Origin: Candidatus Micrarchaeota archaeon
Lineage (GTDB): Archaea; Micrarchaeota; Micrarchaeia; Anstonellales; Bilamarchaeaceae
DNA: 64,000 bases
Direction: 5' to 3'
Assembly: GCA_038046805.1 (NCBI GenBank)
Contig: JBBSVO010000003.1
Span: 93,963 to 157,962, forward strand
Shown: positions 1 to 64,000 of the stretch, piece by piece
Position numbering within the stretch: the first letter of the stretch is position 1
Layout of the letters: each line of letters begins with the position of its first letter
Position numbers and translations under genes: made by a program
Notes under the pieces: generated by a model
What the model was told of the DNA's origin: nothing
What the model saw: the letters and a program-made list of their open reading frames with translations, nothing else
Database searches by the model: none

Positions 1-7564: not shown

Positions 7565-8236
7565 CTATCTTATCGGAACTTCAATACCAAGCTGCGCGTT
7601 TGCCGCCAGCAGTTTTCCATCCTCTGGGTCTGACATTCCGAAAGCCCTTACAAAGAAATTCGCGACTTTTGTTTTCAGGGTTAATTGCACTGTTCCTCCG
7701 GCATTTGGAGATTCTTTTCCCTGTACAAATGGGACAATCGCTGTTGCTGAAACAGAGACTGGGTCAAAACCCAAATCCGCACCAGCAAAAACCGGAGTGT
7801 TTCCTGTTATATCCAGTTCTGCACCTGCGCGTAGACCCAAGGAACTTGAAGACAAGTGTGCTACTCCGCCGAAAGCCCTTTGATTTCCAAGAAACCGACT
7901 TCTTTGTGCATACGCGGTTAATCCAAACCCACCGGGGGCAGACAGAGTAAGGTTTGCCCCTGCTTTTTCAAGCGAGGTCGCTCCACTCTCTAAATCACCG
8001 GCAAATGCAGTGCCAAGCCCTAGATTAGCACATCCAAATGTAAGCGAATGCTCAATGCCCAAACCTGCTTCATGTGTCTCTCCCTTTGACGTTTGATAAA
8101 ATGCCTGAGTTGATAAACGGCTCTGTAATGAATCAGCATTTGCCTTGAATGGCAAAAGCAGCGTTGCTACAGACGCCACGACAGTAATTACTTTTCCAGA
8201 GCTTCTGCTAACCGTTTGTAAACTAACCATAAGCAC
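7565..8236 (-). CDS. secreted beta-strand-rich protein (outer-membrane beta-barrel-like pattern)
   Basis: N-terminal signal-like segment ending ...PFKANA. Followed by repeated amphipathic Gly/Ala/Leu strands of 10-12 residues separated by short polar turns. Confidence 0.5.
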   Translation of the reverse strand: MLMVSLQTVSRSSGKVITVVASVATLLLPFKANADSLQSRLSTQAFYQTSKGETHEAGLGIEHSLTFGCANLGLGTAFAGDLESGATSLEKAGANLTLSAPGGFGLTAYAQRSRFLGNQRAFGGVAHLSSSSLGLRAGAELDITGNTPVFAGADLGFDPVSVSATAIVPFVQGKESPNAGGTVQLTLKTKVANFFVRAFGMSDPEDGKLLAANAQLGIEVPIR

Positions 8237-8336
8237 ATCACCTTTCTAATTTTTCTACAGCAGTTTGAACTGCAGTTTATGATATTATCTACGACATACC
8301 CAATATTTAAATGCTATTGGTGGCAATTATCACCAC

Positions 8337-9086
8337 ATGTACGAGTCGACATTAGAGGAGCTAGGGCTTACCTTAAACGAATCTAAGGTTTACGAGGCGC
8401 TTTTGTCGTTAGGCAGTTCTTCTATCGAGCAAATTGCAATTAAATCCAAGGTTCACAGAAGAAATATTTACGATGTTCTTGCCAAGCTATTAGAAAAAGG
8501 GTTAATCTCCGAATCATTCGACTATAATAGAAAAGAGTACCGTGCCATTCACCCATCGCGTTTGCTGGACTTGATACAGGAAAAGGAGAATAAACTACAG
8601 ATTATTCTGCCAGAATTGGAAAAACGTTTTAGTCACTACGAGGAAGAGGAAACTGCATATATGTACAAAGGAATTAACGGTTTTAAGCAGTATCTACAAG
8701 ACATCCTAGACGTAGGAGAAACAGCTTATTTTATCGGGGCAAAGGGATTTTGGCTTGATCCAAGGCTCCAATATTTCCTGCCAAAATTCGAGATAGAACG
8801 AAAGAAACTCGGAATAAAATTCATGCACATCTTTGATTATGAGGTAAAGGAACAGAAACCGGAGATATTGAAATTGGTTGGCCGACCATACAAATTCCTG
8901 CCGAAGGATTACTCAAGCCAGACCTCAATTGATTTCTTTGGTGACAGAATAGTTACATTCGTTGGAGTTAAACCCGGCCAACTTGACGAGGAACCCACCC
9001 AGTTCGTAATGCGAAGCAGACGATTAGCAGACGGTTACAGAAAATTCTTCAATTTTATGTGGGATAAACTTCCATTTGACTATTAG
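8337..9086 (+). CDS. TrmB family transcriptional regulator
   Basis: N-terminal wHTH LGLTLNESKVYEALLSLGSSSIEQIAIKSKVHRRNIYDVLAKLLEKGLI. Length and C-terminal domain are typical of TrmB. Confidence 0.8.
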   Translation: MYESTLEELGLTLNESKVYEALLSLGSSSIEQIAIKSKVHRRNIYDVLAKLLEKGLISESFDYNRKEYRAIHPSRLLDLIQEKENKLQIILPELEKRFSHYEEEETAYMYKGINGFKQYLQDILDVGETAYFIGAKGFWLDPRLQYFLPKFEIERKKLGIKFMHIFDYEVKEQKPEILKLVGRPYKFLPKDYSSQTSIDFFGDRIVTFVGVKPGQLDEEPTQFVMRSRRLADGYRKFFNFMWDKLPFDY

Positions 9087-9091
9087 TTACC

Positions 9092-9766
9092 CTACAATGA
9101 AAAGAACTCCGCACCCACGTTTCTTGTTTTCTCGTCAATCTCCGCAATACAATACCTTCCAAGCTTTGCCGCAGGAACTTTGATTATGTACGTGCTGCCA
9201 AGCATTGCCATGCCTTCAAGTTCATGAACATGCCCGCAGAACACGACGAGCGGCTTTTTTTCCTCGATGATTTTCCGCACTGACGAACTTCCAATGTGTA
9301 GATTCCCGCGCGGACTTGTAACTTCGTCAAAGAATCCGAGTGGGGGCACATGGAGAATGAGAATTGTATTATTATCAATAGGAAGTTTTTGCATCTGTGT
9401 GTGAATCTCATCTTCGCTTAATTCACCCGGAGTTCCGAACGGAGTTGGATTTGATTTTCCGAAACCAACAACATTCAATCTATCTGCCAGCTCAACCCGC
9501 TTTCCATGCAGATAACCTTTATGAGAAGTAGATGATGAAACCCTCTTAACCGCATTTTCCGGTTCGTTATTTCCAGGGATAAAAAAACAGTTTTCAAATG
9601 ACGAAACGACTTCCTCCAGAAACTTCGGGCTGTCGTTTGTAGTATCTCCTAAGATAAGGGTAAAAATGCATTTTGATTCTTCGTATTTTTTCCGCAATTC
9701 CTCAAACACGACCTCTTCGTCATGAAGGTCTGAGAATACGAAAACGTGCATGGAATGGTCAGCCAC
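9092..9766 (-). CDS. metallophosphoesterase (calcineurin-like)
   Basis: Motifs VFSDLHD, GDTTND, GNNE and GHVH in the canonical order. Confidence 0.85.
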   Translation of the reverse strand: MADHSMHVFVFSDLHDEEVVFEELRKKYEESKCIFTLILGDTTNDSPKFLEEVVSSFENCFFIPGNNEPENAVKRVSSSTSHKGYLHGKRVELADRLNVVGFGKSNPTPFGTPGELSEDEIHTQMQKLPIDNNTILILHVPPLGFFDEVTSPRGNLHIGSSSVRKIIEEKKPLVVFCGHVHELEGMAMLGSTYIIKVPAAKLGRYCIAEIDEKTRNVGAEFFSL

Positions 9767-10703
9767 CGATTTCCTTGGTCTGTGTTGGTCCTTCCTTTAC
9801 CCCAACTCCCTTTTGCGCTTTCTCCTTTGCTTTTGTATACTCGTCCATTATTTGGGTATAACGCTCATCAAAACGCTTAATCAACGAATCACCGAGTTTG
9901 TTCTTCGTGAAGTGATCCGCTTTTGCAGCCAGGGCAATAGAATTTGCAAGAGCACGGGCGATTTTTCCTCGCACAACCTTGGGTGATGCGGAAATACGAA
10001 CGTGCTGGAATATGATTCCGTGCTTTGGCGGATCTATTTTTCTGTTCTTCAAATGCTTGAAAAGGGCCTTTTCAGCACCAAGAACCTGAATAGTGCTTGA
10101 TGGAAGTATTGAAAGGCGGGCAAGTGAACCAACATGTGAAATAAGTTTTGCCGCGATATCCGAACCTGCAACTGCCGAGATATTTGGACAGACTTCATTG
10201 GTCAGTGTTTCAAGATATTTCGCATACTGATCCTTGAACTTGTATAGCATGAGAAGCTGATTTGCAAAGTGTCTGCACTGTGTAAGGTCCTCTTCTGTAA
10301 GGGGTGCGCCAATGCTTTTACCACATAAAGAGATTATTTCGTTTGATTTTCCGCTCCCGACGATTTTGGACAATTCTTTGGCATCAGGATTTGTTTTATC
10401 AAGAACCATGATAATCTCGCAGTATTTCCTGCGGTCTTCAAGCCTTAACTCCGGAAGATAAATGCCATATAATTCTTCAAGTCTTTCCCCTAAGGCATTC
10501 GCAACTTGAACTGTCTCGTCTATTACTCTGGACACATTGGCAAGTAAAATGTCCTTTCCGCCAAGAGCCTTGGTTGTGGCTTCTGCTGCTTTCTGAAGAA
10601 ACATCGAACGCTTGTTTGAAGGGCTGAAACCCTGTTTTTTGGGCTTCTGACCCGATCTGTTAGGACTACCGCCCCTGCTTCCTGTTGAATTTGGTCTAGG
10701 CAT
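9759..10703 (-). CDS. Nop56/58 (Nop5)-like C/D box sRNP protein lacking the usual N-terminal domain
   Basis: Nop domain signature AEKALFKHL...PKHGIIFQH...RGKIARALANSIALAAKAD preceded by a coiled-coil region. The N-terminus is a 45-aa basic Arg/Gly/Ser/Lys tail. Confidence 0.8.
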   Translation of the reverse strand: MPRPNSTGSRGGSPNRSGQKPKKQGFSPSNKRSMFLQKAAEATTKALGGKDILLANVSRVIDETVQVANALGERLEELYGIYLPELRLEDRRKYCEIIMVLDKTNPDAKELSKIVGSGKSNEIISLCGKSIGAPLTEEDLTQCRHFANQLLMLYKFKDQYAKYLETLTNEVCPNISAVAGSDIAAKLISHVGSLARLSILPSSTIQVLGAEKALFKHLKNRKIDPPKHGIIFQHVRISASPKVVRGKIARALANSIALAAKADHFTKNKLGDSLIKRFDERYTQIMDEYTKAKEKAQKGVGVKEGPTQTKEIGG

Positions 10704-10765
10704 AATGAGATAGTTGGCGGAATACTATTTAAAGCATATCTTATCTCAATTATAACGTGGCGGTT

Positions 10766-10811
10766 AGCTCCTAGCTTCTAGGTACTAGCCCCTAGCCAAG
10801 AGCCAGGAGCC
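10766..10811. repeat. CTAG-rich imperfect palindrome in a divergent promoter region
   Basis: AGCTCCTAGCTTCTAGG...GCCAAGAGCCAGGAGCC. Shares the 12-mer AGCCAGGAGCCA (inverted) and neighbouring similarity with 17545-17590. Confidence 0.4.
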
Positions 10812-10831
10812 ATAAATAACAGGTAGAAACC

Positions 10832-11350
10832 ATGACAGATATAACCAAGCTCACAAATGAAACCATAAACAAGGGCGGAGTGCTGGCCATATTTTATTTT
10901 GACCTCCATGCGACCTCAACGGACATGCTGCAGCAACTTGGAGCCGGATTTATACAGAAATTACTAAGCGAACCAGGAGTTGTAACTGCATTGGGGGAAA
11001 TAGACGAACCAATAGAAGCAGAGGCTAAAGAAGGAATTGACAGAAAGATGCTATCCACAGCAATCGAGGTAAAGATTCTGGTGAAATCATTTGCAGATAT
11101 AGCAAGGATATGTGCTGTATATAGCCCATTCTCTATTGAAATCCTGCGACCAAGCGAAATAAAACTCCCATTGGACAAGGCACACGAACTCCTTACAAAC
11201 ATTTCAACCACGACGTTTGGATATAAAAAACACATCGTTGAAAGACTTTCAACAAAAGAAGAGCTGGAGAATTACAAAAAAGTAATCCAACAAAAGATGG
11301 AGTTAGGAAAGAAGTTGCTTGAAAAAAAGGATGGCGCTGATAAAAAGTAA
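10832..11350 (+). CDS. hypothetical protein
   Basis: 172-aa ORF immediately upstream of the KaiC-like ATPase (14-nt gap). Confidence 0.5.
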   Translation: MTDITKLTNETINKGGVLAIFYFDLHATSTDMLQQLGAGFIQKLLSEPGVVTALGEIDEPIEAEAKEGIDRKMLSTAIEVKILVKSFADIARICAVYSPFSIEILRPSEIKLPLDKAHELLTNISTTTFGYKKHIVERLSTKEELENYKKVIQQKMELGKKLLEKKDGADKK

Positions 11351-11364
11351 ATTGAGGGATTTGC

Positions 11365-12063
11365 ATGCTTAAACGCGAATTTGTGAAAACCGGAATACCA
11401 GGACTGGACGAAATATGTGGTGGAGGATTTCCACGGGAATCAATCATAACTCTGAGCGGGCCTACTGGATGCGGAAAAAGCACATTTGGTATGCAATTCC
11501 TTGTAGAAGGTGCATTGAAATACAAGCAACCAGGACTTTACATTTCAATAGAACAGGACAAACAATCAATGTTCCTGCATATGAGCGGGTACAAATGGGA
11601 CCTTGAAAAACTTGAAAAAGGCAAACAACTCGTGTTTTTGGATTATCCGCTTCACGAAGTAGACCAATTCATGCAGCAAAACAGCGCAATTGCCGAGATA
11701 ATCAATACAACCGGGGTTGAACGGGTTGTAATAGATTCCGTAATGCCGCTTGCGATTATTTTTGCAAATGACGACGAACGAAAAAGGGGATTCCTCAGCC
11801 TGATAGATCATATAAGAAAATGGGGTGCGACCGTGTTGATTATTTCAGAGGATACGCCGGCGACTACCCAGGATGTGTTGCCGGATACAAGATATGGGAT
11901 TGAAACGCTCAGCGACGGCTGGATGCATATATACTTTCTTTATGATAAAAGCAGGGAACGTAAAAGAGCAGTTGAAATAATCAAAATGAAAGGTGTTGCC
12001 CATTCGAGCAAGATATACCCGCTTGAGCTTGACGATGATGGTTTTAAAGTGAATCGGGAGTAA
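11365..12063 (+). CDS. KaiC/RecA-superfamily ATPase
   Basis: Walker A GPTGCGKST, Walker B-like VVIDS, single KaiC-like domain of 232 aa. Confidence 0.8.
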   Translation: MLKREFVKTGIPGLDEICGGGFPRESIITLSGPTGCGKSTFGMQFLVEGALKYKQPGLYISIEQDKQSMFLHMSGYKWDLEKLEKGKQLVFLDYPLHEVDQFMQQNSAIAEIINTTGVERVVIDSVMPLAIIFANDDERKRGFLSLIDHIRKWGATVLIISEDTPATTQDVLPDTRYGIETLSDGWMHIYFLYDKSRERKRAVEIIKMKGVAHSSKIYPLELDDDGFKVNRE

Positions 12064-12589
12064 CGATTATTCCGAAAACGGATTTTCCGATTTTGCTGCT
12101 GGCAGAGATACCGGAACTGCAATCGATAATGATTCGTTTATCGGTTTTTTTGAACCGCTCGCTGTTTGGTTTGTCTTCTGCACCAATGATTATGTCAAAA
12201 ACCTCTCCGGCATCTCCCTTAAAATTTTTTCCAATCCGCCCTACGAGAAGTCTCTTTTTTTCTACAAAGCCGGATAAAACCAATTTTGAAGGAAGAGGAA
12301 CAACAACGCGCGCTTTTATTTTGAGAAGCCGCTTGATTAGTTTTTCACTGCCAGTTGCTGCGGCGCCCTCAACCTGGATATTTACAACATAAGTCAGATG
12401 GTCGTATATATCGAAATTCATCTCATTTCCGTGTTCGGCATCAAGATCGACAATGTGGATAAGTTTAATCCCTTTTTTCTTCCATTCACGCGCAAGCTCT
12501 GTTGGCTTTCCAATGAGAATAAGCGAACCCTCTGCTGATTTGGAGAACGCCTGCTTATCTTTGACATATATCAGGGGAATCTGCATCAT
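12044..12589 (-). CDS. HisA/HisF-like (beta/alpha)-barrel family protein, short and divergent
   Basis: The N-terminal pattern IPLIYVKD...LAREWKKKGIKLIHIVDLDAEHG resembles ProFAR isomerase, but the protein is only 181 aa. Confidence 0.35.
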   Translation of the reverse strand: MMQIPLIYVKDKQAFSKSAEGSLILIGKPTELAREWKKKGIKLIHIVDLDAEHGNEMNFDIYDHLTYVVNIQVEGAAATGSEKLIKRLLKIKARVVVPLPSKLVLSGFVEKKRLLVGRIGKNFKGDAGEVFDIIIGAEDKPNSERFKKTDKRIIIDCSSGISASSKIGKSVFGIIVTPDSL

Positions 12590-13932
12590 GAATTCACTTT
12601 TTCAGTTTTATTTTTTACCATATTTATCCTTGTAATTAAAGCTTGCATAATTGGAGGGGTTACGATAGTTGTAAGCAAGGCCATGGTGGCCAATATCGAA
12701 TATTCTGCCGGATTCAGGATTTTCGTTGTCAAACCTATCGCAGCAACTATAAGCGCAACCTCTCCGCGCGGTGCCATGCCAAAGCCAACTATAGCGGCTT
12801 CTAGCTTGGTTAGGCCAGAGAAGAATGCTGCGATCCCGCAGCCAATTACTTTTGTGAATATCGCAAGAACTGAAATAATCAAAATCGGCACCAGGAAAAT
12901 TTGTAGGGCATTTACATCCATCAGCATCCCGAGCGAGATAAAAAATATCGGCATGAACAGCATCTCAAGGCCGTATGTTTTTTCTTCAATTTCCTTGTTG
13001 TGCCTGCTGCTGTTCAGGATTATTCCTGCCATGAACGCGCCAACTATAGCCGAGAGACGTATGAATTCTGCAATATATGAATAGAATAAGACCAATGCAA
13101 GAACCATCAAAAATCGTTTTGCGTCCAGTTCCTTCTTGTCCAGGTATTTGACAAAGTAATTACCCGAGATTACGGCACCTGCAAGAAACACAATGGCTGT
13201 GATGAAGGTAGTAATCAATGAAATTGCAGTCGCATCCTGCCCTCCAACCCCGGTTATGTTTATTACGAATGACAGAACGAGAAGTGCAAGGATATCATCA
13301 AGCACTGCTGCACCAATTATGATTTCTGCAAAATGCTCGGACATTAATTTGAATTCTTTTAGAATCGCCACCGTAACACCGACCGATGTTGCGGTTAGTG
13401 CCGCGGCGACAAACATGGAATATACAAAACTTCCTCCTGTTGAGATTGCGTAGAAGTAACCTACTACAAAAGGGATTACTACGCCAGCAGAAGCAACAAA
13501 CAGGTTGTCGAATGCGAATATTTTCTCAATCTTGTTGTGCATGCCGACTTTAAACAAAAGAACGATTGCACCAAGCTGCGCAAAGACGCTGATAACACTT
13601 TCAAACCTTAGTATAATAGGTTGGTTCGCTGGAATGCTGAATGGAAGATTTAAAGTTCCAAGAAACTCCCATGATATGGATAAAAAACTAGGGCTTAATA
13701 GAACCCCCAGTACCATGAGAATCATAACCGTCGGTTGTTTGGTATATACCACCACCAATTCCCCGACTACTGCCAGAAGAAGCAGGAAAACTATTTCGAA
13801 ATAGATATGCTTTTCTTCCTCAACCTCTCCAAATACACTGGTCCTAACTATTGAAATTACCAAAAGTAGGAATATACCCAGTACCAACAATGCGATAGTC
13901 GGTAATGCCTTTTTTATAGTTTCCTGAATCAT
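12586..13932 (-). CDS. monovalent cation:proton antiporter (CPA2/Kef-like)
   Basis: 448 aa with about 12 predicted TM helices. Sodium/hydrogen exchanger family layout. Confidence 0.8.
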   Translation of the reverse strand: MIQETIKKALPTIALLVLGIFLLLVISIVRTSVFGEVEEEKHIYFEIVFLLLLAVVGELVVVYTKQPTVMILMVLGVLLSPSFLSISWEFLGTLNLPFSIPANQPIILRFESVISVFAQLGAIVLLFKVGMHNKIEKIFAFDNLFVASAGVVIPFVVGYFYAISTGGSFVYSMFVAAALTATSVGVTVAILKEFKLMSEHFAEIIIGAAVLDDILALLVLSFVINITGVGGQDATAISLITTFITAIVFLAGAVISGNYFVKYLDKKELDAKRFLMVLALVLFYSYIAEFIRLSAIVGAFMAGIILNSSRHNKEIEEKTYGLEMLFMPIFFISLGMLMDVNALQIFLVPILIISVLAIFTKVIGCGIAAFFSGLTKLEAAIVGFGMAPRGEVALIVAAIGLTTKILNPAEYSILATMALLTTIVTPPIMQALITRINMVKNKTEKVNS

Positions 13933-15272
13933 TCAAATTTCACCAATCTTTCAATCGCATCCTTCACAAAAACAAAATCCTCTTTTCCGCTTTTCATATC
14001 CTTTAGCGTGATTTTGTTTTCCTTTGCCTCGCGCTCACCAACTACCGCAAAGAATGGCATACCCAGAGAATTTGCATAATCCATCTGCTTTCTCAGGTTG
14101 CGCTCATTGAGATCAGTTTCCGTTGCGATACCAGCCGCCCTAAATTCTCCAGCTACCTTTGCCGCATAATTATAAAACTCTGGTTTTACACAACCAACAA
14201 ATACCTTTGTGTAGGTTTTAGCAGTTCCGCCCGAATTGTTCTTCGCATTGCGTTCTTTGATAAGGGTTATGAGCCGCTCGATTCCGATTGAGATTCCGAT
14301 TGCGCAATCGGGCTGGCCATAAAGACCTAAAAGCTTGTCATATCTTCCTCCGCCTGCGATTGTCCCGATTCCGTCAGAAAGTTTTATTTCAAATACCGGG
14401 CCTGTGTAATAGCCCAATCCACGGACCATCGCCAGATCAACCACCACTTCAAATCCAGCAGAATCGCACAATGAAACTATTTCGCGAAGCTCTGCAACAC
14501 CTTCTGGACAGACATTCTCAACTGCGCGCAACTTATCCTCGTTCTCCCCGCTCATTTTCACGAGTTCAAGAACTGTTTTTGTTGCCTTTTTACCTATGAT
14601 TCCTTCAAGCTCCACGCGGACTGCAGCCTCTCCGATTTTATCTGTTTTGTCAAGAACCCGCAATATATCATTTATATTATCGCCCATGTCCAGGTCATCC
14701 ACAATCGCGTCCATGATTTTGCGGTTATTTAGCAGGATTCTTGGATTTTCAAATCCAAATCCAACAAGTGATTCTCGAGCCACGGACAAAACTTCTGCCT
14801 CTGCACGCATAGACTTGCTTCCTATGACATCAATATCAGCCTGCCAGAACTCGCGGAATCTTCCGCGTTGCGGCTCTTCTTTTCTCCATACATTGGAGAT
14901 ACAATATCTTTTGAATGGCTTTGGCTCTGCGGTATTTGATGCAACCCTTGCAAGCGGGACGGTAAGATCGAATCTGAGGCCGTATTCGTTCTTTCCGATT
15001 TTGTTCTCGCTGTTCTCGCCGTTTTCGCTTTTTTCCGTATTTTGTTTTTTTCCGCTTCCGCTCACGATTTCAAATATCTCGCCTTCAATGTCTTCTCCTG
15101 CCTTTGCTCTAAGAGTTTCGAGATATTCCATAGCCGGAGTTTCAAGCGGCCTGTAACCATACTTACGGTACACGGCTTCGATCTTAGCGAAAACCTCATT
15201 GCGCAGTATCATATCCTCTGGGAGAAAATCCCGCATTCCTTTAGGGGTTGATTTTGACGACATAGGAATCAT
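13929..15272 (-). CDS. hisS: histidine--tRNA ligase
   Basis: Class II motifs GMRDFLPED, YRPLETPAMEY and GGGRYD. C-terminal anticodon-binding domain. Contains a low-complexity insert, KKQNTEKSENGENSENK. Confidence 0.9.
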   Translation of the reverse strand: MIPMSSKSTPKGMRDFLPEDMILRNEVFAKIEAVYRKYGYRPLETPAMEYLETLRAKAGEDIEGEIFEIVSGSGKKQNTEKSENGENSENKIGKNEYGLRFDLTVPLARVASNTAEPKPFKRYCISNVWRKEEPQRGRFREFWQADIDVIGSKSMRAEAEVLSVARESLVGFGFENPRILLNNRKIMDAIVDDLDMGDNINDILRVLDKTDKIGEAAVRVELEGIIGKKATKTVLELVKMSGENEDKLRAVENVCPEGVAELREIVSLCDSAGFEVVVDLAMVRGLGYYTGPVFEIKLSDGIGTIAGGGRYDKLLGLYGQPDCAIGISIGIERLITLIKERNAKNNSGGTAKTYTKVFVGCVKPEFYNYAAKVAGEFRAAGIATETDLNERNLRKQMDYANSLGMPFFAVVGEREAKENKITLKDMKSGKEDFVFVKDAIERLVKFE

Positions 15273-15288
15273 ATTAACACCAAACCAA

Positions 15289-16350
15289 TTAATACCTGAC
15301 CTTGGCGGATTTTACCGCATCTTCCAGAGCATACATAACCCGAAATGCAAGCTCCCATAGGTCTGCGCAACCAGAAAGGTCTGGAAGCAAACCCAGGGGG
15401 GTTGGGGTTCTCAAAACTGCGTACTCGGGATATTTCCCAAGTTTTGACTTCAGTCTTAACAGATCATTAAATGCATTTATTGGAGGGAATGGCACGCAAA
15501 GCGGGCAAAAATCAGATATGGATTCAACTGCCTTAAATGCCAGCCTTGCAATCTCCGGGATTTTTCCGCTATCGAATTCAAATGGGGAAACCGCATAGGC
15601 AAGCTCCGGACATAAAATGCCAGGCAACAGAAGATAGAATTCACTGTAGTTCCATGAAGCAGATGGCCGCACTTTTCCCTCCAATGCCAATTTTTCTATA
15701 TCCTCGAGCGAATACTTTCCATACTTGCCTCCGTAAAAGGTTTGCGGAATAAGAAGGCGCCCTTCTTTCACGAATAGCTGGCCTATCTTCTGCCCGCTTG
15801 ACTTGAGATTCATTAGCACAATCTTTGAATAAAATGGAGACAAGTCACGGACATATGACACTTGCGGTATCCTGCCTGCCTCCTGCCTAAATGAATCTGC
15901 CATAAGGTCTCCGCGCGCATTCCTTAATTCGTCCAGCGAGGTATAAGGTTCTGGCTTAGGGACGGTTTCGCGAAGTACAATTGCATTATCAACATCCCAA
16001 ACATACTGAGATATGAAACTATCCTTGTAAGGCGCAGGCATCCAGCAATCCAAAGTAAGTTCAAGAATCCCAAAAGGAACCCCGAGTTCTCTTGCAATGG
16101 CAAAACCCATCAAAGCCTCTGCATCCAACCGTGCGAGTTGCCGTGGAAGAACAACTCCACACAGGTTTAGTTCCAGAGAATCGAAATCCACGCCCCATCT
16201 TTCCTTTAGGTATTTGCGTGCCTTTGAAGAACAATCCGAGGATGCTCGCTGTCTGGTTTCTTCCCCAAACTGCTCTTTTGAAAGAACGTATGGGAGCCTA
16301 AAGGTTTCCCTGCAGTATTTTTCAGCAATACCACGGATATCACTTCGCAT
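15289..16350 (-). CDS. hypothetical protein (last gene of the radical SAM cluster)
   Basis: 353-aa ORF with no recognised motif. Its start overlaps the stop of the 37-codon ORF. Confidence 0.5.
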   Translation of the reverse strand: MRSDIRGIAEKYCRETFRLPYVLSKEQFGEETRQRASSDCSSKARKYLKERWGVDFDSLELNLCGVVLPRQLARLDAEALMGFAIARELGVPFGILELTLDCWMPAPYKDSFISQYVWDVDNAIVLRETVPKPEPYTSLDELRNARGDLMADSFRQEAGRIPQVSYVRDLSPFYSKIVLMNLKSSGQKIGQLFVKEGRLLIPQTFYGGKYGKYSLEDIEKLALEGKVRPSASWNYSEFYLLLPGILCPELAYAVSPFEFDSGKIPEIARLAFKAVESISDFCPLCVPFPPINAFNDLLRLKSKLGKYPEYAVLRTPTPLGLLPDLSGCADLWELAFRVMYALEDAVKSAKVRY

Positions 16351-16453
16351 ATCCGAAACAGTGAAGTAAATCCCTTCCCATTCTCTGTTCCCGATTCTCA
16401 GCTCCTGGTTTCAGGTTTCCCGCTCCAGGCCTCCTGTTTTCTGTTTTGTACAT
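16340..16453 (-). CDS. candidate 37-aa peptide MYKTENRRPGAGNLKPGAENREQRMGRDLLHCFGYAK
   Basis: ATG lies 1 nt after the radical SAM stop codon, and GGAGGG lies about 6-8 nt upstream. The stop overlaps the downstream gene start. It is the tail of ORF-track entry 16340-16582. Confidence 0.3.
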   Translation of the reverse strand: MYKTENRRPGAGNLKPGAENREQRMGRDLLHCFGYAK

Positions 16454-16454
16454 T

Positions 16455-17441
16455 TCAAATCCCTCCTTTTTGTTTTTCAGTTTTTTCTCTTTCTGAACGT
16501 GACAAATAGTGATACGCCGGACAATCAAGCGGATTTCCCTTTGATGAAAACTCCCTTTCTCGCACGAGTTCTCCGTCCTCATAGCGGCCTATTGCATTTT
16601 CAGGCTGTGTGAGGTAGATACATGGATAGATATTGCCGTCAACCCCGATGGTAAGGCCGCCATCCCTTGAACCTGCACCACAGCAAAATTGTTTTTTCCT
16701 GAACTGAGTGCCTAAAGAGCCTGCAGCTGAAAGATAGATAGCCGGATAGCGGATGCGTAATTCATCAAGCATCCCGAAGAAATTCCCAGTTTCCTGCTCA
16801 GTTAGCATTTGCGGACCTTTTCCATTAATCCGCAAGTATCTCAAGAACTGAACCACCTGCGCGCCCTGACAGATACACTCTTCGGCCATTTGCGGGACAA
16901 AATCCAAATTCCTCTGTGTAATAGTGATGCGCATCATCAATTCAAGTCCGCTTGCAACCACGCGCCTCGCAGCCTCACGCACGATATCAGAGGAGGTAAG
17001 CCTCAGTCCGCTGTTTTCAAAATTCGCGGTCAGGACAACCTGCCTTATCCCAATATCCCTTATCTCTTCGCACAAATCCGATTTTTCAACAAGAACTCGG
17101 CCATTTGTAAGAACAGATGTTGAAGCAGAAGCCTTGAGGATTTCGGCCAATCTTCTGAATCGCAGAACCTCAGTTGTGCTTGCGAATACGGAAAACCCGG
17201 CTTTCCTGAACCTGAGAAGATCTACGATTATCGCCTCTTCGGTTCTCTTGATCCTCTTTTTATATGCGCCTCCGGATAGCACAAAACACCCAGTGCAGCG
17301 CGAATTGCAGGGAGGTTCTGTTTCTGGCAAAAACATATATGTAATTGTGGGGCGCCGTGCGAATTTCTTCATATATTCCGGAATTGATGCAAATTTTCGG
17401 CCGCACGCTGGCGCGCAGGTAGGATTAATCATTTTTTCCAC
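16455..17441 (-). CDS. radical SAM protein with C-terminal SPASM/twitch-like Cys motif
   Basis: CNSRCTGC (CX3CX2C) near the N-terminus. C-terminal CCGAGSRDGGLTIGVDGNIYPCIY. Confidence 0.8.
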   Translation of the reverse strand: MEKMINPTCAPACGRKFASIPEYMKKFARRPTITYMFLPETEPPCNSRCTGCFVLSGGAYKKRIKRTEEAIIVDLLRFRKAGFSVFASTTEVLRFRRLAEILKASASTSVLTNGRVLVEKSDLCEEIRDIGIRQVVLTANFENSGLRLTSSDIVREAARRVVASGLELMMRITITQRNLDFVPQMAEECICQGAQVVQFLRYLRINGKGPQMLTEQETGNFFGMLDELRIRYPAIYLSAAGSLGTQFRKKQFCCGAGSRDGGLTIGVDGNIYPCIYLTQPENAIGRYEDGELVREREFSSKGNPLDCPAYHYLSRSEREKTEKQKGGI

Positions 17442-17712
17442 CTCGACACCTTCCGTACCTCAAATAAGCGCAATTTCTTGAGAATTTCCGCCCGTTTGCC
17501 ATATCGCTGTCGCTGGCTTTCGCTAATTCAATAATGATGCTATTGGCTCCTGGCTTCTGGCTACTAGCTACCGGCCAACTGCCACTAGCAATTCGGATAA
17601 TTATTTTTCCATTCGTTTCAATTCCGAGAGCCTCGCGTATTTCCAGCGGTAAAACTAGACGCGCCTTTGAATCAAGCGCAATAACGTATTTTCGTTGCTC
17701 AATGAAGTACAT
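17425..17712 (-). CDS. AbrB/SpoVT-type DNA-binding domain protein
   Basis: N-terminal RLVLPLEIREALGIETNGKIIIRI swapped-hairpin motif. The C-terminal half is encoded by the CTAG-rich repeat and may not be genuine. Confidence 0.55.
   Translation of the reverse strand: MYFIEQRKYVIALDSKARLVLPLEIREALGIETNGKIIIRIASGSWPVASSQKPGANSIIIELAKASDSDMANGRKFSRNCAYLRYGRCRGGKND
17545..17590. repeat. CTAG/GGCT-rich element related to 10766-10811
   Basis: GGCTCCTGGCTTCTGGCTACTAGCTACCGGCC. The reverse complement shares AGCCAGGAGCCA and flanking similarity with the 10.8 kb copy. Confidence 0.4.
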
Positions 17713-17820
17713 CCCTTTTTGTGAAGTACATCCCTTCCTTTGTTCACCATATCCATTACCTGTTTCTGATTTTCTTTGCTTACAGATATTGTATCTTTCC
17801 CACTTAATATACGTTTCGGT

Positions 17821-18129
17821 TTATTGATTCAACACCAGCAAAAAGCTTGTGTCTTTATTCGCACTTAGCGAATGCACTGCCTTTTTCTTCATGTGGATAA
17901 ACGTGCCAGGAAGCATCGGGATTCCCTCTCCCTCTAGAGTGAACGTGCCGTTGCCTTCTATAACATAGACTAACCCTTCTTTGGTGGACGTATGCTCGCC
18001 AAGCTCCGTTCCCTTTGCCATGCAGAACAACGTAACATCCACTTTATCGCTTTTTGATATTACCTTGCTCACAATGCCGCCGTTTGAATACGAAATCATT
18101 TCCTTCAGGTTTTTCCATGTTTTTGGCAT
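17821..18129 (-). CDS. cupin domain protein
   Basis: 102 aa. GEHTS...VYVIEGNGTF...GTFIHMKKKAVHSL matches the two cupin motifs. Confidence 0.75.
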   Translation of the reverse strand: MPKTWKNLKEMISYSNGGIVSKVISKSDKVDVTLFCMAKGTELGEHTSTKEGLVYVIEGNGTFTLEGEGIPMLPGTFIHMKKKAVHSLSANKDTSFLLVLNQ

Positions 18130-18188
18130 GACGGGAATTCACGATTTACAGTTTATATTTGTTTCCGTTCATAATTCTTAGATGTTAT

Positions 18189-18328
18189 AGCCCCGTCGTC
18201 TAGAGTCTTGTGTCCAGCGTCTAGAGTTTCAAAAATACGAGACTGACGACTCAAGACACGAGACGGACTTTGGTCAAGGATGACAGGCTCTGGACCTGTA
18301 TACGTCGGTTCGAATCCGATCGGGGCTA
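18189..18328 (+). tRNA. tRNA-Gln(CUG) with about 66-nt intron in the D-loop (approx 18206-18271)
   Basis: Acceptor AGCCCCG/CGGGGCT (A1-U72, as in archaeal tRNA-Gln), anticodon arm ACAGG-CTCTGGA-CCTGT, T arm GTCGG-TTCGAAT-CCGAT. D stem GTCT/GGAT is separated by the insert. Confidence 0.8.
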
Positions 18329-18372
18329 TTTTAATTCCATAACTTTTTAATCCAAACCGCATAAATACCGCC

Positions 18373-18780
18373 ATGCATCCCTTAAGCGAGGAGTTCAAAA
18401 AAAGCTTTGAGAATGAAAGCTGGGACTCCATAGCGCATATGGCACTGACGTTCCAAATCGAACTTGAAGAGGACGACAAACATCAGAAAAGGCTCAAAAA
18501 GGAATTGGGGATGCTCAAACATGTGCTTCATCATCATTTGAAAGACCAAGAAGCCGCGGCAAGAAATCTGAATATAACGTTCTTTGTCCGCCTGCACAAG
18601 ACAATAACACGATTAGAAAAGGCATTTGACAGGCATGACGTAAAAAGAAGGGAATTTTTAGTATTTCTCAAGGCAATTTTGCATAAATTAAGAAACACAA
18701 AATTCAGGGTATTCAAGACATTGGAAAGAAAAAACGAATTTGGAAGAATGAAGGGATTGATGGACAAGAAGAATGGATGA
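18373..18780 (+). CDS. hypothetical helical protein
   Basis: 135-aa charged, His-rich ORF. No recognised motif. Confidence 0.4.
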   Translation: MHPLSEEFKKSFENESWDSIAHMALTFQIELEEDDKHQKRLKKELGMLKHVLHHHLKDQEAAARNLNITFFVRLHKTITRLEKAFDRHDVKRREFLVFLKAILHKLRNTKFRVFKTLERKNEFGRMKGLMDKKNG

Positions 18781-19531
18781 AGGATTAAGAGAGATGGGAA
18801 ATAATATGGTCGAAATCTACAAAGAACCTTTGAAAATTGAACTTGACGGAACAAAACTGCATGTAAATGGAGCGCCGCATCCAAGCAGCGTGAGAAAGCT
18901 TGGCCAGATGCAGGAAGTGCTGATGCAGCATGTTGAGCCAAAATCAGAAGAGGATTTCAATACTTACTGGATGTACCGCAAGGTATATTTCTCGAATAAC
19001 ATCAGATTCGACATTACCCTTCTGCCAGCGAGAATGCTTGGAGGAGAATACATGAAAACATATGGGCATTACCACCCAAAAGCACAGGATGGAAGCAGTC
19101 TTGGATATCCTGAGATATATCAGGTGCTTAAAGGAAAAGCGATTTTTATACTTCAGGAAAAAAACAAAGATGGGAGCGTAAATGTAACCGTGCAGGATGC
19201 AAACGAAGGAGACATTGCAATAATGCCCCCAGGAAACGGACACGTTACTGTAAATAACGGAATAGAAGACATTATACTGTCAAATCTGGTATATGATAAT
19301 TTCGAATCGGAATACGAAGATTACAAAATATATAGAGGCGCGGCATTTTATGCCACCGAAGAGGGATTAAAACAGAATACGGAATATCTTGTTAAAAAAT
19401 TCAGCCGTATAAAGGCAACAGAATTCATCAAAAAATATGGAATCACGGTAAGGGATTTACTTAAGGAATTCTACAGCAACCCGGAAAAATTCGCCTTCTT
19501 AGAAAAGCCCGGACTGCTCTTTGGGCGCTGA
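18773..19531 (+). CDS. pgiA: cupin-type glucose-6-phosphate isomerase
   Basis: TYGHYHP...GYPEIYQVLKGKA...GDIAIMPPGNGHVTVN matches the archaeal cupin PGI family. Confidence 0.75.
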   Translation: MDEGLREMGNNMVEIYKEPLKIELDGTKLHVNGAPHPSSVRKLGQMQEVLMQHVEPKSEEDFNTYWMYRKVYFSNNIRFDITLLPARMLGGEYMKTYGHYHPKAQDGSSLGYPEIYQVLKGKAIFILQEKNKDGSVNVTVQDANEGDIAIMPPGNGHVTVNNGIEDIILSNLVYDNFESEYEDYKIYRGAAFYATEEGLKQNTEYLVKKFSRIKATEFIKKYGITVRDLLKEFYSNPEKFAFLEKPGLLFGR

Positions 19532-22231
19532 CTTCAGTCGTCCACTCGCGAGCTTTTCATTCCCGCCACCGCCTCCACCGAACTTTGAAGCCAGTTTTTG
19601 CATTAGGTCGCGGGCATTTACAGATTTGTTGCTGGAAGCGCAGACCGTATCCCCAAGATTATTTACAAGGATAGCTGAAACACCGACACCGCCTGCTGTG
19701 AGCAGAAGATTTCCGATTTTTCTAAGGGTTTCTGCATCCGTATCAAGTATTCTTACCGCGGTTTTGCCACTTGCAATGCTTTCTTTTACTACTTCGGCAG
19801 CTTCGCTTTTTGCAAATCCTTCTGAAAGCTCCACTATCTTTTTCTTTTGCTCTTTCCATTCATTGAAAAATCGTTCAACAGTCTTCTTCAGCTCATTGTC
19901 ACTTACGCTTACAACCAACGCGGCATCGCGGAGCATTTTTTCCTTTTCCTGAACATATGCAATTGCAACAGTTCCGCATTTGTAGGTTATTCTTTCTACA
20001 CCATCCTGAATACCCTCGCGTTTCACGATTTTGAAGCATCCAATTTCGCCAGTGCTTTTTAGCATGTGATGGGTTCCGCCACACGCTTCGGTGTCGATTC
20101 CCTTGACCGAAACAATGCGAAGTTCTTTTCCCGGAACTGCACCGCCCTGATAAAGCGTGAAACCATATTTTGATTCCGCAACGTTTCGCGGCAAAACTTC
20201 AACAAGAATCGGAACGTTTCGCAAGATGTATTCATTTACCTTTAATTCGATTTTGTCCAGCTCCTCCTGCGTTGTGCGCTTGTAATGAGTGACGTCCAAA
20301 TGCGCTTTTTCCGCATCCTTGTGAGAACCGCCCTGCCAGATATGGTTTCCCAGAATCTCGCGACAAGCCGCATTTAACAGGTGCGCAGCTGTGTGATGAC
20401 GAGTGATTGTTTTCCTGCGTTCCAACTCAACTTCGCCTTTGATCTTTTGACCGGATTTGAACTTGGAAGCATCTGCAGAAGAAACTTCGTGAAGGATTAC
20501 GCCTGCCTGTTTTTGGGTATCGGTTACAGAGATTCCATTTAATGTTCCGGTATCGCCTACCTGTCCGCCCCCTTCTGGATAAAAAGCAGATTTGTCAAGA
20601 ACAACATACTTGCTGCCAATTACTCCAAGGACTTTTGCATCAAACGAACCGGACGAACCGGACGAACCAGACCCCTTTTCCGAATAGTATAGCGGCTCTG
20701 TTTTATCGAATTTTGAAACATCTAATTTTGCTCCCTCTTCTTTCTTTGCTTCTCCTTCCTTTTCACGCACTAACCCGTAGAAGTTACCCGGAACATGAAC
20801 TTTTACTCCAGACTCTTTCGCGACTTCCTCTACAAACTCTGGCGGAACACCATGACTCTTGTAAAGCGTAATAAGATCGTCAGTCTTGATTGAACTGTTT
20901 ACTCCATCAGCTCCTTTGGAAAGCATAGAAACTACTTTTCCTCGCGCTTTTTGTTTTGTTGCCTCGTATTTCTTTTTTTCTTCTGTGATGACGTCCGCGG
21001 TTGATAAGACTCCGCTCTTTAGATTCGGAAACAAGTCTGTAAGATGCGCAGCATGAAGTTCGAGGATTTTCGCATAATCAAACTTGAAACCATATTCTTC
21101 TTCGAAACCAAACGCACGCCTAAGAATGAGCCGTAAATTATATCCGCCTCCGGCATTGCTCGGAAGCATTCCATCTGTAACCGCTGAAAGGACCGTGAGC
21201 AAATGATCACTCGTGGCATAAAGCGCCTGCAACGGCTCAATATGCGAGAAAAGCTCTTGCTTGGAAATACCCAGTTTTTTTGCGATGGATTCTTTTTCTG
21301 CTTCAACGTCGGCAACTTCATCTATGTTAAGGCTTCCTGACATGCGGGCATATTGTGTGAACAGTTTTTCATCAACTTTAACGCCATGCTCCTTTCTCAG
21401 ATATTTTATGACTGGTCCGAAAACAACTTCATAACTGGTTGCAGCGTCATTTGTTATCCATGCAAGTCTCTCAAGACCTGCACCCATATCAATAACTTTC
21501 GTACTGAGTTCTCGTCCAGAACCGTTCGGTAAAACCTCGTATTGCATAAAGACGCAATTTCCTAATTCGAGTCCGCCAACGAAATATTCCATGCTTGGAC
21601 CGTAGTTTCCGCCACCTGCCCAGACATCTTCCATGAAAACAAGCTCTTCTTTCTGGATTCCCAGCGCTTTAAGATACGCAACATCATGCATCAATGCTTC
21701 GTCCTTCCAGTAGAAAAGTCCTGTCTTTTTTGTGTTGAACGCGTGTTGACCGACCATAACGAAATTAGTGTAGTGCCGCCCGGTTACGCCGACGTTCGCT
21801 ATATCGGGAAACCGTATGCAGTGCTGCGGAATGAGCAATGGATTATGAGGCGGGGGAAGCTCGCCATTAACCACGTAAGGCTGAAAATCATTGATCGATG
21901 CGATTGAAAAGTAAAGGTCGTCCCTCCATCTTGCGACCGTGGGATAGGAATCGATTATTCCATGACCATGTTTTGAAAAGTATTTTTTCAATTCATTCCA
22001 GGTTTCAACATAACCGAGTTTTCGCCTTGAGGGAGATTTTCCAATGAATGGATACCCAATACAAGATGCGTCAGCGCAATATTCCCTTTCTCCGCCGCTC
22101 CAGAAATTCCTTCCGCATTTCTTGCATTTCTGACGGGTGAACCCCATCTCGACAATGCTCTTTATCTTGTAATGCTTCTCCCAGTCCCTGGAGAATTGTT
22201 TTCGAAGATCGTTTTTGTCAACATCTGGCAT
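19499..22231 (-). CDS. alaS: alanine--tRNA ligase, archaeal type
   Basis: 910 aa. Archaeal N-terminus with a Zn-ribbon-like KCKKCGRNFWS, editing-domain HHTAAH...CGGTH motifs and a C-terminal DHHA1-like domain. Confidence 0.95.
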   Translation of the reverse strand: MPDVDKNDLRKQFSRDWEKHYKIKSIVEMGFTRQKCKKCGRNFWSGGEREYCADASCIGYPFIGKSPSRRKLGYVETWNELKKYFSKHGHGIIDSYPTVARWRDDLYFSIASINDFQPYVVNGELPPPHNPLLIPQHCIRFPDIANVGVTGRHYTNFVMVGQHAFNTKKTGLFYWKDEALMHDVAYLKALGIQKEELVFMEDVWAGGGNYGPSMEYFVGGLELGNCVFMQYEVLPNGSGRELSTKVIDMGAGLERLAWITNDAATSYEVVFGPVIKYLRKEHGVKVDEKLFTQYARMSGSLNIDEVADVEAEKESIAKKLGISKQELFSHIEPLQALYATSDHLLTVLSAVTDGMLPSNAGGGYNLRLILRRAFGFEEEYGFKFDYAKILELHAAHLTDLFPNLKSGVLSTADVITEEKKKYEATKQKARGKVVSMLSKGADGVNSSIKTDDLITLYKSHGVPPEFVEEVAKESGVKVHVPGNFYGLVREKEGEAKKEEGAKLDVSKFDKTEPLYYSEKGSGSSGSSGSFDAKVLGVIGSKYVVLDKSAFYPEGGGQVGDTGTLNGISVTDTQKQAGVILHEVSSADASKFKSGQKIKGEVELERRKTITRHHTAAHLLNAACREILGNHIWQGGSHKDAEKAHLDVTHYKRTTQEELDKIELKVNEYILRNVPILVEVLPRNVAESKYGFTLYQGGAVPGKELRIVSVKGIDTEACGGTHHMLKSTGEIGCFKIVKREGIQDGVERITYKCGTVAIAYVQEKEKMLRDAALVVSVSDNELKKTVERFFNEWKEQKKKIVELSEGFAKSEAAEVVKESIASGKTAVRILDTDAETLRKIGNLLLTAGGVGVSAILVNNLGDTVCASSNKSVNARDLMQKLASKFGGGGGGNEKLASGRLKSAPKEQSGLF

Positions 22232-22375
22232 GAAATCAACTTTCAGTGTTCTAATGTTTTCGGATAAAACTTTTAAAGCAACGGTTATCCGTTGAAGTAG
22301 CTACCCATAGGCACAACCACATAATTTTTAAACAGAATTCGACTCATTCTTAGAATACCATTTACGCTTAGCTGT

Positions 22376-22630
22376 GGGCCCGTAACTCAGCTTGAACCTT
22401 TTGACTTCTGAAACCTAAAGGCAAAACGTTTCATGTCAAGAACGACGTTTCGTTCTTGAGCATGATCATGAACGGTTCGCCGTTCATGACATCGAAAAGC
22501 CCTTAGGTAGCACAAGTCAAACGGTTTCTGAAATGGTAGAGTGCCGGACTCTTATGGTCCTGAGTCTTGAGTTTAGAGTCTTGGGATTTAAGAAATCCGT
22601 TTGCCAAGGGTTCAAATCCCTTCGGGCCCG
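22376..22630 (+). tRNA. tRNA-Lys(CUU) with two introns: about 140 nt in the D-loop (22391-22530) and about 40 nt at 37/38 (22555-22594)
   Basis: Acceptor GGGCCCG/CGGGCCC, D stem ACTC/GAGT split by the insert, anticodon stem CCGGA/TCCGT (one C-U mismatch) with loop CT-CTT-A, T arm AAGGG-TTCAAAT-CCCTT. Confidence 0.75.
22434..22493 (+). repeat. tandem-hairpin module type A, copy inside the tRNA-Lys D-loop intron
   Basis: TGTC-AAGAACGA-CGTT-TCGTTCTT-GAGCATGATC-ATGAACGG-TTCG-CCGTTCAT-GACATC. By eye, 50 of 60 positions are identical to 40936-40995. Confidence 0.8.
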
Positions 22631-22677
22631 TTTTATGTTTCCGGTAGCGGGCTCCCTGCCTCCGGTCAACGGATGGC

Positions 22678-25380
22678 TTACGAATTTAGGTGATTTTTTC
22701 TTCTTGGTGATACCAGCATTACTGCAAATGGAGATAATGAATTTGGCTTAGAATGCCCTTGTTTACGCGTAGAAAACGAAATTGAATTTTTTCTTTTTCT
22801 GGTTTTTTGTTTTTCCGCACGGCTTGAAATTTCCGCACGTTTTGGATTACGTCTTTGATTATTGGTTACGCGAAATTTTGGTTTGGTTGGTTTTTCAGCT
22901 CTTAAACTGTCTGATTTTGGAGTTTCTTTAGACCATCTTGGTTCTACTCTTTGCGGTTTTTCTCTTCTGAATGCTGCTTTTTTCGTATTTCTTTTTTGGA
23001 TTTGTTTTTCCACTTTTTCCGGATTGGATATTTGCATTGTTTTTTCGGATTTTCTTTTTTCTTTAACAGAACGAAAACGGGATGAAAGCATGGGCCTGAC
23101 TTTCGCGAATTCGGATGCCGGATTTTGACTTGGTTTTGATCTTCGGCGTTGAGCGGGCATCACGATTTGCGATTTTGTTTTTCTCTTCACTGGTTTCATT
23201 TTTTCAGGTTTTCCGTTTTCCGAGGTTCTGGCTTTTTGTGAATCTGATTTCTGAGCTGGCGTTCCTGGCATTTTTCTTTCCGGTTTTTTCTTTTCAGATT
23301 TCGGAGTTTCTGTTTTGTGTTTTTCCGCTCTCCGAACCACATTTTTCAACGTTTTTGGTTTTGCATTTATTGGTGCATCATTTAGAGGTTCGAATTTTCT
23401 GAATTTTTTTCGTGGGAATTTGTCTTCCAACCCTCTTCGGAATTTTGGGCTTGGTTCTTTTTTCGCAATTCTGGGCTTTTTACCTGACGACTTGGCTTCT
23501 GGAAGTTTCCTGGAGGCAGGTTTCCTTTCTTGTCTAGAGACGCGTGAGGATTCTGTTTGTAATTTCTGGCGTGGAGTGCGAATGATCGCGGAAATTTGCG
23601 GAACAGGAATGGATTCCATATACCTAACGACTTTCGTATGCGGAGCCGGTCGCACGTGCGGAACAAACACAACTCCCGCATATTTTACTTCGGTTGAGAA
23701 TTGAGAAGGTTGTGAAATTTGTGAGAGAAATGAAACGGCTTTAACTTCTATTGGCTTTTCTGACTTAGGTGGTTCCGGTTTCTGCGGTTCCTGCTGGTTC
23801 GGTGCACTAAAGGAAAGCGAAACGGCGGGGGATTGAACAGATACAACAGAGCGGGTAGATGGAAATTCAATCGCTGGAACGGACAATATTGACGAAATAA
23901 CACGGATTTGATTTTGTTCCGCAACAACGTCATGTTGAGGTTCTAAACGTGGCATCTGATGAGGTATGGTAAGCATGGACGATACAAAAAAAAGAGAGGA
24001 TGATGATTTCTCCGAATTGCGCGGAAATTTTGATGGCAAAATAACCTGTTTGGGTAGAACTGGCTGGGACAAAACGGGTTGAGGAATGCGCGGCTCGGAA
24101 TACAGTATGTCGGATGCTCGCAATGCTTGCTGAGAGATTGCCGATACCGTTGCCCTAACCAAAAACTGATTAAGCAAAGGCCGCTGGACAGGAGTTAATA
24201 CGAATTGCGGGGCGATAGCTGAAGACAAAAGAGTATTGGGTCCCGGTTGCCGGATTTCGGTTGCTGGCAAAGAATATGATTGCCCAACCGAAGCCGTGGA
24301 TTCGCGAGAAGCTACCAGAATAGGATTTTGAGATGCGGACTGAGGCTGAATCTGTTGGTTTTCAGAAAGAAACTGGGTTCTTGATGTGTTAACTGTTTCT
24401 GAAGACGCGGAAACAAACGGGAGGAAATCAGAACGAAAAGAAGATGGAGCAGCACCTGGAGCGGATTGTACTTGATACGTGTTTTGTGAGCCGCCCGATT
24501 GAATTGATGACGAAACTACGGGTTCCTGATGTTGGATGGGGAGCGTGGTTGATTGAACCGCGAGATTCTGCAAAATCAGTTGCTGTAAGGCGAATTCCCC
24601 GCTTCCTGAAAAATCAATTCCTGATTTTGTCAAAAGGTTGGTTTTGTCAAGCGAGGCAGTGTCTGTTGTAGGATTGAAGGTTCCGGTTACGTAAAATTGT
24701 TCGGATTCTTTTTGCTGGATGAGCTTGGCATCCATACTGTCTCCGTGAGAACTGCCACCCCCGCCAATAGATTTAGGTTGCATGGATACGCGCGTATAAA
24801 CATCTTGGTTCCGTATATTAGCATCCTGTTGAAGATTGCGCGCATCATTCGGAGTAAAAAATATCGCACCCGGGACAGAAGAAGTTACATGAAGCGATGG
24901 TGAAATTCCATCAAACGAAACTGCATTAAGTCGCCTGACAGAATCCGCGTCAAGAAGGTTGACTGGATTTGGAATATCCGCGGTCATCCCAACATCATCA
25001 CGCAACAGGAAACTAAATTCTTGAGATCCGGATAGTACCTGCGAGGTGAGATTCTCCCAAAAAACATCACTGGAACGAAGAACCCTAAAGCACATTTCAG
25101 CTGTTTCAGATTCAACACCAGCACCCCGTATTGAATAGAACTGAATCCAGTCCCTTAAACGAAGCCCTCCGATTTCAACCTCTTTTAGATAATGTTTGGC
25201 CATTTGTGCGTTGAATTCAACATTGCAATTCCCGCCATGTTGCTTTACTACGTTCATTATCCCTTCTAGAAGCGTGATTCCTTCTCTCACCAAACCGCTT
25301 ATTGCCCTGCGGTTGCCAGTGCAGTCTTGAACATGAAGTTTTAGAAGAACAAGCGAACCAAAACTAGCCATACCAGCCAA
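22678..25380 (-). CDS. large hypothetical protein: globular N-terminal domain, long Ser/Gln/Pro-rich region, highly basic Lys/Arg/Pro-rich tail
   Basis: 900-aa uninterrupted ORF. The C-terminal 300 aa or so have repeated PKSEKP/KPEK-like motifs. Confidence 0.55.
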   Translation of the reverse strand: MAGMASFGSLVLLKLHVQDCTGNRRAISGLVREGITLLEGIMNVVKQHGGNCNVEFNAQMAKHYLKEVEIGGLRLRDWIQFYSIRGAGVESETAEMCFRVLRSSDVFWENLTSQVLSGSQEFSFLLRDDVGMTADIPNPVNLLDADSVRRLNAVSFDGISPSLHVTSSVPGAIFFTPNDARNLQQDANIRNQDVYTRVSMQPKSIGGGGSSHGDSMDAKLIQQKESEQFYVTGTFNPTTDTASLDKTNLLTKSGIDFSGSGEFALQQLILQNLAVQSTTLPIQHQEPVVSSSIQSGGSQNTYQVQSAPGAAPSSFRSDFLPFVSASSETVNTSRTQFLSENQQIQPQSASQNPILVASRESTASVGQSYSLPATEIRQPGPNTLLSSAIAPQFVLTPVQRPLLNQFLVRATVSAISQQALRASDILYSEPRIPQPVLSQPVLPKQVILPSKFPRNSEKSSSSLFFVSSMLTIPHQMPRLEPQHDVVAEQNQIRVISSILSVPAIEFPSTRSVVSVQSPAVSLSFSAPNQQEPQKPEPPKSEKPIEVKAVSFLSQISQPSQFSTEVKYAGVVFVPHVRPAPHTKVVRYMESIPVPQISAIIRTPRQKLQTESSRVSRQERKPASRKLPEAKSSGKKPRIAKKEPSPKFRRGLEDKFPRKKFRKFEPLNDAPINAKPKTLKNVVRRAEKHKTETPKSEKKKPERKMPGTPAQKSDSQKARTSENGKPEKMKPVKRKTKSQIVMPAQRRRSKPSQNPASEFAKVRPMLSSRFRSVKEKRKSEKTMQISNPEKVEKQIQKRNTKKAAFRREKPQRVEPRWSKETPKSDSLRAEKPTKPKFRVTNNQRRNPKRAEISSRAEKQKTRKRKNSISFSTRKQGHSKPNSLSPFAVMLVSPRRKNHLNS

Positions 25381-25402
25381 TTAGATGATTTGGATTTTTA
25401 TA

Positions 25403-26293
25403 TTAATCGTTTGGTTCATCTGGATTTGCACGCGGATTTATCTCAACTCCTTCCAGATATTCTCCAAGTTCTTTTAGTGCGGCCAATTCTCTTTTTTCAA
25501 ATTCAATATTATACCCGTGCTCGAGAATTTTTCTTACAAAATCTCCAAACAATGGAATTTTTTCAACCATTACATAAAACCAGTTATCCTCTGGTTCTTT
25601 GACATTGCCAGATTCTATGAGACGGTCCCCCACATCAACCAATTCTTGGTATTTTGACGTGTGTTGGTCTCGCAATCTTAGCTTAAGGCGGTTCAAAAGC
25701 ACATCCTGGCTGTCATCAAGGAATTGCTTGAACCATGCGAAAGAAATAAATATGCCGATACCTGCCAGGCCTATTTCAACAAGAGCTTCGGAAGATTCCA
25801 CTGCTTCGTCCTTCAGACGCATTATCGTTTCAGATAAAGTACCCTCCAGCAACCCGACAACCAAACCAACTGCTGCCGCAGTGCATACTGCTACCCTTAA
25901 ACCAATGGCGATGTGAGAAGTGAGGATATCCAACCGCGAGTTTAGCTCTGCAACCCTGAGCGCGAAGTTCAATCCATAACGGTCAATCCACTCATCTGCA
26001 CGTTTTGAGAATTTATTCCTTAACACTTCCGAACGCCTTTCTTCTGGAGACTGCTCGGATTCAACAAGGTCATATTTGGTTTTGCCTACAGTTATCTGAG
26101 TAATGACATCTGACCCATTATCTTCATCCAGATCAACAATGAGCTGTCGTTTTCCATCAGTTCCCGAAACAACTTTTGCCGGATTTGTTGGGCCCTCTGG
26201 TTCAACTCCTCCAAATAATGAACTCGCGACGGTTGTTCTTTTTCGCATTCCTGTGCTTAACGCTGCAAGATGCTGGATAAATTTATATCTCAT
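25403..26293 (-). CDS. hypothetical membrane protein
   Basis: 296-aa ORF with two or three central hydrophobic helices. Confidence 0.5.
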   Translation of the reverse strand: MRYKFIQHLAALSTGMRKRTTVASSLFGGVEPEGPTNPAKVVSGTDGKRQLIVDLDEDNGSDVITQITVGKTKYDLVESEQSPEERRSEVLRNKFSKRADEWIDRYGLNFALRVAELNSRLDILTSHIAIGLRVAVCTAAAVGLVVGLLEGTLSETIMRLKDEAVESSEALVEIGLAGIGIFISFAWFKQFLDDSQDVLLNRLKLRLRDQHTSKYQELVDVGDRLIESGNVKEPEDNWFYVMVEKIPLFGDFVRKILEHGYNIEFEKRELAALKELGEYLEGVEINPRANPDEPND

Positions 26294-26319
26294 GTCGCAA
26301 TTTATGAAGGAAGGGGTAT

Positions 26320-28266
26320 TTAAATCACGGCGCGCCTGCTCAATTCCCTCGCCAGTGTCATTTGCTCAAATGGCTTCCCTGAGTTTTCCTTTTCAACGAG
26401 AGAGGCGAGTTCCTCTACGCCCATCTCCTTTTTCTCCCCGCTCGCCCGCATTGAAACGCTTAGTTTTCCGCTTTCGATTTCTTTGTCACCTATAACGGCA
26501 ACATAAGGAATCCATTCTTTTTCTGCATCGCGGATTTTCTTTCCCAATTGCTCGCTTCTGTCGTCAAAATCAACGCGAACCAGACGATTTCCGAATTCCG
26601 CCAGAATCTTCTGCGCGTAATCGCGGTGTTTATCGCTAACAGGAATAACACGGATTTGTGTTGGGGCAAGCCATATTGGCAGCATTGCCTTTTTCCCTTG
26701 TTTCATTTTTCTTGCTTCATTCTCAAGAAGCGCATAAATAACACGTTCGAGGCTTCCTGAGATCGACGCATGAAGAATAAACGGCTTTTTCTTAGAGCCA
26801 TCCTCTGCAATATAATTTATGTCGTATGTGTCTGCATTCTCAACATCTATCTGGACTGTTGAAAGTGCGCTTGCCTTGTCATTGTTATCTACGAAATTGA
26901 ATTCAAATTTCGTGATAAAATACGCATAACGTTCCTTGAACAATTCAACAAGAATGGGTTTCCCCCATTTCTTTACCATTGAAAGATACCAATCCTTGTT
27001 TTCGTTGAAAAAGTCCTCCTGAATTCTAAAGCCTGCTTCACTGTCCAAACCCATATCGTTCATCCAGTCAAGAGATTTGAAAAACTGTGCTTCAAATTCT
27101 GCCTTTGCTTGATCAATATCACCGCAGAACGTGTGCATATCCGGCATTGTGAATGCCCGTAATCGTTTGAGTCCCGCGAGTTCACCGCCCTGCTCGCGAC
27201 GGAAGCTATATCTTGTAAGCTCGAACATTTTCAGCGGAAGGTGTTTGTAACTAATGACCATGTCGTGCGCGATTAGAAATTGCCCAAAACACGCTGCGAA
27301 TCTGAGGAACAACTTCTTGTCTTCGCTAATTACTGTATATTGGCGCGCGGGAAAGCGGTTCAAATATTTTTTTAGTGTTGGGTGTTCGTAATCATACATT
27401 ATCGGGGTTTCCACTTCCATCGCCCCATAGTTCGAACAGTAATCCGTAATCGCGCGTTCGAGAATCTTTTTGATGAGCCGCCCTTTTGGAAGGAAACGGA
27501 AATTACCGGAATCGCTTCCAGGCTCGTAATCAATCAGGCCGTGTTCTTTCATGATTTTGATATGCGGTGGCTCGGTTTCATACGCCCGGACTTTCTTTGT
27601 TTCATAGGTTGCGAATGTTTTCAGGCCTGCGTTCTTCCCATAGTTAAATTTATCCACTTCGTGTAGTTTGCCTTCAAGGTCAAAGATATGGAAATGGCTT
27701 TTCATTACACTTTCCTGCTTTAGACTGGCGGAAATTACCTCTTTTTCCATTTCCTTTCCGTCGGTACCAATTCTCGCGCCAATCCCAGCCCCAACCTCAG
27801 TTCCGATTCCAGTACCAATTTGCTTTCCGGTATCGCCCTCGGCTTTCAACTCGCGGGATAATTCACTTAGCGGATGGCCTTTGCATCTGAGCGTGTAACT
27901 CTTATACCATCCAAAAGGAGAATGGTCTGCAGTGTAACCAGCATGTTTCAGCAATCCTTCTGCCTTTTCAATAACAGAACGCGCAACACGTGGTGCGGAC
28001 GGCTTTGATGTAAGATGAACAAGCGGATAAAGAAGAATGTTTTTTGCCTTTAACTGCTTTGCAACATTTTCCGTCTCGCTTGCGAGCTTTTGTGCTACAG
28101 ATGCAACGTCTTCGTCCCCCTCTTCAACAGCAGTAAACACTACGAGCACTTCCTCGTATTTTTGCTTCCCTTTCTTGCCTTCGCTATCAAGCAATTCCGC
28201 ATCCTTTATTGCCTTGCTAAGCGCCTCAACCTCAATGAAATCCGCGTGTACTGTAAGTATTCTCAT
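26320..28266 (-). CDS. thrS: threonine--tRNA ligase, archaeal type with N-terminal archaeal editing domain
   Basis: The N-terminus MRILTVHADFIEVEA resembles the archaeal ThrRS editing domain. Class II core and C-terminal anticodon-binding domain. Gly-rich insert GTGIGTEVGAGIGARIGTDG. ATG at 28266. Confidence 0.9.
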   Translation of the reverse strand: MRILTVHADFIEVEALSKAIKDAELLDSEGKKGKQKYEEVLVVFTAVEEGDEDVASVAQKLASETENVAKQLKAKNILLYPLVHLTSKPSAPRVARSVIEKAEGLLKHAGYTADHSPFGWYKSYTLRCKGHPLSELSRELKAEGDTGKQIGTGIGTEVGAGIGARIGTDGKEMEKEVISASLKQESVMKSHFHIFDLEGKLHEVDKFNYGKNAGLKTFATYETKKVRAYETEPPHIKIMKEHGLIDYEPGSDSGNFRFLPKGRLIKKILERAITDYCSNYGAMEVETPIMYDYEHPTLKKYLNRFPARQYTVISEDKKLFLRFAACFGQFLIAHDMVISYKHLPLKMFELTRYSFRREQGGELAGLKRLRAFTMPDMHTFCGDIDQAKAEFEAQFFKSLDWMNDMGLDSEAGFRIQEDFFNENKDWYLSMVKKWGKPILVELFKERYAYFITKFEFNFVDNNDKASALSTVQIDVENADTYDINYIAEDGSKKKPFILHASISGSLERVIYALLENEARKMKQGKKAMLPIWLAPTQIRVIPVSDKHRDYAQKILAEFGNRLVRVDFDDRSEQLGKKIRDAEKEWIPYVAVIGDKEIESGKLSVSMRASGEKKEMGVEELASLVEKENSGKPFEQMTLARELSRRAVI

Positions 28267-28329
28267 AGATACCAATCCTTCTTTGCATTTGTTGCATTTT
28301 ATATGTGAATAATAAAAGATAAAAAAGAA

Positions 28330-28839
28330 TCACACTGGCAGGTTGGCTGAATCACGATATCCCTCAACTGGGTGGGATCGCTGCACATATCGCGGGTAAT
28401 GCCACTGTGGAGAATGAAATCCATACGGAAGATCACGCAGCCCGTATATGCGCTCGAAATCACATAATTTACTCGCGAAAACCCTAAATTCAGATACAAC
28501 CACACCGATCGGAACATCCCTATCTAGTAAGGGTAAGATACTTTCTGGTTTCTTACGACTTGCATCCAACCAAATCGTCAGGAAACGCGCAAGGTGCGGA
28601 TTCGACAATGAAATCAAACCATCGACTCTTTCGCGAATTACCTGCTCGGCTTCTGTTTGGAAATAAATTTGCATAGCACGTGGATTATCTGCATCCGGAC
28701 AAGTTCTTTTCGGTCTTATCGCGCATTCGAGTGCAAGAAGCTGAGGTCCTTTGAACTTAAAACTCCTTTTTGTAATGAGCCCGCCCTTACCCCTAACCTG
28801 GCATTCCGAAGGAATTCCGATTTTAAGAACTACCACCAT
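28330..28839 (-). CDS. hypothetical protein (orfB-like, overlaps the upstream HTH fragment in another frame)
   Basis: 169-aa ORF. Its ATG at 28837-28839 lies 17 nt inside the end of the HTH reading frame. Confidence 0.45.
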   Translation of the reverse strand: MVVVLKIGIPSECQVRGKGGLITKRSFKFKGPQLLALECAIRPKRTCPDADNPRAMQIYFQTEAEQVIRERVDGLISLSNPHLARFLTIWLDASRKKPESILPLLDRDVPIGVVVSEFRVFASKLCDFERIYGLRDLPYGFHSPQWHYPRYVQRSHPVEGYRDSANLPV

Positions 28840-29032
28840 TCAAACACCTCCATATTGCCATGCGAGATACCTTGCAGATATCAGCTATGCCACGTATGCG
28901 ATACTCTCCACTCAGATAGAGCTTCCTCGCCAAATCCACCTGTTCTTTACTAAGCGCTCTTTTCCTTCCCCTGCGCTCAAACCGTCCGAAGTCTTCTTTT
29001 CTATTGCCGTGTTTCTAAACACCCTTTTTCAT
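28823..29032 (-). pseudogene. resolvase/invertase-type HTH fragment interrupted by an in-frame TAG
   Basis: ATG-KKGV-TAG (29015-29017), then 63 sense codons encoding ...RKRALSKEQVDLARKLYLSGEYRIRGIADICKVSRMAIWRCL, which resembles Hin/resolvase C-terminal HTH. No catalytic domain. Confidence 0.4.
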
Positions 29033-29064
29033 TTTTCATCAAATTCACCCCATTTTTTATTTTC

Positions 29065-29116
29065 CCAATTGAACGGCAAACCGTTCAATGGGCGCGATGA
29101 ACGTTTCGACGTTCAT
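29065..29116 (+). repeat. tandem-hairpin module type B, left copy
   Basis: CCAATTGAACGG-CAAA-CCGTTCAATGG, spacer, ATGAACG-TTTCGA-CGTTCAT. A third hairpin, CGTGAC-TTGCG-GTCACG, lies at 29147-29163. Confidence 0.7.
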
Positions 29117-29387
29117 CCGCGTTATTTTGTTTTCAATTCCAGATCCCGTGACTTGCGGTCACGATCTCTCGATGTATTTTCTAATACATCAAGATTCCAA
29201 AATTCCTTCAGCGCCAAGTCTACCCAAAAAGAAAATTTCAAACAAAAATTCAGATTTCTTCAAGGGTCGGGCTGGATATGTGGAATTAGCACGTAGTTGT
29301 GGTTGTTATGCCCGAATCCTTGCTTGCCATTTTTATCAAATAAATTACAGTTCAGGTTCTATTTAAAGGTTTGTCACGGAAAACGCG

Positions 29388-29918
29388 TTGACAATTCCAT
29401 TTAAATACGTAATGTACCAACATAGAATTATGAAACCATCTACGAAATTTGCTTTGAAAAACGCGATTATACACCCAAAAATCACGGCCAGGGCTGCATG
29501 GAATGCATATATCAGTGAGAAACCATTTTTAGATCGGTTGAAAACCACCCAAATGGCTTTGGTGAAACTGAGAGAATTCATGTTAGAGAATAAATTTACA
29601 AAGACTGAGCAAAAGCATGTTGCAGAGGCTGCAAAAGGACTGGAGTTCATTATTCAGGTTGGGCACCATTCGGAAAAACCAAAATCAATAGCAATTGTCA
29701 CGAGAATGATGAAGGGTGTCATGTATTATAGGGTAATAAGAGCAGAAGCCACGGATGCATTTCCGAAAAGAGTTGATGAGGCAAATAGAATCGAACCGAA
29801 TACGGCTTTTGATTCCGAGTTTTGCATGAAGGCGAGACTAATCGCTTCTGCCAGTCAACAATTGGCTGAAGCTGGCGACGCGTTTCGGGACTTATTCCTC
29901 AAGCCGCAATTCGGATAG
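29388..29918 (+). CDS. hypothetical protein
   Basis: 176-aa ORF with no recognised motif. Confidence 0.45.
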   Translation: MTIPFKYVMYQHRIMKPSTKFALKNAIIHPKITARAAWNAYISEKPFLDRLKTTQMALVKLREFMLENKFTKTEQKHVAEAAKGLEFIIQVGHHSEKPKSIAIVTRMMKGVMYYRVIRAEATDAFPKRVDEANRIEPNTAFDSEFCMKARLIASASQQLAEAGDAFRDLFLKPQFG

Positions 29919-30037
29919 AATCAAACAACAAGATTTCATGGCCAAACAGAACAATTTTAAGTCTTGTTAGAAACATTAATACATCGCTGAAAAAACGTTG
30001 GAGTTGAACCGAATTTTATGGGTTTATCGACAAAGAG

Positions 30038-31135
30038 GTGTATCGCATGAACAGGTTCATGCGAGGAGGCCCACGCACTGCTTCTACAACAGGTATAGCA
30101 CCACCCAGTCCTGGTTCTGCAGCAGTAATTCGCACTATAGATACATTTCTCCGCGTGCGCACCAGAGCTGACGAAACAGCAAATGGTTCGTGGAATGACA
30201 GACGAACGAAATTTGTCGCTTCATGCAGGATTCTTGCAGAGGACATTCTTAGATTGAATAACGAGGGGATTGCACTTTCCAAAGACCAGATTAGACTCCG
30301 TATGATCGTAAAAGGCTTGGATTCTAGCAATGATTTTGCAACATCTGCAGTTGGTATTGGCGATGTCTTTAATTTCATTTCCCACGGCGTTGGGATGCCA
30401 CGAGTCATGTTTGGTAATTCATTCGAACTTGGAGAGTACATTCGTTTATTTTGTATCGAACATGGATTGGAAATGCCATATAACCCAAACCCTTTGAATC
30501 TTTCAGATACAACCACGGTAGTAATCAGATTAAGACACGAAATATTGATTAGACATATACAGATACCTGATGAAGAGATGAGCAGATTACTTACTGCAGT
30601 TCATTTTGACATTTTTTCCGAAGTTCATGCATTATTCCGCGAAGCGTTGCGGGTCGTGAAGAGCGGAGTCGGAGAATTACAGCCTCTTGTCCGCTCACTC
30701 ATAGATATGTCAGGCAAAAGTATTGATGCCTGCATGACATTAACTGTTATTGCAGCTTTTTGTGCGAATTCTAAAGACAGACTGCAAGCTACTGAACGCC
30801 TCCTATCTTTGAGGGCATCTCCTGATTCACGCATTTCGATTACTGCCCACACTATTTTGTTTGATTTGCAGGCATATTCCGAGTATGGAGACATCAGAAG
30901 GCTCCTGAATGATGCGGGTTTTACTAGCAGATATTACGAGGATTTGTTTACCAGAGAACACCCACGATCGAGACTAGATCCTGCAGTTGGGGAGATCCAT
31001 GACCAAAAAAGAGGGTTTGCCATTCGCGTTATTGGCGGAGAGCGGAAAATCATAGATAAAAAACCAAGAATCGTAGGCGGAACCTCAAAAACAGTACCTC
31101 TCGAACATAATGAAGCATTTGGAAAATTCGATTAA
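30038..31135 (+). CDS. hypothetical protein
   Basis: 365-aa ORF with no recognised motif. Confidence 0.5.
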   Translation: MYRMNRFMRGGPRTASTTGIAPPSPGSAAVIRTIDTFLRVRTRADETANGSWNDRRTKFVASCRILAEDILRLNNEGIALSKDQIRLRMIVKGLDSSNDFATSAVGIGDVFNFISHGVGMPRVMFGNSFELGEYIRLFCIEHGLEMPYNPNPLNLSDTTTVVIRLRHEILIRHIQIPDEEMSRLLTAVHFDIFSEVHALFREALRVVKSGVGELQPLVRSLIDMSGKSIDACMTLTVIAAFCANSKDRLQATERLLSLRASPDSRISITAHTILFDLQAYSEYGDIRRLLNDAGFTSRYYEDLFTREHPRSRLDPAVGEIHDQKRGFAIRVIGGERKIIDKKPRIVGGTSKTVPLEHNEAFGKFD

Positions 31136-31143
31136 ATTAATTT

Positions 31144-31647
31144 TCACTTCCTTGTTTTCACATACTTGAACGCATCATGTCCTGCATGGACTTTAACATA
31201 ATTTTTCACGAACGCAAGAAATGCGCGCGGTTTTTCAACTACTAGTCTTCTATCACGCACCCGCGCACCAAAACCAAGCCTAATGAGAATCATCTCATCC
31301 TGTTTTCTAGGACGCTCAATATATATGAAACCCTTTTCATCAATCCCGCCCGCAGAATCAAACATCCCGGCAAGATAACTCGCAGCGTATTCATTCAGGT
31401 ATTTGAACCGCTCGAGCTGCTCGTCTTCAACATCCTGAAAGAATTTTCTATAAGCAGTATGATAAAAGTAAACGCTGTCTTGAGTGGCAAGAAGCTTGTC
31501 GCTGGTCGTAAGTCCCAGGTCTATTGCATCTTTGGAAAAAATCTCGCAAAAAGAACTCTCTCCATAAACCCCAATTCCTTCCTTTGTCCTGCGCTTGCGC
31601 CAGAAACCAATCACATATGAAAGTTCGGGAGTAAGTTTTATTTTCAT
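31144..31647 (-). CDS. LAGLIDADG-like (homing endonuclease fold) protein, first motif degenerate
   Basis: AASYLAGMFDSAGGID matches the LAGLIDADG consensus. The N-terminal LSYVIGFWRKRRT is a degenerate first copy. At 167 aa it is close to single-chain I-DmoI-type enzymes. Confidence 0.5.
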   Translation of the reverse strand: MKIKLTPELSYVIGFWRKRRTKEGIGVYGESSFCEIFSKDAIDLGLTTSDKLLATQDSVYFYHTAYRKFFQDVEDEQLERFKYLNEYAASYLAGMFDSAGGIDEKGFIYIERPRKQDEMILIRLGFGARVRDRRLVVEKPRAFLAFVKNYVKVHAGHDAFKYVKTRK

Positions 31648-31701
31648 GAGATATTCACCCAGTATGGAAAATATAAATCGTACTGATACAACATATCAGA
31701 A

Positions 31702-32124
31702 TCAATGCATCAGAATCTTCTTTGGAACAGATAGTATTTTTTCCTCTCGTTTTCCAACTGCAAGCTCAGCAACTTCGGAATTCAAAAATTCATCGCGCTG
31801 AAGCGTCAGCCATCTGGCAACCTTGAACGGAACTCCGGCTCTTTTGAACATATCCCTTAATTCATTTTGTTCTGACTGGGAAAACGGCTCCCTGCCAGAT
31901 GAAATCCGATCGTTTGCAGTATTAAGGAGCAGTGAAAAACGTTTGATATCTAATTCTGAGGATTTTCCAGTGCCAAGTGCTGTAAGAAGTCCGCGCGCGA
32001 GAATTGTGTTTCGCTTCTTTGTTTTATCAAGAAGTCGTTTCAGGCTGGAGGCATCCCGCTCTCCGAGTTTTCCGAATCGTGCAGAATCAAGCACCCTTTT
32101 CGCGAAATCTTCAAAGAATCCCAT
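31702..32124 (-). CDS. hypothetical protein
   Basis: 140-aa ORF with no recognised motif. Confidence 0.45.
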   Translation of the reverse strand: MGFFEDFAKRVLDSARFGKLGERDASSLKRLLDKTKKRNTILARGLLTALGTGKSSELDIKRFSLLLNTANDRISSGREPFSQSEQNELRDMFKRAGVPFKVARWLTLQRDEFLNSEVAELAVGKREEKILSVPKKILMH

Positions 32125-32149
32125 AAAAATTCCTCTAAATTTTTATACT

Positions 32150-32199
32150 CCAATTGAACGTCGCAACGTTCAATGGACCATAAAACGTTTCAACGTTTT
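32150..32199 (+). repeat. tandem-hairpin module type B, right copy
   Basis: CCAATTGAACG-TCGCAA-CGTTCAATGG, spacer, AAAACG-TTTCAA-CGTTTT. Same orientation as 29065-29116. Confidence 0.7.
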
Positions 32200-32229
32200 A
32201 TTGGTGTCGAAAATCTCGGATTTTCTCCA

Positions 32230-32288
32230 TGTCGCGAACGACGATTCGTTCGCGAGCATGTTCATGAATGCAATGCATTCACGACATC
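32230..32288 (+). repeat. tandem-hairpin module type A, intergenic copy
   Basis: TGTC-GCGAACGA-CGAT-TCGTTCGC-GAGCATGTTC-ATGAATGCA-A-TGCATTCA-CGACATC. Stems differ from the other copies by paired (compensatory) substitutions. Confidence 0.75.
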
Positions 32289-32318
32289 CCATAATATAAT
32301 CCCCGTACAAACTGGGCG

Positions 32319-34589
32319 CTAAAGATTCTTAATCTTGTTCTTCCAGTCATCAACCGCTTCCTTGAACTTCGCCCTTTCTACAACCACTATACTCTCAACA
32401 TCCCGGTATTTTATGAGCGCAAGAACGACTTTCCCCCCGACTACGGCGACGCTTCCATATTCATGCATGTGCATTTTCTGTGAAAGGGTCCGCAGATAGG
32501 AAAGAAGCTTCACTGCAAGAACGCCAAACACAGTCCCGCTTCCACCGTCTGCTACCTGAACAACTGTAAGTTTTCCGCTTTTCACTACTGCAACGCCGCG
32601 CATCAGATTTTTATCAAGAAGGAGCTTTGTCGCATCCTCTGCACTCATAGTTTTTTTCTTTATAACGTTTCCTTCAAATGAAAAACCAAGATCCTCGTGC
32701 TCTTTTGCATATCTTGAAAGAGCCCATAATCTAAGTGAGGATGGAATTGTAAGAAGATTCGAAGCATATGCCTCATTCTTATCACGCAAAAGCGCGGTGA
32801 TATTATCGCTCCATTTTGGCCAACTCTCCTCGGAAACTCGCTTTTTCTCATGCAGGCTGTCCATAGCCCCTTCAACCTTCTCAAGCATTTCCGAGATCGT
32901 TTTCTTTGCGTAGTTATCAGCCTTTGACAAAAGAGTGTCTATATGTTGAAGTGAAATCGTACTTAGGAGATCGTATTCTTCACCTACTTCAAAACCATTT
33001 TTTCCGAGCTGGTCCACCAGGCTTTTAAGTTCCCCGATTTTTGACTTAAGCTGAGTTACGTTTGCAGCAAAAACATCTTTTTCTTCTTTTATCGCCTGCC
33101 CGTAAATGCGCTCAAGCGCATATATTCTGACGAAATTATCCACACTGCTATATAGGAGAAGCATGCCTGCAGCAACTCCAAACCATGCACCGAATCCATA
33201 ATAGTCTTCAAAAACGAGCGGAATAAAACGAAGAACATCAAATTCGCTGTCACCTGTTTTGGCAAGAAATAGAGATATTCCAATGCCAACAACAAACAAA
33301 AGAACTCCAAGTCCCGCATCGGTCTTCCAGCGCATTTCGGTTTTTCCAATCACTCTTTTGAACGCAGCAGTATTATTTTCGTGTTGTGACCGCGCTTTCA
33401 ATAGATTAAATGCAACCAGCGCCATAGAATAGAAGAAGAGGATTATAATGATCGTAAGTGCTGTTGCCACACCAAGAGAAATAAAGTAATTTTTTGTGAA
33501 CGAATGAAACAAATCAAAAATGGCAATGCTCGGTTTGAGGGCATCTGTGCTTATGCTTTTGATTATTATAACCGGTCTGTCCAAACGCTCAGCAACATCA
33601 GAAGGCGCCATTGTAGATGTGAACTCATAGAAAAGAATTGATTTTTTATTTACATACGGTTTTATCGTAGGCCAACTGATTTCGCCCTTGTCGCTTTTTA
33701 TCTGCTGCGGGGAAACAAATTCAGAAGAAAGTGCTGCAATTGAAGGCGTAACAACATCTTTTACGATAAGGTCGCTATATACACCATTTTTTACATCTCC
33801 TGTGCGCTCCAGTTCCAAAAAGACATAATAACGATAAGATGAAGGTTTCATGCTGTATGCGACCAATCTGTCAAGCATTTCGCGGAGATTGTCCGCTCCG
33901 TATGTCCCCATGTCACAAATCCCGAACACATCTGATTGGGAGAGCGGATTTGCATTAATGGCAGCCACAAAGGATTCTATTTCAAGGATCCGGCTTACCA
34001 TGTCTGATTTTTTTGAATCAGAAGTTTCCGCATCCTTGAGCGACGGTATCTTGTTTTGTAGGGAAACAGTGGCATCGTATATTCCGCTGTTTGCCTTGAC
34101 GTATGAAAGAATGAAATGACCCAGAATGTCAGGATAATCCTCGACAAGCTTTTTGCATTTTTGGGAGCTGGATGAACAAAGTTTTGAACACGTCGCCTCA
34201 TCAAGACATCTTACTCCGCTAAGGCCTATCGCACCGCCACATTCCTTGTCGGCATCTGCCTTTTCCTTTATGAAATTCTCAAAAAGTGATTCGATCTTGT
34301 CTGCATCTTCCGAACTGAGTTCCTTGAGCTGACTGGTTTCCACCGAATATGCCGGAACCACGATCAGGTTTCTCCTAACAAGTATATCTGTGTCCTTGAG
34401 CCGATATGCTGTGAACGAATAGGTAAGGACATCCTGATAAAAATCGCCTTCTATATCGTAGGAATTCGAAGATAGTACTATTTCTTTCTTGTTTTCGGAT
34501 GCAATTTTTTCACTTATGCAACCAGAAATCAACAGCACGGCAACAATGCTGAACAGCAGCATTACGCGCGTGATGCGCGGGTATTCCAT
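32319..34589 (-). CDS. large membrane-anchored hypothetical protein with lipobox-like N-terminus
   Basis: 756 aa. Signal/anchor ...LLISGC, a central cluster of TM helices and a coiled-coil C-terminal half. Confidence 0.5.
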   Translation of the reverse strand: MEYPRITRVMLLFSIVAVLLISGCISEKIASENKKEIVLSSNSYDIEGDFYQDVLTYSFTAYRLKDTDILVRRNLIVVPAYSVETSQLKELSSEDADKIESLFENFIKEKADADKECGGAIGLSGVRCLDEATCSKLCSSSSQKCKKLVEDYPDILGHFILSYVKANSGIYDATVSLQNKIPSLKDAETSDSKKSDMVSRILEIESFVAAINANPLSQSDVFGICDMGTYGADNLREMLDRLVAYSMKPSSYRYYVFLELERTGDVKNGVYSDLIVKDVVTPSIAALSSEFVSPQQIKSDKGEISWPTIKPYVNKKSILFYEFTSTMAPSDVAERLDRPVIIIKSISTDALKPSIAIFDLFHSFTKNYFISLGVATALTIIIILFFYSMALVAFNLLKARSQHENNTAAFKRVIGKTEMRWKTDAGLGVLLFVVGIGISLFLAKTGDSEFDVLRFIPLVFEDYYGFGAWFGVAAGMLLLYSSVDNFVRIYALERIYGQAIKEEKDVFAANVTQLKSKIGELKSLVDQLGKNGFEVGEEYDLLSTISLQHIDTLLSKADNYAKKTISEMLEKVEGAMDSLHEKKRVSEESWPKWSDNITALLRDKNEAYASNLLTIPSSLRLWALSRYAKEHEDLGFSFEGNVIKKKTMSAEDATKLLLDKNLMRGVAVVKSGKLTVVQVADGGSGTVFGVLAVKLLSYLRTLSQKMHMHEYGSVAVVGGKVVLALIKYRDVESIVVVERAKFKEAVDDWKNKIKNL

Positions 34590-34638
34590 GAACAGGGTTT
34601 AAATCTTTAGCTTTTAAACCTTTTTGAGGAGGTTGAAC

Positions 34639-35991
34639 ATGCAGGTTTCACAAATTCTAAAGAGTGTGCTTGAACGGATTTCACCGACAACGACAGAAGT
34701 TGAGGCAGAAAAAAGGTTTGCAGAAGAAAGCATGGATAAGCTCCGAAACTATGTTCCAGACGGAGCGCACGTAATGTTGATGGGATCTGTTGCTAAAGGA
34801 ACCTTCCTACGCGGAAACATGGATGTTGATATATTTATCCTGCTTCCGAAAACGGTGCGACAGGATGAATTCGAAAGTATTGCAAAAAGGGCTGCTGCCG
34901 GAGCATTTCCCGGCCCGGACACAAGAATCATCATAAGGTATTCCCAGCACCCATACGTAAGCGTTTATGCAAAATCAGGGGGAGAAGAAAGGAAACTTGA
35001 TATAGTTCCTGCTTATGAGATAAAAACCGCCAGCGAACGGATTACTGCGGTTGACCGCACAACATTGCATGTAAAATATATTTACAAAAATCTGAAACGC
35101 AGTGCAATTCCAGATGTACGTCTTCTTAAAAAATTCCTCAGGGCAGCAGGGGCATATGGGGCAGAAATAAGGATTGAAGGTTTTTCCGGATATCTTTGCG
35201 AACTGTTGATAATAAAATATGGAAGTTTTATGCGTTTCCTGCGAGAGGCTGCACAATGGAAAGAATCGACTCGCAACGAGAATAAAAAGAATGTTTTGAT
35301 AATAGACCTTGCGAAATATTATCCACGCGCGCTTTATCCCAGGCTTATTGAAAAGTTCAAGGATTCTAGATTGATTGTTATAGATCCGACGGACAAAAAC
35401 CGCAATGTTGCAGCGATTGTTTCCAAAGAAAGCATACGAAGACTATCATTGGTTGCACGTGCGTTCATAAAAGCACCAACCGAAAAATACTTTTTCAGAA
35501 CCGAAAATGAAATAATGGGGGAAAAAATGAATTATCTGAAAAAGAAGAGCGGAAAAACTTACGAGATAGTATTTCCTGCTCCGCGAGTTCCCGAGGATGT
35601 GTTATGGGGACAATTGAAAAGAATGGCAAAGGACTTAGTAAATTATCTGGAAAGAAATGACTTTGAAACAAGCGGAATTGTAGCCGATGCCAATGAGAAA
35701 GAAGCAAAAATTTTCATTGGGGTGAAAACAGAAACACTCGGAAAAATACGACTAATGTCAGGACCTCCTATGAAAAAAGAATTCGAAAAGAACCTAGAGG
35801 AATTCAAAAAGGCACACCCTAGATCAAGAATTATAATAAAAAAAGGAAAGACATTTGCAGAAGTCCAGAGAAGCCTTAGAGATTCAAATGACGCAATTTC
35901 AATGTTCTTTAAAACTCGGGTCTTACCATCCCATTTTATAGAAAAAAGAGGAGTAGTGACGATAAAAAGAATTGGTGGAGGGAAAAAGTGA
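34639..35991 (+). CDS. cca: CCA-adding enzyme (tRNA nucleotidyltransferase), archaeal class I
   Basis: GSVAKGTFLRGNMDVDIFIL nucleotidyltransferase motif. Length and layout match archaeal CCA enzymes. ATG at 34639 is preceded by GAGGAGG. Confidence 0.85.
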   Translation: MQVSQILKSVLERISPTTTEVEAEKRFAEESMDKLRNYVPDGAHVMLMGSVAKGTFLRGNMDVDIFILLPKTVRQDEFESIAKRAAAGAFPGPDTRIIIRYSQHPYVSVYAKSGGEERKLDIVPAYEIKTASERITAVDRTTLHVKYIYKNLKRSAIPDVRLLKKFLRAAGAYGAEIRIEGFSGYLCELLIIKYGSFMRFLREAAQWKESTRNENKKNVLIIDLAKYYPRALYPRLIEKFKDSRLIVIDPTDKNRNVAAIVSKESIRRLSLVARAFIKAPTEKYFFRTENEIMGEKMNYLKKKSGKTYEIVFPAPRVPEDVLWGQLKRMAKDLVNYLERNDFETSGIVADANEKEAKIFIGVKTETLGKIRLMSGPPMKKEFEKNLEEFKKAHPRSRIIIKKGKTFAEVQRSLRDSNDAISMFFKTRVLPSHFIEKRGVVTIKRIGGGKK

Positions 35992-37070
35992 CAGACCAGA
36001 AGACGCGGTCAATAGTGATTGTAGCGATTATATTCCTGATAGTACTCTTTGGATGCCTGCAACAGGCAGGAAATGAAATTTCAAAAGAAAAAGCAAAGGA
36101 AAAATCCGGCGAAAAAGATAAGGTCAATGAAAACGAGGATATGACTCCGCTTCCGGAAATCGGATCGCAAACTGAAACAGAATCACAGACAACGACCGAG
36201 ACCAAACCACCGACGGAATTTAACCCGAAATCATTTGGCAACCCAAATCCGAGAAGCGTCCAGCCACATCCCGAACAATGTTGCAATCATCCATATTATC
36301 ATTATATAGTTAGTGCAGGTTCCGATAATGGATTAAATTGGCAGGAAGACAGCATAGACACCGTGATCCGCGACCATGCAAGCGTTCCGGATTATGCAAT
36401 ACTTGACGATGGAACGCACATGCTCTATTTTGTTGACGGAGTTTACGACACGCTTGGCTGTATGGAATCAAAAGATGGTAAAACATTTGTTGAAGTTGAG
36501 TGCAGAATTTACAATTTTACAAAAGAAAAAGTCTGGGACCCGAACGTGGTAAGCATAGGAAACAGCACCTATCGCCTGTTTTTCTTTTCTCCGGAATTTG
36601 AACCAGGGATGGGGCAACCAAATGGGTTTGATCAGCCAAAAAATAGAATATTCAGCGCAATCTCAAAGAACGGAAAGGATTGGCTTATGGAATCTGGGGT
36701 TAGGTATGAGGATATTTCTATAACAGATCCTTCAGTCATCAAAAGAACTGATGGGACATGGTATATGTTTGTTTCACATGGAAATACGATCATCCAGGCC
36801 GAAAGCAGCGACGGATTAACATTCAAACGATTGCAGGAAATAAACACAATTGGGGGGGTTCCGGACGTAACACAAATCAATGGCAAATATTACCTGTTCA
36901 CGTGTGCAAATGGAATAAGTTACTCGATTTCAGATAATCTCGTGGATTGGAGCAAACTAAAAAACGCGATAAAACCATGGGGTGGTGGAGTGATTTGCGA
37001 CCCAACTGTTGAGAAGACAAATGAAGGATATATGATGTTTTTGAAAAGAATGGGAATGAATAAACAATAG
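35988..37070 (+). CDS. secreted lipoprotein-like protein, possible beta-propeller glycoside-hydrolase-like fold
   Basis: N-terminal anchor ...LFGC and a Thr/Glu/Pro linker, then repeated W/Y-rich blades (WDPNVV, YRLFFF, WYMFVSHG). Fold assignment is tentative. Confidence 0.4.
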   Translation: MTDQKTRSIVIVAIIFLIVLFGCLQQAGNEISKEKAKEKSGEKDKVNENEDMTPLPEIGSQTETESQTTTETKPPTEFNPKSFGNPNPRSVQPHPEQCCNHPYYHYIVSAGSDNGLNWQEDSIDTVIRDHASVPDYAILDDGTHMLYFVDGVYDTLGCMESKDGKTFVEVECRIYNFTKEKVWDPNVVSIGNSTYRLFFFSPEFEPGMGQPNGFDQPKNRIFSAISKNGKDWLMESGVRYEDISITDPSVIKRTDGTWYMFVSHGNTIIQAESSDGLTFKRLQEINTIGGVPDVTQINGKYYLFTCANGISYSISDNLVDWSKLKNAIKPWGGGVICDPTVEKTNEGYMMFLKRMGMNKQ

Positions 37071-37128
37071 AATCAAAGAAAAAACAGAAAAAGAAAAAAT
37101 TCAAAAAAAATAAAGAAAGAACCCTGGT

Positions 37129-37383
37129 CTACTTTTCCGGCATTGTGATTGCATTATCCGTGCTTTCAAACGAGAAATCTGGCTCCTCAATTATCGGAAG
37201 CTCATCCTCGCTTAGTTCAAGAGGCGGAAGGGAAGAGGAAGCAGATGGCGTTTTTGTTGAGCTGCCAGCCACGCCCGAAGCACCCGTTTTCCCAATCTGC
37301 CCGATGCAACCAAACAGCACCATTGCAAAGGCTACCAATACTACAACCACAAGTAGTGTTTTCATAAAAGACACCTTAGACAC
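37129..37383 (-). CDS. small secreted/lipobox protein
   Basis: 84 aa. Signal anchor ending LFGC, then a Ser/Gly-rich linker. Confidence 0.45.
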   Translation of the reverse strand: MSKVSFMKTLLVVVVLVAFAMVLFGCIGQIGKTGASGVAGSSTKTPSASSSLPPLELSEDELPIIEEPDFSFESTDNAITMPEK

Positions 37384-37389
37384 TGCGTG

Positions 37390-38370
37390 CTACTGCAATA
37401 CTCCGCCTTCAGGAGGCGCAGGTCCAGTAAAATTCTGACCGACTTCAACCTGTGTGGCAGCTGCGGCCGGACCTTGGGTAATCTTCTTATAAAGTACCCT
37501 CAGTTTTTGTGCTGCATCCTTTAGCTCCTTGACAACAGTTTCGAAATCTCCCTGGTCATAAGCTTTTCCAGGCATTGTTTTGCCGGTTACATCCGCAAGC
37601 AATGCACGAATACTTTCCACATCTTCGTCGTATCCCATCGCAACCGCACGATCATTCATTTTTGAAAGAACTGCATCTATTGAAGCGATTTGATATCTTG
37701 CCCAGACATGGAGATGCCTTTGCCTGAGTTCTTTTTCCTTTTCAATTACTTTTTGACCATCTCCGGTAGATACAGCATCTTCCAGCTCAGATACTTTCTC
37801 ATCGGCCTCTGAAACAACATCACTCATATTGGTTGTGTCGATTCCCTTTTCTTTCAGTTTATTTATCCTCTCAAGCTGTTTTGCTCTCCATTCCTTTACA
37901 TAATCAACTTGAGCATTCCCTACATGAAGCGCGTTCTCTCGAAGACACTCTGCCATAGTCTGCTTGTTTTCAACAAAACTCTTCCTGAGAGCAAGACGCA
38001 TATCCTTGTCTTTTCTGACCGCGTTCTTTACGTCATTATAGGTCAGGACAACATCTTTACCGTCTTGCAAGAGCAGTTGCATTGCATCAAGGAAACCTTT
38101 TCGGTCGCCATTCTCTGCAGCAGATTTCAATGTTACAAGATCCGTACCAATCTTTTCCCGTAATGCATCAACGCTTATATTGTACTTTGTTCCAAGACCA
38201 ATGTCTTTTGCATCCTGCAGAATGCCATCATAAAATAAGGCCCTGCAAGCAACCTGACCGTATTTTGCGACTAGTACATCGTTCTTGAGTTCCTTAAGCG
38301 CACCACCTTGCGCCATCACAAGCATGGAAAGCGCAAAAAACGCAAACACAAATTTCAACCCACTGTTCAT
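37390..38370 (-). CDS. secreted alpha-helical hypothetical protein
   Basis: The ATG at 38370 gives MNSGLKFVFAFFALSMLVMAQG signal peptide. The longer ORF-track start at 38499 adds a non-signal extension. Confidence 0.5.
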   Translation of the reverse strand: MNSGLKFVFAFFALSMLVMAQGGALKELKNDVLVAKYGQVACRALFYDGILQDAKDIGLGTKYNISVDALREKIGTDLVTLKSAAENGDRKGFLDAMQLLLQDGKDVVLTYNDVKNAVRKDKDMRLALRKSFVENKQTMAECLRENALHVGNAQVDYVKEWRAKQLERINKLKEKGIDTTNMSDVVSEADEKVSELEDAVSTGDGQKVIEKEKELRQRHLHVWARYQIASIDAVLSKMNDRAVAMGYDEDVESIRALLADVTGKTMPGKAYDQGDFETVVKELKDAAQKLRVLYKKITQGPAAAATQVEVGQNFTGPAPPEGGVLQ

Positions 38371-38508
38371 ATTTTTCACCCGCAGGCCAATCGCCAGCAA
38401 AATACATTGCGAACCGCCCCTATTTATATAAACTGTCGAAAAACTTTGGAAAAGCTTTTTTTTTGGAATGGGAGAAGAATTAAAAAGGCTGATTTCCATT
38501 CGTATGTC

Positions 38509-39243
38509 ATGCGGACAATTGTTGCAGTACTCTTGATTCTCACTTTACTACATGCTACCACAGTATATGGAGAAATTTATGATGGGGAGGAGTTTGAACT
38601 CTTAAACAACGCAGTGATAAAGGTATCTGGACTAACAACCCTTCAACTTGTTGCCAATGAGAATTACAGTATTGAACTTGAACCGGGAGAGTATCAGGTA
38701 ACAACGCGATTCTACGAGAATGGAACAATGAAATATTATTCAAAGGACAAAGTAACTGCAGCTGGAAACGAAACAAGATTTGATATAGTTGTTTTCCCCG
38801 TAGATCCGCAACTAATAGATGATTTTGATATAGATATCCCGATACCACATCAACCAGGACTGGGAGGAACTAACTTATTCAAGAGTGAATTAGACGAGAT
38901 TCTGTTCCTTGTAGTGATTGCAACTCTGGTTGGAATAATGTTATTTTTCTTACTCAAAAAGACGGAAAGAACGGAATTGAATTCGGAAAACGGCGAGGGG
39001 GTAAAGATACCTGTGGAAAGCCAAGGATTCGAACCAGAGAAAGAGTATGAAATTGACGAGGACGGAAAGCGCGTGCTGAAGATTCTTGGTGAAAACGAAG
39101 GTAGGATGATACAAAAAGAATTGCGGAACATAATGAATTTTTCAGAGACAAAAATGAGCCTGGTGATTTCCGAACTTGAAGCATGCGGATTGGTGAAGAG
39201 AATAAAAAAAGGAAGGGAGAATATACTTAAGCTTGTAAAATAA
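38509..39243 (+). CDS. membrane-anchored wHTH regulator-like protein
   Basis: The ATG at 38509 gives a signal/anchor, an extracytoplasmic beta-rich domain and one TM helix. C-terminal wHTH: MIQKELRNIMNFSETKMSLVISELEACGLVKRIKKG. Confidence 0.55.
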   Translation: MRTIVAVLLILTLLHATTVYGEIYDGEEFELLNNAVIKVSGLTTLQLVANENYSIELEPGEYQVTTRFYENGTMKYYSKDKVTAAGNETRFDIVVFPVDPQLIDDFDIDIPIPHQPGLGGTNLFKSELDEILFLVVIATLVGIMLFFLLKKTERTELNSENGEGVKIPVESQGFEPEKEYEIDEDGKRVLKILGENEGRMIQKELRNIMNFSETKMSLVISELEACGLVKRIKKGRENILKLVK

Positions 39244-39275
39244 AAGATTGAAATAAAGGAACGAAACGTGATATT

Positions 39276-40391
39276 ATGAAACACACGATTGCGACATTGG
39301 GGAGTCATTCCGCGCTTGACGTATGCGAAGGCGCGATGCAGGAAGGTTTTGGCACTCTTGTAGCAGCTCAACGGGGGAGGGAGAAAACCTATCTCGGATA
39401 CTACAAAAAAAGAAAGCGTGGGAAGGGAAAGAATGCGGAAACCGTAGGAGTAATTGACGAAGTCCTTCTCCTGAATAAATTTTCAGACATCACACAGGCG
39501 GAAAAAATAAATTTCATGAAAAAACGGAATTGTATATTTGTTCCGAACCGCTCGTTTTCCGTATACGTTGGCTATGATGCGATTGAGAACACGAAGGTAT
39601 TTCCTATACCTATTTTCGGAAACCGCTATCTTCTTAGGGCGGAAGAGCGGGATGCTGAAAAAAACCAGTATTATCTGATGGAAAAGGCGGGAATACGGTA
39701 TCCGAAAACGATCAGCTCTCCTGAGAAGATTGACAGGCTTTGCATAGTAAAAGTAAGCGAAGCAAAGCGAAGTTACGAACGCGCGTTTTTCCTTGCATCT
39801 AATCCAGAGGAATATGCAACAAAAAGTGCGCAGCATTTGCGTGAAGGGAAGATAACCCGCGAAGGGCTTGCAAAGGCACGAATAGAAGAATTCGTAATTG
39901 GCGCGCAATTCAATCTCAACTTTTTCTACTCACCAGTTCATGAAGAGCTTGAACTGCTCGGACTGGACACAAGGCGCCAGACCAACCTTGACGGCCTGCT
40001 CAGAATGCCAGCGGACGTCCAGCTTGAGGCACTAAAGAGCATGCACCCGAGAAATATAGAAGTCGGACATATCGCCTGCACGATCCGCGAATCATTGCTT
40101 GAGCAGGTGTTTGATTTGGGCGAACGATTCGTGGATGCAGTTCAGAAAGAGCCTAAATACAAGGCAGGTCTCATCGGTCCGTTTGCGCTCCAATGCGCGA
40201 TTACCGAAGAGGACGGGAAGGAAGATTTCGTCTGCTTTGACATTTCGTTCCGTATGCCTGGTTCCCCTGGAACGCGGTTCACACCGTATTCGGAATATTT
40301 ATTCGGAAAATCCGTTTCGTTCGGAAGAAGAATTGCGATGGAAATAAAAAAAGCGGAAAGAGAGAAGATGATTGGAAAGGTAACTACGTAA
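39276..40391 (+). CDS. purP: 5-formaminoimidazole-4-carboxamide ribonucleotide (FAICAR) synthetase PurP, paralog 1
   Basis: N-terminal IATLGSHSALDV and ATP-grasp layout characteristic of archaeal PurP. Confidence 0.8.
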   Translation: MKHTIATLGSHSALDVCEGAMQEGFGTLVAAQRGREKTYLGYYKKRKRGKGKNAETVGVIDEVLLLNKFSDITQAEKINFMKKRNCIFVPNRSFSVYVGYDAIENTKVFPIPIFGNRYLLRAEERDAEKNQYYLMEKAGIRYPKTISSPEKIDRLCIVKVSEAKRSYERAFFLASNPEEYATKSAQHLREGKITREGLAKARIEEFVIGAQFNLNFFYSPVHEELELLGLDTRRQTNLDGLLRMPADVQLEALKSMHPRNIEVGHIACTIRESLLEQVFDLGERFVDAVQKEPKYKAGLIGPFALQCAITEEDGKEDFVCFDISFRMPGSPGTRFTPYSEYLFGKSVSFGRRIAMEIKKAEREKMIGKVTT

Positions 40392-40439
40392 AATAAGGTA
40401 AGTGAACTACCCACGGCTGAAGCCGTGGGCTTCCACGAC

Positions 40440-40913
40440 TCAAAAGAAAGCAGATAGTTGCGCCTGTTTTGCTTCCTCCCTTGCGTCGTAAATTGACTGG
40501 TTTAATTCCTTGAACTTATGCCCTTCAATGTAATGCCCTATGGTATCTGATTTTACGTTGCTTATGCTCCTGCAAAACTTTCCGGGAGACCAGAAATGTC
40601 CTTTCCCGAATACGTTTCTCAGCCATGGAAAAGCGGCAAAAACCGAATGGCTTGACCTGCCCTTGAAAAGCCTCATGGCTTCTGACGGACTCGTATTGAA
40701 TGGCAGGGAAACGAAAAGATGCACGTGCTCGGAGGCAATTTCCATGGAGTGAATCAAAATATTGTATTGGTGGGCAGTGTTAATTATGCTCTGCCACAAA
40801 AACCGTTTCACATCACCAACCATTACTGCTTTTCTGTATTTCGGGCACCACTCAAGATGAAACTGATTTAAACCCACGCTCCTATTACTTGATACAAAGC
40901 TTACGCTAGTCAT
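40440..40913 (-). CDS. tnpA: IS200/IS605 family Y1 (HUH) transposase TnpA
   Basis: 157 aa. LEWCPKYRK..., HUH motif HVHLFV, FKGRSS, WSPGKF, and catalytic Tyr region IGHYIEGH. Confidence 0.85.
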   Translation of the reverse strand: MTSVSFVSSNRSVGLNQFHLEWCPKYRKAVMVGDVKRFLWQSIINTAHQYNILIHSMEIASEHVHLFVSLPFNTSPSEAMRLFKGRSSHSVFAAFPWLRNVFGKGHFWSPGKFCRSISNVKSDTIGHYIEGHKFKELNQSIYDAREEAKQAQLSAFF

Positions 40914-40935
40914 TTCAACAACTCCGTAGCCGTCT

Positions 40936-40995
40936 TGTCAAGAACGACGAATCGTTCTTGATCATGCTCGTGAACGAAACGTCGTTCACGACATC
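40936..40995 (+). repeat. tandem-hairpin module type A, copy next to the tnpA start
   Basis: TGTC-AAGAACGA-CGAA-TCGTTCTT-GATCATGCTC-GTGAACGA-AACG-TCGTTCAC-GACATC. Begins 23 nt from the tnpA ATG. Confidence 0.8.
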
Positions 40996-41114
40996 TCTTG
41001 GAAGGTTGTGCGCCGCCTGCGGCGGCGCGCCGGCTACAGGGCATAAAAACAGTGAAAAAATAAGAAGAAAACGAATTTTTGACATAAAAAAAGAAGGGGG
41101 TCGCTTTCATCTAC

Positions 41115-41170
41115 GCGAATGAACGGCGCTCCGTTCATTGCGCCCATTGTTCGAGCCGTCGAACAATCGG
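41115..41170 (+). repeat. hairpin pair related to type B modules
   Basis: GCGAATGAACGG-CGCT-CCGTTCATTGCGC followed by CCATTGTTCGA-GCCG-TCGAACAATCGG. A GC-only hairpin, GCGCCGCC-TGC-GGCGGCGC, lies at 41010-41028. Confidence 0.6.
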
Positions 41171-41194
41171 GACGGCTAAAGCCGTGTTGCTGAG

Positions 41195-41548
41195 TTGTTT
41201 CTGGGTCAGGTTTCCCGCGCCCCCCTTAAACCCCCTCGACTAAATTGGGGTGCAATCATATTATTTCTATTGGCATGGGCAATATCAATAAGTCCAGCGA
41301 TAGAAAGCATGCTTGGCAAAGAAGTCCGGTATAATCCGTTTGACCTGGAAAAAAATTGGCAAAGACACGTGATTGGCATTGGTTTTATTCTGGCTGCGTT
41401 TTATTATAATTTTTCTCAATTCGAATCCAGGCTCGGATTAAAAACAGGTCCATTTGACATGGGCATACTCTTTTTCGGAGCATTCGCTGTGGTCGCATAT
41501 ATCCTAAATGAATGGATTGTGATGATATCGACAAATGAATTTGCCTAG
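41195..41548 (+). CDS. small membrane protein (hypothetical), start uncertain
   Basis: 117-aa ORF with three hydrophobic helices. The ORF-track start is TTG. Confidence 0.4.
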   Translation: MFLGQVSRAPLKPPRLNWGAIILFLLAWAISISPAIESMLGKEVRYNPFDLEKNWQRHVIGIGFILAAFYYNFSQFESRLGLKTGPFDMGILFFGAFAVVAYILNEWIVMISTNEFA

Positions 41549-41557
41549 TTCGTTCAA

Positions 41558-41962
41558 TTAATTCCCAACCGCATTAATTACTGCTTCTCCAAGAATTCTC
41601 AGCGCTTTTCTGGGCTTATCTACATTCATGGCAAATATCCCATGGTCACTGTCGCTTGAGACTAGATGAACATTCTCAATATTCACCCGATTCTGGGAAA
41701 GTTTTGAAGTCAGTGAATTTATTCCTCCAAGAACATTGCCTACCCGTACAAACAGCGTATCGGATTCCGAAACATTGTAGCCGCTTTCGCGCAATGAAGA
41801 TGAAGCTTTTTGAGCATCCTTGAGAGTAAGTGAAATAATCGCATCCCCGCCAACAACATCAACGCTAACACCATCTATGTTTATGTTTCGTTTTCCAAGG
41901 ATATAAGAAATATCCGCAAGCAAACCAACCTTGTCCTTGGAAACTACTGTTATTGTCTTCAT
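41558..41962 (-). CDS. ACT domain-containing protein (two ACT repeats)
   Basis: VVSKDKVGLLADISYILGKRNINI and VGNVLGGINSLTSKLSQNRVNI are ACT beta-alpha-beta signatures. Confidence 0.7.
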   Translation of the reverse strand: MKTITVVSKDKVGLLADISYILGKRNINIDGVSVDVVGGDAIISLTLKDAQKASSSLRESGYNVSESDTLFVRVGNVLGGINSLTSKLSQNRVNIENVHLVSSDSDHGIFAMNVDKPRKALRILGEAVINAVGN

Positions 41963-42031
41963 ACGATCACCCTCCAGTAAAATGCACCATGTATCCTAAT
42001 CACTCAAAAATGGCATGCAACCGCATGCCTG

Positions 42032-42373
42032 TCAAATAATACTTGCCACGTCACTTGTTATCGAATCAAGGCTTCTGAAAATTTCATAGCCACTATCATC
42101 TTTTGTGGAAACAAGGGCTCGTACCTTGGCTCTATTGAGCATCTTCAAAACCCGCACGCGCTCTTGAGTATCTAGTTCGGATACCACACCTCTTCGCAAA
42201 ACACTTCTTATCCGCTTTGCGACATCCACAACCCGTCCGCCAGTCTTGGACGGAAAATCTGCATCCACATAGCGTTCTAGTTCAGATGCAAGGTTAAGAA
42301 ATTCCGTTCTTCTGGCAAATTGAGGCGTTTCTAAACCCAAAAATTCCTTCAGAACTCCAAACATATTCCCCAC
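42032..42373 (-). CDS. hypothetical protein
   Basis: 113-aa ORF with no recognised motif. Confidence 0.4.
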   Translation of the reverse strand: MGNMFGVLKEFLGLETPQFARRTEFLNLASELERYVDADFPSKTGGRVVDVAKRIRSVLRRGVVSELDTQERVRVLKMLNRAKVRALVSTKDDSGYEIFRSLDSITSDVASII

Positions 42374-42471
42374 CCCAGGGGGATTAACAATGTGAACTAT
42401 ATATAGTTTACGTTCAAAAAAATGTGAGAAATAACATAAGGCATATAAAGATTATGTTATAATACACACTT

Positions 42472-42978
42472 ATGACACGAAAAATAGGTAAAATATTCGG
42501 AAATTACGATGAGTTTGACTTTCTTATATTAAAGGAACTGAGAAACCAGGCCAAAATCCCGATTCGCTCGCTTGCTAACAAGACCGGCTTGCACCCAAAT
42601 ACTCTTTTGCAGAGAATAAAAAAACTTGAGAAAGATGGGATTATAGTAAAATATGCTGCGGAATTGAACTATGCAAAGCTCGGCTTTGACCTGCACGCGA
42701 TAATATTTATCGAAGTAACCCACAAGGCACACAAAGAATGGGATGTGGCAAAAGAACTGGGGAGCATACCTGAGATTCTGGCGCTTTATTCCATAACCGG
42801 GGATTATGACATAGTCGCGATAGTGAAAACAAAAAACAACGAAAGCCTCTCAAAGATTATACGGGAACTTAGTAAAAGAGATTATATAACCAGAACGTAT
42901 ACCCATGTCGTTCTATATGCATACAAGCACAGCTATGAGTTTAATCCGTTTAATGGAATGATGATAACTGAGAGATAG
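42472..42978 (+). CDS. Lrp/AsnC family transcriptional regulator
   Basis: HTH ILKELRNQAKIPIRSLANKTGLHPNTLLQRIKKLEKDGII plus a C-terminal RAM domain. Confidence 0.85.
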   Translation: MTRKIGKIFGNYDEFDFLILKELRNQAKIPIRSLANKTGLHPNTLLQRIKKLEKDGIIVKYAAELNYAKLGFDLHAIIFIEVTHKAHKEWDVAKELGSIPEILALYSITGDYDIVAIVKTKNNESLSKIIRELSKRDYITRTYTHVVLYAYKHSYEFNPFNGMMITER

Positions 42979-43034
42979 ACGCCACACCGGCAGAGATTGT
43001 TGGATTTTTAACCATTTCGCTTCACAGATAGTAT

Positions 43035-44084
43035 ATGGCTCTAAAGGACAAAATATCAGATATATTAGACAGTTACAGGAATTTCACGATTGCAACGATT
43101 TGTTCTCATTCTTCATTGCAGATTTTTCATGGCGCACGGCAGGAAGGGATTAAAACAATTGGAATCGTGCGAAAGGACAGAAAAACACTTTACGAGTCGT
43201 TTCCATATGGAAAGCCAGATGAATTTATTGTAGTTGACGACTACTCAAAATTCCCTGTGAACGAACTCGTTGCAAAAAACGCAATTGTTGTGCCGCACGG
43301 ATCCTTTGTCGAATATGTTGGCGAAAAAGTAGACAACCTGGCTGTGCCGATATACGGAAATCGCGCATCACTCGCATGGGAAAGAAGCAGGGAAAAAATG
43401 TTCGAATGGATGCATAAAGCAGGGGTAAAAACCCCAAGGATTCTGAAGCCAGAAGAAATAGATGGCCCAGCACTTGTAAAATTTCCAGGGGCCAAAGGCG
43501 GAAAAGGATATTTTATTGTTAATTCGCAAAAGGAATTCGAGGAGAGAATGCGCGAAACTGGAAACACCGAATATATGATACAGGAGTTCATCATAGGCGT
43601 GCGGGCATACCCCCATTTTTTCTTTACTCCGTTCGGAAACAGCGGATACAAAACAGCAAGGGGAAGAATAGAACTTTTGGGAATGGACAAACGCGTTGAA
43701 AGCAGTGCTGACGAAATAGCACGTGCGGTTTCAGTAGGACTTAAACCACGACTTTCATTCACAGTGACTGGTAATGAACCAATCGTCCTTAGAGAATCTC
43801 TCCTTTCAGATTACATGGAAATCGGCAGGAAGATAAGTGACACGTCATTTGACCTGTTTGGAGGAATGTTTGGCCCATATTGTGTTGAAACAATAATCAA
43901 TGACGACTTGGAGATATTTGCCTTTGAAATAAGCGCGAGAATCGTTGCCGGGACAAATGTTTACCCGGAGGGTTCCCCGTATTCTATCTATTATCACAAA
44001 GAACCGATGAGTATGGGCAGAAGAATCGCAAAAGAACTAAAGAATGCAAAGAAAAAAGGAAAGCTCTCGGAAATAGTATTTTAG
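43035..44084 (+). CDS. purP: PurP-family ATP-grasp protein, paralog 2
   Basis: N-terminal IATICSHSSLQIFHGARQEGI and overall colinearity with 39276-40391. Confidence 0.75.
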   Translation: MALKDKISDILDSYRNFTIATICSHSSLQIFHGARQEGIKTIGIVRKDRKTLYESFPYGKPDEFIVVDDYSKFPVNELVAKNAIVVPHGSFVEYVGEKVDNLAVPIYGNRASLAWERSREKMFEWMHKAGVKTPRILKPEEIDGPALVKFPGAKGGKGYFIVNSQKEFEERMRETGNTEYMIQEFIIGVRAYPHFFFTPFGNSGYKTARGRIELLGMDKRVESSADEIARAVSVGLKPRLSFTVTGNEPIVLRESLLSDYMEIGRKISDTSFDLFGGMFGPYCVETIINDDLEIFAFEISARIVAGTNVYPEGSPYSIYYHKEPMSMGRRIAKELKNAKKKGKLSEIVF

Positions 44085-44115
44085 ATAAAATGCACTCAAA
44101 CAATCATAAGTAAAA

Positions 44116-44838
44116 ATGCTTCTTTTCATAAGGCATATCATGGACAACGAGAGAAAACCATCTCATATTGCGATAATCCCTGATGGAAATCGCAGATGGG
44201 GCGAATTGCAGGGCATTACAAAGCAAGAGGCGTATGCAACAGGCATAAGAAAAATTGGCGATATCGCAAAATGGTGCAGGGACGAAGGCATCCATATGCT
44301 GACTATGTGGGGTTTCAGCTCAGAGAACTTTGAGCGAGACTCCGCGGAGATCGGCGGGTTGTTCGAACTTTTCAAGAAAAATCTTATAGATATTCTTACG
44401 AGCAATGGGAAAGAAAAACAACAGATACGTGTTCGGTTTTTAGGCCGAATCGGAAAATTCCCCAAGGCAGTGCAGGAACTGATGAAAAAAGTTGAGCAGG
44501 AGACTGCGGGCAATTCGGAATACCAGCTCAATCTTCTTTTATCGTACGGTGGAAGAGACGAGATCATTGACGCAGTCAAGGAGATAATACAAAGCGGGAA
44601 AAAAGCGGAAGAAATCGATGAGAAAACAATCGCAGAACATCTTTACACGCGCGGGCTTCCTGATCCAGATCTGATAATACGTACATCGGGTGAACTGCGC
44701 CTCAGCGGGCTTATGCCCTGGCAAACGGTTTATAGCGAGCTTTACTTCTGCAAAAAACTCTGGCCGGATTTTGCAAAAGAGGATTTTCTTGATGCGCTTT
44801 CAGACTATGCAAAGAGAAGGAGAAGATTTGGGAAATAA
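44116..44838 (+). CDS. uppS: cis-prenyltransferase (undecaprenyl/tritrans,polycis-polyprenyl diphosphate synthase)
   Basis: HIAIIPDGNRRW, SSENFER, RTSGELRLSG and the C-terminal RRFG motif. Confidence 0.85.
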   Translation: MLLFIRHIMDNERKPSHIAIIPDGNRRWGELQGITKQEAYATGIRKIGDIAKWCRDEGIHMLTMWGFSSENFERDSAEIGGLFELFKKNLIDILTSNGKEKQQIRVRFLGRIGKFPKAVQELMKKVEQETAGNSEYQLNLLLSYGGRDEIIDAVKEIIQSGKKAEEIDEKTIAEHLYTRGLPDPDLIIRTSGELRLSGLMPWQTVYSELYFCKKLWPDFAKEDFLDALSDYAKRRRRFGK

Positions 44839-44856
44839 CCAGACATGGATTAATGG

Positions 44857-45207
44857 GTGAACCCAGTGAAAATAAAAACAATCGAAGGAAAAATCATCTG
44901 CGAAACATGCGAAAAGGCAGATACTTCGCTGGCCCGCATACGAGGGCTAATGTTCTCGGAAAAAAGAAATATTTTATTTGTGTTTCCGCACGATGGAATC
45001 CAGCCGATCCACTCATTATTCGTATTTTTTCCGTTTCACGCGATTTATCTGGACGAAGAAATGCGCGTTGTGGAAATGTTCCGCGTTGAACCATTCGCGC
45101 TTCTTGTACGCAATACAAAACCTGCGAGATATCTTCTTGAAATCTCAGAGGGCACTTGTCAAGTGCCGCAAATTGGTGACAAATTATGCTTGGATGGAAA
45201 ATGCTAA
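44857..45207 (+). CDS. DUF192-like protein
   Basis: 116 aa. The pattern RGLMF...PIHSLFV...DAIYLD resembles COG1430/DUF192. GTG start. Confidence 0.55.
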   Translation: MNPVKIKTIEGKIICETCEKADTSLARIRGLMFSEKRNILFVFPHDGIQPIHSLFVFFPFHAIYLDEEMRVVEMFRVEPFALLVRNTKPARYLLEISEGTCQVPQIGDKLCLDGKC

Positions 45208-46631
45208 ACAACGGAGATTATAAGCTTGGATTCCCTGTTCTCAGTGAAGAGGAAATACGGGCAGTGTTATACGCAGAGGAAAAATTCAAAGACGAAACAA
45301 GAACGCACGAAATCATTGATGAAAAGGAAGCCATGAATATATTTTCAGAACTCGTTTCCGAGTATGCGGAGAGAAATAAGGCATATCTTACCAGAAAACA
45401 AGAGGAGTATCTTACAAAAATAGCATTTCTCCATACATGCAAATTCGCATTCTTATCTCTTCTTCTTGATGATAAGGAGATAGAAGAAATAAGCATCATA
45501 GGTCCGAATATTCCGGCATATGTATTTTTGCGGGACAACGGCTGGAAAACAACAAATGCGTGTTTTGAAAGCGAACAGGGAATATCTGAAATAATAAATA
45601 AAATGGCCAGCGAAGCAGGAAGAAGAATTACGCTCCAAAACCCCCGGCTCTCGGCAGTTTTACCAGATGGTTCACGACTTCATGCATCGTTGCCACCAGT
45701 ATCAAAAGGCGAAATAACAATAAGAAAATTCAGGGAACGGCCATTTTCGCCAAAAGAACTCTGTGAACACGGGACAGTGAGTCCCGAGGCAATTGCCCTA
45801 CTGTCACTGATTATGCAGGGAGACTTTTCTGTTGCGATAGCAGGAAACACTGCAAGTGGAAAAACAACAACACTTAATTCACTGTTCTCGTTTGTTCCTG
45901 CAAACGAAAGAATTATCATCACTGAAGAAACACCGGAAATAAACATTCCTCATCCACACCAACTCAGATTAGTTGCAAACTCAGATATGAATATCGATCT
46001 AAAGGACCTGGTATATGACAGCCTGAGGATGAGACCAGATAGAATGATAGTTGGAGAAGTGAGAAATCAGGAAGAAATTGAGGCCTTATTTGATGTTCTT
46101 CTTGGTGGCCAGGCACGAGGAACTTATGCCACATTCCATGCACAAAGTGCAGAAGAAGGAATGCAAAGAATACGGTCGTTTGGAATAAATGAAAACGACC
46201 TTAACAGTCTTGACCTGATAGTCGTTCAGAGAAGGATGTTAAAATATAATACAAAAACAGGATCTGGAAAGGAAATTAGAAGAATAATAGAAATATGCGA
46301 GATAGAAGGAGGAAACCCATCTCCGCTTTTTGCTTATGATGCACGAACAGACCGCCTTGAATCAAGAGTCTCAATTTCTGGCAAACGTGCTGGAAGACAC
46401 GGAGGAACCGGGATTTTGGAAAGACTCGCAGACGATCTGAGACTTAGCAAAAAAGAGCTTTGTATAGAAATTGAAAAAAGAAAAAAACTGATCAAAGACT
46501 CTGAAAACGACTTTCACACGGCATTTAGGAGAATACAAAAACAGCTTTTCAATATAGACGCACCAGATGTAGGCAACCGAACGAAACATGATCACACTAC
46601 ACAGGACGAGGATGAAGATGAAGATTATTGA
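45186..46631 (+). CDS. type II/IV secretion-family ATPase (archaeal pilus/archaellum FlaI/PilB-like)
   Basis: Walker A GNTASGKTT, Asp/His boxes, Walker B DRMIVGEVR. 481 aa. Confidence 0.8.
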   Translation: MLGWKMLNNGDYKLGFPVLSEEEIRAVLYAEEKFKDETRTHEIIDEKEAMNIFSELVSEYAERNKAYLTRKQEEYLTKIAFLHTCKFAFLSLLLDDKEIEEISIIGPNIPAYVFLRDNGWKTTNACFESEQGISEIINKMASEAGRRITLQNPRLSAVLPDGSRLHASLPPVSKGEITIRKFRERPFSPKELCEHGTVSPEAIALLSLIMQGDFSVAIAGNTASGKTTTLNSLFSFVPANERIIITEETPEINIPHPHQLRLVANSDMNIDLKDLVYDSLRMRPDRMIVGEVRNQEEIEALFDVLLGGQARGTYATFHAQSAEEGMQRIRSFGINENDLNSLDLIVVQRRMLKYNTKTGSGKEIRRIIEICEIEGGNPSPLFAYDARTDRLESRVSISGKRAGRHGGTGILERLADDLRLSKKELCIEIEKRKKLIKDSENDFHTAFRRIQKQLFNIDAPDVGNRTKHDHTTQDEDEDEDY

Positions 46632-48090
46632 AATTCTCACAGCAATGTCTGAAAAAATGCCTGGATTTCCATTGGAAAGCAGTTCTGCTGAAAAACTGTT
46701 GTTGAAACACCAGGATTATAATCCAAAGAAATATGTCACGGCATCATTTCTTGTAGCAATCGCCATCAGTCTGATCGTTTTTGCATTTTATTCAGTTATT
46801 GGAATGTTTCTTGCATTTGCAGGATGTTTTTTTGTTTTTCTGAAACTTCCTGAGATTGAAATCAAAATTATTGATGAAAAGATGGAGGCAGAAATGCCGA
46901 TTGTCTTGACAAATTTACACCTTCATCTTAAAACCGGGATTCAATTCAGGCGCGCGCTGGAACTTTCGTGCGAAGATGGTGAATTCTCCGGGAGAATGCG
47001 CGAAGCATTAAGAAATGTTGAAAGCGGATCAACAATTCAATCTGCATTTGCACAGATTTATTCGAAGACAAACTCCCCGCGAATCAAGATGGCGATTTCC
47101 CAGACATTGAGCGCATATGAGCATGGAGGAGAAGCACGTGAGATAGGCGCGTTCGCAGATTCGATGCTTTCAATGCAGCACCATAAGCTCAGGGATACCT
47201 CTTCAAAACTTGGGATGATTGGCCTTATTTTCGTCACTGTTTCTGTGGTTGCACCGACATTTTTTCTAATAGGTGCAATTCTCTCAAAACCACTATTCAA
47301 CGTGGAAATAGGAACCTTCCAACTCGCAATAATTCTGCTCGTGTTATTTCCATTGGTTTCATTTGCAGTACTCTACGCAGGAAATGCAATAATGCCTGCA
47401 TTTTATTTATCCGCGACTAAAACCCGAAGAAATCTTAATCCATACTCAGTATATCTCCTGGAAAAAAAGACTGAAGAAATAGAAAATGCGCTCCCTGACG
47501 CACTGATTGCCATGTCAACACTTCCAAAAGGAGCAAATATCAAAAAGATTCTTGGTGTGATTGCAAATTCTTCTTCAAAGGAATTGACCAACGAGGGGCA
47601 AATAATGATAAGACAGCTTGAATCAGGGATTACCCCTCAAAAAGCGCTGGAAGATTTTTACATGAGAAATAAATCTCCCATAGTACGCAGGACTGTGACC
47701 GCCATAGAGCAGATAGTTGGAACCGGAAGAATGGAAAGTGTTTCTTCAGTAGCAGAATCAATAATAAAGTTTTTTGAGATAAAACGAGCCAGGGCAAACA
47801 TTCTCTCGATGCATAAGTATACGCTTATTTTCGGAGCCCTGTTGGTTCCTGCGATAATGGCAGGTACGATTTCATTCACAAAGAACCTAACTAATGGATT
47901 TGGCAGTTCTGATATGATTATAACAAAGGCACCAGAAATAATTTCAATATACCTTATAATATATTCCGTGCTTGTCTCATTGTATATAGCTGATGCGGAA
48001 GGAAAACGCTCGCTCGCATTGCCTTATGCGGGAGTTCTTTCTTTTGTTTCGGTGATGTTGTTTAATACTATTGGAATGGTGTGGGGTTGA
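46588..48090 (+). CDS. type IV pilus/archaellum platform membrane protein (FlaJ/TadC-like)
   Basis: 500 aa with duplicated T2SS-F-like cytoplasmic domains alternating with TM segments. Overlaps the ATPase gene end. Confidence 0.7.
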   Translation: MITLHRTRMKMKIIEILTAMSEKMPGFPLESSSAEKLLLKHQDYNPKKYVTASFLVAIAISLIVFAFYSVIGMFLAFAGCFFVFLKLPEIEIKIIDEKMEAEMPIVLTNLHLHLKTGIQFRRALELSCEDGEFSGRMREALRNVESGSTIQSAFAQIYSKTNSPRIKMAISQTLSAYEHGGEAREIGAFADSMLSMQHHKLRDTSSKLGMIGLIFVTVSVVAPTFFLIGAILSKPLFNVEIGTFQLAIILLVLFPLVSFAVLYAGNAIMPAFYLSATKTRRNLNPYSVYLLEKKTEEIENALPDALIAMSTLPKGANIKKILGVIANSSSKELTNEGQIMIRQLESGITPQKALEDFYMRNKSPIVRRTVTAIEQIVGTGRMESVSSVAESIIKFFEIKRARANILSMHKYTLIFGALLVPAIMAGTISFTKNLTNGFGSSDMIITKAPEIISIYLIIYSVLVSLYIADAEGKRSLALPYAGVLSFVSVMLFNTIGMVWG

Positions 48091-48091
48091 A

Positions 48092-48589
48092 ATGGACCGA
48101 ATAACCACTGTGATATCAACTTTGAATGATCCGCTGATTACCGCAGTTTCGCTTGCGATAAATGATAAAGTGATTTTTATTGCACTGATAACCGTACTTA
48201 TTTTCTTATTTGAAAAAAGAACCGAGAAAATACTAAAGATATTCCTTGTACTTCTCACTGCATTTGTATTGGCATCGGCAGCAAAGGAAGTTCTGAGGCT
48301 GGAAAGACCATGCGATTCCGCAATGACAAAGATTCAGTGCCCGGATGATTTCTCATTTCCAAGCAATCATGCAGCCCTTGCATTTACGCTTGCACTTGCA
48401 TTCATAAACAAGAAAACATACCCTATGCTGATGGGATTTGCAATTCTCACTGCATTCAGCAGAATATATCTGGGAGTGCATACATTTGAGGATATTGTAG
48501 GAGGACTTGTTATTGCTCCGATTGCATACCAAACCGTTGAAATATTCTGGAAGACTAAAGAGGAAAAACCATGGGAGAAGAAAAAATAG
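48092..48589 (+). CDS. PAP2 family phosphatase
   Basis: Motifs KEVLRLERP, PSNHAA and SRIYLGVHTFEDIVGG. ATG at 48092 directly after the upstream stop. Confidence 0.8.
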   Translation: MDRITTVISTLNDPLITAVSLAINDKVIFIALITVLIFLFEKRTEKILKIFLVLLTAFVLASAAKEVLRLERPCDSAMTKIQCPDDFSFPSNHAALAFTLALAFINKKTYPMLMGFAILTAFSRIYLGVHTFEDIVGGLVIAPIAYQTVEIFWKTKEEKPWEKKK

Positions 48590-49155
48590 AAACAGACACC
48601 AGAAGAAGAGAAATAGTGCGCCAGATGGTACACGCACTCATAGGACTGCTTATGATTGCAATCATGTTTTTGCTTGGGCGGGGATATCTTATAGCATTTC
48701 TATTTTTTGTTACGATAATAGGATTATTGATAATAAATTTCAGGACAAGTTGGGGAAAATTTCCAATTGCAGAATGGTTTGAGAAAAAACTTGAAAGAAA
48801 CCATGTGAGGTTTCCCGGATACGGCTCATCGTGGTACGTGGTCGGAATAATCCTGATGGCACTGGTAATTCATGATCCAAATAAGATAGCTGCAGGAATT
48901 TTTGTTCTTGCAATTGGGGATGCAGCCTCAACCATTTTCGGGATGAACGGAACGCACAGGTGTCCGTATAATGAACGAAAGACGTTTGAGGGTTCGGCAG
49001 CATTCTTCGCATTTTCACTGATTGCGTTCATTTTCATCGGATGGAAGGCGATTCCACTCGCACTTATTGCGGCAATCGTAGAGAGCCTTCCACTTCCATA
49101 TGATGACAACATTGTGATTCCGGTTGTTGCAACCTCATTTTTCTTAATTGTTTGA
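48571..49155 (+). CDS. polyprenol/dolichol kinase-like (CTP-transferase 1 family) membrane protein
   Basis: Multi-TM, 194 aa, with GDAASTIFG...RKTFEGSAAF typical of dolichol/phytol kinase-like proteins. Confidence 0.6.
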   Translation: MGEEKIETDTRRREIVRQMVHALIGLLMIAIMFLLGRGYLIAFLFFVTIIGLLIINFRTSWGKFPIAEWFEKKLERNHVRFPGYGSSWYVVGIILMALVIHDPNKIAAGIFVLAIGDAASTIFGMNGTHRCPYNERKTFEGSAAFFAFSLIAFIFIGWKAIPLALIAAIVESLPLPYDDNIVIPVVATSFFLIV

Positions 49156-49158
49156 TAT

Positions 49159-49254
49159 CCCGAGACAGAAAAGTTTTTCCGTCTCGATCTATAGTGAACC
49201 AACGTTGTAGGATATTCGCCTGAAAGTCGGAGTTATTTAGTTGGTTCAGTATAC
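49159..49254 (-). repeat. structured repeat element, copy 2 (inverted relative to 5170-5357)
   Basis: The reverse complement reads GTATACTGAACCAACTAAATAACTCCGA...GGTTCACTATAGATCGAG...GGAAAAACTTTTCTGTCTCGGG. This matches both ends of the 5.2 kb copy, but without that copy's central hairpin pair. Confidence 0.6.
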
Positions 49255-49266
49255 AACGGTGCTCAC

Positions 49267-50049
49267 ATGCCAACGATTCTTTACACCTCAAAACAGCTCG
49301 CAAGCAAGAATATTGCAGACGAGCTGGAAAAAATTGGCAGGATAAATGCAATTGATACAGAAGTTCAGACAGTTCTTGATATTCCTACTGACTTTGACGC
49401 GGATTGCGAGTACGTTCTGGTTTTAAGCCCGCACAAAAGTAAAGTTCCAAAGCCAATGCTCACGATGCATTTTCCTGGGAACTGGGGTACTGCAGAAATG
49501 GGCGGAGAACCGGAAACACTCAACATTGCACATGCGGGCAAGCTCAAGCAACTATTCCTTGAGACAAAAAGGGCAAATGTTGCGCTTGGACTTAACTGGG
49601 AAGTAACAATCGAGGCAGATCATCACGGACCAACCATGACCGAAAACGCGGTCCCGATAATCTTCGTGGAAATTGGGAGTTCAGAAGCAGAATGGGGAAA
49701 TAAACTGGCGGCACAGGTTCTCGCAACTGCAATAAACGGAATAATAAAAATAAAAAACGATGAAGATAGTCAGAAATTCCGCACGTTTTTCGGAGTTGGC
49801 GGCGGCCATTATGCTAAAGAATTTTGCAGATTCGTGGAAAGCGAACAGGGAAAGGAATGGGCAGTCGGACATATAATCCCGAAATACGCTATAGACAATG
49901 CGAGCGAGAGCGTGCTAATACAAGCAATAGAAAAAAATATGGGAAGAGTTGAGAAGGCAATTATCCTCAAGGATTCATTAAACGCAAAACAAAAGGAGAA
50001 AATCCTGGATTTCTGCAAATCTCACGACGTGCCTGCGGAACTTATTTAA
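49267..50049 (+). CDS. dtdA: D-aminoacyl-tRNA deacylase, archaeal DTD2 type
   Basis: EADHHGPT and GVGGGHYA motifs. 260 aa. Confidence 0.65.
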   Translation: MPTILYTSKQLASKNIADELEKIGRINAIDTEVQTVLDIPTDFDADCEYVLVLSPHKSKVPKPMLTMHFPGNWGTAEMGGEPETLNIAHAGKLKQLFLETKRANVALGLNWEVTIEADHHGPTMTENAVPIIFVEIGSSEAEWGNKLAAQVLATAINGIIKIKNDEDSQKFRTFFGVGGGHYAKEFCRFVESEQGKEWAVGHIIPKYAIDNASESVLIQAIEKNMGRVEKAIILKDSLNAKQKEKILDFCKSHDVPAELI

Positions 50050-50086
50050 ATCCTTTCTGTGAATTGAGAATACGAACAAAAAGGGA

Positions 50087-50479
50087 TTGAAATGGAAAAA
50101 GAAAGCGTCCTGCCGCAAAGGCTTGGAAGAACTCCGGATATTCTTGGAGTATTTCTTGGTCGTGGGCCGCTCTTGGGTGCAACCAATGAAGGCGAAGAAA
50201 GCTAAAACCAAAGAAACAAAAAAACACAGCCACCACTCGCCCAGAATTCAATCCGACCCTAAATTTTTGGTTTCTCCTTCTGTAGAAAATAATTCCGCAC
50301 TGCGCACGCTGTTAATGCTTCACCAAAACAACACGTTTGCAGGTGACGATGCGAAAATATTCGACTCGTTTTTGGCAAGATTTTACACAGAAAGGCTGGA
50401 AGAAGGGGAATTACGCGATTTCTTAAGGGATAATCCGGCAATAAGAAGAAAGATTTGGGAAGCTAAGCCGATAATCTGA
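50087..50479 (+). CDS. hypothetical protein, start uncertain
   Basis: 130-aa ORF with a basic N-terminus. No recognised motif. Confidence 0.35.
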   Translation: MKWKKKASCRKGLEELRIFLEYFLVVGRSWVQPMKAKKAKTKETKKHSHHSPRIQSDPKFLVSPSVENNSALRTLLMLHQNNTFAGDDAKIFDSFLARFYTERLEEGELRDFLRDNPAIRRKIWEAKPII

Positions 50480-50495
50480 GTTCACAACACCGCAA

Positions 50496-51059
50496 CTAAA
50501 GCCCAAACGCTTTCCTGATTCTTGCTGCTTCAATTTCTTTTCCTTCAGACTCAAAATCATCAGCCACACTTCTTGCAATTTGTTTCAGATTAATAGGCAC
50601 TGTCTCGTCAGGCATTATCTCTGGCTGCAGTATATGGTAAACTGCATCAAGTAAACGAGCAATTTCAAACACCCCTGCCCTTATAAATCGTTCCAGCATT
50701 CTTTTTAGAGCAATACCGAATTCGTCAGATAGCTCGGAGTTTCTTGCGAAAATTGCTGCTTCGTGTGGCTTAGTTTCCATGAGCTTTGAGATCCACAATC
50801 TTGCCGCACGCTTTGCCTCTGTGGCCATATTGTGCTCTCGCGCAAACTGTGCTGCGCCGGGATATTTCTTTTCTCTCATAAGTCGTTTGAACGTTTTATC
50901 TGGGTCTTCGATTTCAGCAGTAGTATTCTCAGGGGCTACCTTTTTTGGGCCAAGGCTTTCTTCCACTGCCAGACTTCCTTTTACTACAAGCCTATGAGGA
51001 AACCTGATTAAATTAGAATCACCCGTTCCTCTTCTCTTGCGGACCATATAAACAACCAA
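50496..51059 (-). CDS. hypothetical protein
   Basis: 187-aa ORF with no recognised motif. Confidence 0.45.
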   Translation of the reverse strand: MVVYMVRKRRGTGDSNLIRFPHRLVVKGSLAVEESLGPKKVAPENTTAEIEDPDKTFKRLMREKKYPGAAQFAREHNMATEAKRAARLWISKLMETKPHEAAIFARNSELSDEFGIALKRMLERFIRAGVFEIARLLDAVYHILQPEIMPDETVPINLKQIARSVADDFESEGKEIEAARIRKAFGL

Positions 51060-51154
51060 AGCAAGATAATCAAAATGTGAAATGCTAGACGCAGAACCAT
51101 CAAAACACGGAACTCGAAACGCGAGACGCTAGACTTAAGACCATTAAATAAAAA

Positions 51155-51192
51155 GGGCGGAGTCTGGATTCGTTTGTTTCCAGGTTCCGCCC
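51155..51192. terminator. GC-clamped hairpin flanked by A5 and T5 (bidirectional terminator-like), just downstream of 5S rRNA
   Basis: AAAAA-GGGCGGA...TCCGCCC-TTTTT. Confidence 0.45.
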
Positions 51193-51204
51193 TTTTTACG
51201 AAAG

Positions 51205-51320
51205 TATCAGCAGCAGCATGGGTTCCCACCCATAGGGTAGTACAAACATTGCCGTGAAGGGGCTTAACTTCTGTGTTCGGGATGGGAACAGGTGAACCCC
51301 CTTCCTATGGCCGCTGACAA
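51205..51320 (-). rRNA. rrf: 5S ribosomal RNA (stand-alone)
   Basis: The minus strand reads GTCAGCGGCCATAGG...CCCATCCCGAACACAGAAGTTAAGCCCC...GGGAACCCATGCTGCTGCTGAT. The terminal helix is formed by the two ends. Confidence 0.85.
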
Positions 51321-51376
51321 GCAAAATCTATGTATGATTATGTTTAAAAGGGTTTCCAGAGACAGATTGCTACAGG

Positions 51377-52357
51377 ATGATCAATATGCCAGCCAAAAAA
51401 ACGAAAAAAGAAACTGAAGTCAAAGTGAGCATTCCGGTGGAAAAAGTAAGCCTTCCACAATCTCAGGCACCCACAGTCCAGCCTGCCGAGGAAAAGAAAG
51501 GCTGGTTTCCAAAGATAGATTCAGCGTTGGAAATGTATAGTCTGCTTGTAAAACAGAATTGGAAAGGACTATTCATAGATGGACTAAAAATAGGCGGATT
51601 ACAGTTGATAGTATCTGCCATAACCTTGACCCTCTTGGGTATACTGGCGTTCACATTATTTGCTTCGATTATGCAGGCATTGGAAAAAGGGGATATTACA
51701 ACGGTGTTGTCTGGAATTGGTCCAAGTATAATAATAATCCTTACAGTGTTTTTACCAATAGCCCTTGTTTCTGCCGCGATTCAGGGAATTCTCAGCTTTA
51801 CGATGTTTCCGGCAGTTGAGGAACGGGCAAACGGAAGGATAGTAGACATATTTGCAAAATTCAAAGAACTTGCATTTCCTGCGATAGGTTATACGTTAGT
51901 GGTTACGATCATATCAATCATTTTGCTCCTTCCGCTAATCATTGGGATTATTTCTAAAGAATTTGCAATTATTTGCCTGTTTGCAATAATTGGCGGAGCG
52001 GCATTTTTGATATTTGCATTTTCAATTCAATTCGCAGGATGGGAACTTACAGTGGGAAAGGCAGGCGTATTTGAAAGTCTGAAACGATCACATGCGCTAG
52101 TAAAGAAAAACATTGGTGGAACGATTGTTTTTGACATAATTTTGGTAGTTGTGTCAATACTCATAAGTATTCCATTCAGCATTCCGTCAATCCTGGTTTC
52201 TTTACTAACGATGAGTACGGATTGGTTACCCGCATTTATTATTAAACAAGCTTCCAGCTTAATCATAAATTTCGTTTTCACGGGGGTAACTCTTGCACTA
52301 ATAATGACGCTTAGTTACTCGTACTGGAAAACATTAAGACAAAACACTGGAAACTGA
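51377..52357 (+). CDS. polytopic membrane protein (hypothetical)
   Basis: 326 aa with about 6 TM helices after a hydrophilic N-terminus. Confidence 0.5.
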   Translation: MINMPAKKTKKETEVKVSIPVEKVSLPQSQAPTVQPAEEKKGWFPKIDSALEMYSLLVKQNWKGLFIDGLKIGGLQLIVSAITLTLLGILAFTLFASIMQALEKGDITTVLSGIGPSIIIILTVFLPIALVSAAIQGILSFTMFPAVEERANGRIVDIFAKFKELAFPAIGYTLVVTIISIILLLPLIIGIISKEFAIICLFAIIGGAAFLIFAFSIQFAGWELTVGKAGVFESLKRSHALVKKNIGGTIVFDIILVVVSILISIPFSIPSILVSLLTMSTDWLPAFIIKQASSLIINFVFTGVTLALIMTLSYSYWKTLRQNTGN

Positions 52358-52465
52358 TTCAAAACCAGAAGCCAGACTGTGAACGCAAGACAGGATTCAA
52401 AACTAGAGACAACTATGCTAGACTCGAAACGCTGAACTCTAGACTCAACAAAGGAGACAAAGACT

Positions 52466-53986
52466 ATGATACCGCATTGGGCAGAGCAACTGGCTCAAAG
52501 AATTATAACCGAAAAAAAGGAGCCGTACATTGTGAGCGCAGGCATAACCACTTCAGGGCCTGCACACCTGGGCACGCTATGCGAATTCCTTTTTCCAGGA
52601 ACAATAGCAAAGGCAATTGAAAAACAAAGCTGGAAAAATTGCAAATTCTATTTTTTCGCGGATATATTCGACGCATTTGACTCGATTCCGTTGTCAATGG
52701 AAAAGTACTCAAAAGAGCTTGAGCCGCATCTGGGAAAGCCATTATGCGACGTGCCTGACCCAACCGGAAAAAGCAAAAGCTTTGGCGACCATTTCTTAGA
52801 TGAAGTGAGGGAATTAATGAAGCTATTTGGAGTGGAAGCAGAAGTAGTTAGAATAAACGAATGGTATGCTTCTGGGAAAATCGACAAACACATTAAATTC
52901 TTCCTTGAAAACGAAGCGCAGGCAAATGAAATAATAGAAAGGACATCTGGGAAAACCAATTCAAAGGACTGGAGCGCGATAATGCCTGTTTGCGCAAAAT
53001 GCGGAAAGATTGCTACAACGCGCGTTACATCGCACGATTCTGAAAATTACGAATATGTATGCGACAGGAATGTAAAATACACAACTGGATGTGGGTTCAA
53101 CGGAAAAAACAGCATTTACGATCATAAGTGCAAATTAGTCTGGAGATTGCACTGGCCAATGTGGCACGACCTTGCGGATACGAAAAGCGAGGGTGCTGGC
53201 GTTGATCATTTTACAAAAGGCGGAAGCCACGACACGCTTTCTGCAGTCTTCAAAGAAATGTTCAAAAAACCAGAACCGATTGGCTATAAATATGGATTTA
53301 TTTTATTCCAGGGAAAGAAATATTCCAAATCAAAAGGAATAGGAATGGGCGTAGCAGATATTGTCAAGGTAGTCCCTCCAGAAGTAGTGAGATATATCCT
53401 TCTAAAGCCGGATTTACAGGAGAATATTGATATAGACCCGACAAGCGAGAACCTGCTAAGGGCGATTGAGGATTTTCAGGGCGCGGCAGGGATTGCTACA
53501 AGTGGGAATGACCCCGAAACAATTCCGCGCGCAGAACAAAAAAGAATGCAGGCGTTTGGATTAGCCAATAATGGGGAAAAAATTCACTGGAAAGCACCAT
53601 TCCTTGATGTTTTACTTTATTATCAAATTTACGGAGACTGGGATGAAGTTGGAAAACTACTAGGAGATGCCGAAGGAGTAAAGTACCTCGCTCCGTATGT
53701 AAGCGAATGGATAGCACGTGAATTCATACCAGAAGATTACCGATTCAAATACCAGCCAAAGAAAGCAGAAGGAAGCGTGCAGAGCTTATTTCAAAAGCTC
53801 GAAGCTGGGATGGACGCACTCGCAATTCACAATGCGGTTTTTGAGCATGCAAAGACAAATGAAATCGAGCCTAAAGAACTGTTCAAACAAATTTATCTCG
53901 CACTAATTGGAAAGGAAAAAGGACCAAGGGTCGGGAAACTGGTTTACGCGCTTGACGTGGAGAGAGTTAAAAAGGACGTTTTGTGA
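52466..53986 (+). CDS. lysK: lysine--tRNA ligase, class I
   Basis: HIGH-like GPAHLGT and KMSKS-like KYSKSKG. Internal Cys cluster CAKCGK...C. About 506 aa, as in class I LysRS. Confidence 0.85.
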   Translation: MIPHWAEQLAQRIITEKKEPYIVSAGITTSGPAHLGTLCEFLFPGTIAKAIEKQSWKNCKFYFFADIFDAFDSIPLSMEKYSKELEPHLGKPLCDVPDPTGKSKSFGDHFLDEVRELMKLFGVEAEVVRINEWYASGKIDKHIKFFLENEAQANEIIERTSGKTNSKDWSAIMPVCAKCGKIATTRVTSHDSENYEYVCDRNVKYTTGCGFNGKNSIYDHKCKLVWRLHWPMWHDLADTKSEGAGVDHFTKGGSHDTLSAVFKEMFKKPEPIGYKYGFILFQGKKYSKSKGIGMGVADIVKVVPPEVVRYILLKPDLQENIDIDPTSENLLRAIEDFQGAAGIATSGNDPETIPRAEQKRMQAFGLANNGEKIHWKAPFLDVLLYYQIYGDWDEVGKLLGDAEGVKYLAPYVSEWIAREFIPEDYRFKYQPKKAEGSVQSLFQKLEAGMDALAIHNAVFEHAKTNEIEPKELFKQIYLALIGKEKGPRVGKLVYALDVERVKKDVL

Positions 53987-53995
53987 GTGTGTTGC

Positions 53996-54598
53996 ATGGC
54001 CGAGGTAATCCAACAGGATAATGAATTTGCATCCCATAAAACAAAGGACGCTATTACGAGCGGAAAAATTGTAATTTATCCGACAGATACTGTTTATGGA
54101 ATTGGATGTGACGCGCTTAATGCAACGAGCGTTGAGCAGATTAAAAAAATAAAAGGCCGCGATGCGAACAAACCGATGTCAGTTATACTTGGAACGTTGG
54201 ATTTGGTACGCGAGTACTGCGAAGTTTCGGACAAACAGGCAACGATTCTTGCAACATATCTTCCCGGACCGTTCACGTTCATTTTGCGGCTCAAAAAAGG
54301 AAAGGAAAAAACACTGGAACAAGTTTCCGGCTCCGGAGGGAGAATAGGAATCCGCGTTCCAGAACATCAGTTAATGAGAAGGATAAGTTCGGGATTGGGT
54401 GTGCCTGTTGTAACCACAAGCGCGAATCCAAGCGGTGAGAAGGAGGTTATTGAATTTGGAAAAATAAATAAAAAAATTGTTTCCGCATGCGATCTTGCGA
54501 TTGATGGCGGAAAAACGAAATATGCTGCTCCTTCGACAGTAATTGATTTAACCGGGGATGAAATGAAGGTTTTAAGAAAGGGCGCGGGAAAGATTTGA
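53996..54598 (+). CDS. L-threonylcarbamoyladenylate synthase (Sua5/YrdC/TsaC family)
   Basis: IYPTDTVYGIGCDA, KGRDANKPMSV, PGPFTF and TTSANPSG motifs. Confidence 0.85.
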   Translation: MAEVIQQDNEFASHKTKDAITSGKIVIYPTDTVYGIGCDALNATSVEQIKKIKGRDANKPMSVILGTLDLVREYCEVSDKQATILATYLPGPFTFILRLKKGKEKTLEQVSGSGGRIGIRVPEHQLMRRISSGLGVPVVTTSANPSGEKEVIEFGKINKKIVSACDLAIDGGKTKYAAPSTVIDLTGDEMKVLRKGAGKI

Positions 54599-54603
54599 AT
54601 GGG

Positions 54604-55659
54604 TTATCCCCTCAATGGCGTCTTCCTCAACGCGCAGGCATATCCAACGTCTCGTAGGTAGGCGGAAATCACCTCTTCGCGTTCTGCATCGCTCATTTTC
54701 AGGAAATTCCCGTCCCCTTTCCCATTCATGTATGGACAACGGAACATCTTTCCGTCATAATCAATAGTAACCGCTGCGCCTGCACCCATCATGCACTGCC
54801 CGCGTTCGTCTGCGGTACTGTGCTCAAGGTTCAATGTAGAATTTTCACGCGCAAGCACCTTCAACTGATTGTATTTATCCGAGTTGGGATCAAGATGAAA
54901 TTCCGTGTTGCAGATGAAGAATACGCCATTTGCCTCTGCGGCTTCTTTCAATGCACGCAATCTCATCCCGCCATCGGCAATATCTCTTTCGCTAACAACG
55001 TAATTCATTCCGATTCTGGTTGTTCCTTCTATCAACGACGGCGCACTTTCGCTCAATGTACGATAAGTTTCAATTAATGTTCGCAAATTTCGTGCGATCT
55101 CCGCCTCGTTCTGGAATGAAAGCTCAGCTCCAGCGTATTCCCGACCATTGAAAAACCCCGCGTCTATGAACGGGTTTCCAAACAAGCTGATCATTACATT
55201 TGTTCCACACCCTGCAAGTGTTCTGCAGGTTTCGCTGTCAAGATTTTGGCCAGCGGTGAAAACATAGGAACGAATCCCAAGGCTTGCGGCAAATCGGATT
55301 TTGTCAAGTGTCATTGCTTTGAGTACTGGATGGAAAGGGTCGCCCCTCCCATTAATTGTTATTACGCATGTGCCGTGATTTTCCGCAAAATCGCGAATAA
55401 TTTGTCTCACACTCTCCGGACTCATGCGCCTTCCGCCATGGAGTTCCTGGGTAACACAGCCAAAGCAAGCCTGTCGCGCGGTTCCATCAGGCATCCGTAC
55501 CAGCTCTTTTCTTTTCTCGCAGAGATTTGCATCAGGAAGATTCAGCACATGAACCAGTGGAAGCCGAGTGTTTGGAGGATTTCGTACCCGTTCCATAATA
55601 AATTTGTTTATTTCCAGCATCTTTGCCATAAGGATCACCACCAATTGATAAATTACCAC
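54604..55659 (-). CDS. radical SAM-like protein with atypical cluster motif
   Basis: CX17CX2C (CEKRK...RQACFGC) in place of CX3CX2C, INGRGDPF (GGEP-like), and C-terminal DYDGKMFRCPY resembling the SPASM/twitch segment of 16455-17441. Confidence 0.5.
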   Translation of the reverse strand: MVIYQLVVILMAKMLEINKFIMERVRNPPNTRLPLVHVLNLPDANLCEKRKELVRMPDGTARQACFGCVTQELHGGRRMSPESVRQIIRDFAENHGTCVITINGRGDPFHPVLKAMTLDKIRFAASLGIRSYVFTAGQNLDSETCRTLAGCGTNVMISLFGNPFIDAGFFNGREYAGAELSFQNEAEIARNLRTLIETYRTLSESAPSLIEGTTRIGMNYVVSERDIADGGMRLRALKEAAEANGVFFICNTEFHLDPNSDKYNQLKVLARENSTLNLEHSTADERGQCMMGAGAAVTIDYDGKMFRCPYMNGKGDGNFLKMSDAEREEVISAYLRDVGYACALRKTPLRG

Positions 55660-55739
55660 AGTTGGAGTATATAAAATAAAATATCAAAAAATTATACAAA
55701 ACCGATAGAATTATATAGAAATATAGGAATAGTAAACTA

Positions 55740-56753
55740 ATGAAAACCGGACTAGACGTTAAGGATAGAAGGATACTCTATGAATTAGACCTAAATGCAC
55801 GGGCTTCAAATGCAGAGATTGCCAAGCGCGCGGGGGTATCCAAACAGATTGCAGGGCTTCGGATAAAAAGGCTTATCGGAAACGGAACAATCAACAATTT
55901 CTTTGCGGTCATAGACAACGCCAAGCTCGGATATACCATACATAAAAACTTTGTCAGGCTGCAAAACATGGATAGCAACACCGAGCAGCGAATGCTAGAC
56001 TTCCTGAAAAATCATCCTGCAATTGTGTGGATTGTAAGCTGCGATGGAAGATATGATCTTGCATTCGGAACGCGCGCAACGAATATGGCTGAATTGGACC
56101 GCACGCTAAGCGAAATAGATGCACAATTTGGCAGCAATATTTCAGAACGTCAGATTGCAACCATTTTACATGGAGAATATTTTGACAGGGGGTATCTTCT
56201 GGAAAATCTGAAAAAGGAGATCAAAAACAAGGAAAGCACAACTGCAGCATTTGGCGCGATTCCAGAACCTGCACCTCTTGATGAAACAGATTGGAAGATA
56301 CTTCTTGAGTTGGGAAAAAATGCACGCGCTACGCTGGTTGAAATCGCGAAAACAATCGGAATAAGCCCGGACACGATTGCGGTTCGGATAAAAAATATTG
56401 AAAAACAAGGAGTGATAAAACGATATAATTTTGTTCCGAGCGAATCGGTTTACCCATATCTTCATTACAAGGTTCTTGTCGGACTAAAAAACTCTGGAGA
56501 AGAGAGAGAACGCGCGCTTATAGGATTTTGCAAAACCCATCCAAATATCGTTTATATAGTTAAGGCACTTGGCCCATGGGATTTCGAAATAGATATTGAA
56601 GTTGAAACCGCTGAGGAGTATAGAGGAATTATGATGGCGCTCAAAACAAGATTTGCAGATATGATAAAGGATTACTCATCGCTCAGCATTTATCAGGTTC
56701 ATAAATACAATTTCTGCCCTGGAGTGCCGGCTAATCCTAGAAGGCGTGCCTGA
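55740..56753 (+). CDS. tandem (two-copy) Lrp/AsnC-type transcriptional regulator
   Basis: Two HTH_AsnC-like segments (DRRILYELDLNARASNAEIAKRAGVS and DWKILLELGKNARATLVEIAKTIGIS), each followed by a RAM-like domain. Confidence 0.75.
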   Translation: MKTGLDVKDRRILYELDLNARASNAEIAKRAGVSKQIAGLRIKRLIGNGTINNFFAVIDNAKLGYTIHKNFVRLQNMDSNTEQRMLDFLKNHPAIVWIVSCDGRYDLAFGTRATNMAELDRTLSEIDAQFGSNISERQIATILHGEYFDRGYLLENLKKEIKNKESTTAAFGAIPEPAPLDETDWKILLELGKNARATLVEIAKTIGISPDTIAVRIKNIEKQGVIKRYNFVPSESVYPYLHYKVLVGLKNSGEERERALIGFCKTHPNIVYIVKALGPWDFEIDIEVETAEEYRGIMMALKTRFADMIKDYSSLSIYQVHKYNFCPGVPANPRRRA

Positions 56754-56966
56754 GAACAGTCGGTAACATAATCGCCAATATTTGCTGTTTATCGCTATTA
56801 TGATAGCTACAATTTGATAAACTTCGCGATTACAATAGCAACATTTAGAGAATATCCGCTAATACGATGGCGACATAGACGTAAAATTCAATACCTGCAT
56901 GAGCGTTTCTTCTCTTAATCTGAAGAAAAACCACACAGCAACCTTTAAAATCCTTAGATTACAGTA

Positions 56967-56987
56967 ATCCACATTGATAATGTGGAT
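56967..56987. promoter_or_regulatory. perfect 9-bp-arm palindrome ATCCACATT-GAT-AATGTGGAT just upstream of the Zn-ribbon gene ATG
   Basis: Read directly from the sequence. Ends 6 nt before the ATG at 56994. Confidence 0.35.
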
Positions 56988-56993
56988 AACAGT

Positions 56994-57326
56994 ATGGCAA
57001 ACGTCGTTTGCCATATATGGAAATGTGGCGATAACATGGTTGAACTGAAACGCACCATAAGGTGTTCCAACTGCAATAGTGAAGCTAACTTCTTTCTATC
57101 GTCGGATATGGGCATGAGCGAACTGCAGATTCAGGGAAGATGCCCAAAATGCGGCAATTCAATGCAGGTTACGTTTAGTATAGTGGAATCAGGAACAGGC
57201 AGTTCACCTGGACATCAGTCCTCATCCGATAGCGCATTTCAGGAATCAGGGCTTGCTGGGATAGATGAAACGATGTTCACACCAGATATAACCAGCGATG
57301 CAATAAAAGATTTGATTGATGGATAA
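56994..57326 (+). CDS. zinc-ribbon protein (hypothetical)
   Basis: CSNC...CPKC four-Cys ribbon followed by an acidic Ser-rich tail. The ATG at 56994 is preferred over the GTG at 56982. Confidence 0.5.
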   Translation: MANVVCHIWKCGDNMVELKRTIRCSNCNSEANFFLSSDMGMSELQIQGRCPKCGNSMQVTFSIVESGTGSSPGHQSSSDSAFQESGLAGIDETMFTPDITSDAIKDLIDG

Positions 57327-57351
57327 AGAATAAAGATGCAAACGTGCGGTT

Positions 57352-58155
57352 TTACAATAATTCCGGCAACTCGCGAACCGAACCAATAACCAAATCAGGT
57401 TTCTCATTCTTTTTTAATTTATCAACGTCCTCTTTTTTCGCAATTCCGCTCAGAACAAGAACCGAACGGACTCCCGCCTTTTTTGCAACCGCGATGTCAC
57501 TGTCAAGCCTGTCTCCGACCAGGATTACCTCATCTTTCCCTACTCCCAGCTCATCAAGAATCATTTCCAGCATATAGGTATTCGGCTTTCCGATTATTAT
57601 TTTTGGTGGAGTTCCACTTGCGAATGAAAGAAACTCCACAAGAGCACCTGCACCGGGAAGCAATCCATCTTCAACGGGAAAGGTCGCATCGGTGTTTGTT
57701 GCAATGAAATCCGCTCCGCGAATTATCGCGCGGAACGCATTTGACATTTTTTCATAGGTCATTTTGGAATCAAGACCGACAACGACAATGTCTGCCTTAT
57801 TCGTATCAACAACCGAAATACCAGCCTTAGCCAGCTCTTCGCCAACCCCATCTCCACCAATGTAAAATACGTTCCATTTTGATTTCGGATAGTTTTCAGA
57901 GATATGTTTTGCGGTTGCGTAGGATGTAGTAAAAAATTCGATTTCTTTCGAGTCTATCCCCAGTGATGCCAGCTTCTCAACCCTTCCTTTTCTCGAGCGC
58001 GTGCATGCGTTCGTTAAATATGCGATTTTTATTCCGCGTTTCTTTAGCTCTGCAATCGCCTTGTCCGCGCCTGCAATGAGCGTTCTGCCGCGATAGATAA
58101 CTCCGTCCATGTCGAGGATGACGGCTTTGATGCCTTTGAAATGACTTGAAGCCAT
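57352..58155 (-). CDS. HAD-IIA family phosphatase (NagD/PGP-like)
   Basis: The ATG at 58155 gives ...AVILDMDGVIY (DxD), LTNA, and GDRLDSDI motifs. Confidence 0.8.
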   Translation of the reverse strand: MASSHFKGIKAVILDMDGVIYRGRTLIAGADKAIAELKKRGIKIAYLTNACTRSRKGRVEKLASLGIDSKEIEFFTTSYATAKHISENYPKSKWNVFYIGGDGVGEELAKAGISVVDTNKADIVVVGLDSKMTYEKMSNAFRAIIRGADFIATNTDATFPVEDGLLPGAGALVEFLSFASGTPPKIIIGKPNTYMLEMILDELGVGKDEVILVGDRLDSDIAVAKKAGVRSVLVLSGIAKKEDVDKLKKNEKPDLVIGSVRELPELL

Positions 58156-58187
58156 GTTTAAAATCATGAGCAGATAAAATATAAAAT

Positions 58188-58847
58188 ATGACAGTTCACG
58201 TTGCAGTTCTCTTTTCCGGAGGAAAGGATTCCTGCTATGCCGCAGGCTGGGCACTGGCGCAGGGCTACGATATAGTATTGGTTACAATGAATCCCGAGCC
58301 TTATTCAATGATGTTTCACCATCCGAATGTTCAATGGACGAAATTGCAAGCAGAGGCGATGGGAATCAAACAGGTAATGGTCACAACCAAGCATGATACC
58401 GAATTGAACGACCTTGAGGAAACGCTTCGCAAACTAAAAATCGGTGCGATTGCCACTGGTGCTGTTGCAAGCGTTTACCAGAAAGACCGGATCGAAGCGA
58501 TTGGCAAAAGACTCGGCGTTCCGGTTCATTCCCCATTATGGCATTCTGATGAGAAAAAGCTGCACGAGCTTCTTGACACGATGGAGATTTACGTTGTTGC
58601 AGTGGCAGCAGAAGGATTGGGAAGGGAATTTCTTGGGAAACCGTTGCGCAAGCTTGTTGATGCCAAAGTAAAGAATATCCATCCATTCCTTGAAGGCGGG
58701 GAGGGGGAAACGTTTGTAACGAACGCACCATTCTTCAAAAAGCGGATTGAGATTAAAGGATGGAAGATAAGCTGGGATGGGGTAAGGGGCGTGGCGGAGA
58801 TTGAGGATGCGGGATTGGTTGAGAAGGAAAAGAAAAAAACAAAATAA
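58188..58847 (+). CDS. PP-loop ATP pyrophosphatase, diphthine-ammonia ligase (Dph6/MJ0570)-like
   Basis: SGGKDS PP-loop at the N-terminus. 219 aa, with GEGGE near the C-terminus. Confidence 0.75.
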   Translation: MTVHVAVLFSGGKDSCYAAGWALAQGYDIVLVTMNPEPYSMMFHHPNVQWTKLQAEAMGIKQVMVTTKHDTELNDLEETLRKLKIGAIATGAVASVYQKDRIEAIGKRLGVPVHSPLWHSDEKKLHELLDTMEIYVVAVAAEGLGREFLGKPLRKLVDAKVKNIHPFLEGGEGETFVTNAPFFKKRIEIKGWKISWDGVRGVAEIEDAGLVEKEKKKTK

Positions 58848-58859
58848 GTTTTATTTGGC

Positions 58860-59279
58860 TTAGTCACATGGCGCCAGTGGTTTTCCACCGCTAACGGTTA
58901 CGGATGGCGCAGATTCCGAAGTACCACTAAACGCAACGGCCTGACCTCCATTCAATGTTTTTGGACCAAACTCAACAGCTATTAGTGTCCCATTCTCTAG
59001 TATAGTTTCTCCTTTAGATACGTCCATTGTTTTGCCATCTTTTGTCCGAAATCGTACCCCACTATTTGTTCTACAAAGGCCTTCTGCCATTACGTTGTTT
59101 AATACTCCTGTAATTCTCTCGCGCTCTACATCTGCCTCAATGGCCTTCTTATTGCCCCAACTTGCCAATCCCGCAATACCAGCAAACAGTACGGCTGCGG
59201 CGCCAAGCTTCGCCAAAGTATTTGCATTTCTCCTTACCCATCCTTTCTGTTGTCCTTCCATAACTTGTGCCTGAACCAT
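58860..59279 (-). CDS. membrane-anchored hypothetical protein
   Basis: 139 aa. One N-terminal TM helix, then a beta-rich domain ending in Cys-Asp. Confidence 0.45.
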   Translation of the reverse strand: MVQAQVMEGQQKGWVRRNANTLAKLGAAAVLFAGIAGLASWGNKKAIEADVERERITGVLNNVMAEGLCRTNSGVRFRTKDGKTMDVSKGETILENGTLIAVEFGPKTLNGGQAVAFSGTSESAPSVTVSGGKPLAPCD

Positions 59280-59292
59280 TTACCCACCTCAT

Positions 59293-59319
59293 TTGTTTAA
59301 GTTGTTTAAGTTGTTTAAG
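59293..59319. promoter_or_regulatory. three perfect tandem copies of TTGTTTAAG upstream of gene 58860-59279
   Basis: Read directly from the sequence. Begins 14 nt upstream of the start codon on the minus strand, next to GAGGTGG. Confidence 0.35.
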
Positions 59320-59395
59320 CAGTATATATAACAGAATCTTTAACAATGTTTGCGGAAGTTGTAAAATGGTGTTCTGCGACCGATAGGAAGTGCCT

Positions 59396-59803
59396 CTAAA
59401 GCATTTCCATCAAATCCGCGGTTTTCCAGATTTTGATTTTTTTCTGCTTCGTGAAATGCTCGTCATCGCTCCAGATGTCGGCACCTGTTACCAATGCTGC
59501 TGCAACGAAAGGCACATCTCCAACATCAACTTCGAGGATTAATTTCTTGGCATCATCCCAATGCTCAAAAAGGGCGTCGTTTTCTACAAGAACGCATCTT
59601 CGCATTAACTGCTCGAGAAGAAGATTGAATGATGCTTCGTTCATCCCGGATTTAACAAGCAACTCTTTCTTGTATTTCTCCAGCTCTTGATAATTGGTCT
59701 GAATAATGAAAAACTCAGCGTTCAAATGCAGAAAAAGCCTTCGCGTCACTGAGTCTTTTATTAAGGCTGCAAAGACGATATTGCTATCAACAACCAGTTG
59801 CAT
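59396..59803 (-). CDS. PIN-domain protein (VapC-like toxin)
   Basis: The ATG at 59803 gives MQLVVDSNIVFAAL... Acidic residues are spaced as in PIN domains. 1-nt gap from the upstream small gene. Confidence 0.7.
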   Translation of the reverse strand: MQLVVDSNIVFAALIKDSVTRRLFLHLNAEFFIIQTNYQELEKYKKELLVKSGMNEASFNLLLEQLMRRCVLVENDALFEHWDDAKKLILEVDVGDVPFVAAALVTGADIWSDDEHFTKQKKIKIWKTADLMEML

Positions 59804-59804
59804 A

Positions 59805-60050
59805 TCACACCTTCTTTCTTTTTGCCGCCTCTTTTTCGAGTCTCTCGAACATCGCATGCTTTATCTTATGCCCTATCCTGTTAACGTCCTCTTCCGTCAG
59901 CTCGCTCTTTTCAATCAACTTATCCATCCAGTGCAGTTCACTCACCTTCATCTCAAAAGCCTTTCTTGCGACTTCACTCCACTTTATTTCAGAGTGGAAC
60001 TGCATCTCCTTGTAAAGCTCTTCCGGGATAGCCAACGTCATATTAACCAT
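59805..60050 (-). CDS. antitoxin-like small protein paired with the PIN gene
   Basis: 81 aa, helical and charged. Its stop lies 1 nt before the PIN start. Confidence 0.55.
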   Translation of the reverse strand: MVNMTLAIPEELYKEMQFHSEIKWSEVARKAFEMKVSELHWMDKLIEKSELTEEDVNRIGHKIKHAMFERLEKEAAKRKKV

Positions 60051-60117
60051 AAGCTCACCTATGTGTAGTATGTGTATGCAAATATTTAAAAATAGTTGGG
60101 AGCGAGAAAGTTACCAA

Positions 60118-60264
60118 TCAACCTTCTCTGAATCTCTTTGCAATATTTTTCCTGACCTGTTTCCCTAATCTTAATGCATCTTCTTCGGTCATTTCACTTT
60201 TTTCCATGAACTTGTTTAGTATTCGTAAGTCATTTATTTCGTTATCTGACTTTCGTTTCGCCAT
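60118..60264 (-). CDS. 48-aa ORF resembling the C-terminal half of the neighbouring antitoxin
   Basis: MAKRKSDNEINDLRILNKFMEKSEMTEEDALRLGKQVRKNIAKRFREG, compared with ...MDKLIEKSELTEEDVNRIGHKIKHAMFERLEKE. Not in the ORF track (under 60 aa). Confidence 0.35.
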   Translation of the reverse strand: MAKRKSDNEINDLRILNKFMEKSEMTEEDALRLGKQVRKNIAKRFREG

Positions 60265-60268
60265 CTTC

Positions 60269-61267
60269 TCACAACACCAAATCAAATTCCTTTCCGTCTT
60301 TTGTTAATCGCACGCCTTTTCCATCAGCAGCCTTTCCGATGACATGCGCGCCTACTCCGTGTTTTCTCGCGATTCCGCGGATTTGGTTCTCAGCAGCACG
60401 CGGAACAACAAGAACCATTCCAATTCCCATGTTAAACGTACGGTAAAGTTCGCGGATATCTTTCACCCCACGCGCAAGCTCTTCAAAAATAGGCTTTGGC
60501 TTTGGCATTCCGCCTGCATCGAATTCAAATCCAACAGTCTTGCTTAACCGGGTTATTTTTGAAAATGCGCCTCCAGTAATATGGGCTATCCCATGAATTT
60601 CCGCACCACTGTCAATCATTTCAAGCACAGGCTTACAATAGATACGTGTAGGCTCAAGCATTTCTTTTCCCCATTTCTCTAGGTCCAGAAGCTTCCGCGC
60701 CAGGGTATAGCCGCTTGAATGGATACCTGAACTTTCAAGACCAATAAGAATATCTCCGTCTGTGATGTCCTTGCCAGTGATCGTCTTCTTTCTTATCCTT
60801 CCAACCGCGGTAAATGCCAGGTCAAATGGCCTATTTCCACCTTTTATTACATCTGGCATTATGGCAGTTTCACCACCAATAATCGCGCAGCTCGCTTCTC
60901 TCGCACCTTCAACAAGCCCCTTCATTAATTCATCCACAAGCTCATCATCTTCGCTTGTAAGCGCAATATAATCAACACCAACCATTGTCTCTGCACCGAG
61001 GCAAAGGATATCATTCGCGCTCATTGCAACCGCGTCAATGCCAACTGTGTCAAACTTCCCGATATCCTGCGCAACAAGGACTTTTGTACCCACGCCATCT
61101 GTGTGAATAACAAGCTGTTCGCTGCCACACTGAAAAACTCCGCCATAGTGGCCAAGAATCGGAAGCGGACCACCATATCCCTTGCGAAAGTCGAACGTTT
61201 CCGCAATCCTGTTCCAAAGCTTTCCCTGGATCTTCTTCACGTGAGAAACATCAATCTGGTATCGCAT
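60269..61267 (-). CDS. purM: phosphoribosylformylglycinamidine cyclo-ligase (AIR synthetase)
   Basis: DGVGTK, GIDAVAMSANDI, GGETA and HITGGAF motifs. Confidence 0.9.
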   Translation of the reverse strand: MRYQIDVSHVKKIQGKLWNRIAETFDFRKGYGGPLPILGHYGGVFQCGSEQLVIHTDGVGTKVLVAQDIGKFDTVGIDAVAMSANDILCLGAETMVGVDYIALTSEDDELVDELMKGLVEGAREASCAIIGGETAIMPDVIKGGNRPFDLAFTAVGRIRKKTITGKDITDGDILIGLESSGIHSSGYTLARKLLDLEKWGKEMLEPTRIYCKPVLEMIDSGAEIHGIAHITGGAFSKITRLSKTVGFEFDAGGMPKPKPIFEELARGVKDIRELYRTFNMGIGMVLVVPRAAENQIRGIARKHGVGAHVIGKAADGKGVRLTKDGKEFDLVL

Positions 61268-61335
61268 AATTAAACTAAAACGAGAAGGAAATAAAAATAG
61301 ATGTGTAATCTTAAGGTAATAGTAGATGTTTAAAT

Positions 61336-62496
61336 TTGTTTTTATTCAAATTAAGAATGATGTCTGATTTAGAATATGTAGACCCCGAAGGGTTGCGCCT
61401 TATTGTATTATACCATCCAAACGACGACTTTAGAAGAACCGTAGAACTTGAACTCCTGAGAAGATATGTAGAGAAAGGAGACCTCGAACTATTAGCTCTA
61501 TTAGTAAATGAACCTCTAACAACTACAGATGGCTTGACAGATGGATTGATAAGAATATTATCTGAGACTCCAGTTGAAGAATTCCGATCACAACCCGGAT
61601 TCTTGACCGGTCTTCTTGAAGACAATAGATTACTCAACAGAGCAAGGGATTTGATAAAAACTATCCTGAATAGAATATCGGAACAACTAGATACAGGAAT
61701 AGAAAATAAATCCGAATCAACACTCTTCGAAATAGCGGTTGATGGAACAAAACCCGAATCTCTAAGAATAGCTGCCGGAGTGTCAATAGTTAAGAAAAAA
61801 TCCGGAGCAAAGAAAACTGATGATCTTCTCAGAATGTCGAAAAACCTCGGGCTACACCCACAAGTGCGACAGGATGCAGAAGAGGAATTAATTAAACTAA
61901 AAACAGAAGAAATCAGAGGTTATGTGGAAAAAGGAGATTACCATTCGGTTATCCGCATGTATCAGGATAAAGGTATGCCCCCAGTCGTAACCGAGGAAGC
62001 ATATTCGCACATAAAAACAGCAGTTGACCGAAAAGTAGATGGATTGGTAAAGAACGGAGAGTATTCAAAGATACTGGATATGAAATTAGATGGAGAACTG
62101 ATTGAAATGGGAATACAGATTAGTGAAGACAGTGTAAAAGACGCGACACTGGTAGCTGTAGGGTTTGCAGAAGCAAACGGCAGATATTACACAGTTATTG
62201 ATATTTCAAAAGATGAACGACTGGGCCCGGAATTAAGAGTAGTTGTAAAAGGAAAAATTCCGGCCGCGGCACGACGTGCTCTGGAAAGCAAATCCATCAA
62301 CCATGATCTTGAAAATAAAATGAGGATGGTTGGGCGAGAAGAGATTCCACCAGAAATTCGAGAACAAACAAGAATAGTCCTTGTCAGAAAGGCACAGGAG
62401 TATGCGACAGAATGGATGAAAATTAAACCTAGCCCTCGTAGAGATTTAGAGGCATATCTTCAAAATGCAAGAAGATGTGCGAAATTAGCAACATAA
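61336..62496 (+). CDS. hypothetical alpha-helical protein
   Basis: 386-aa ORF with no recognised motif. Confidence 0.45.
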   Translation: MFLFKLRMMSDLEYVDPEGLRLIVLYHPNDDFRRTVELELLRRYVEKGDLELLALLVNEPLTTTDGLTDGLIRILSETPVEEFRSQPGFLTGLLEDNRLLNRARDLIKTILNRISEQLDTGIENKSESTLFEIAVDGTKPESLRIAAGVSIVKKKSGAKKTDDLLRMSKNLGLHPQVRQDAEEELIKLKTEEIRGYVEKGDYHSVIRMYQDKGMPPVVTEEAYSHIKTAVDRKVDGLVKNGEYSKILDMKLDGELIEMGIQISEDSVKDATLVAVGFAEANGRYYTVIDISKDERLGPELRVVVKGKIPAAARRALESKSINHDLENKMRMVGREEIPPEIREQTRIVLVRKAQEYATEWMKIKPSPRRDLEAYLQNARRCAKLAT

Positions 62497-62507
62497 ATTT
62501 TCATTGT

Positions 62508-62548
62508 GTCAAAAACCACTGGTTAGAGACCAGTGGCTTGTTTTTGAC
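62508..62548. terminator. long hairpin between convergent genes
   Basis: GTCAAAAACCACTGGT-TAGAG-ACCAGTGG(CTT)GTTTTTGAC. Confidence 0.4.
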
Positions 62549-62552
62549 AGGC

Positions 62553-62617
62553 AGAGATTCCACGACTGGGCCAGGTAATGATTATGTGACCATTAGTCAC
62601 AGACTAGTGGAATCTCT
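62553..62617. other. 65-nt stem-loop with an 11-bp perfect closing stem and an inner hairpin
   Basis: AGAGATTCCAC...GTGGAATCTCT encloses TGTGAC-CATTA-GTCACA. Contains TTCCACGACT, which is also found at the left IS end (40431-40440). Confidence 0.4.
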
Positions 62618-62627
62618 GGATTTAGAA

Positions 62628-63755
62628 TCATTTCAAAAGGGCTTTCCCTTCCTCTGAAATTTTTTCCCGCATTTCCTCCGGGCACATCACCATTACCTTG
62701 CGCCTTTTTTCCTCGCTTGTTTTCAGTGCTGCAACGATATCTGAAATGCGCGAGATAGGTTCAACAATTCCTGTGTCAAACTTAACTTTAAAATCAATTG
62801 GCTTGAAAAAACCAGATGGATATTCAACTATAACATCACATTTATATTTCTGCTTTAGTACGTCTTCCAGCTTTTTCGTTTTTGTCTGAAGCTTTTCAGG
62901 ATCGGTTTCCGAGGGTTTGAATGAAAATGCCTCTTTGTATAATTTCCGTCCGACAAGCGCGCTTATGTATGGAGACGAACCAGCCACGCCTGCCAATGCT
63001 GAAAGAATCTCGTCATCATTCATGATTGTAAATTTTTCCGGCTCAAAACCTTCTGAAACCGCGCTTTGAATCGCTTTATGGTAAATTGCCGCAGCGATTC
63101 GAACTGTGCGGTGCAGATAAACCGTTGAAAACATCAGAAAACGAGCGATTAAAAGGGATTCCGCGGCTTCAAGACCGCCTTCGTTGATGACAAGCGAACC
63201 TGTTTCGTCGTTCAACTCCATAGTGTGCATAATGCGTTCTGTGTCGATTACGCCGTAAGCAACCCCGGTATTCGCTGAATCCCTTACAAGATAATCCATC
63301 CTGTCTGCGCCCAGGTCAGAACAGACGACCTGGCCTATTTTCGCATTCTCGAGATTCATTATTTCTTCCGCATTCCACGATTCGTTCAAAATAGTGCCGA
63401 TTTCTCCAGTAAGAACTTTTTTCTTTCCGATTTCCTCATGAGTTCGAAGATGAGGCTCGAGGACCTTTTCTGATTCATGCGAAAACGGCAGATGACCAAT
63501 ATCGTGAAGAAGTGCAAATAAGCGAACCTTTTGCGCATCGTCATCGCTCAAACCAAGCTTGCGGCACAACTCGCTTGCAAGATGAAAAACACCTATTGAA
63601 TGCTCAAAACGCGTGTGGTTTGCGCCCGGATAAACCAGATAAGTGAACGCCATTTGTTTTATTCTGCGAAGCCGCTGAAAATCCAGAGTATCAACTATCC
63701 TTTCTTCGAGTTCGTTGAAATAGATATTTCCGTGAATTTCGTCCTTTATCATCAT
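62628..63755 (-). CDS. HD-domain phosphohydrolase (dNTP triphosphohydrolase-like, COG1078-type)
   Basis: RFEHSIGV...LLHDIGHLPFSH...DRMDYLVRD motifs. ATG at 63755. Confidence 0.8.
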   Translation of the reverse strand: MMIKDEIHGNIYFNELEERIVDTLDFQRLRRIKQMAFTYLVYPGANHTRFEHSIGVFHLASELCRKLGLSDDDAQKVRLFALLHDIGHLPFSHESEKVLEPHLRTHEEIGKKKVLTGEIGTILNESWNAEEIMNLENAKIGQVVCSDLGADRMDYLVRDSANTGVAYGVIDTERIMHTMELNDETGSLVINEGGLEAAESLLIARFLMFSTVYLHRTVRIAAAIYHKAIQSAVSEGFEPEKFTIMNDDEILSALAGVAGSSPYISALVGRKLYKEAFSFKPSETDPEKLQTKTKKLEDVLKQKYKCDVIVEYPSGFFKPIDFKVKFDTGIVEPISRISDIVAALKTSEEKRRKVMVMCPEEMREKISEEGKALLK

Positions 63756-63811
63756 TCTAAAGTCACCGCTAACAGCCCATAGCTCAAGGCTCACTACCAA
63801 ATGCCAATGTG

Positions 63812-64000
63812 CTATGCAAGGCAGAAACTGTCCTTCTTCTTTTCCAGAACATCTCCGTTGTCAGACATTATCCTAAGAATTGATCTGCATCCGTCTTCTT
63901 CGGTTTTGCACGCACTCGCGATCGCGGAAACAGTCATCGTCCCCTTAAGATTTTTCTGCACAAGTTCAGATACCTTGGCAAAGTATTGCTTTGTTGCAAC
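63812..64000 (-). CDS. 3' part of a gene truncated by the window edge (possible wHTH protein)
   Basis: Open frame from the window edge to the TAG at 63812-63814, encoding ...TVSAIASACKTEEDGCRSILRIMSDNGDVLEKKKDSFCLA. Confidence 0.3.
   Translation of the reverse strand, partial: VATKQYFAKVSELVQKNLKGTMTVSAIASACKTEEDGCRSILRIMSDNGDVLEKKKDSFCLA

What the first reader, a model, noticed from the sequence alone, without database searches (positions are those of the whole stretch)
40405..41190. IS200/IS605-type element whose ends and neighbours share a hairpin plus (T/C)CACGAC signature: candidate REP/RAYT-like arrangement
tnpA (HUH HVHLFV, Tyr in IGHYIE) has no tnpB partner. It is bracketed by two similar hairpins in direct orientation: CCCACGGCTGAAGCCGTGGG at 40410 and GACGGCTAAAGCCGTG at 41171. 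That is the expected layout for IS200/IS605 LE/RE. The sequence 3' of several hairpins is conserved: CTTCCACGACTC (40430), GTTCACGACATC (40984), ATTCACGACATC (32277), GTTCATGACATC (22482), ATTCCACGACTG (62557) and GGTCACGATCTC (29157). This recurring flank could be the cleavage or guide sequence. The element also separates the two purP paralogs together with four small genes.
Basis: partly seen in the sequence, partly recalled or inferred. Interest (0 to 1): 0.7.

Follow-up and report, generated by a model that had tools for sequence, protein, structure and literature searches.

The report
IS200 element invaded by hairpin mini-elements
The flagged region is an ordinary, recently mobile IS200-type insertion sequence of an uncultured Micrarchaeota archaeon, and the "shared hairpins" belong to a separate, apparently undescribed family of 58-base double-hairpin mini-elements that has inserted into the IS, into tRNA introns and between genes across this phylum.

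Summary
The coordinates, hairpins and tnpA motifs are as described. The element is larger than reported. Comparison with a second insertion locus puts it at window 40402-41239, plus a flanking TTAG at 41240-41243.

TnpA passes the IS200 model and fails the RAYT model. An identical TnpA sits in a 98.9% identical copy next to glyA. The end hairpin ACGGCT-NN-AGCCGT occurs only at the two ends. CACGAC is not enriched (18 found, 15.2 expected).

A dispersed hairpin family does exist, but it is a different one. Its core is GAACG-N6-CGTTC (10 found, 0.32 expected). The stem is 9 bp with strong covariation, the loop is NNCG, and the hairpins pair head-to-head into doublets.

Four filled/empty comparisons each show a clean gap of exactly 58 nt. 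Two of these lie inside this IS, because relatives with 82-83% identical TnpA lack both doublets. The other two are in a tRNA-Asp intron and beside a small repeat.

The family turns up in 34 Micrarchaeota-type MAGs (GC 32-60%) and in at least 110 metagenome contigs. It is mostly extragenic and recurs in tRNA introns. No adjacent gene recurs, so the mobilising enzyme is unknown.

The parts
40402..41239 (-). IS200-group insertion sequence (tnpA only), 838 bp. The right end on the minus strand is ...GGGTAGTTCAC| (window 40402).
   Evidence: The window and L001/L003 are 98.9% identical over 40402-41245, then diverge on both sides. The same ends are seen in L004-L008.
41240..41243 (-). TTAG (CTAA on the + strand) immediately 5' of the left end. 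It is either the target/left cleavage tetranucleotide or the first 4 nt of the IS.
   Evidence: It is present at all 7 independent left junctions of 5 IS variants, and the sequence before it is unrelated in each. No empty site was found.
40440..40913 (-). tnpA, a Y1 HUH transposase of 157 aa.
   Evidence: Pfam Y1_Tnp 3.5e-29. NCBIfam IS200 103 bits (cut-off 55) against REP_Tyr_transpos 22.7 bits (cut-off 80). PDB best hits are 2EC2, 2F4F, 2XM3 and 2A6M, with no RAYT even at E<=10.
40410..40429 (-). RE sub-terminal hairpin CCCACGGC-TTCA-GCCGTGGG, 8 nt from the right end.
   Evidence: It is conserved in relatives.
41172..41186 (-). LE sub-terminal hairpin CACGGCT-TT-AGCCGT. Its last pairing base was displaced by the adjacent insertion.
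40914..41040 (-). Conserved tnpA leader. An outer stem CTGTAGCCG/CGGCTACGG encloses a GC hairpin (41010-41028), with a GGAG Shine-Dalgarno-like sequence just downstream. It is interrupted by the type A doublet.
   Evidence: The same leader is present in L004-L010, L084, L139, L146 and L221.
40936..40993 (.). Nested 58-nt type A hairpin doublet (TGTC-hp-GANCATGNTC-hp-GACA) inserted in the tnpA leader.
   Evidence: Clean 58-nt gap in L004/L006. Aligns in register with 60 metagenome copies. Fold.
41114..41171 (.). Nested 58-nt type B hairpin doublet (two bulged hairpins, CCC...GGG and CGCG...CGCG) inserted at the foot of the LE hairpin.
   Evidence: Clean 58-nt gap in L004/L006. Collinear with the copy at 29064-29121.
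22434..22491 (.). Type A doublet at the apex of the D-loop intron of the tRNA gene 22376-22629.
32230..32286 (.). Type A doublet (57 nt), intergenic.
32150..32205 (.). Diverged type B/D doublet, intergenic, 24 nt from the type A copy (a mosaic cluster).
29064..29121 (.). Type B doublet (58 nt), intergenic.
3973..4024 (.). Diverged doublet at the apex of the D-loop intron of the tRNA gene 3917-4204.
49150..49262 (+). Empty site for a type A insertion (insertion point 49191^49192, GATCTA^TAGTGAACC). The homologous locus in another Micrarchaeota MAG (L104) carries the 58-nt doublet.
   Evidence: 83% identity with a single 58-nt gap.

Best explanation
Two separate things are superimposed here.

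(1) Window 40402-41239 is an ordinary, recently active insertion sequence of the IS200 group (IS200/IS605 family, tnpA only) in a groundwater Micrarchaeota genome. By homology it should move by the single-strand 'peel-and-paste' route of this family. In that route a dimeric HUH/Tyr TnpA binds the two sub-terminal hairpins (CACGGCT..AGCCGTG) on one strand. It cuts after TTAG at the left and after TTCAC at the right, releases a single-stranded circle, and reinserts it 3' of another TTAG without a target duplication. The boundaries, hairpins, catalytic motifs, a second copy and the constant TTAG are shown. The chemistry is inferred.

They belong to an independent family of miniature palindromic elements. 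The unit is a 9-bp hairpin with an invariant GAACG/CGTTC core and an NNCG tetraloop, which gives it polarity. Two units face each other to make a doublet of 58 nt. Type A is TGTC-hp-GANCATGNTC-hp-GACA. Type B is two GC-clamped bulged hairpins.

Doublets are inserted as discrete 58-nt cassettes with no target duplication longer than 1 nt. They land preferentially in or beside existing hairpin loops. Two landed in the non-coding left part of this IS before its last transposition and now travel with it.

I infer that they are non-autonomous, REPIN-like elements handled as folded single strands by a trans-acting enzyme encoded elsewhere and conserved in Micrarchaeota. The identity of that enzyme is unknown. 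This IS's TnpA is an unlikely candidate.
For: IS. Pfam and NCBIfam place TnpA in IS200. PDB relatives are IS200, ISDra2 and IS608 transposases. The clean ends were defined against a second locus next to glyA, with identical TnpA and 98.9% DNA identity. Related ISs (TnpA 82-83% identical) each sit at different loci with the same ends. The end-hairpin core occurs only at the two ends. A more distant relative, L010 (TnpA 65% identical), has tnpB downstream, which is the IS605 layout.

Hairpin family. GAACG-N6-CGTTC occurs 10 times against 0.32 expected. There are 13-14 family hairpins in 7 doublets in the window. In 79 distinct copies, 97.2% of cells are paired, all four variable pairs show every Watson-Crick type, and 0 of 500 shuffles reach this. 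The second hairpin of type A was not part of the search pattern, yet it is 99.4% paired with double-sided changes at all 8 pairs. Pattern hits outside Micrarchaeota pair only at chance level. Doublet polarity is [CGNN][NNCG] in 20 of the 25 doublets in which both loops are typed (38 doublets in all).

Insertion. Four filled/empty pairs each show a gap of exactly 58 nt: two in IS versus L004/L006, one in tRNA-Asp L126 versus L013, and one in L104 versus window 49150. Of 97 metagenome type A copies, 72 are 58 nt long. The neighbouring bases are A (73/97) and T (59/97). The flanks form a stem of at least 6 bp in 17/97 cases against 2% in controls, and several copies sit inside the tetraloop of another family hairpin.

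Distribution. 34 of 119 genome hits are Micrarchaeota-type MAGs. None is viral. A stop-free frame of at least 150 aa covers 24% of hairpins against 85% of random positions.
Against: No empty site was found for the IS at the purP locus, so whether TTAG is target or IS end is not settled. The two IS loci come from metagenome assemblies and may belong to different strains rather than one genome.

For the doublets, no transposition intermediate, no polymorphic site within one population and no mobilising gene were found. Filled/empty pairs between species could in principle be precise deletions. Copies within the window are only 63-83% identical, so there is no sign of a very recent burst here.

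In all five loci where a Y1 gene is near a doublet, the doublet lies within about 400 nt upstream of tnpA. A functional link with IS200-type transposases is therefore not excluded.
Confidence: 0.75

Rival explanations
1. The tnpA is a domesticated, single-copy RAYT-like gene, and the dispersed hairpins are its REPs, recognised through a shared hairpin plus a (T/C)CACGAC cleavage/guide flank.
For: A REP-like hairpin family is dispersed in the window and three of its hairpins lie next to tnpA. Only one tnpA is present in the 64-kb window.
Against: REP_Tyr_transpos scores 22.7 bits against a cut-off of 80, while IS200 scores 103 bits against a cut-off of 55. There is no RAYT structure hit at E<=10. 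A second copy with clean ends exists at another locus. The flanking hairpins are IS-specific. The closest relatives lack the GAACG doublets. The doublets lie on one side of tnpA only. CACGAC is not enriched. According to PMC6006769 only the IS200 subclass 1.1 of Y1 proteins is seen in Archaea.
Confidence: 0.04
2. The 58-nt doublets are deletion derivatives of IS200-type elements (PATE/MITE-like, one LE-like plus one RE-like hairpin). They are mobilised in trans by IS200-family TnpA proteins, including this one.
For: An element made of two hairpins that inserts without target duplication into single-strand-prone hairpin loops fits HUH/Y1 chemistry. Four different Micrarchaeota IS200 variants carry doublets in their left ends (window, L084, L139, L221), and in L146 the doublets lie upstream of tnpA. 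In all five loci with a Y1 gene the doublet lies within 400 nt upstream of tnpA.
Against: The doublet hairpins (GAACG core) share no sequence with the IS end hairpins (CACGGCT..), which differ between the IS variants while the GAACG core stays constant. The doublets lack the TTAG and TTCAC termini. They are two-fold symmetric, unlike LE/RE. Y1 genes were found in only 5 of about 155 doublet-bearing loci. The long non-coding LE is simply the largest tolerant target within an IS.
Confidence: 0.13
3. The GAACG hairpins are primarily functional host motifs, for example a binding or processing site for a conserved Micrarchaeota protein acting on RNA or DNA, a terminator or stabiliser, or an intron-apex signal. 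On this view they are not selfish mobile DNA, and their spread reflects selection rather than transposition.
For: The core and the NNCG loop are conserved across genomes of 32-60% GC, which is unusual for short-lived MITEs. They sit in transcribed non-coding places: tRNA introns, a tnpA leader, and between co-directional genes. Because the doublet is two-fold symmetric, either strand gives the same transcript shape.
Against: Exact 58-nt cassettes appear at unrelated sites, including inside an IS, inside another small repeat and inside the loops of their own relatives. That pattern is the signature of insertion, not of local evolution of a signal. Nothing recurrent is encoded next to them. There is no Rfam match. 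Function and mobility are not mutually exclusive, as bacterial REPs show.
Confidence: 0.15
4. The doublets are moved by a tyrosine recombinase acting on folded single-stranded hairpins, in the manner of integron attC or CTX-phage/Xer, rather than by an HUH enzyme.
For: Each hairpin is an inverted pair of 8-9-bp arms around a 4-6-nt centre, and type B hairpins carry extra-helical bulged bases. Both features define attC-like substrates (own knowledge). XerA-type recombinases are universal in archaea (own knowledge).
Against: No recombinase gene recurs near the doublets. There is no test of any kind here. The insertion points show no hairpin-like partner site in two of the four clean cases.
Confidence: 0.05

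Closest known systems
IS200 group of the IS200/IS605 family (for example Salmonella IS200; the Sulfolobus IS200-type transposases in PDB 2EC2 and 2F4F; mechanistic models IS608 and ISDra2)
   Same: A small Y1 HUH transposase as the only gene. Sub-terminal hairpins at both ends and no terminal inverted repeats. No direct repeats at the junctions. A constant tetranucleotide at the left junction. A structured leader upstream of tnpA. Multiple loci.
   Different: The left end is long (about 325 nt) because it carries two foreign 58-nt insertions. The Tyr motif is Y-I-E-G-H (the clade majority is YIENH) instead of the Y[IV]ENQ listed for subclass 1.1 in PMC6006769. The LE hairpin lies about 55 nt from the end, inside a longer outer stem.
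REP / REPIN / BIME elements with RAYT (REPtrons) of bacteria
   Same: For the GAACG doublets: short palindromic units with polarity, predominantly head-to-head dimers, mosaic clusters, mainly extragenic location, many copies per genome, and long persistence in a lineage. Compare PMC3733652 and PMC3116915.
   Different: They are found in archaea. PMC3733652 reports tagged REPs from 8 phyla, and those it names are bacterial. There is no GTAG tag. No RAYT-class gene and no flanked transposase gene was found. The cassette size is rigid at 58 nt. Insertion into hairpin loops and tRNA introns is frequent.
CGTC-tagged REPs of alpha-proteobacteria and others (PMC3733652)
   Same: Stems of 8-9 bp, loops of 4-5 nt, head-to-head dimers, a (C/T)GTC tag at one end (type A and C doublets carry TGTC/GACA next to the hairpin), and no associated transposase gene.
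   Different: The TGTC tag is present in only 11 of 67 oriented hairpins. The GAACG core is specific to this family. Homology was not tested.
Archaeal BHB tRNA introns at non-canonical positions (ARMAN-2 / Micrarchaeum, epsilon2 splicing endonuclease; PMC3239211)
   Same: The host lineage is known for heavily disrupted tRNA genes (56% in ARMAN-2). All four tRNA genes of the window carry D-loop inserts, and removing them restores canonical tRNAs.
   Different: The two ARMAN-2 introns whose lengths appear in the passages I read were short (13 and 25 nt). Here the D-loop inserts are about 65-130 nt, belong to a repeated family, and carry nested 58-nt doublets at their apex.
Small palindromic mobile elements that nest in one another (yeast mitochondrial GC clusters, PMC4478555 by title and abstract only; Rickettsia palindromic elements; haloarchaeal PATEs)
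   Same: Tiny hairpin-forming cassettes with no coding capacity that insert into non-coding and RNA-gene sequence and into each other.
   Different: There is no sequence relationship. Those families are lineage-restricted elsewhere. The comparison rests on recall and was not tested.

Membership tests
IS200/IS605 family, IS200 group | Encodes a Y1 HUH transposase (Pfam Y1_Tnp) with HUH and catalytic Tyr motifs. | tested here: met
   Y1_Tnp 3.5e-29. NCBIfam transpos_IS200 103 bits (cut-off 55). The EHVH and YIEGH motifs are present.
IS200/IS605 family, IS200 group | Sub-terminal imperfect palindromes at both ends, and no terminal inverted repeats. | tested here: met
   Related hairpins lie at 41172-41186 and 40410-40429 in the same orientation. 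The termini TCGAGG... and ...GTTCAC are unrelated.
IS200/IS605 family, IS200 group | Insertion 3' of a fixed tetra/pentanucleotide, without target-site duplication. | tested here: inconclusive
   TTAG is constant at 7 left junctions and there are no direct repeats at the junctions. No empty site was recovered.
IS200/IS605 family, IS200 group | Present at more than one locus (mobile). | tested here: met
   It is found at the purP locus and the glyA locus, with 98.9% DNA identity and identical TnpA. Relatives are at different loci. Whether both copies are in one genome is unknown.
IS200/IS605 family, IS200 group | Strand-specific single-strand excision and integration (peel and paste). | not testable with these tools
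   Inferred from family membership only.
REPtron (RAYT plus REP) | The Y1 protein belongs to the RAYT/TnpA-REP classes. | tested here: not met
   REP_Tyr_transpos scores 22.7 bits against a cut-off of 80. There is no RAYT structure hit at E<=10.
REPtron (RAYT plus REP) | The gene is flanked on both sides by the same REP sequences that are dispersed in the genome. | tested here: not met
   The flanking hairpins are unique to the IS. The GAACG doublets lie upstream only and are absent from the closest relatives.
REPtron (RAYT plus REP) | Single copy, vertically inherited, not mobile. | tested here: not met
   A second locus with clean ends exists. Most homologues sit on contigs of about 1 kb, which is typical of repeats.
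REP/REPIN-like dispersed palindromes (applied to the GAACG doublets) | A short hairpin unit conserved in structure, with many copies, mainly extragenic. | tested here: met
REP/REPIN-like dispersed palindromes (applied to the GAACG doublets) | Units arranged as inverted doublets that behave as the mobile unit. | tested here: met
   Polarity is [CGNN][NNCG] in 20 of the 25 doublets in which both loops are typed. Four insertions are exact 58-nt doublets. 72 of 97 copies are 58 nt.
REP/REPIN-like dispersed palindromes (applied to the GAACG doublets) | A cognate RAYT gene flanked by the repeats. | tested here: not met
   No RAYT-class ORF and no recurrent neighbour was found in about 155 loci. Whole genomes were not available.
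Classical MITE | Terminal inverted repeats plus a target-site duplication of 2 or more bp, matching an autonomous DDE IS. | tested here: not met
   There is no duplication longer than 1 nt at four insertion sites. No matching DDE element was seen.
Archaeal BHB tRNA intron (context of two doublets) | Removal restores a canonical tRNA, and a bulge-helix-bulge-like motif sits at the junctions. | tested here: met
   After in-silico removal of the D-loop inserts, ARAGORN calls Gly(TCC) at 73 nt, Gln(CTG) at 75 nt, and two tRNAs that contain a further intron. My manual reading of tRNA 22376 gives a TCAG/CTGA helix flanked by 3-nt bulges (sequence). Splicing itself is not testable here.

The most novel reading that the evidence does not exclude
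The GAACG-core 58-nt hairpin doublets are an archaeal counterpart of bacterial REPINs. On this reading they are a phylum-wide, vertically persisting population of non-autonomous single-strand elements in Micrarchaeota and close DPANN relatives. They would be serviced by a conserved, not yet identified enzyme that recognises the GAACG/NNCG hairpin and inserts cassettes into hairpin loops. By landing in tRNA genes and in existing introns they would create and enlarge BHB introns, which would give a concrete mechanism for the unexplained proliferation of non-canonical tRNA introns in this lineage.
Probability: 0.25. Interest if true: 0.8.

Novelty: new variant of a known kind. Interest (0 to 1): 0.55.

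Why it matters
The IS itself is routine. The nested hairpin doublets matter for three reasons.

(1) REP/REPIN-type elements and their domesticated transposases are so far known from bacteria. A structurally conserved, rigidly sized, phylum-wide analogue in ultra-small DPANN archaea would extend that biology to archaea. It also points to an unknown hairpin-specific enzyme.

(2) The doublets give rare base-resolution filled/empty evidence of DNA gain inside archaeal tRNA introns. One case is a D-loop insert present in one species and absent in another. This makes the long-standing question of how archaeal tRNA introns are gained directly testable.

(3) In practice, these elements and the large D-loop introns defeat standard tRNA finders (ARAGORN found 1 of 4 genes, with the wrong 5' end). 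They probably also break assemblies, so tRNA complements and completeness estimates of Micrarchaeota MAGs are likely to be understated.

Tried and rejected
- An empty site for the IS at the purP locus. Nine contigs carry the identical PurP, and all either contain the IS or end at it.
- Rfam. Nothing reached the gathering threshold except 5S rRNA. Sub-threshold hits only appeared for the IS, the tRNA region and the 5.1-5.4 kb repeat.
- Ribozyme or C/D-box readings of the three-way type A module. I considered these by eye and dropped them: no hammerhead core or C/D boxes, and no Rfam support.
- Viral origin. Four hits in IMG/VR, all tandem repeats or chance, none a paired hairpin.
- A partner gene next to the doublets. 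Clustering all ORFs from about 155 loci gave no recurrent neighbour. The top clusters were an Lrp/AsnC-like regulator (8 loci) and the Y1 transposase (5 loci). Genes between the window's doublet clusters have no Pfam or NCBIfam assignment.
- The ORF at 31144-31647. It has a LAGLIDADG-looking motif but no Pfam or PDB hit, and only E=0.047 to an intein-bearing stretch of DNA polymerase II.
- A fixed target tetranucleotide for the doublets. The flanks of the four clean insertions share only a weak A^T/A preference for type A.
- The guide/cleavage-site pairing for the IS ends. In this copy GTGGA 5' of the RE hairpin can pair with the terminal TTCAC, but relatives have AGAAG there, so I do not claim it.
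- The automatic alignment of the tRNA-Gly and tRNA-22376 D-loop introns was not clean. That 'empty' paralogue rests on my manual reading and is not counted among the four clean pairs.
- Literature searches for Micrarchaeota repeats, MITEs or mobile tRNA introns found no description of these elements. The held library is incomplete, so prior description cannot be excluded.
Full report
**1. What is at the coordinates**

The window (42.8% GC) comes from an uncultured archaeon. The exact TnpA protein is named by NCBI as 'MAG: Candidatus Micrarchaeota archaeon', on a 222,541-bp contig. The same protein is on Hainich groundwater contigs in ENA.

tblastn finds only one tnpA in the window, and the element has no tnpB. 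The flanking genes are two PurP paralogues (DUF1246/DUF1297), with the IS and four small genes between them.

**2. True ends and copies**

The exact TnpA is encoded on three further short contigs. L002 is the same locus as the window. L001 and L003 are a second locus.
- They match the window from 41245 down to 40402 at 98.9% identity, then diverge on both sides.
- Their left flank is the 3' end of a serine hydroxymethyltransferase gene (my reading of the translated ORF).
- Their right flanks agree with each other and not with the window.

Read in the tnpA orientation, the element ends exactly at ...CCCACGGCTTCAGCCGTGGGTAGTTCAC|. On the left, the shared sequence starts at (A)TTTAG|TCGAGGGGG.

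Related ISs were fetched through TnpA homologues of 65-83% identity: L004/L005, L006/L007, L008/L009 and L010. They have the same right end and the same TTAG-TCG/TTG left junction, with unrelated flanks. L010, the most distant of these (65%), has tnpB downstream. The family therefore includes both IS200-type and IS605-type layouts.

The element is 40402-41239 (838 bp), with TTAG at 41240-41243. That TTAG is either the target tetranucleotide, as in other family members (own knowledge of IS608 and ISDra2), or the first four bases of the IS. Nine contigs carrying the identical PurP all contain the IS or end at it, so no empty site is available to decide.

**3. Which kind of Y1 transposase**
- Pfam Y1_Tnp scores 3.5e-29.
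- NCBIfam's IS200 equivalog scores 103 bits (cut-off 55). The REP-associated tyrosine transposase model scores 22.7 bits (cut-off 80).
- The closest solved structures are the Sulfolobus IS200-type proteins (2EC2, 2F4F), ISDra2 and IS608. No RAYT structure appears even at E<=10.
- Quentin et al. (PMC6006769) report that only the IS200 subclass 1.1 of Y1 proteins is seen in Archaea.
- The clade has 107 homologues at E<=1e-5, mostly on contigs of about 1 kb, as expected for repeats that break assemblies.
- Its Tyr motif is mostly YIENH (YIEGH here) rather than Y[IV]ENQ, which is a minor variant.

**4. The proposed shared signature**

CACGAC occurs 18 times against 15.2 expected. The IS-end hairpin core ACGGCTNNAGCCGT occurs only at the two ends.

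Three of the six quoted flanks are the same position of three copies of one repeat. One of the six is not conserved in IS relatives. Two belong to unrelated hairpins. The signature does not stand up as a motif.

**5. The hairpin family that really is dispersed**

The repeat finder showed a 63-nt repeat at 22431, 32227 and 40933, and a second one at 29069, 32154 and 41119. Both are built from hairpins with the core GAACG-N6-CGTTC. That core occurs 10 times against 0.32 expected, always with the same spacing. A relaxed scan finds 13 such hairpins (14 with the imperfect one at 32262) in seven doublets.

The same double-hairpin pattern was searched in one-genome-per-species GTDB contigs.
- 34 of the 119 returned stretches are from Micrarchaeota, Micrarchaeia or unnamed DPANN MAGs spanning 32-60% GC.
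- The rest are mostly high-GC bacteria.
- From my own knowledge, this lineage is far below 1% of GTDB species and has genomes of about 1 Mb.

Covariation is strong.
- In the 79 distinct archaeal copies, the 9-bp stem is paired in 97.2% of cells. Each of the four non-fixed pairs shows all four Watson-Crick types. None of 500 shuffles reaches this, and slid controls give 28-45%.
- In the bacterial hits the same positions pair at chance level.

The loop is NNCG (TGCG, TTCG and ATCG are commonest), so the hairpin has a polarity. In doublets, the order is [CGNN][NNCG] in 20 of the 25 cases in which both loops are typed (38 doublets in all). That is a two-fold symmetric, head-to-head pair.

Linker subtypes recur across genomes.
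- Type A is TGTC-hp-GA(G/T)CATGNTC-hp-GACA.
- Type B has a GCGC-centred linker and GC-clamped, bulged hairpins.
- Types C and D have GACAGTC and GGTCC linkers.

**6. The doublets are insertions of exactly 58 nt**

(i, ii) The window IS aligns with L004 and L006 at 88% and 85% identity, with two clean gaps of 58 nt in the relatives. A type B doublet sits at the foot of the LE hairpin (AGCCGT^). A type A doublet sits in the tnpA leader (CCAAGAG^AAGACGG). The second IS copy (L001) carries both, so they entered before the last transposition and now hitchhike.

(iii) tRNA-Asp of MAG L126 and that of L013 are 92% identical. L126 has a 58-nt type B doublet in the loop of the anticodon intron (CCGCCT^TTTAGG). 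It also has an extra 41-nt D-loop insert that contains a degenerate family hairpin.

(iv) Window 49150-49262 and L104 are 83% identical. L104 has a single 58-nt gap-filling type A doublet at GATCTA^TA(C/G)TGAACC.

No site shows a duplication longer than 1 nt.

- Of 97 full modules, 72 are 58 nt long and 13 are 57 nt.
- The neighbouring bases are A (73/97) and T (59/97).
- The flanks form a stem of at least 6 bp around the module in 17/97 cases, against 2% for shuffled flank pairs.
- Several modules sit inside the tetraloop of another family hairpin, for example GAACGG-A[module]A-CG-CCGTTC.

The second hairpin of these modules was not part of the search pattern. It is 99.4% paired, with double-sided changes at all eight pairs.

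**7. Where they sit**

Only 24% of the hairpins are covered by a stop-free frame of at least 150 aa, against 85% of random positions in the same loci.

They recur in tRNA genes. Two of the seven window doublets, and at least four of the 34 MAG loci, lie inside over-long tRNA genes. Three more lie within about 200 nt of one.

All four tRNA genes of the window carry D-loop inserts of 65-130 nt. After in-silico removal, ARAGORN calls tRNA-Gly(TCC) and tRNA-Gln(CTG) as canonical 73-75-nt tRNAs, and the other two as tRNAs containing a further intron. This fits the known heavy intron load of Micrarchaeum (ARMAN-2) tRNAs and its broad-specificity epsilon2 endonuclease (PMC3239211).

No copy was found in viral contigs.

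**8. Link to Y1 genes or any other gene**

An HMM built from the TnpA homologues found Y1 ORFs in only five of about 155 doublet-bearing loci (window, L084, L139, L146, L221). In each, the doublets lie within 400 nt upstream of tnpA. In four of them the doublets are inside the IS left end.

The end hairpins of these ISs differ from one another, while the GAACG core is constant. The long non-coding left end is also the largest tolerant target in an IS. I therefore read this as ISs being hosts, but a functional link is not excluded. Clustering all ORFs gave no recurrent neighbour.

**9. Mechanism**

For the IS, family membership predicts single-strand peel-and-paste transposition. What is shown here is the anatomy and a second copy.

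For the doublets, several features are shown:
- a rigid 58-nt unit;
- selection for hairpin formation;
- no target duplication;
- a preference for hairpin loops;
- a core conserved across a phylum.

Together these point to recognition of a folded single strand by a conserved trans-acting enzyme, as for REPIN/RAYT in bacteria. The enzyme itself is inferred and unidentified. Rivals are listed with their tests: the RAYT reading, IS200-TnpA in trans, a host functional motif, and a tyrosine recombinase acting on folded hairpins.

**10. Comparison and novelty**

The IS is a new member of a well-known family. The doublets most resemble bacterial REP/REPIN/BIME elements, and particularly the transposase-less CGTC-tagged REPs (PMC3733652). 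They differ in host domain, core sequence, rigid size, lack of a RAYT, and residence in tRNA introns.

I found no description of them in the searchable literature. That is not proof of novelty.

**11. Verdict**

The lasting result is the separate GAACG hairpin-doublet family and its nesting in the IS and in tRNA introns.

Noticed in passing
window 1197-1346 (-), 3917-4204 (+), 18189-18327 (+), 22376-22629 (+): All four tRNA genes of the window are interrupted by large D-loop inserts (about 65-130 nt). Two also have a second intron near the anticodon. ARAGORN found only one of them and gave it a false 5' end (1197-1271). After in-silico removal of the D-loop inserts it calls Gly(TCC), Gln(CTG) and two further tRNAs. 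The inserts of three genes share a 5' block (A)ACCTTTTG(A/G)CT..TGAAACCT.A.GGCAAAA, so they form one paralogous intron family.
   Followed up: partly
L126 1387-1609 (-) versus L013 526-653 (-): The same tRNA-Asp in two Micrarchaeota MAGs (92% identical) differs by a 41-nt D-loop insert (GTGTAG^TGG) that contains a degenerate GAACG-type hairpin. This is a candidate case of recent tRNA intron gain or loss at base resolution.
   Followed up: partly
window 5163-5235 and 49185-49255; also L016, L073, L098, L104, L146, L161, L172, L232, L244: This is a second small repeat family of about 70 nt, with 12-bp terminal inverted repeats TATACTGAACCA...TGGTTCAGTATA (5 matches to the arm against 0.9 expected). 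It is often preceded by a GAGACAG..CTGTCTC hairpin. Type A doublets insert at its 5' edge in other genomes. There is no Rfam match.
   Followed up: partly
window 62507-62549 and 62552-62618: Two long inverted repeats lie just after a stop codon: TGTCAAAAACCACTGG...CCAGTGGCTTGTTTTTGACA, and CAGAGATTCCAC...GTGGAATCTCTG enclosing 43 nt. It is not related to the GAACG family.
   Followed up: no
window 31144-31647 (-): This is a 167-aa ORF between two doublet clusters with a LAGLIDADG-looking motif (YLAGMFDSAGG). It has no Pfam or PDB hit. The only hit is a weak NCBIfam match (E=0.047) to a stretch of DNA polymerase II large subunit (profile positions 426-545 of 1125), which from my own knowledge is a region where inteins often sit.
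   Followed up: partly
L050 2051-2323: The 5' 15 nt of a tRNA gene (GCAGGAGTAGCAAAG) are duplicated 142 nt upstream of the full gene. The interval is filled with GAACG hairpins. This is either a very large D-loop intron containing a copy of its own 5' exon, or a footprint of an insertion event.
   Followed up: no
window 40914-41040 (-); L004-L010, L084, L139, L146, L221: A leader upstream of tnpA is conserved across distant IS200 variants (CAGTAGCCG-GC hairpin-TTCCA(A/T)GAGAAGA(C/G)GCTAC(T/C)GG, then GGAG). It probably masks the ribosome-binding site, as in Salmonella IS200 (own knowledge). The LE also has a conserved GGGAAACC...GATGAAAG pair of blocks inside an outer stem.
   Followed up: no
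L137, L152, L195, L197, L207 (all from the 1,366,857-bp contig Ga0209514_10000001): One near-genome-size metagenome contig holds at least five strict type A hits. Three of them (L137, L197, L207) sit in a composite repeat (GTGACCGAAAATCGGTCAC-ATCT-typeA-CGCAAATTG...), which is BIME-like mosaic organisation. It would be a good genome for a full census.
   Followed up: no
L084 449-1130: A second, distant IS200-type element in a 35% GC Micrarchaeota MAG has a doublet that appears to sit inside the loop of its own LE hairpin (CTGCCGAC[...]GTCGAGCAG, against RE CTGCGGGCTTTAGCCCGCAG). Its tnpA is intact.
   Followed up: partly
window 40410-40440 (+): The RE hairpin region gives a sub-threshold Rfam hit to the Acido-Lenti-1 RNA motif (23.7 bits, gathering score 37). 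It is probably only hairpin similarity.
   Followed up: no

What the first reader, a model, noticed from the sequence alone, without database searches (positions are those of the whole stretch)
40936..40995. A 60-nt tandem-hairpin module is shared by a tRNA intron, an intergenic site and the flank of the only transposase gene
Three segments are co-linear: 22434-22493 (inside the tRNA-Lys D-loop intron), 32230-32288 (intergenic) and 40936-40995 (23 nt from the tnpA start). All read TGTC, hairpin 1 (..GAACGA-loop-TCGTTC..), GA(G/T)CATG.TC, hairpin 2 (.TGAA.G.-loop-...TTCA.), GACATC. The tRNA and tnpA copies are identical at 50 of 60 positions by eye. Differences in the stems are paired: AA..TT versus GC..GC in hairpin 1, and A-T versus G-C and G-C versus A-T in hairpin 2. 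The loops vary freely, so the hairpins themselves are under selection. A diverged copy sits at the equivalent place in the tRNA-Thr intron (3973-4023). The related tRNA-Gly intron lacks the module, consistent with insertion. Y1 HUH transposases act on ssDNA hairpins, and their REP/RAYT and PATE derivatives spread hairpin repeats in bacteria. An archaeal counterpart that colonises tRNA introns has not, to my knowledge, been described.
Basis: partly seen in the sequence, partly recalled or inferred. Interest (0 to 1): 0.85.

Follow-up and report, generated by a model that had tools for sequence, protein, structure and literature searches.

The report
Tiny mobile double-hairpin DNA in Micrarchaeota
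The 58-base two-hairpin module is a real, multi-copy, mobile DNA parasite of Micrarchaeota (ultrasmall archaea) that drops without target duplication into non-coding spots such as a tRNA intron tip and the leader of an IS200 transposon, but it is a passenger in that transposon, not its recognition hairpin.

Summary
Three co-linear copies lie at 22434-22491, 32230-32286 and 40936-40993, and a diverged relative lies at 3973-4027. The same 57-63 nt element occurs in 5 Micrarchaeota MAGs and about 110 metagenome contigs, giving 96 non-redundant copies.

Its anatomy is TG-[10-bp hairpin]-N-CATG-N-[10-bp hairpin]-CA, and the two arms are inverted copies of each other. In 65 distinct copies, 99.2% of stem cells pair and 15 of 20 pairs show compensatory changes. 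G·T pairs are almost absent, and both strands score equally. This points to a DNA-level structure rather than an RNA.

The element is mobile. Ten filled/empty comparisons show precise insertion with no target duplication, after an A. The orthologous tRNA-Lys intron of a related genome is empty at this site and carries a different double-hairpin element 5 nt away.

The proposed link to tnpA fails. Close IS200 homologues are co-linear but lack the module. The IS has its own, different LE/RE hairpins (CACGGC-TTYA-GCCGTG). The module sits inside the IS leader together with a second, different double-hairpin insertion, and the whole composite IS has since moved.

I read this as a REP/MITE-like non-autonomous element family whose mobilising enzyme is unknown.

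The parts
40936..40993 (.). Type-A double-hairpin element (58 nt, TGTC...GACA). It is inserted in the leader of the IS200-type element, 22 nt upstream of the tnpA ATG.
   Evidence: 82 bits on both strands. The site is empty in the homologous IS copies L017-L023.
22434..22491 (.). Type-A double-hairpin element at the apex of the tRNA-Lys D-loop intron.
   Evidence: 82 bits. The orthologous intron in L138 is empty here.
32230..32286 (.). Type-A double-hairpin element (57 nt) in a 195-nt intergenic spacer that is packed with other hairpins.
   Evidence: 65 bits.
3973..4027 (.). Diverged or degenerate double hairpin at the equivalent apex of the paralogous tRNA-Thr D-loop intron. It lacks the TGTC/CATG/GACA signature.
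   Evidence: The covariance model gives 28.9 bits, E 1.6e-5.
41109..41170 (.). Type-B double-hairpin element (a different family: CGCG-hairpin-GCG then CCCATTG-hairpin-CAATCGGG). It is inserted at the foot of the IS LE hairpin.
   Evidence: The IS homologues read 'cagccgtgagatgaaag' uninterrupted.
29065..29123 (.). Type-B double-hairpin element, intergenic.
   Evidence: The covariance model gives 23.6 bits.
40402..41245 (-). IS200-type insertion sequence. It has an LE hairpin, a leader, tnpA and an RE hairpin ending in GTAGTTCAC, and it carries both double-hairpin passengers.
   Evidence: A second copy, 99% identical over 845 nt and with different flanks, is in L139/L141. The ends match homologues L017-L020.
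40440..40913 (-). tnpA, a 157-aa Y1 (HUH) transposase.
   Evidence: Pfam PF01797, E 3.5e-29. There are 107 homologues.
22376..22630 (+). tRNA-Lys(CUU) gene with a D-loop intron of about 146 nt and an intron of about 40 nt beside the anticodon.
   Evidence: The fold closes the acceptor stem, z -9.2. Rfam gives a partial tRNA hit at 22556-22630. ARAGORN misses the gene. The exon/intron boundaries were read by eye, not computed.
49151..49210 (.). Type-C host repeat with an empty TA|TA site. The same repeat carries type A at that point in MAG UBA10214.

Best explanation
The module is one copy of a family of very small non-autonomous mobile DNA elements that is widespread in Micrarchaeota. The modal length is 58 nt and the range is 57-63 nt.

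Shown:
- Each element is an inverted dimer of a hairpin unit of about 29 nt: TG-[TC NN GAACGN / CGNN loop / NCGTTC NN GA]-N-CA|TG-N-[second arm]-CA.
- The two arms fold independently as perfect Watson-Crick hairpins on either strand.
- Copies are confined to non-coding DNA.
- They insert precisely, without target-site duplication, preferentially at 5'-S-K-A|T-3'.
- They often land in or beside other hairpins: the apex of a tRNA intron, the arms of other copies, other small repeats, and the leader of an IS200.

Inferred:
- The conserved single-stranded TG / N-CATG-N / CA motifs, together with the CG-rich tops of the stems, form the recognition surface for an enzyme supplied in trans.
- That enzyme excises and pastes the element through a hairpin or cruciform (single-stranded) intermediate.
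- The centre, GA-N-CA|TG-N-TC, mimics an end-to-end junction, GACA|TGTC. This fits a circular or dimer-junction intermediate.
- The enzyme is unknown. A Y1/HUH-type transposase is the leading candidate class, because it gives no duplication and depends on hairpins. The adjacent IS200 TnpA is probably not the enzyme.

In the tRNA genes the element is harmless, because it rides at the tip of an intron that is spliced out. In the IS it is a hitch-hiker.
For: - Multi-copy and lineage-restricted: 13 of 16 genome hits lie in 5 Micrarchaeota MAGs. There are 113 metagenome stretches, including 8 loci on one 1.37-Mb contig, and 96 non-redundant copies.
- Structure: 99.2% of cells paired, 15 of 20 pairs compensatory, and only about 9 of 1300 cells are G·U-type. 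One long whole-element hairpin is disfavoured, at 76% paired, which is below the shuffles. The arms are inverted copies. ssDNA folds give about -20 kcal/mol on both strands. The covariance model scores both strands equally.
- Mobility: ten filled/empty pairs with exact TGTC...GACA boundaries and no duplication. A 2-nt flank match occurs in only 7 of 96 copies. The orthologous tRNA-Lys intron is empty. Copies are nested inside other copies (L039, L125, L134).
- Target: A at -1 on at least one side in 90 of 96 copies.
- Exclusion from coding: 23 of 96 copies lie in stop-to-stop ORFs, against 82% of bases.
- A second family (type B) with the same architecture and behaviour.
Against: - No transposase, autonomous parent element or circular intermediate was identified.
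- Target specificity is much weaker than the tetra- or pentanucleotide targets typical of IS200/IS605.
- The hairpins abut the element ends (2 nt), unlike IS608-type geometry.
- Several 'empty' partners (L016, L099) are paralogous copies of other short repeats, not orthologous loci. Only the tRNA-Lys case is a clean orthologous comparison (L138); the IS case compares homologous IS copies.
- Copy numbers per genome are lower bounds from exact-pattern scans.
- A host function (protein binding, RNA stability) is not excluded and could coexist with mobility.
Confidence: 0.78

Rival explanations
1. The module would be the cognate hairpin substrate of the neighbouring Y1 (IS200) TnpA, dispersed through the genome as in REP/RAYT or as an IS200/IS605-derived PATE or MITE.
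For: - tnpA is a genuine Y1 HUH transposase.
- The elements insert without duplication and depend on hairpins, as ssDNA transposons do.
- The arms form inverted doublets, as in REPINs.
- More than 65% of Micrarchaeota genomes carry IS200/IS605 (PMC13343696).
Against: - The module is absent from co-linear leaders of the closest IS homologues, so it is a secondary insertion and not an IS end.
- The IS LE and RE share a different hairpin, CACGGC-TTYA-GCCGTG, found only at IS ends.
- The IS termini (TTTAGTCG...GTAGTTCAC) and flanks are unlike TGTC...GACA.
- No tnpA was found in the 16 genome-contig loci then held.
- The module lies on one side of tnpA only, and there is no GTAG-type motif.
Confidence: 0.1
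2. The module would be a structured non-coding RNA or a cis-regulatory RNA motif, for example an intron-borne RNA, a terminator or a stabiliser. On this view it is conserved for an RNA function and is not a mobile DNA.
For: Covariation is strong and junction nucleotides are conserved. One copy lies inside a transcribed tRNA precursor, where it folds at the intron tip.
Against: - There is no Rfam match.
- G·U pairs are almost absent, and both strands are equally good. That is typical of DNA palindromes and not of RNAs.
- Copies show no consistent orientation or position relative to genes; they sit in convergent, divergent and tandem spacers.
- Presence/absence differs at otherwise conserved sites.
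- No T-run follows the hairpins.
Confidence: 0.05
3. The module would be a DDE-transposase MITE, consisting of two 29-bp terminal inverted repeats with TG...CA tips.
For: The whole element is an imperfect inverted repeat, and its TG...CA termini recall many DDE elements.
Against: No target-site duplication appears in any of the ten filled/empty pairs or statistically. The arms are more different from each other than chance would give. No larger parent with these ends was seen.
Confidence: 0.03

Closest known systems
REP / BIME / REPIN repeats of bacteria (mobilised by RAYT Y1 transposases)
   Same: Both are short, extragenic, multi-copy palindromes. Both occur as inverted doublets, keep their hairpins through compensatory change, and are non-autonomous.
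   Different: There is no GTAG motif, and no flanking single-copy RAYT: the nearby Y1 gene belongs to an ordinary IS200 that has other hairpins. The host is archaeal. The elements are fixed 58-nt units with exact TG...CA ends and demonstrable clean insertions.
IS200/IS605-derived MITEs and PATEs (palindrome-associated transposable elements; described in haloarchaea and cyanobacteria, from my own knowledge)
   Same: Both insert without target duplication, and the hairpins are essential.
   Different: These have no terminal inverted symmetry. Their LE and RE hairpins match a parent IS, and they insert 3' of a specific 4-5-nt target. Here no parent is known, the arms are inverted copies, and the target is only S-K-A|T.
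Double-hairpin elements (DHEs) and other mobile hairpin repeats of fungal, algal and sponge mitochondrial DNA (Paquin, Laforest and Lang 2000, from my own knowledge; cited in PMC2800124, PMC2670323 and others)
   Same: Both are units of about 50-60 nt made of two hairpins. Both are found in intergenic DNA and introns, nest within one another, and have no known enzyme.
   Different: The sequences are unrelated. Those elements are organellar and these are archaeal and chromosomal. This is a resemblance of form only.
Correia/NEMIS, RPE, ERIC and BOX small repeats of bacteria
   Same: All are miniature non-coding insertions that can sit inside transcribed regions.
   Different: Correia elements have TA duplications and a DDE-type origin. 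RPEs insert in frame in genes. Here there is no duplication and copies are strictly excluded from coding sequence.
Intron transposition among archaeal tRNA genes (Thermoproteales; Fujishima et al. 2010, from my own knowledge)
   Same: Homologous BHB introns occur in different tRNA genes; here they are in the D loops of tRNA-Lys and tRNA-Thr.
   Different: In that case the mobile unit is the intron. Here a separate 58-nt DNA element has landed inside the intron.

Membership tests
IS200/IS605 end (LE/RE hairpin) | The hairpin is an integral, conserved part of the IS, present in homologous copies at both ends. | tested here: not met
   Homologues L017-L023 are co-linear across the site but lack the module. 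The real LE/RE hairpin is CACGGC-TTYA-GCCGTG.
REP/RAYT system | A single-copy RAYT gene flanked on both sides by REPs in inverted orientation. | tested here: not met
   The module lies on one side only and inside an IS200 that itself exists in at least 2 copies. None of the 16 genome-contig loci then held has a tnpA.
REP/RAYT system | An imperfect palindrome of 20-40 nt with a conserved 5' GTAG tetranucleotide. | tested here: not met
   The conserved motifs are TG, TC...GA, N-CATG-N and CA. There is no GTAG.
REP/RAYT system | Many extragenic copies, often as inverted doublets (REPIN). | tested here: met
   96 non-redundant copies, depleted from ORFs. The arms are inverted copies.
MITE of a DDE transposon | Terminal inverted repeats. 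| tested here: met
   The left and right halves are imperfect inverted copies with TGTC/GACA tips.
MITE of a DDE transposon | A target-site duplication of fixed length. | tested here: not met
   Ten filled/empty pairs show none. A 2-nt flank match occurs in only 7 of 96 copies.
IS200/IS605-derived MITE / PATE | No target duplication. | tested here: met
IS200/IS605-derived MITE / PATE | Ends and hairpins match those of a parent IS in the same genomes. | tested here: not met
   The only IS in the window, and its relatives, have unrelated ends and hairpins. No longer element with type-A arms was found in the loci. Whole genomes could not be scanned.
IS200/IS605-derived MITE / PATE | Insertion 3' of a specific tetra- or pentanucleotide. 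| tested here: inconclusive
   Only A at -1 (71% per side; at least one side in 90 of 96) and a weak S-K preference at -3 and -2.
Mitochondrial double-hairpin elements | A unit of about 50-60 nt made of two adjacent hairpins, dispersed and mobile, in intergenic DNA and introns. | tested here: met
   This is a resemblance of form; no sequence relation was tested or is expected.
Structured RNA family | A match to a curated RNA model, or strand-specific RNA-type covariation that includes G·U intermediates. | tested here: not met
   No Rfam hit. About 0.7% G·U-type cells. Equal scores on both strands.
Any transposon | The enzyme that moves it is identified. | not testable with these tools
   This needs genome-wide co-occurrence statistics and biochemistry.

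The most novel reading that the evidence does not exclude
Micrarchaeota would host a whole guild of nested double-hairpin DNA parasites of about 45-60 nt (types A and B and others), moved by a so far unrecognised hairpin- or cruciform-specific recombinase and not by the IS200 TnpA. The mechanism would involve a tiny dumbbell or circular intermediate with a CA|TG junction and would paste after a single A without duplication. That would make them among the smallest self-contained transposition substrates known, the first prokaryotic counterpart of mitochondrial double-hairpin elements, and a driver of tRNA-intron growth in DPANN archaea.
Probability: 0.3. Interest if true: 0.8.

Novelty: new variant of a known kind. 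Interest (0 to 1): 0.6.

Why it matters
Small hairpin repeats such as REPs, MITEs and organellar double-hairpin elements are common, but how most of them move is still unknown. This family has three useful properties.
- It has exact ends, clean empty sites, heavy covariation and a minimal size, so it makes a convenient substrate for finding the responsible enzyme in a lineage with genomes of about 1 Mb and few candidate genes.
- It shows that DPANN genomes, usually described as streamlined, tolerate layers of nested selfish DNA.
- It shows that archaeal tRNA introns and IS leaders act as safe harbours, which bears on how the long and multiple tRNA introns of these archaea grow.

Two practical points follow. 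These repeats break assemblies: one scaffold has a gap exactly at such an element. They also hide tRNA genes from standard finders.

Tried and rejected
- Rfam, at gathering thresholds on the whole window and at permissive thresholds on the tRNA-Lys region, found no family for the module.
- ARAGORN on 13 related loci found no tRNA near other copies. It cannot see intron-rich tRNAs, so this result is weak.
- tblastn of TnpA against the 16 genome-contig loci found nothing.
- A viral-contig scan for the element gave 0 hits, so there is no sign of a viral or plasmid parent.
- I tested whether the element folds as one long hairpin. It does not: the arms are less complementary to each other than chance.
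- I looked for a consistent asymmetry between the arms that would give the element an orientation, as LE and RE would. None was found, so orientation relative to replication or genes cannot be scored.
- I looked for an autonomous parent, meaning two arms separated by a gene. I found only monomer arms and nested copies.
- A 2-bp crossover model (AT core, serine-recombinase-like) fits only about half the sites (46 of 96 have A and T on both sides), so I did not adopt it.
- I first read L033/L016 and L066/L099 as strain polymorphisms. Longer alignments showed they are paralogous copies of other short repeats, so I cite them only for the insertion boundaries.
- The 900-aa neighbour protein had few homologues, but one gave the orthologous locus.
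- Literature searches found nothing on such elements in Micrarchaeota or DPANN.

Full report
**1. What is in the sequence**

The repeat finder lists them as a 3-copy family: 22431-22493, 32227-32289 and 40933-40995. A degenerate pattern search finds them against 0.00 expected by chance.

The exact unit, defined below from empty sites, is TGTC...GACA. Its coordinates are 22434-22491, 32230-32286 and 40936-40993.

As single-stranded DNA, either strand folds into two 10-bp hairpins with 4-nt loops, at about -20 kcal/mol and z -4 to -7. The anatomy is:

TG-[TC NN GAACGN / loop / NCGTTC NN GA]-N-CATG-N-[TC N TGAANN / loop / ... GA]-CA

**2. The host and the wider family**

An exact-pattern scan of one genome per species returned 16 loci. 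Thirteen lie in five Candidatus Micrarchaeota MAGs. The three bacterial hits lack the second hairpin and the GACA end, and I take them to be chance matches.

A metagenome scan that left hairpin 2 unconstrained returned 113 stretches. Eight of those loci lie on a single 1.37-Mb contig. After removing redundancy there are 96 elements, of 58 nt (modal) and 57-63 nt (range).

The source population appears to be Hainich groundwater, judging by the contig names of identical TnpA copies.

**3. Structure is conserved at the DNA level**

I aligned 65 distinct 58-nt copies and counted pairs.
- 99.2% of stem cells pair.
- 15 of 20 pairs carry changes on both sides.
- 227 cells are double-changed, against 57 ± 7 in shuffles.
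- Slid controls pair only 22-46%.

Hairpin 2, which the search left free, takes many sequences and always stays paired: ATGAACG, AAGGTCGA, GTAATCGA, ATGGACGA, GTGATCGA, GCGAAC and others.

G·U-type pairs are almost absent, at about 9 of 1300 cells. A covariance model scores both strands equally. That is what DNA palindromes show, and it is not what RNAs show. Rfam has no match.

The alternative of one long whole-element hairpin is disfavoured. Only 76% of cells pair, which is below every shuffle, so the two arms differ from each other more than chance would give.

Read from the outside, both arms carry CGNN loops. The element is therefore an inverted dimer of a unit of about 29 nt. Monomers of the form TGTC-hairpin-GACA also exist. 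The centre, GA-N-CA|TG-N-TC, looks like an end-to-end junction, GACA|TGTC. This last point is inference.

**4. It is an insertion, and it has nothing structural to do with the IS ends**

tnpA (40440-40913, minus strand) encodes a 157-aa Y1 transposase (PF01797). The nearest homologues, at 82-83% identity, have upstream and downstream regions co-linear with the window's. More distant homologues, at 70% and 65% identity, still match across the insertion point. The closest homologues share these features with the window:
- an LE hairpin, CACGGCTTCAGCCGTG;
- a GC-rich hairpin;
- an RE hairpin, CCCACGGCTTTAGCCGTGGG;
- the end GTAGTTCAC.

At the position of the module, however, they read 'GAGA|AGACGGCTACGG', where the window reads 'GAGA[58 nt]AGACGGCTACGG'.

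A second block of about 60 nt (41109-41170) also interrupts the window's LE, right at the foot of the LE hairpin. It consists of two hairpins of another sequence family, which I call type B.

A second copy of the same IS is 99% identical over 845 nt, carries both passengers, and lies between different flanks in L139/L141. This fixes the IS at 40402-41245. It also shows that the IS moved after it acquired the passengers.

The IS hairpin occurs only at IS ends and is never dispersed. None of the 16 genome-contig loci then in hand has a tnpA in the up to 8 kb held.

**5. Mobility and target**

I joined the flanks of each element and searched for uninterrupted matches. This gave ten filled/empty pairs. 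All have boundaries exactly at TGTC...GACA and no duplication:

| Filled | Empty | Junction |
|---|---|---|
| L033 | L016 | gtttgcta\|tgtagcta |
| L066 | L099 | aaaggga\|agcgcac |
| L005 | window 49156-49205 | — |
| L041 | L014 | — |
| L031 | L092 | — |
| L088, L070 | L063 | — |
| L039 | L040 | nested in the arm of another copy |
| L125 | L116 | nested in the arm of another copy |
| L134 | L065 | nested in the arm of another copy |
| window 40936-40993 | IS homologues | see section 4 |

L016 and L099 turned out to be paralogous copies of other short repeats, not orthologous loci. I use them only to fix boundaries.

Across all 96 copies, a 2-nt match between the flanks occurs in only 7. The base before the element is A in 71% of ends and on at least one side in 90 of 96 elements. 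There is a weak S-K preference at -3 and -2, so the target is roughly S-K-A|T.

Only 23 of 96 copies lie in stop-to-stop ORFs of at least 150 aa, although such ORFs cover 82% of the bases. Many of the 23 lie close to an ORF end.

**6. The tRNA intron**

Folding 22375-22631 closes the acceptor stem and makes the D-loop intron a long rod with the module at its apex. The paralogous tRNA-Thr intron does the same with a diverged double hairpin (covariance model 28.9 bits).

The decisive comparison uses the syntenic locus of a related Micrarchaeote (L138). The gene order there is a 942-aa protein, tRNA-Lys and AlaRS, and the region is 83% identical in nucleotides to the window. Its intron reads '...caaaacgtttca|tcgaa...' without type A. 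It carries instead a 60-nt type-B element 5 nt further on ('tcgaa[...]aagccc'), at a point where the window is uninterrupted ('tcgaaaagccc').

Two different double-hairpin elements therefore landed independently at the same intron tip. A scaffold of the same region from another assembly (L137) has an N-gap exactly there.

**7. More families**

Type B (CRCG-hairpin-GYG followed by CCCATTG-hairpin-CAATNGGG) recurs in seven other loci, with covarying stems.

A 'type-C' repeat shows a shared hot spot:
- it is empty at TA|TA in the window (49151-49210);
- at the same point in 5216-5350 it carries a different 44-nt double hairpin;
- in MAG UBA10214 it carries type A there.

The 195-nt spacer at 32123-32286 is a chain of five hairpins. 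The window has 65 hairpins with at least 8 paired bases in the stem, against 30-35 in shuffles.

**8. Mechanism**

Shown: hairpins are required, the ends are exact, there is no duplication, the target is A-biased and often in or near a hairpin, and the element is non-autonomous.

Inferred: a trans-acting enzyme recognises the hairpins together with the TG / CATG / CA single strands and works through a single-stranded or cruciform intermediate. The enzyme class is open.
- Y1/HUH is the leading candidate by analogy. Against it, the geometry (hairpins 2 nt from the ends), the weak target and the inverted symmetry differ from IS608-type elements.
- A DDE enzyme is unlikely, because there is no duplication.
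- A simple 2-bp-core recombinase fits only about half the sites.

**9. Comparison and novelty**

In behaviour the family is closest to REP/REPIN and PATE-type repeats. In form it is closest to mitochondrial double-hairpin elements. It fails the defining tests of each on at least one count (see the membership table).

I found no description of such elements in Micrarchaeota or DPANN in the library. I file it as a new variant of a known kind (small non-autonomous hairpin repeats), of good but not exceptional interest.

Noticed in passing
window 40402-41245; L139 1159-2001: The IS200-type element has at least two copies, 99% identical and with different flanks, and both carry the same two double-hairpin passengers. 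The IS therefore stayed mobile with 120 nt of foreign hairpins in its LE and leader, one of them at the foot of the LE hairpin.
   Followed up: partly
window 41109-41170 and 29065-29123; L138 3930-3989: A second family of double-hairpin insertions of about 60 nt (type B: CRCG-hairpin-GYG followed by CCCATTG-hairpin-CAATNGGG). It has covarying stems, and its own empty site in the window's tRNA-Lys intron.
   Followed up: partly
window 49151-49210 and 5216-5350: A conserved 'type-C' small repeat (tatcccga...ggttcagta|tag...cgagNcgg-loop-ccgNctcgggata) whose TA|TA point is a hot spot. It is empty at 49 kb, carries a 44-nt double hairpin of yet another kind at 5234-5277, and carries type A in MAG UBA10214.
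   Followed up: partly
window 32123-32286: The 195-nt intergenic spacer is almost entirely a chain of five hairpins. They include a CCAATTG...CAATGG / ACCATAAA...TTATTGGT pair that recurs in L075, L039 and L124, and that is split by a type-A insertion in L040/L067.
   Followed up: partly
window 22376-22630 and 3917-4205: tRNA-Lys(CUU) and tRNA-Thr each carry a homologous D-loop intron of about 150 nt plus a second intron. ARAGORN and Rfam (gathering threshold) miss both genes.
   Followed up: partly
window 6119-6232: Another tRNA-like gene with an insertion of about 38 nt in the T-loop region. That insertion shares the motif AGACTGGAAAC with 1170-1193 (beside tRNA-Gly) and 4132-4155 (inside the tRNA-Thr gene).
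   Followed up: no
L137 6990-7082: A scaffold from another assembly has a run of N exactly where the double-hairpin element sits in the tRNA-Lys intron. These repeats appear to break short-read assemblies.
   Followed up: no
window 56964-57015: Another intergenic pair of adjacent perfect hairpins (GTAATCCACATTGATAATGTGGATAAC and TATGGCAAACGTCGTTTGCCATA) with no copy in the loci held.
   Followed up: no
L021 3001-4741: A more distant TnpA homologue (65% identity) sits in a full IS605-type unit with a tnpB (OrfB_IS605 / Cas12f-like) gene. The window's IS has tnpA only.
   Followed up: no
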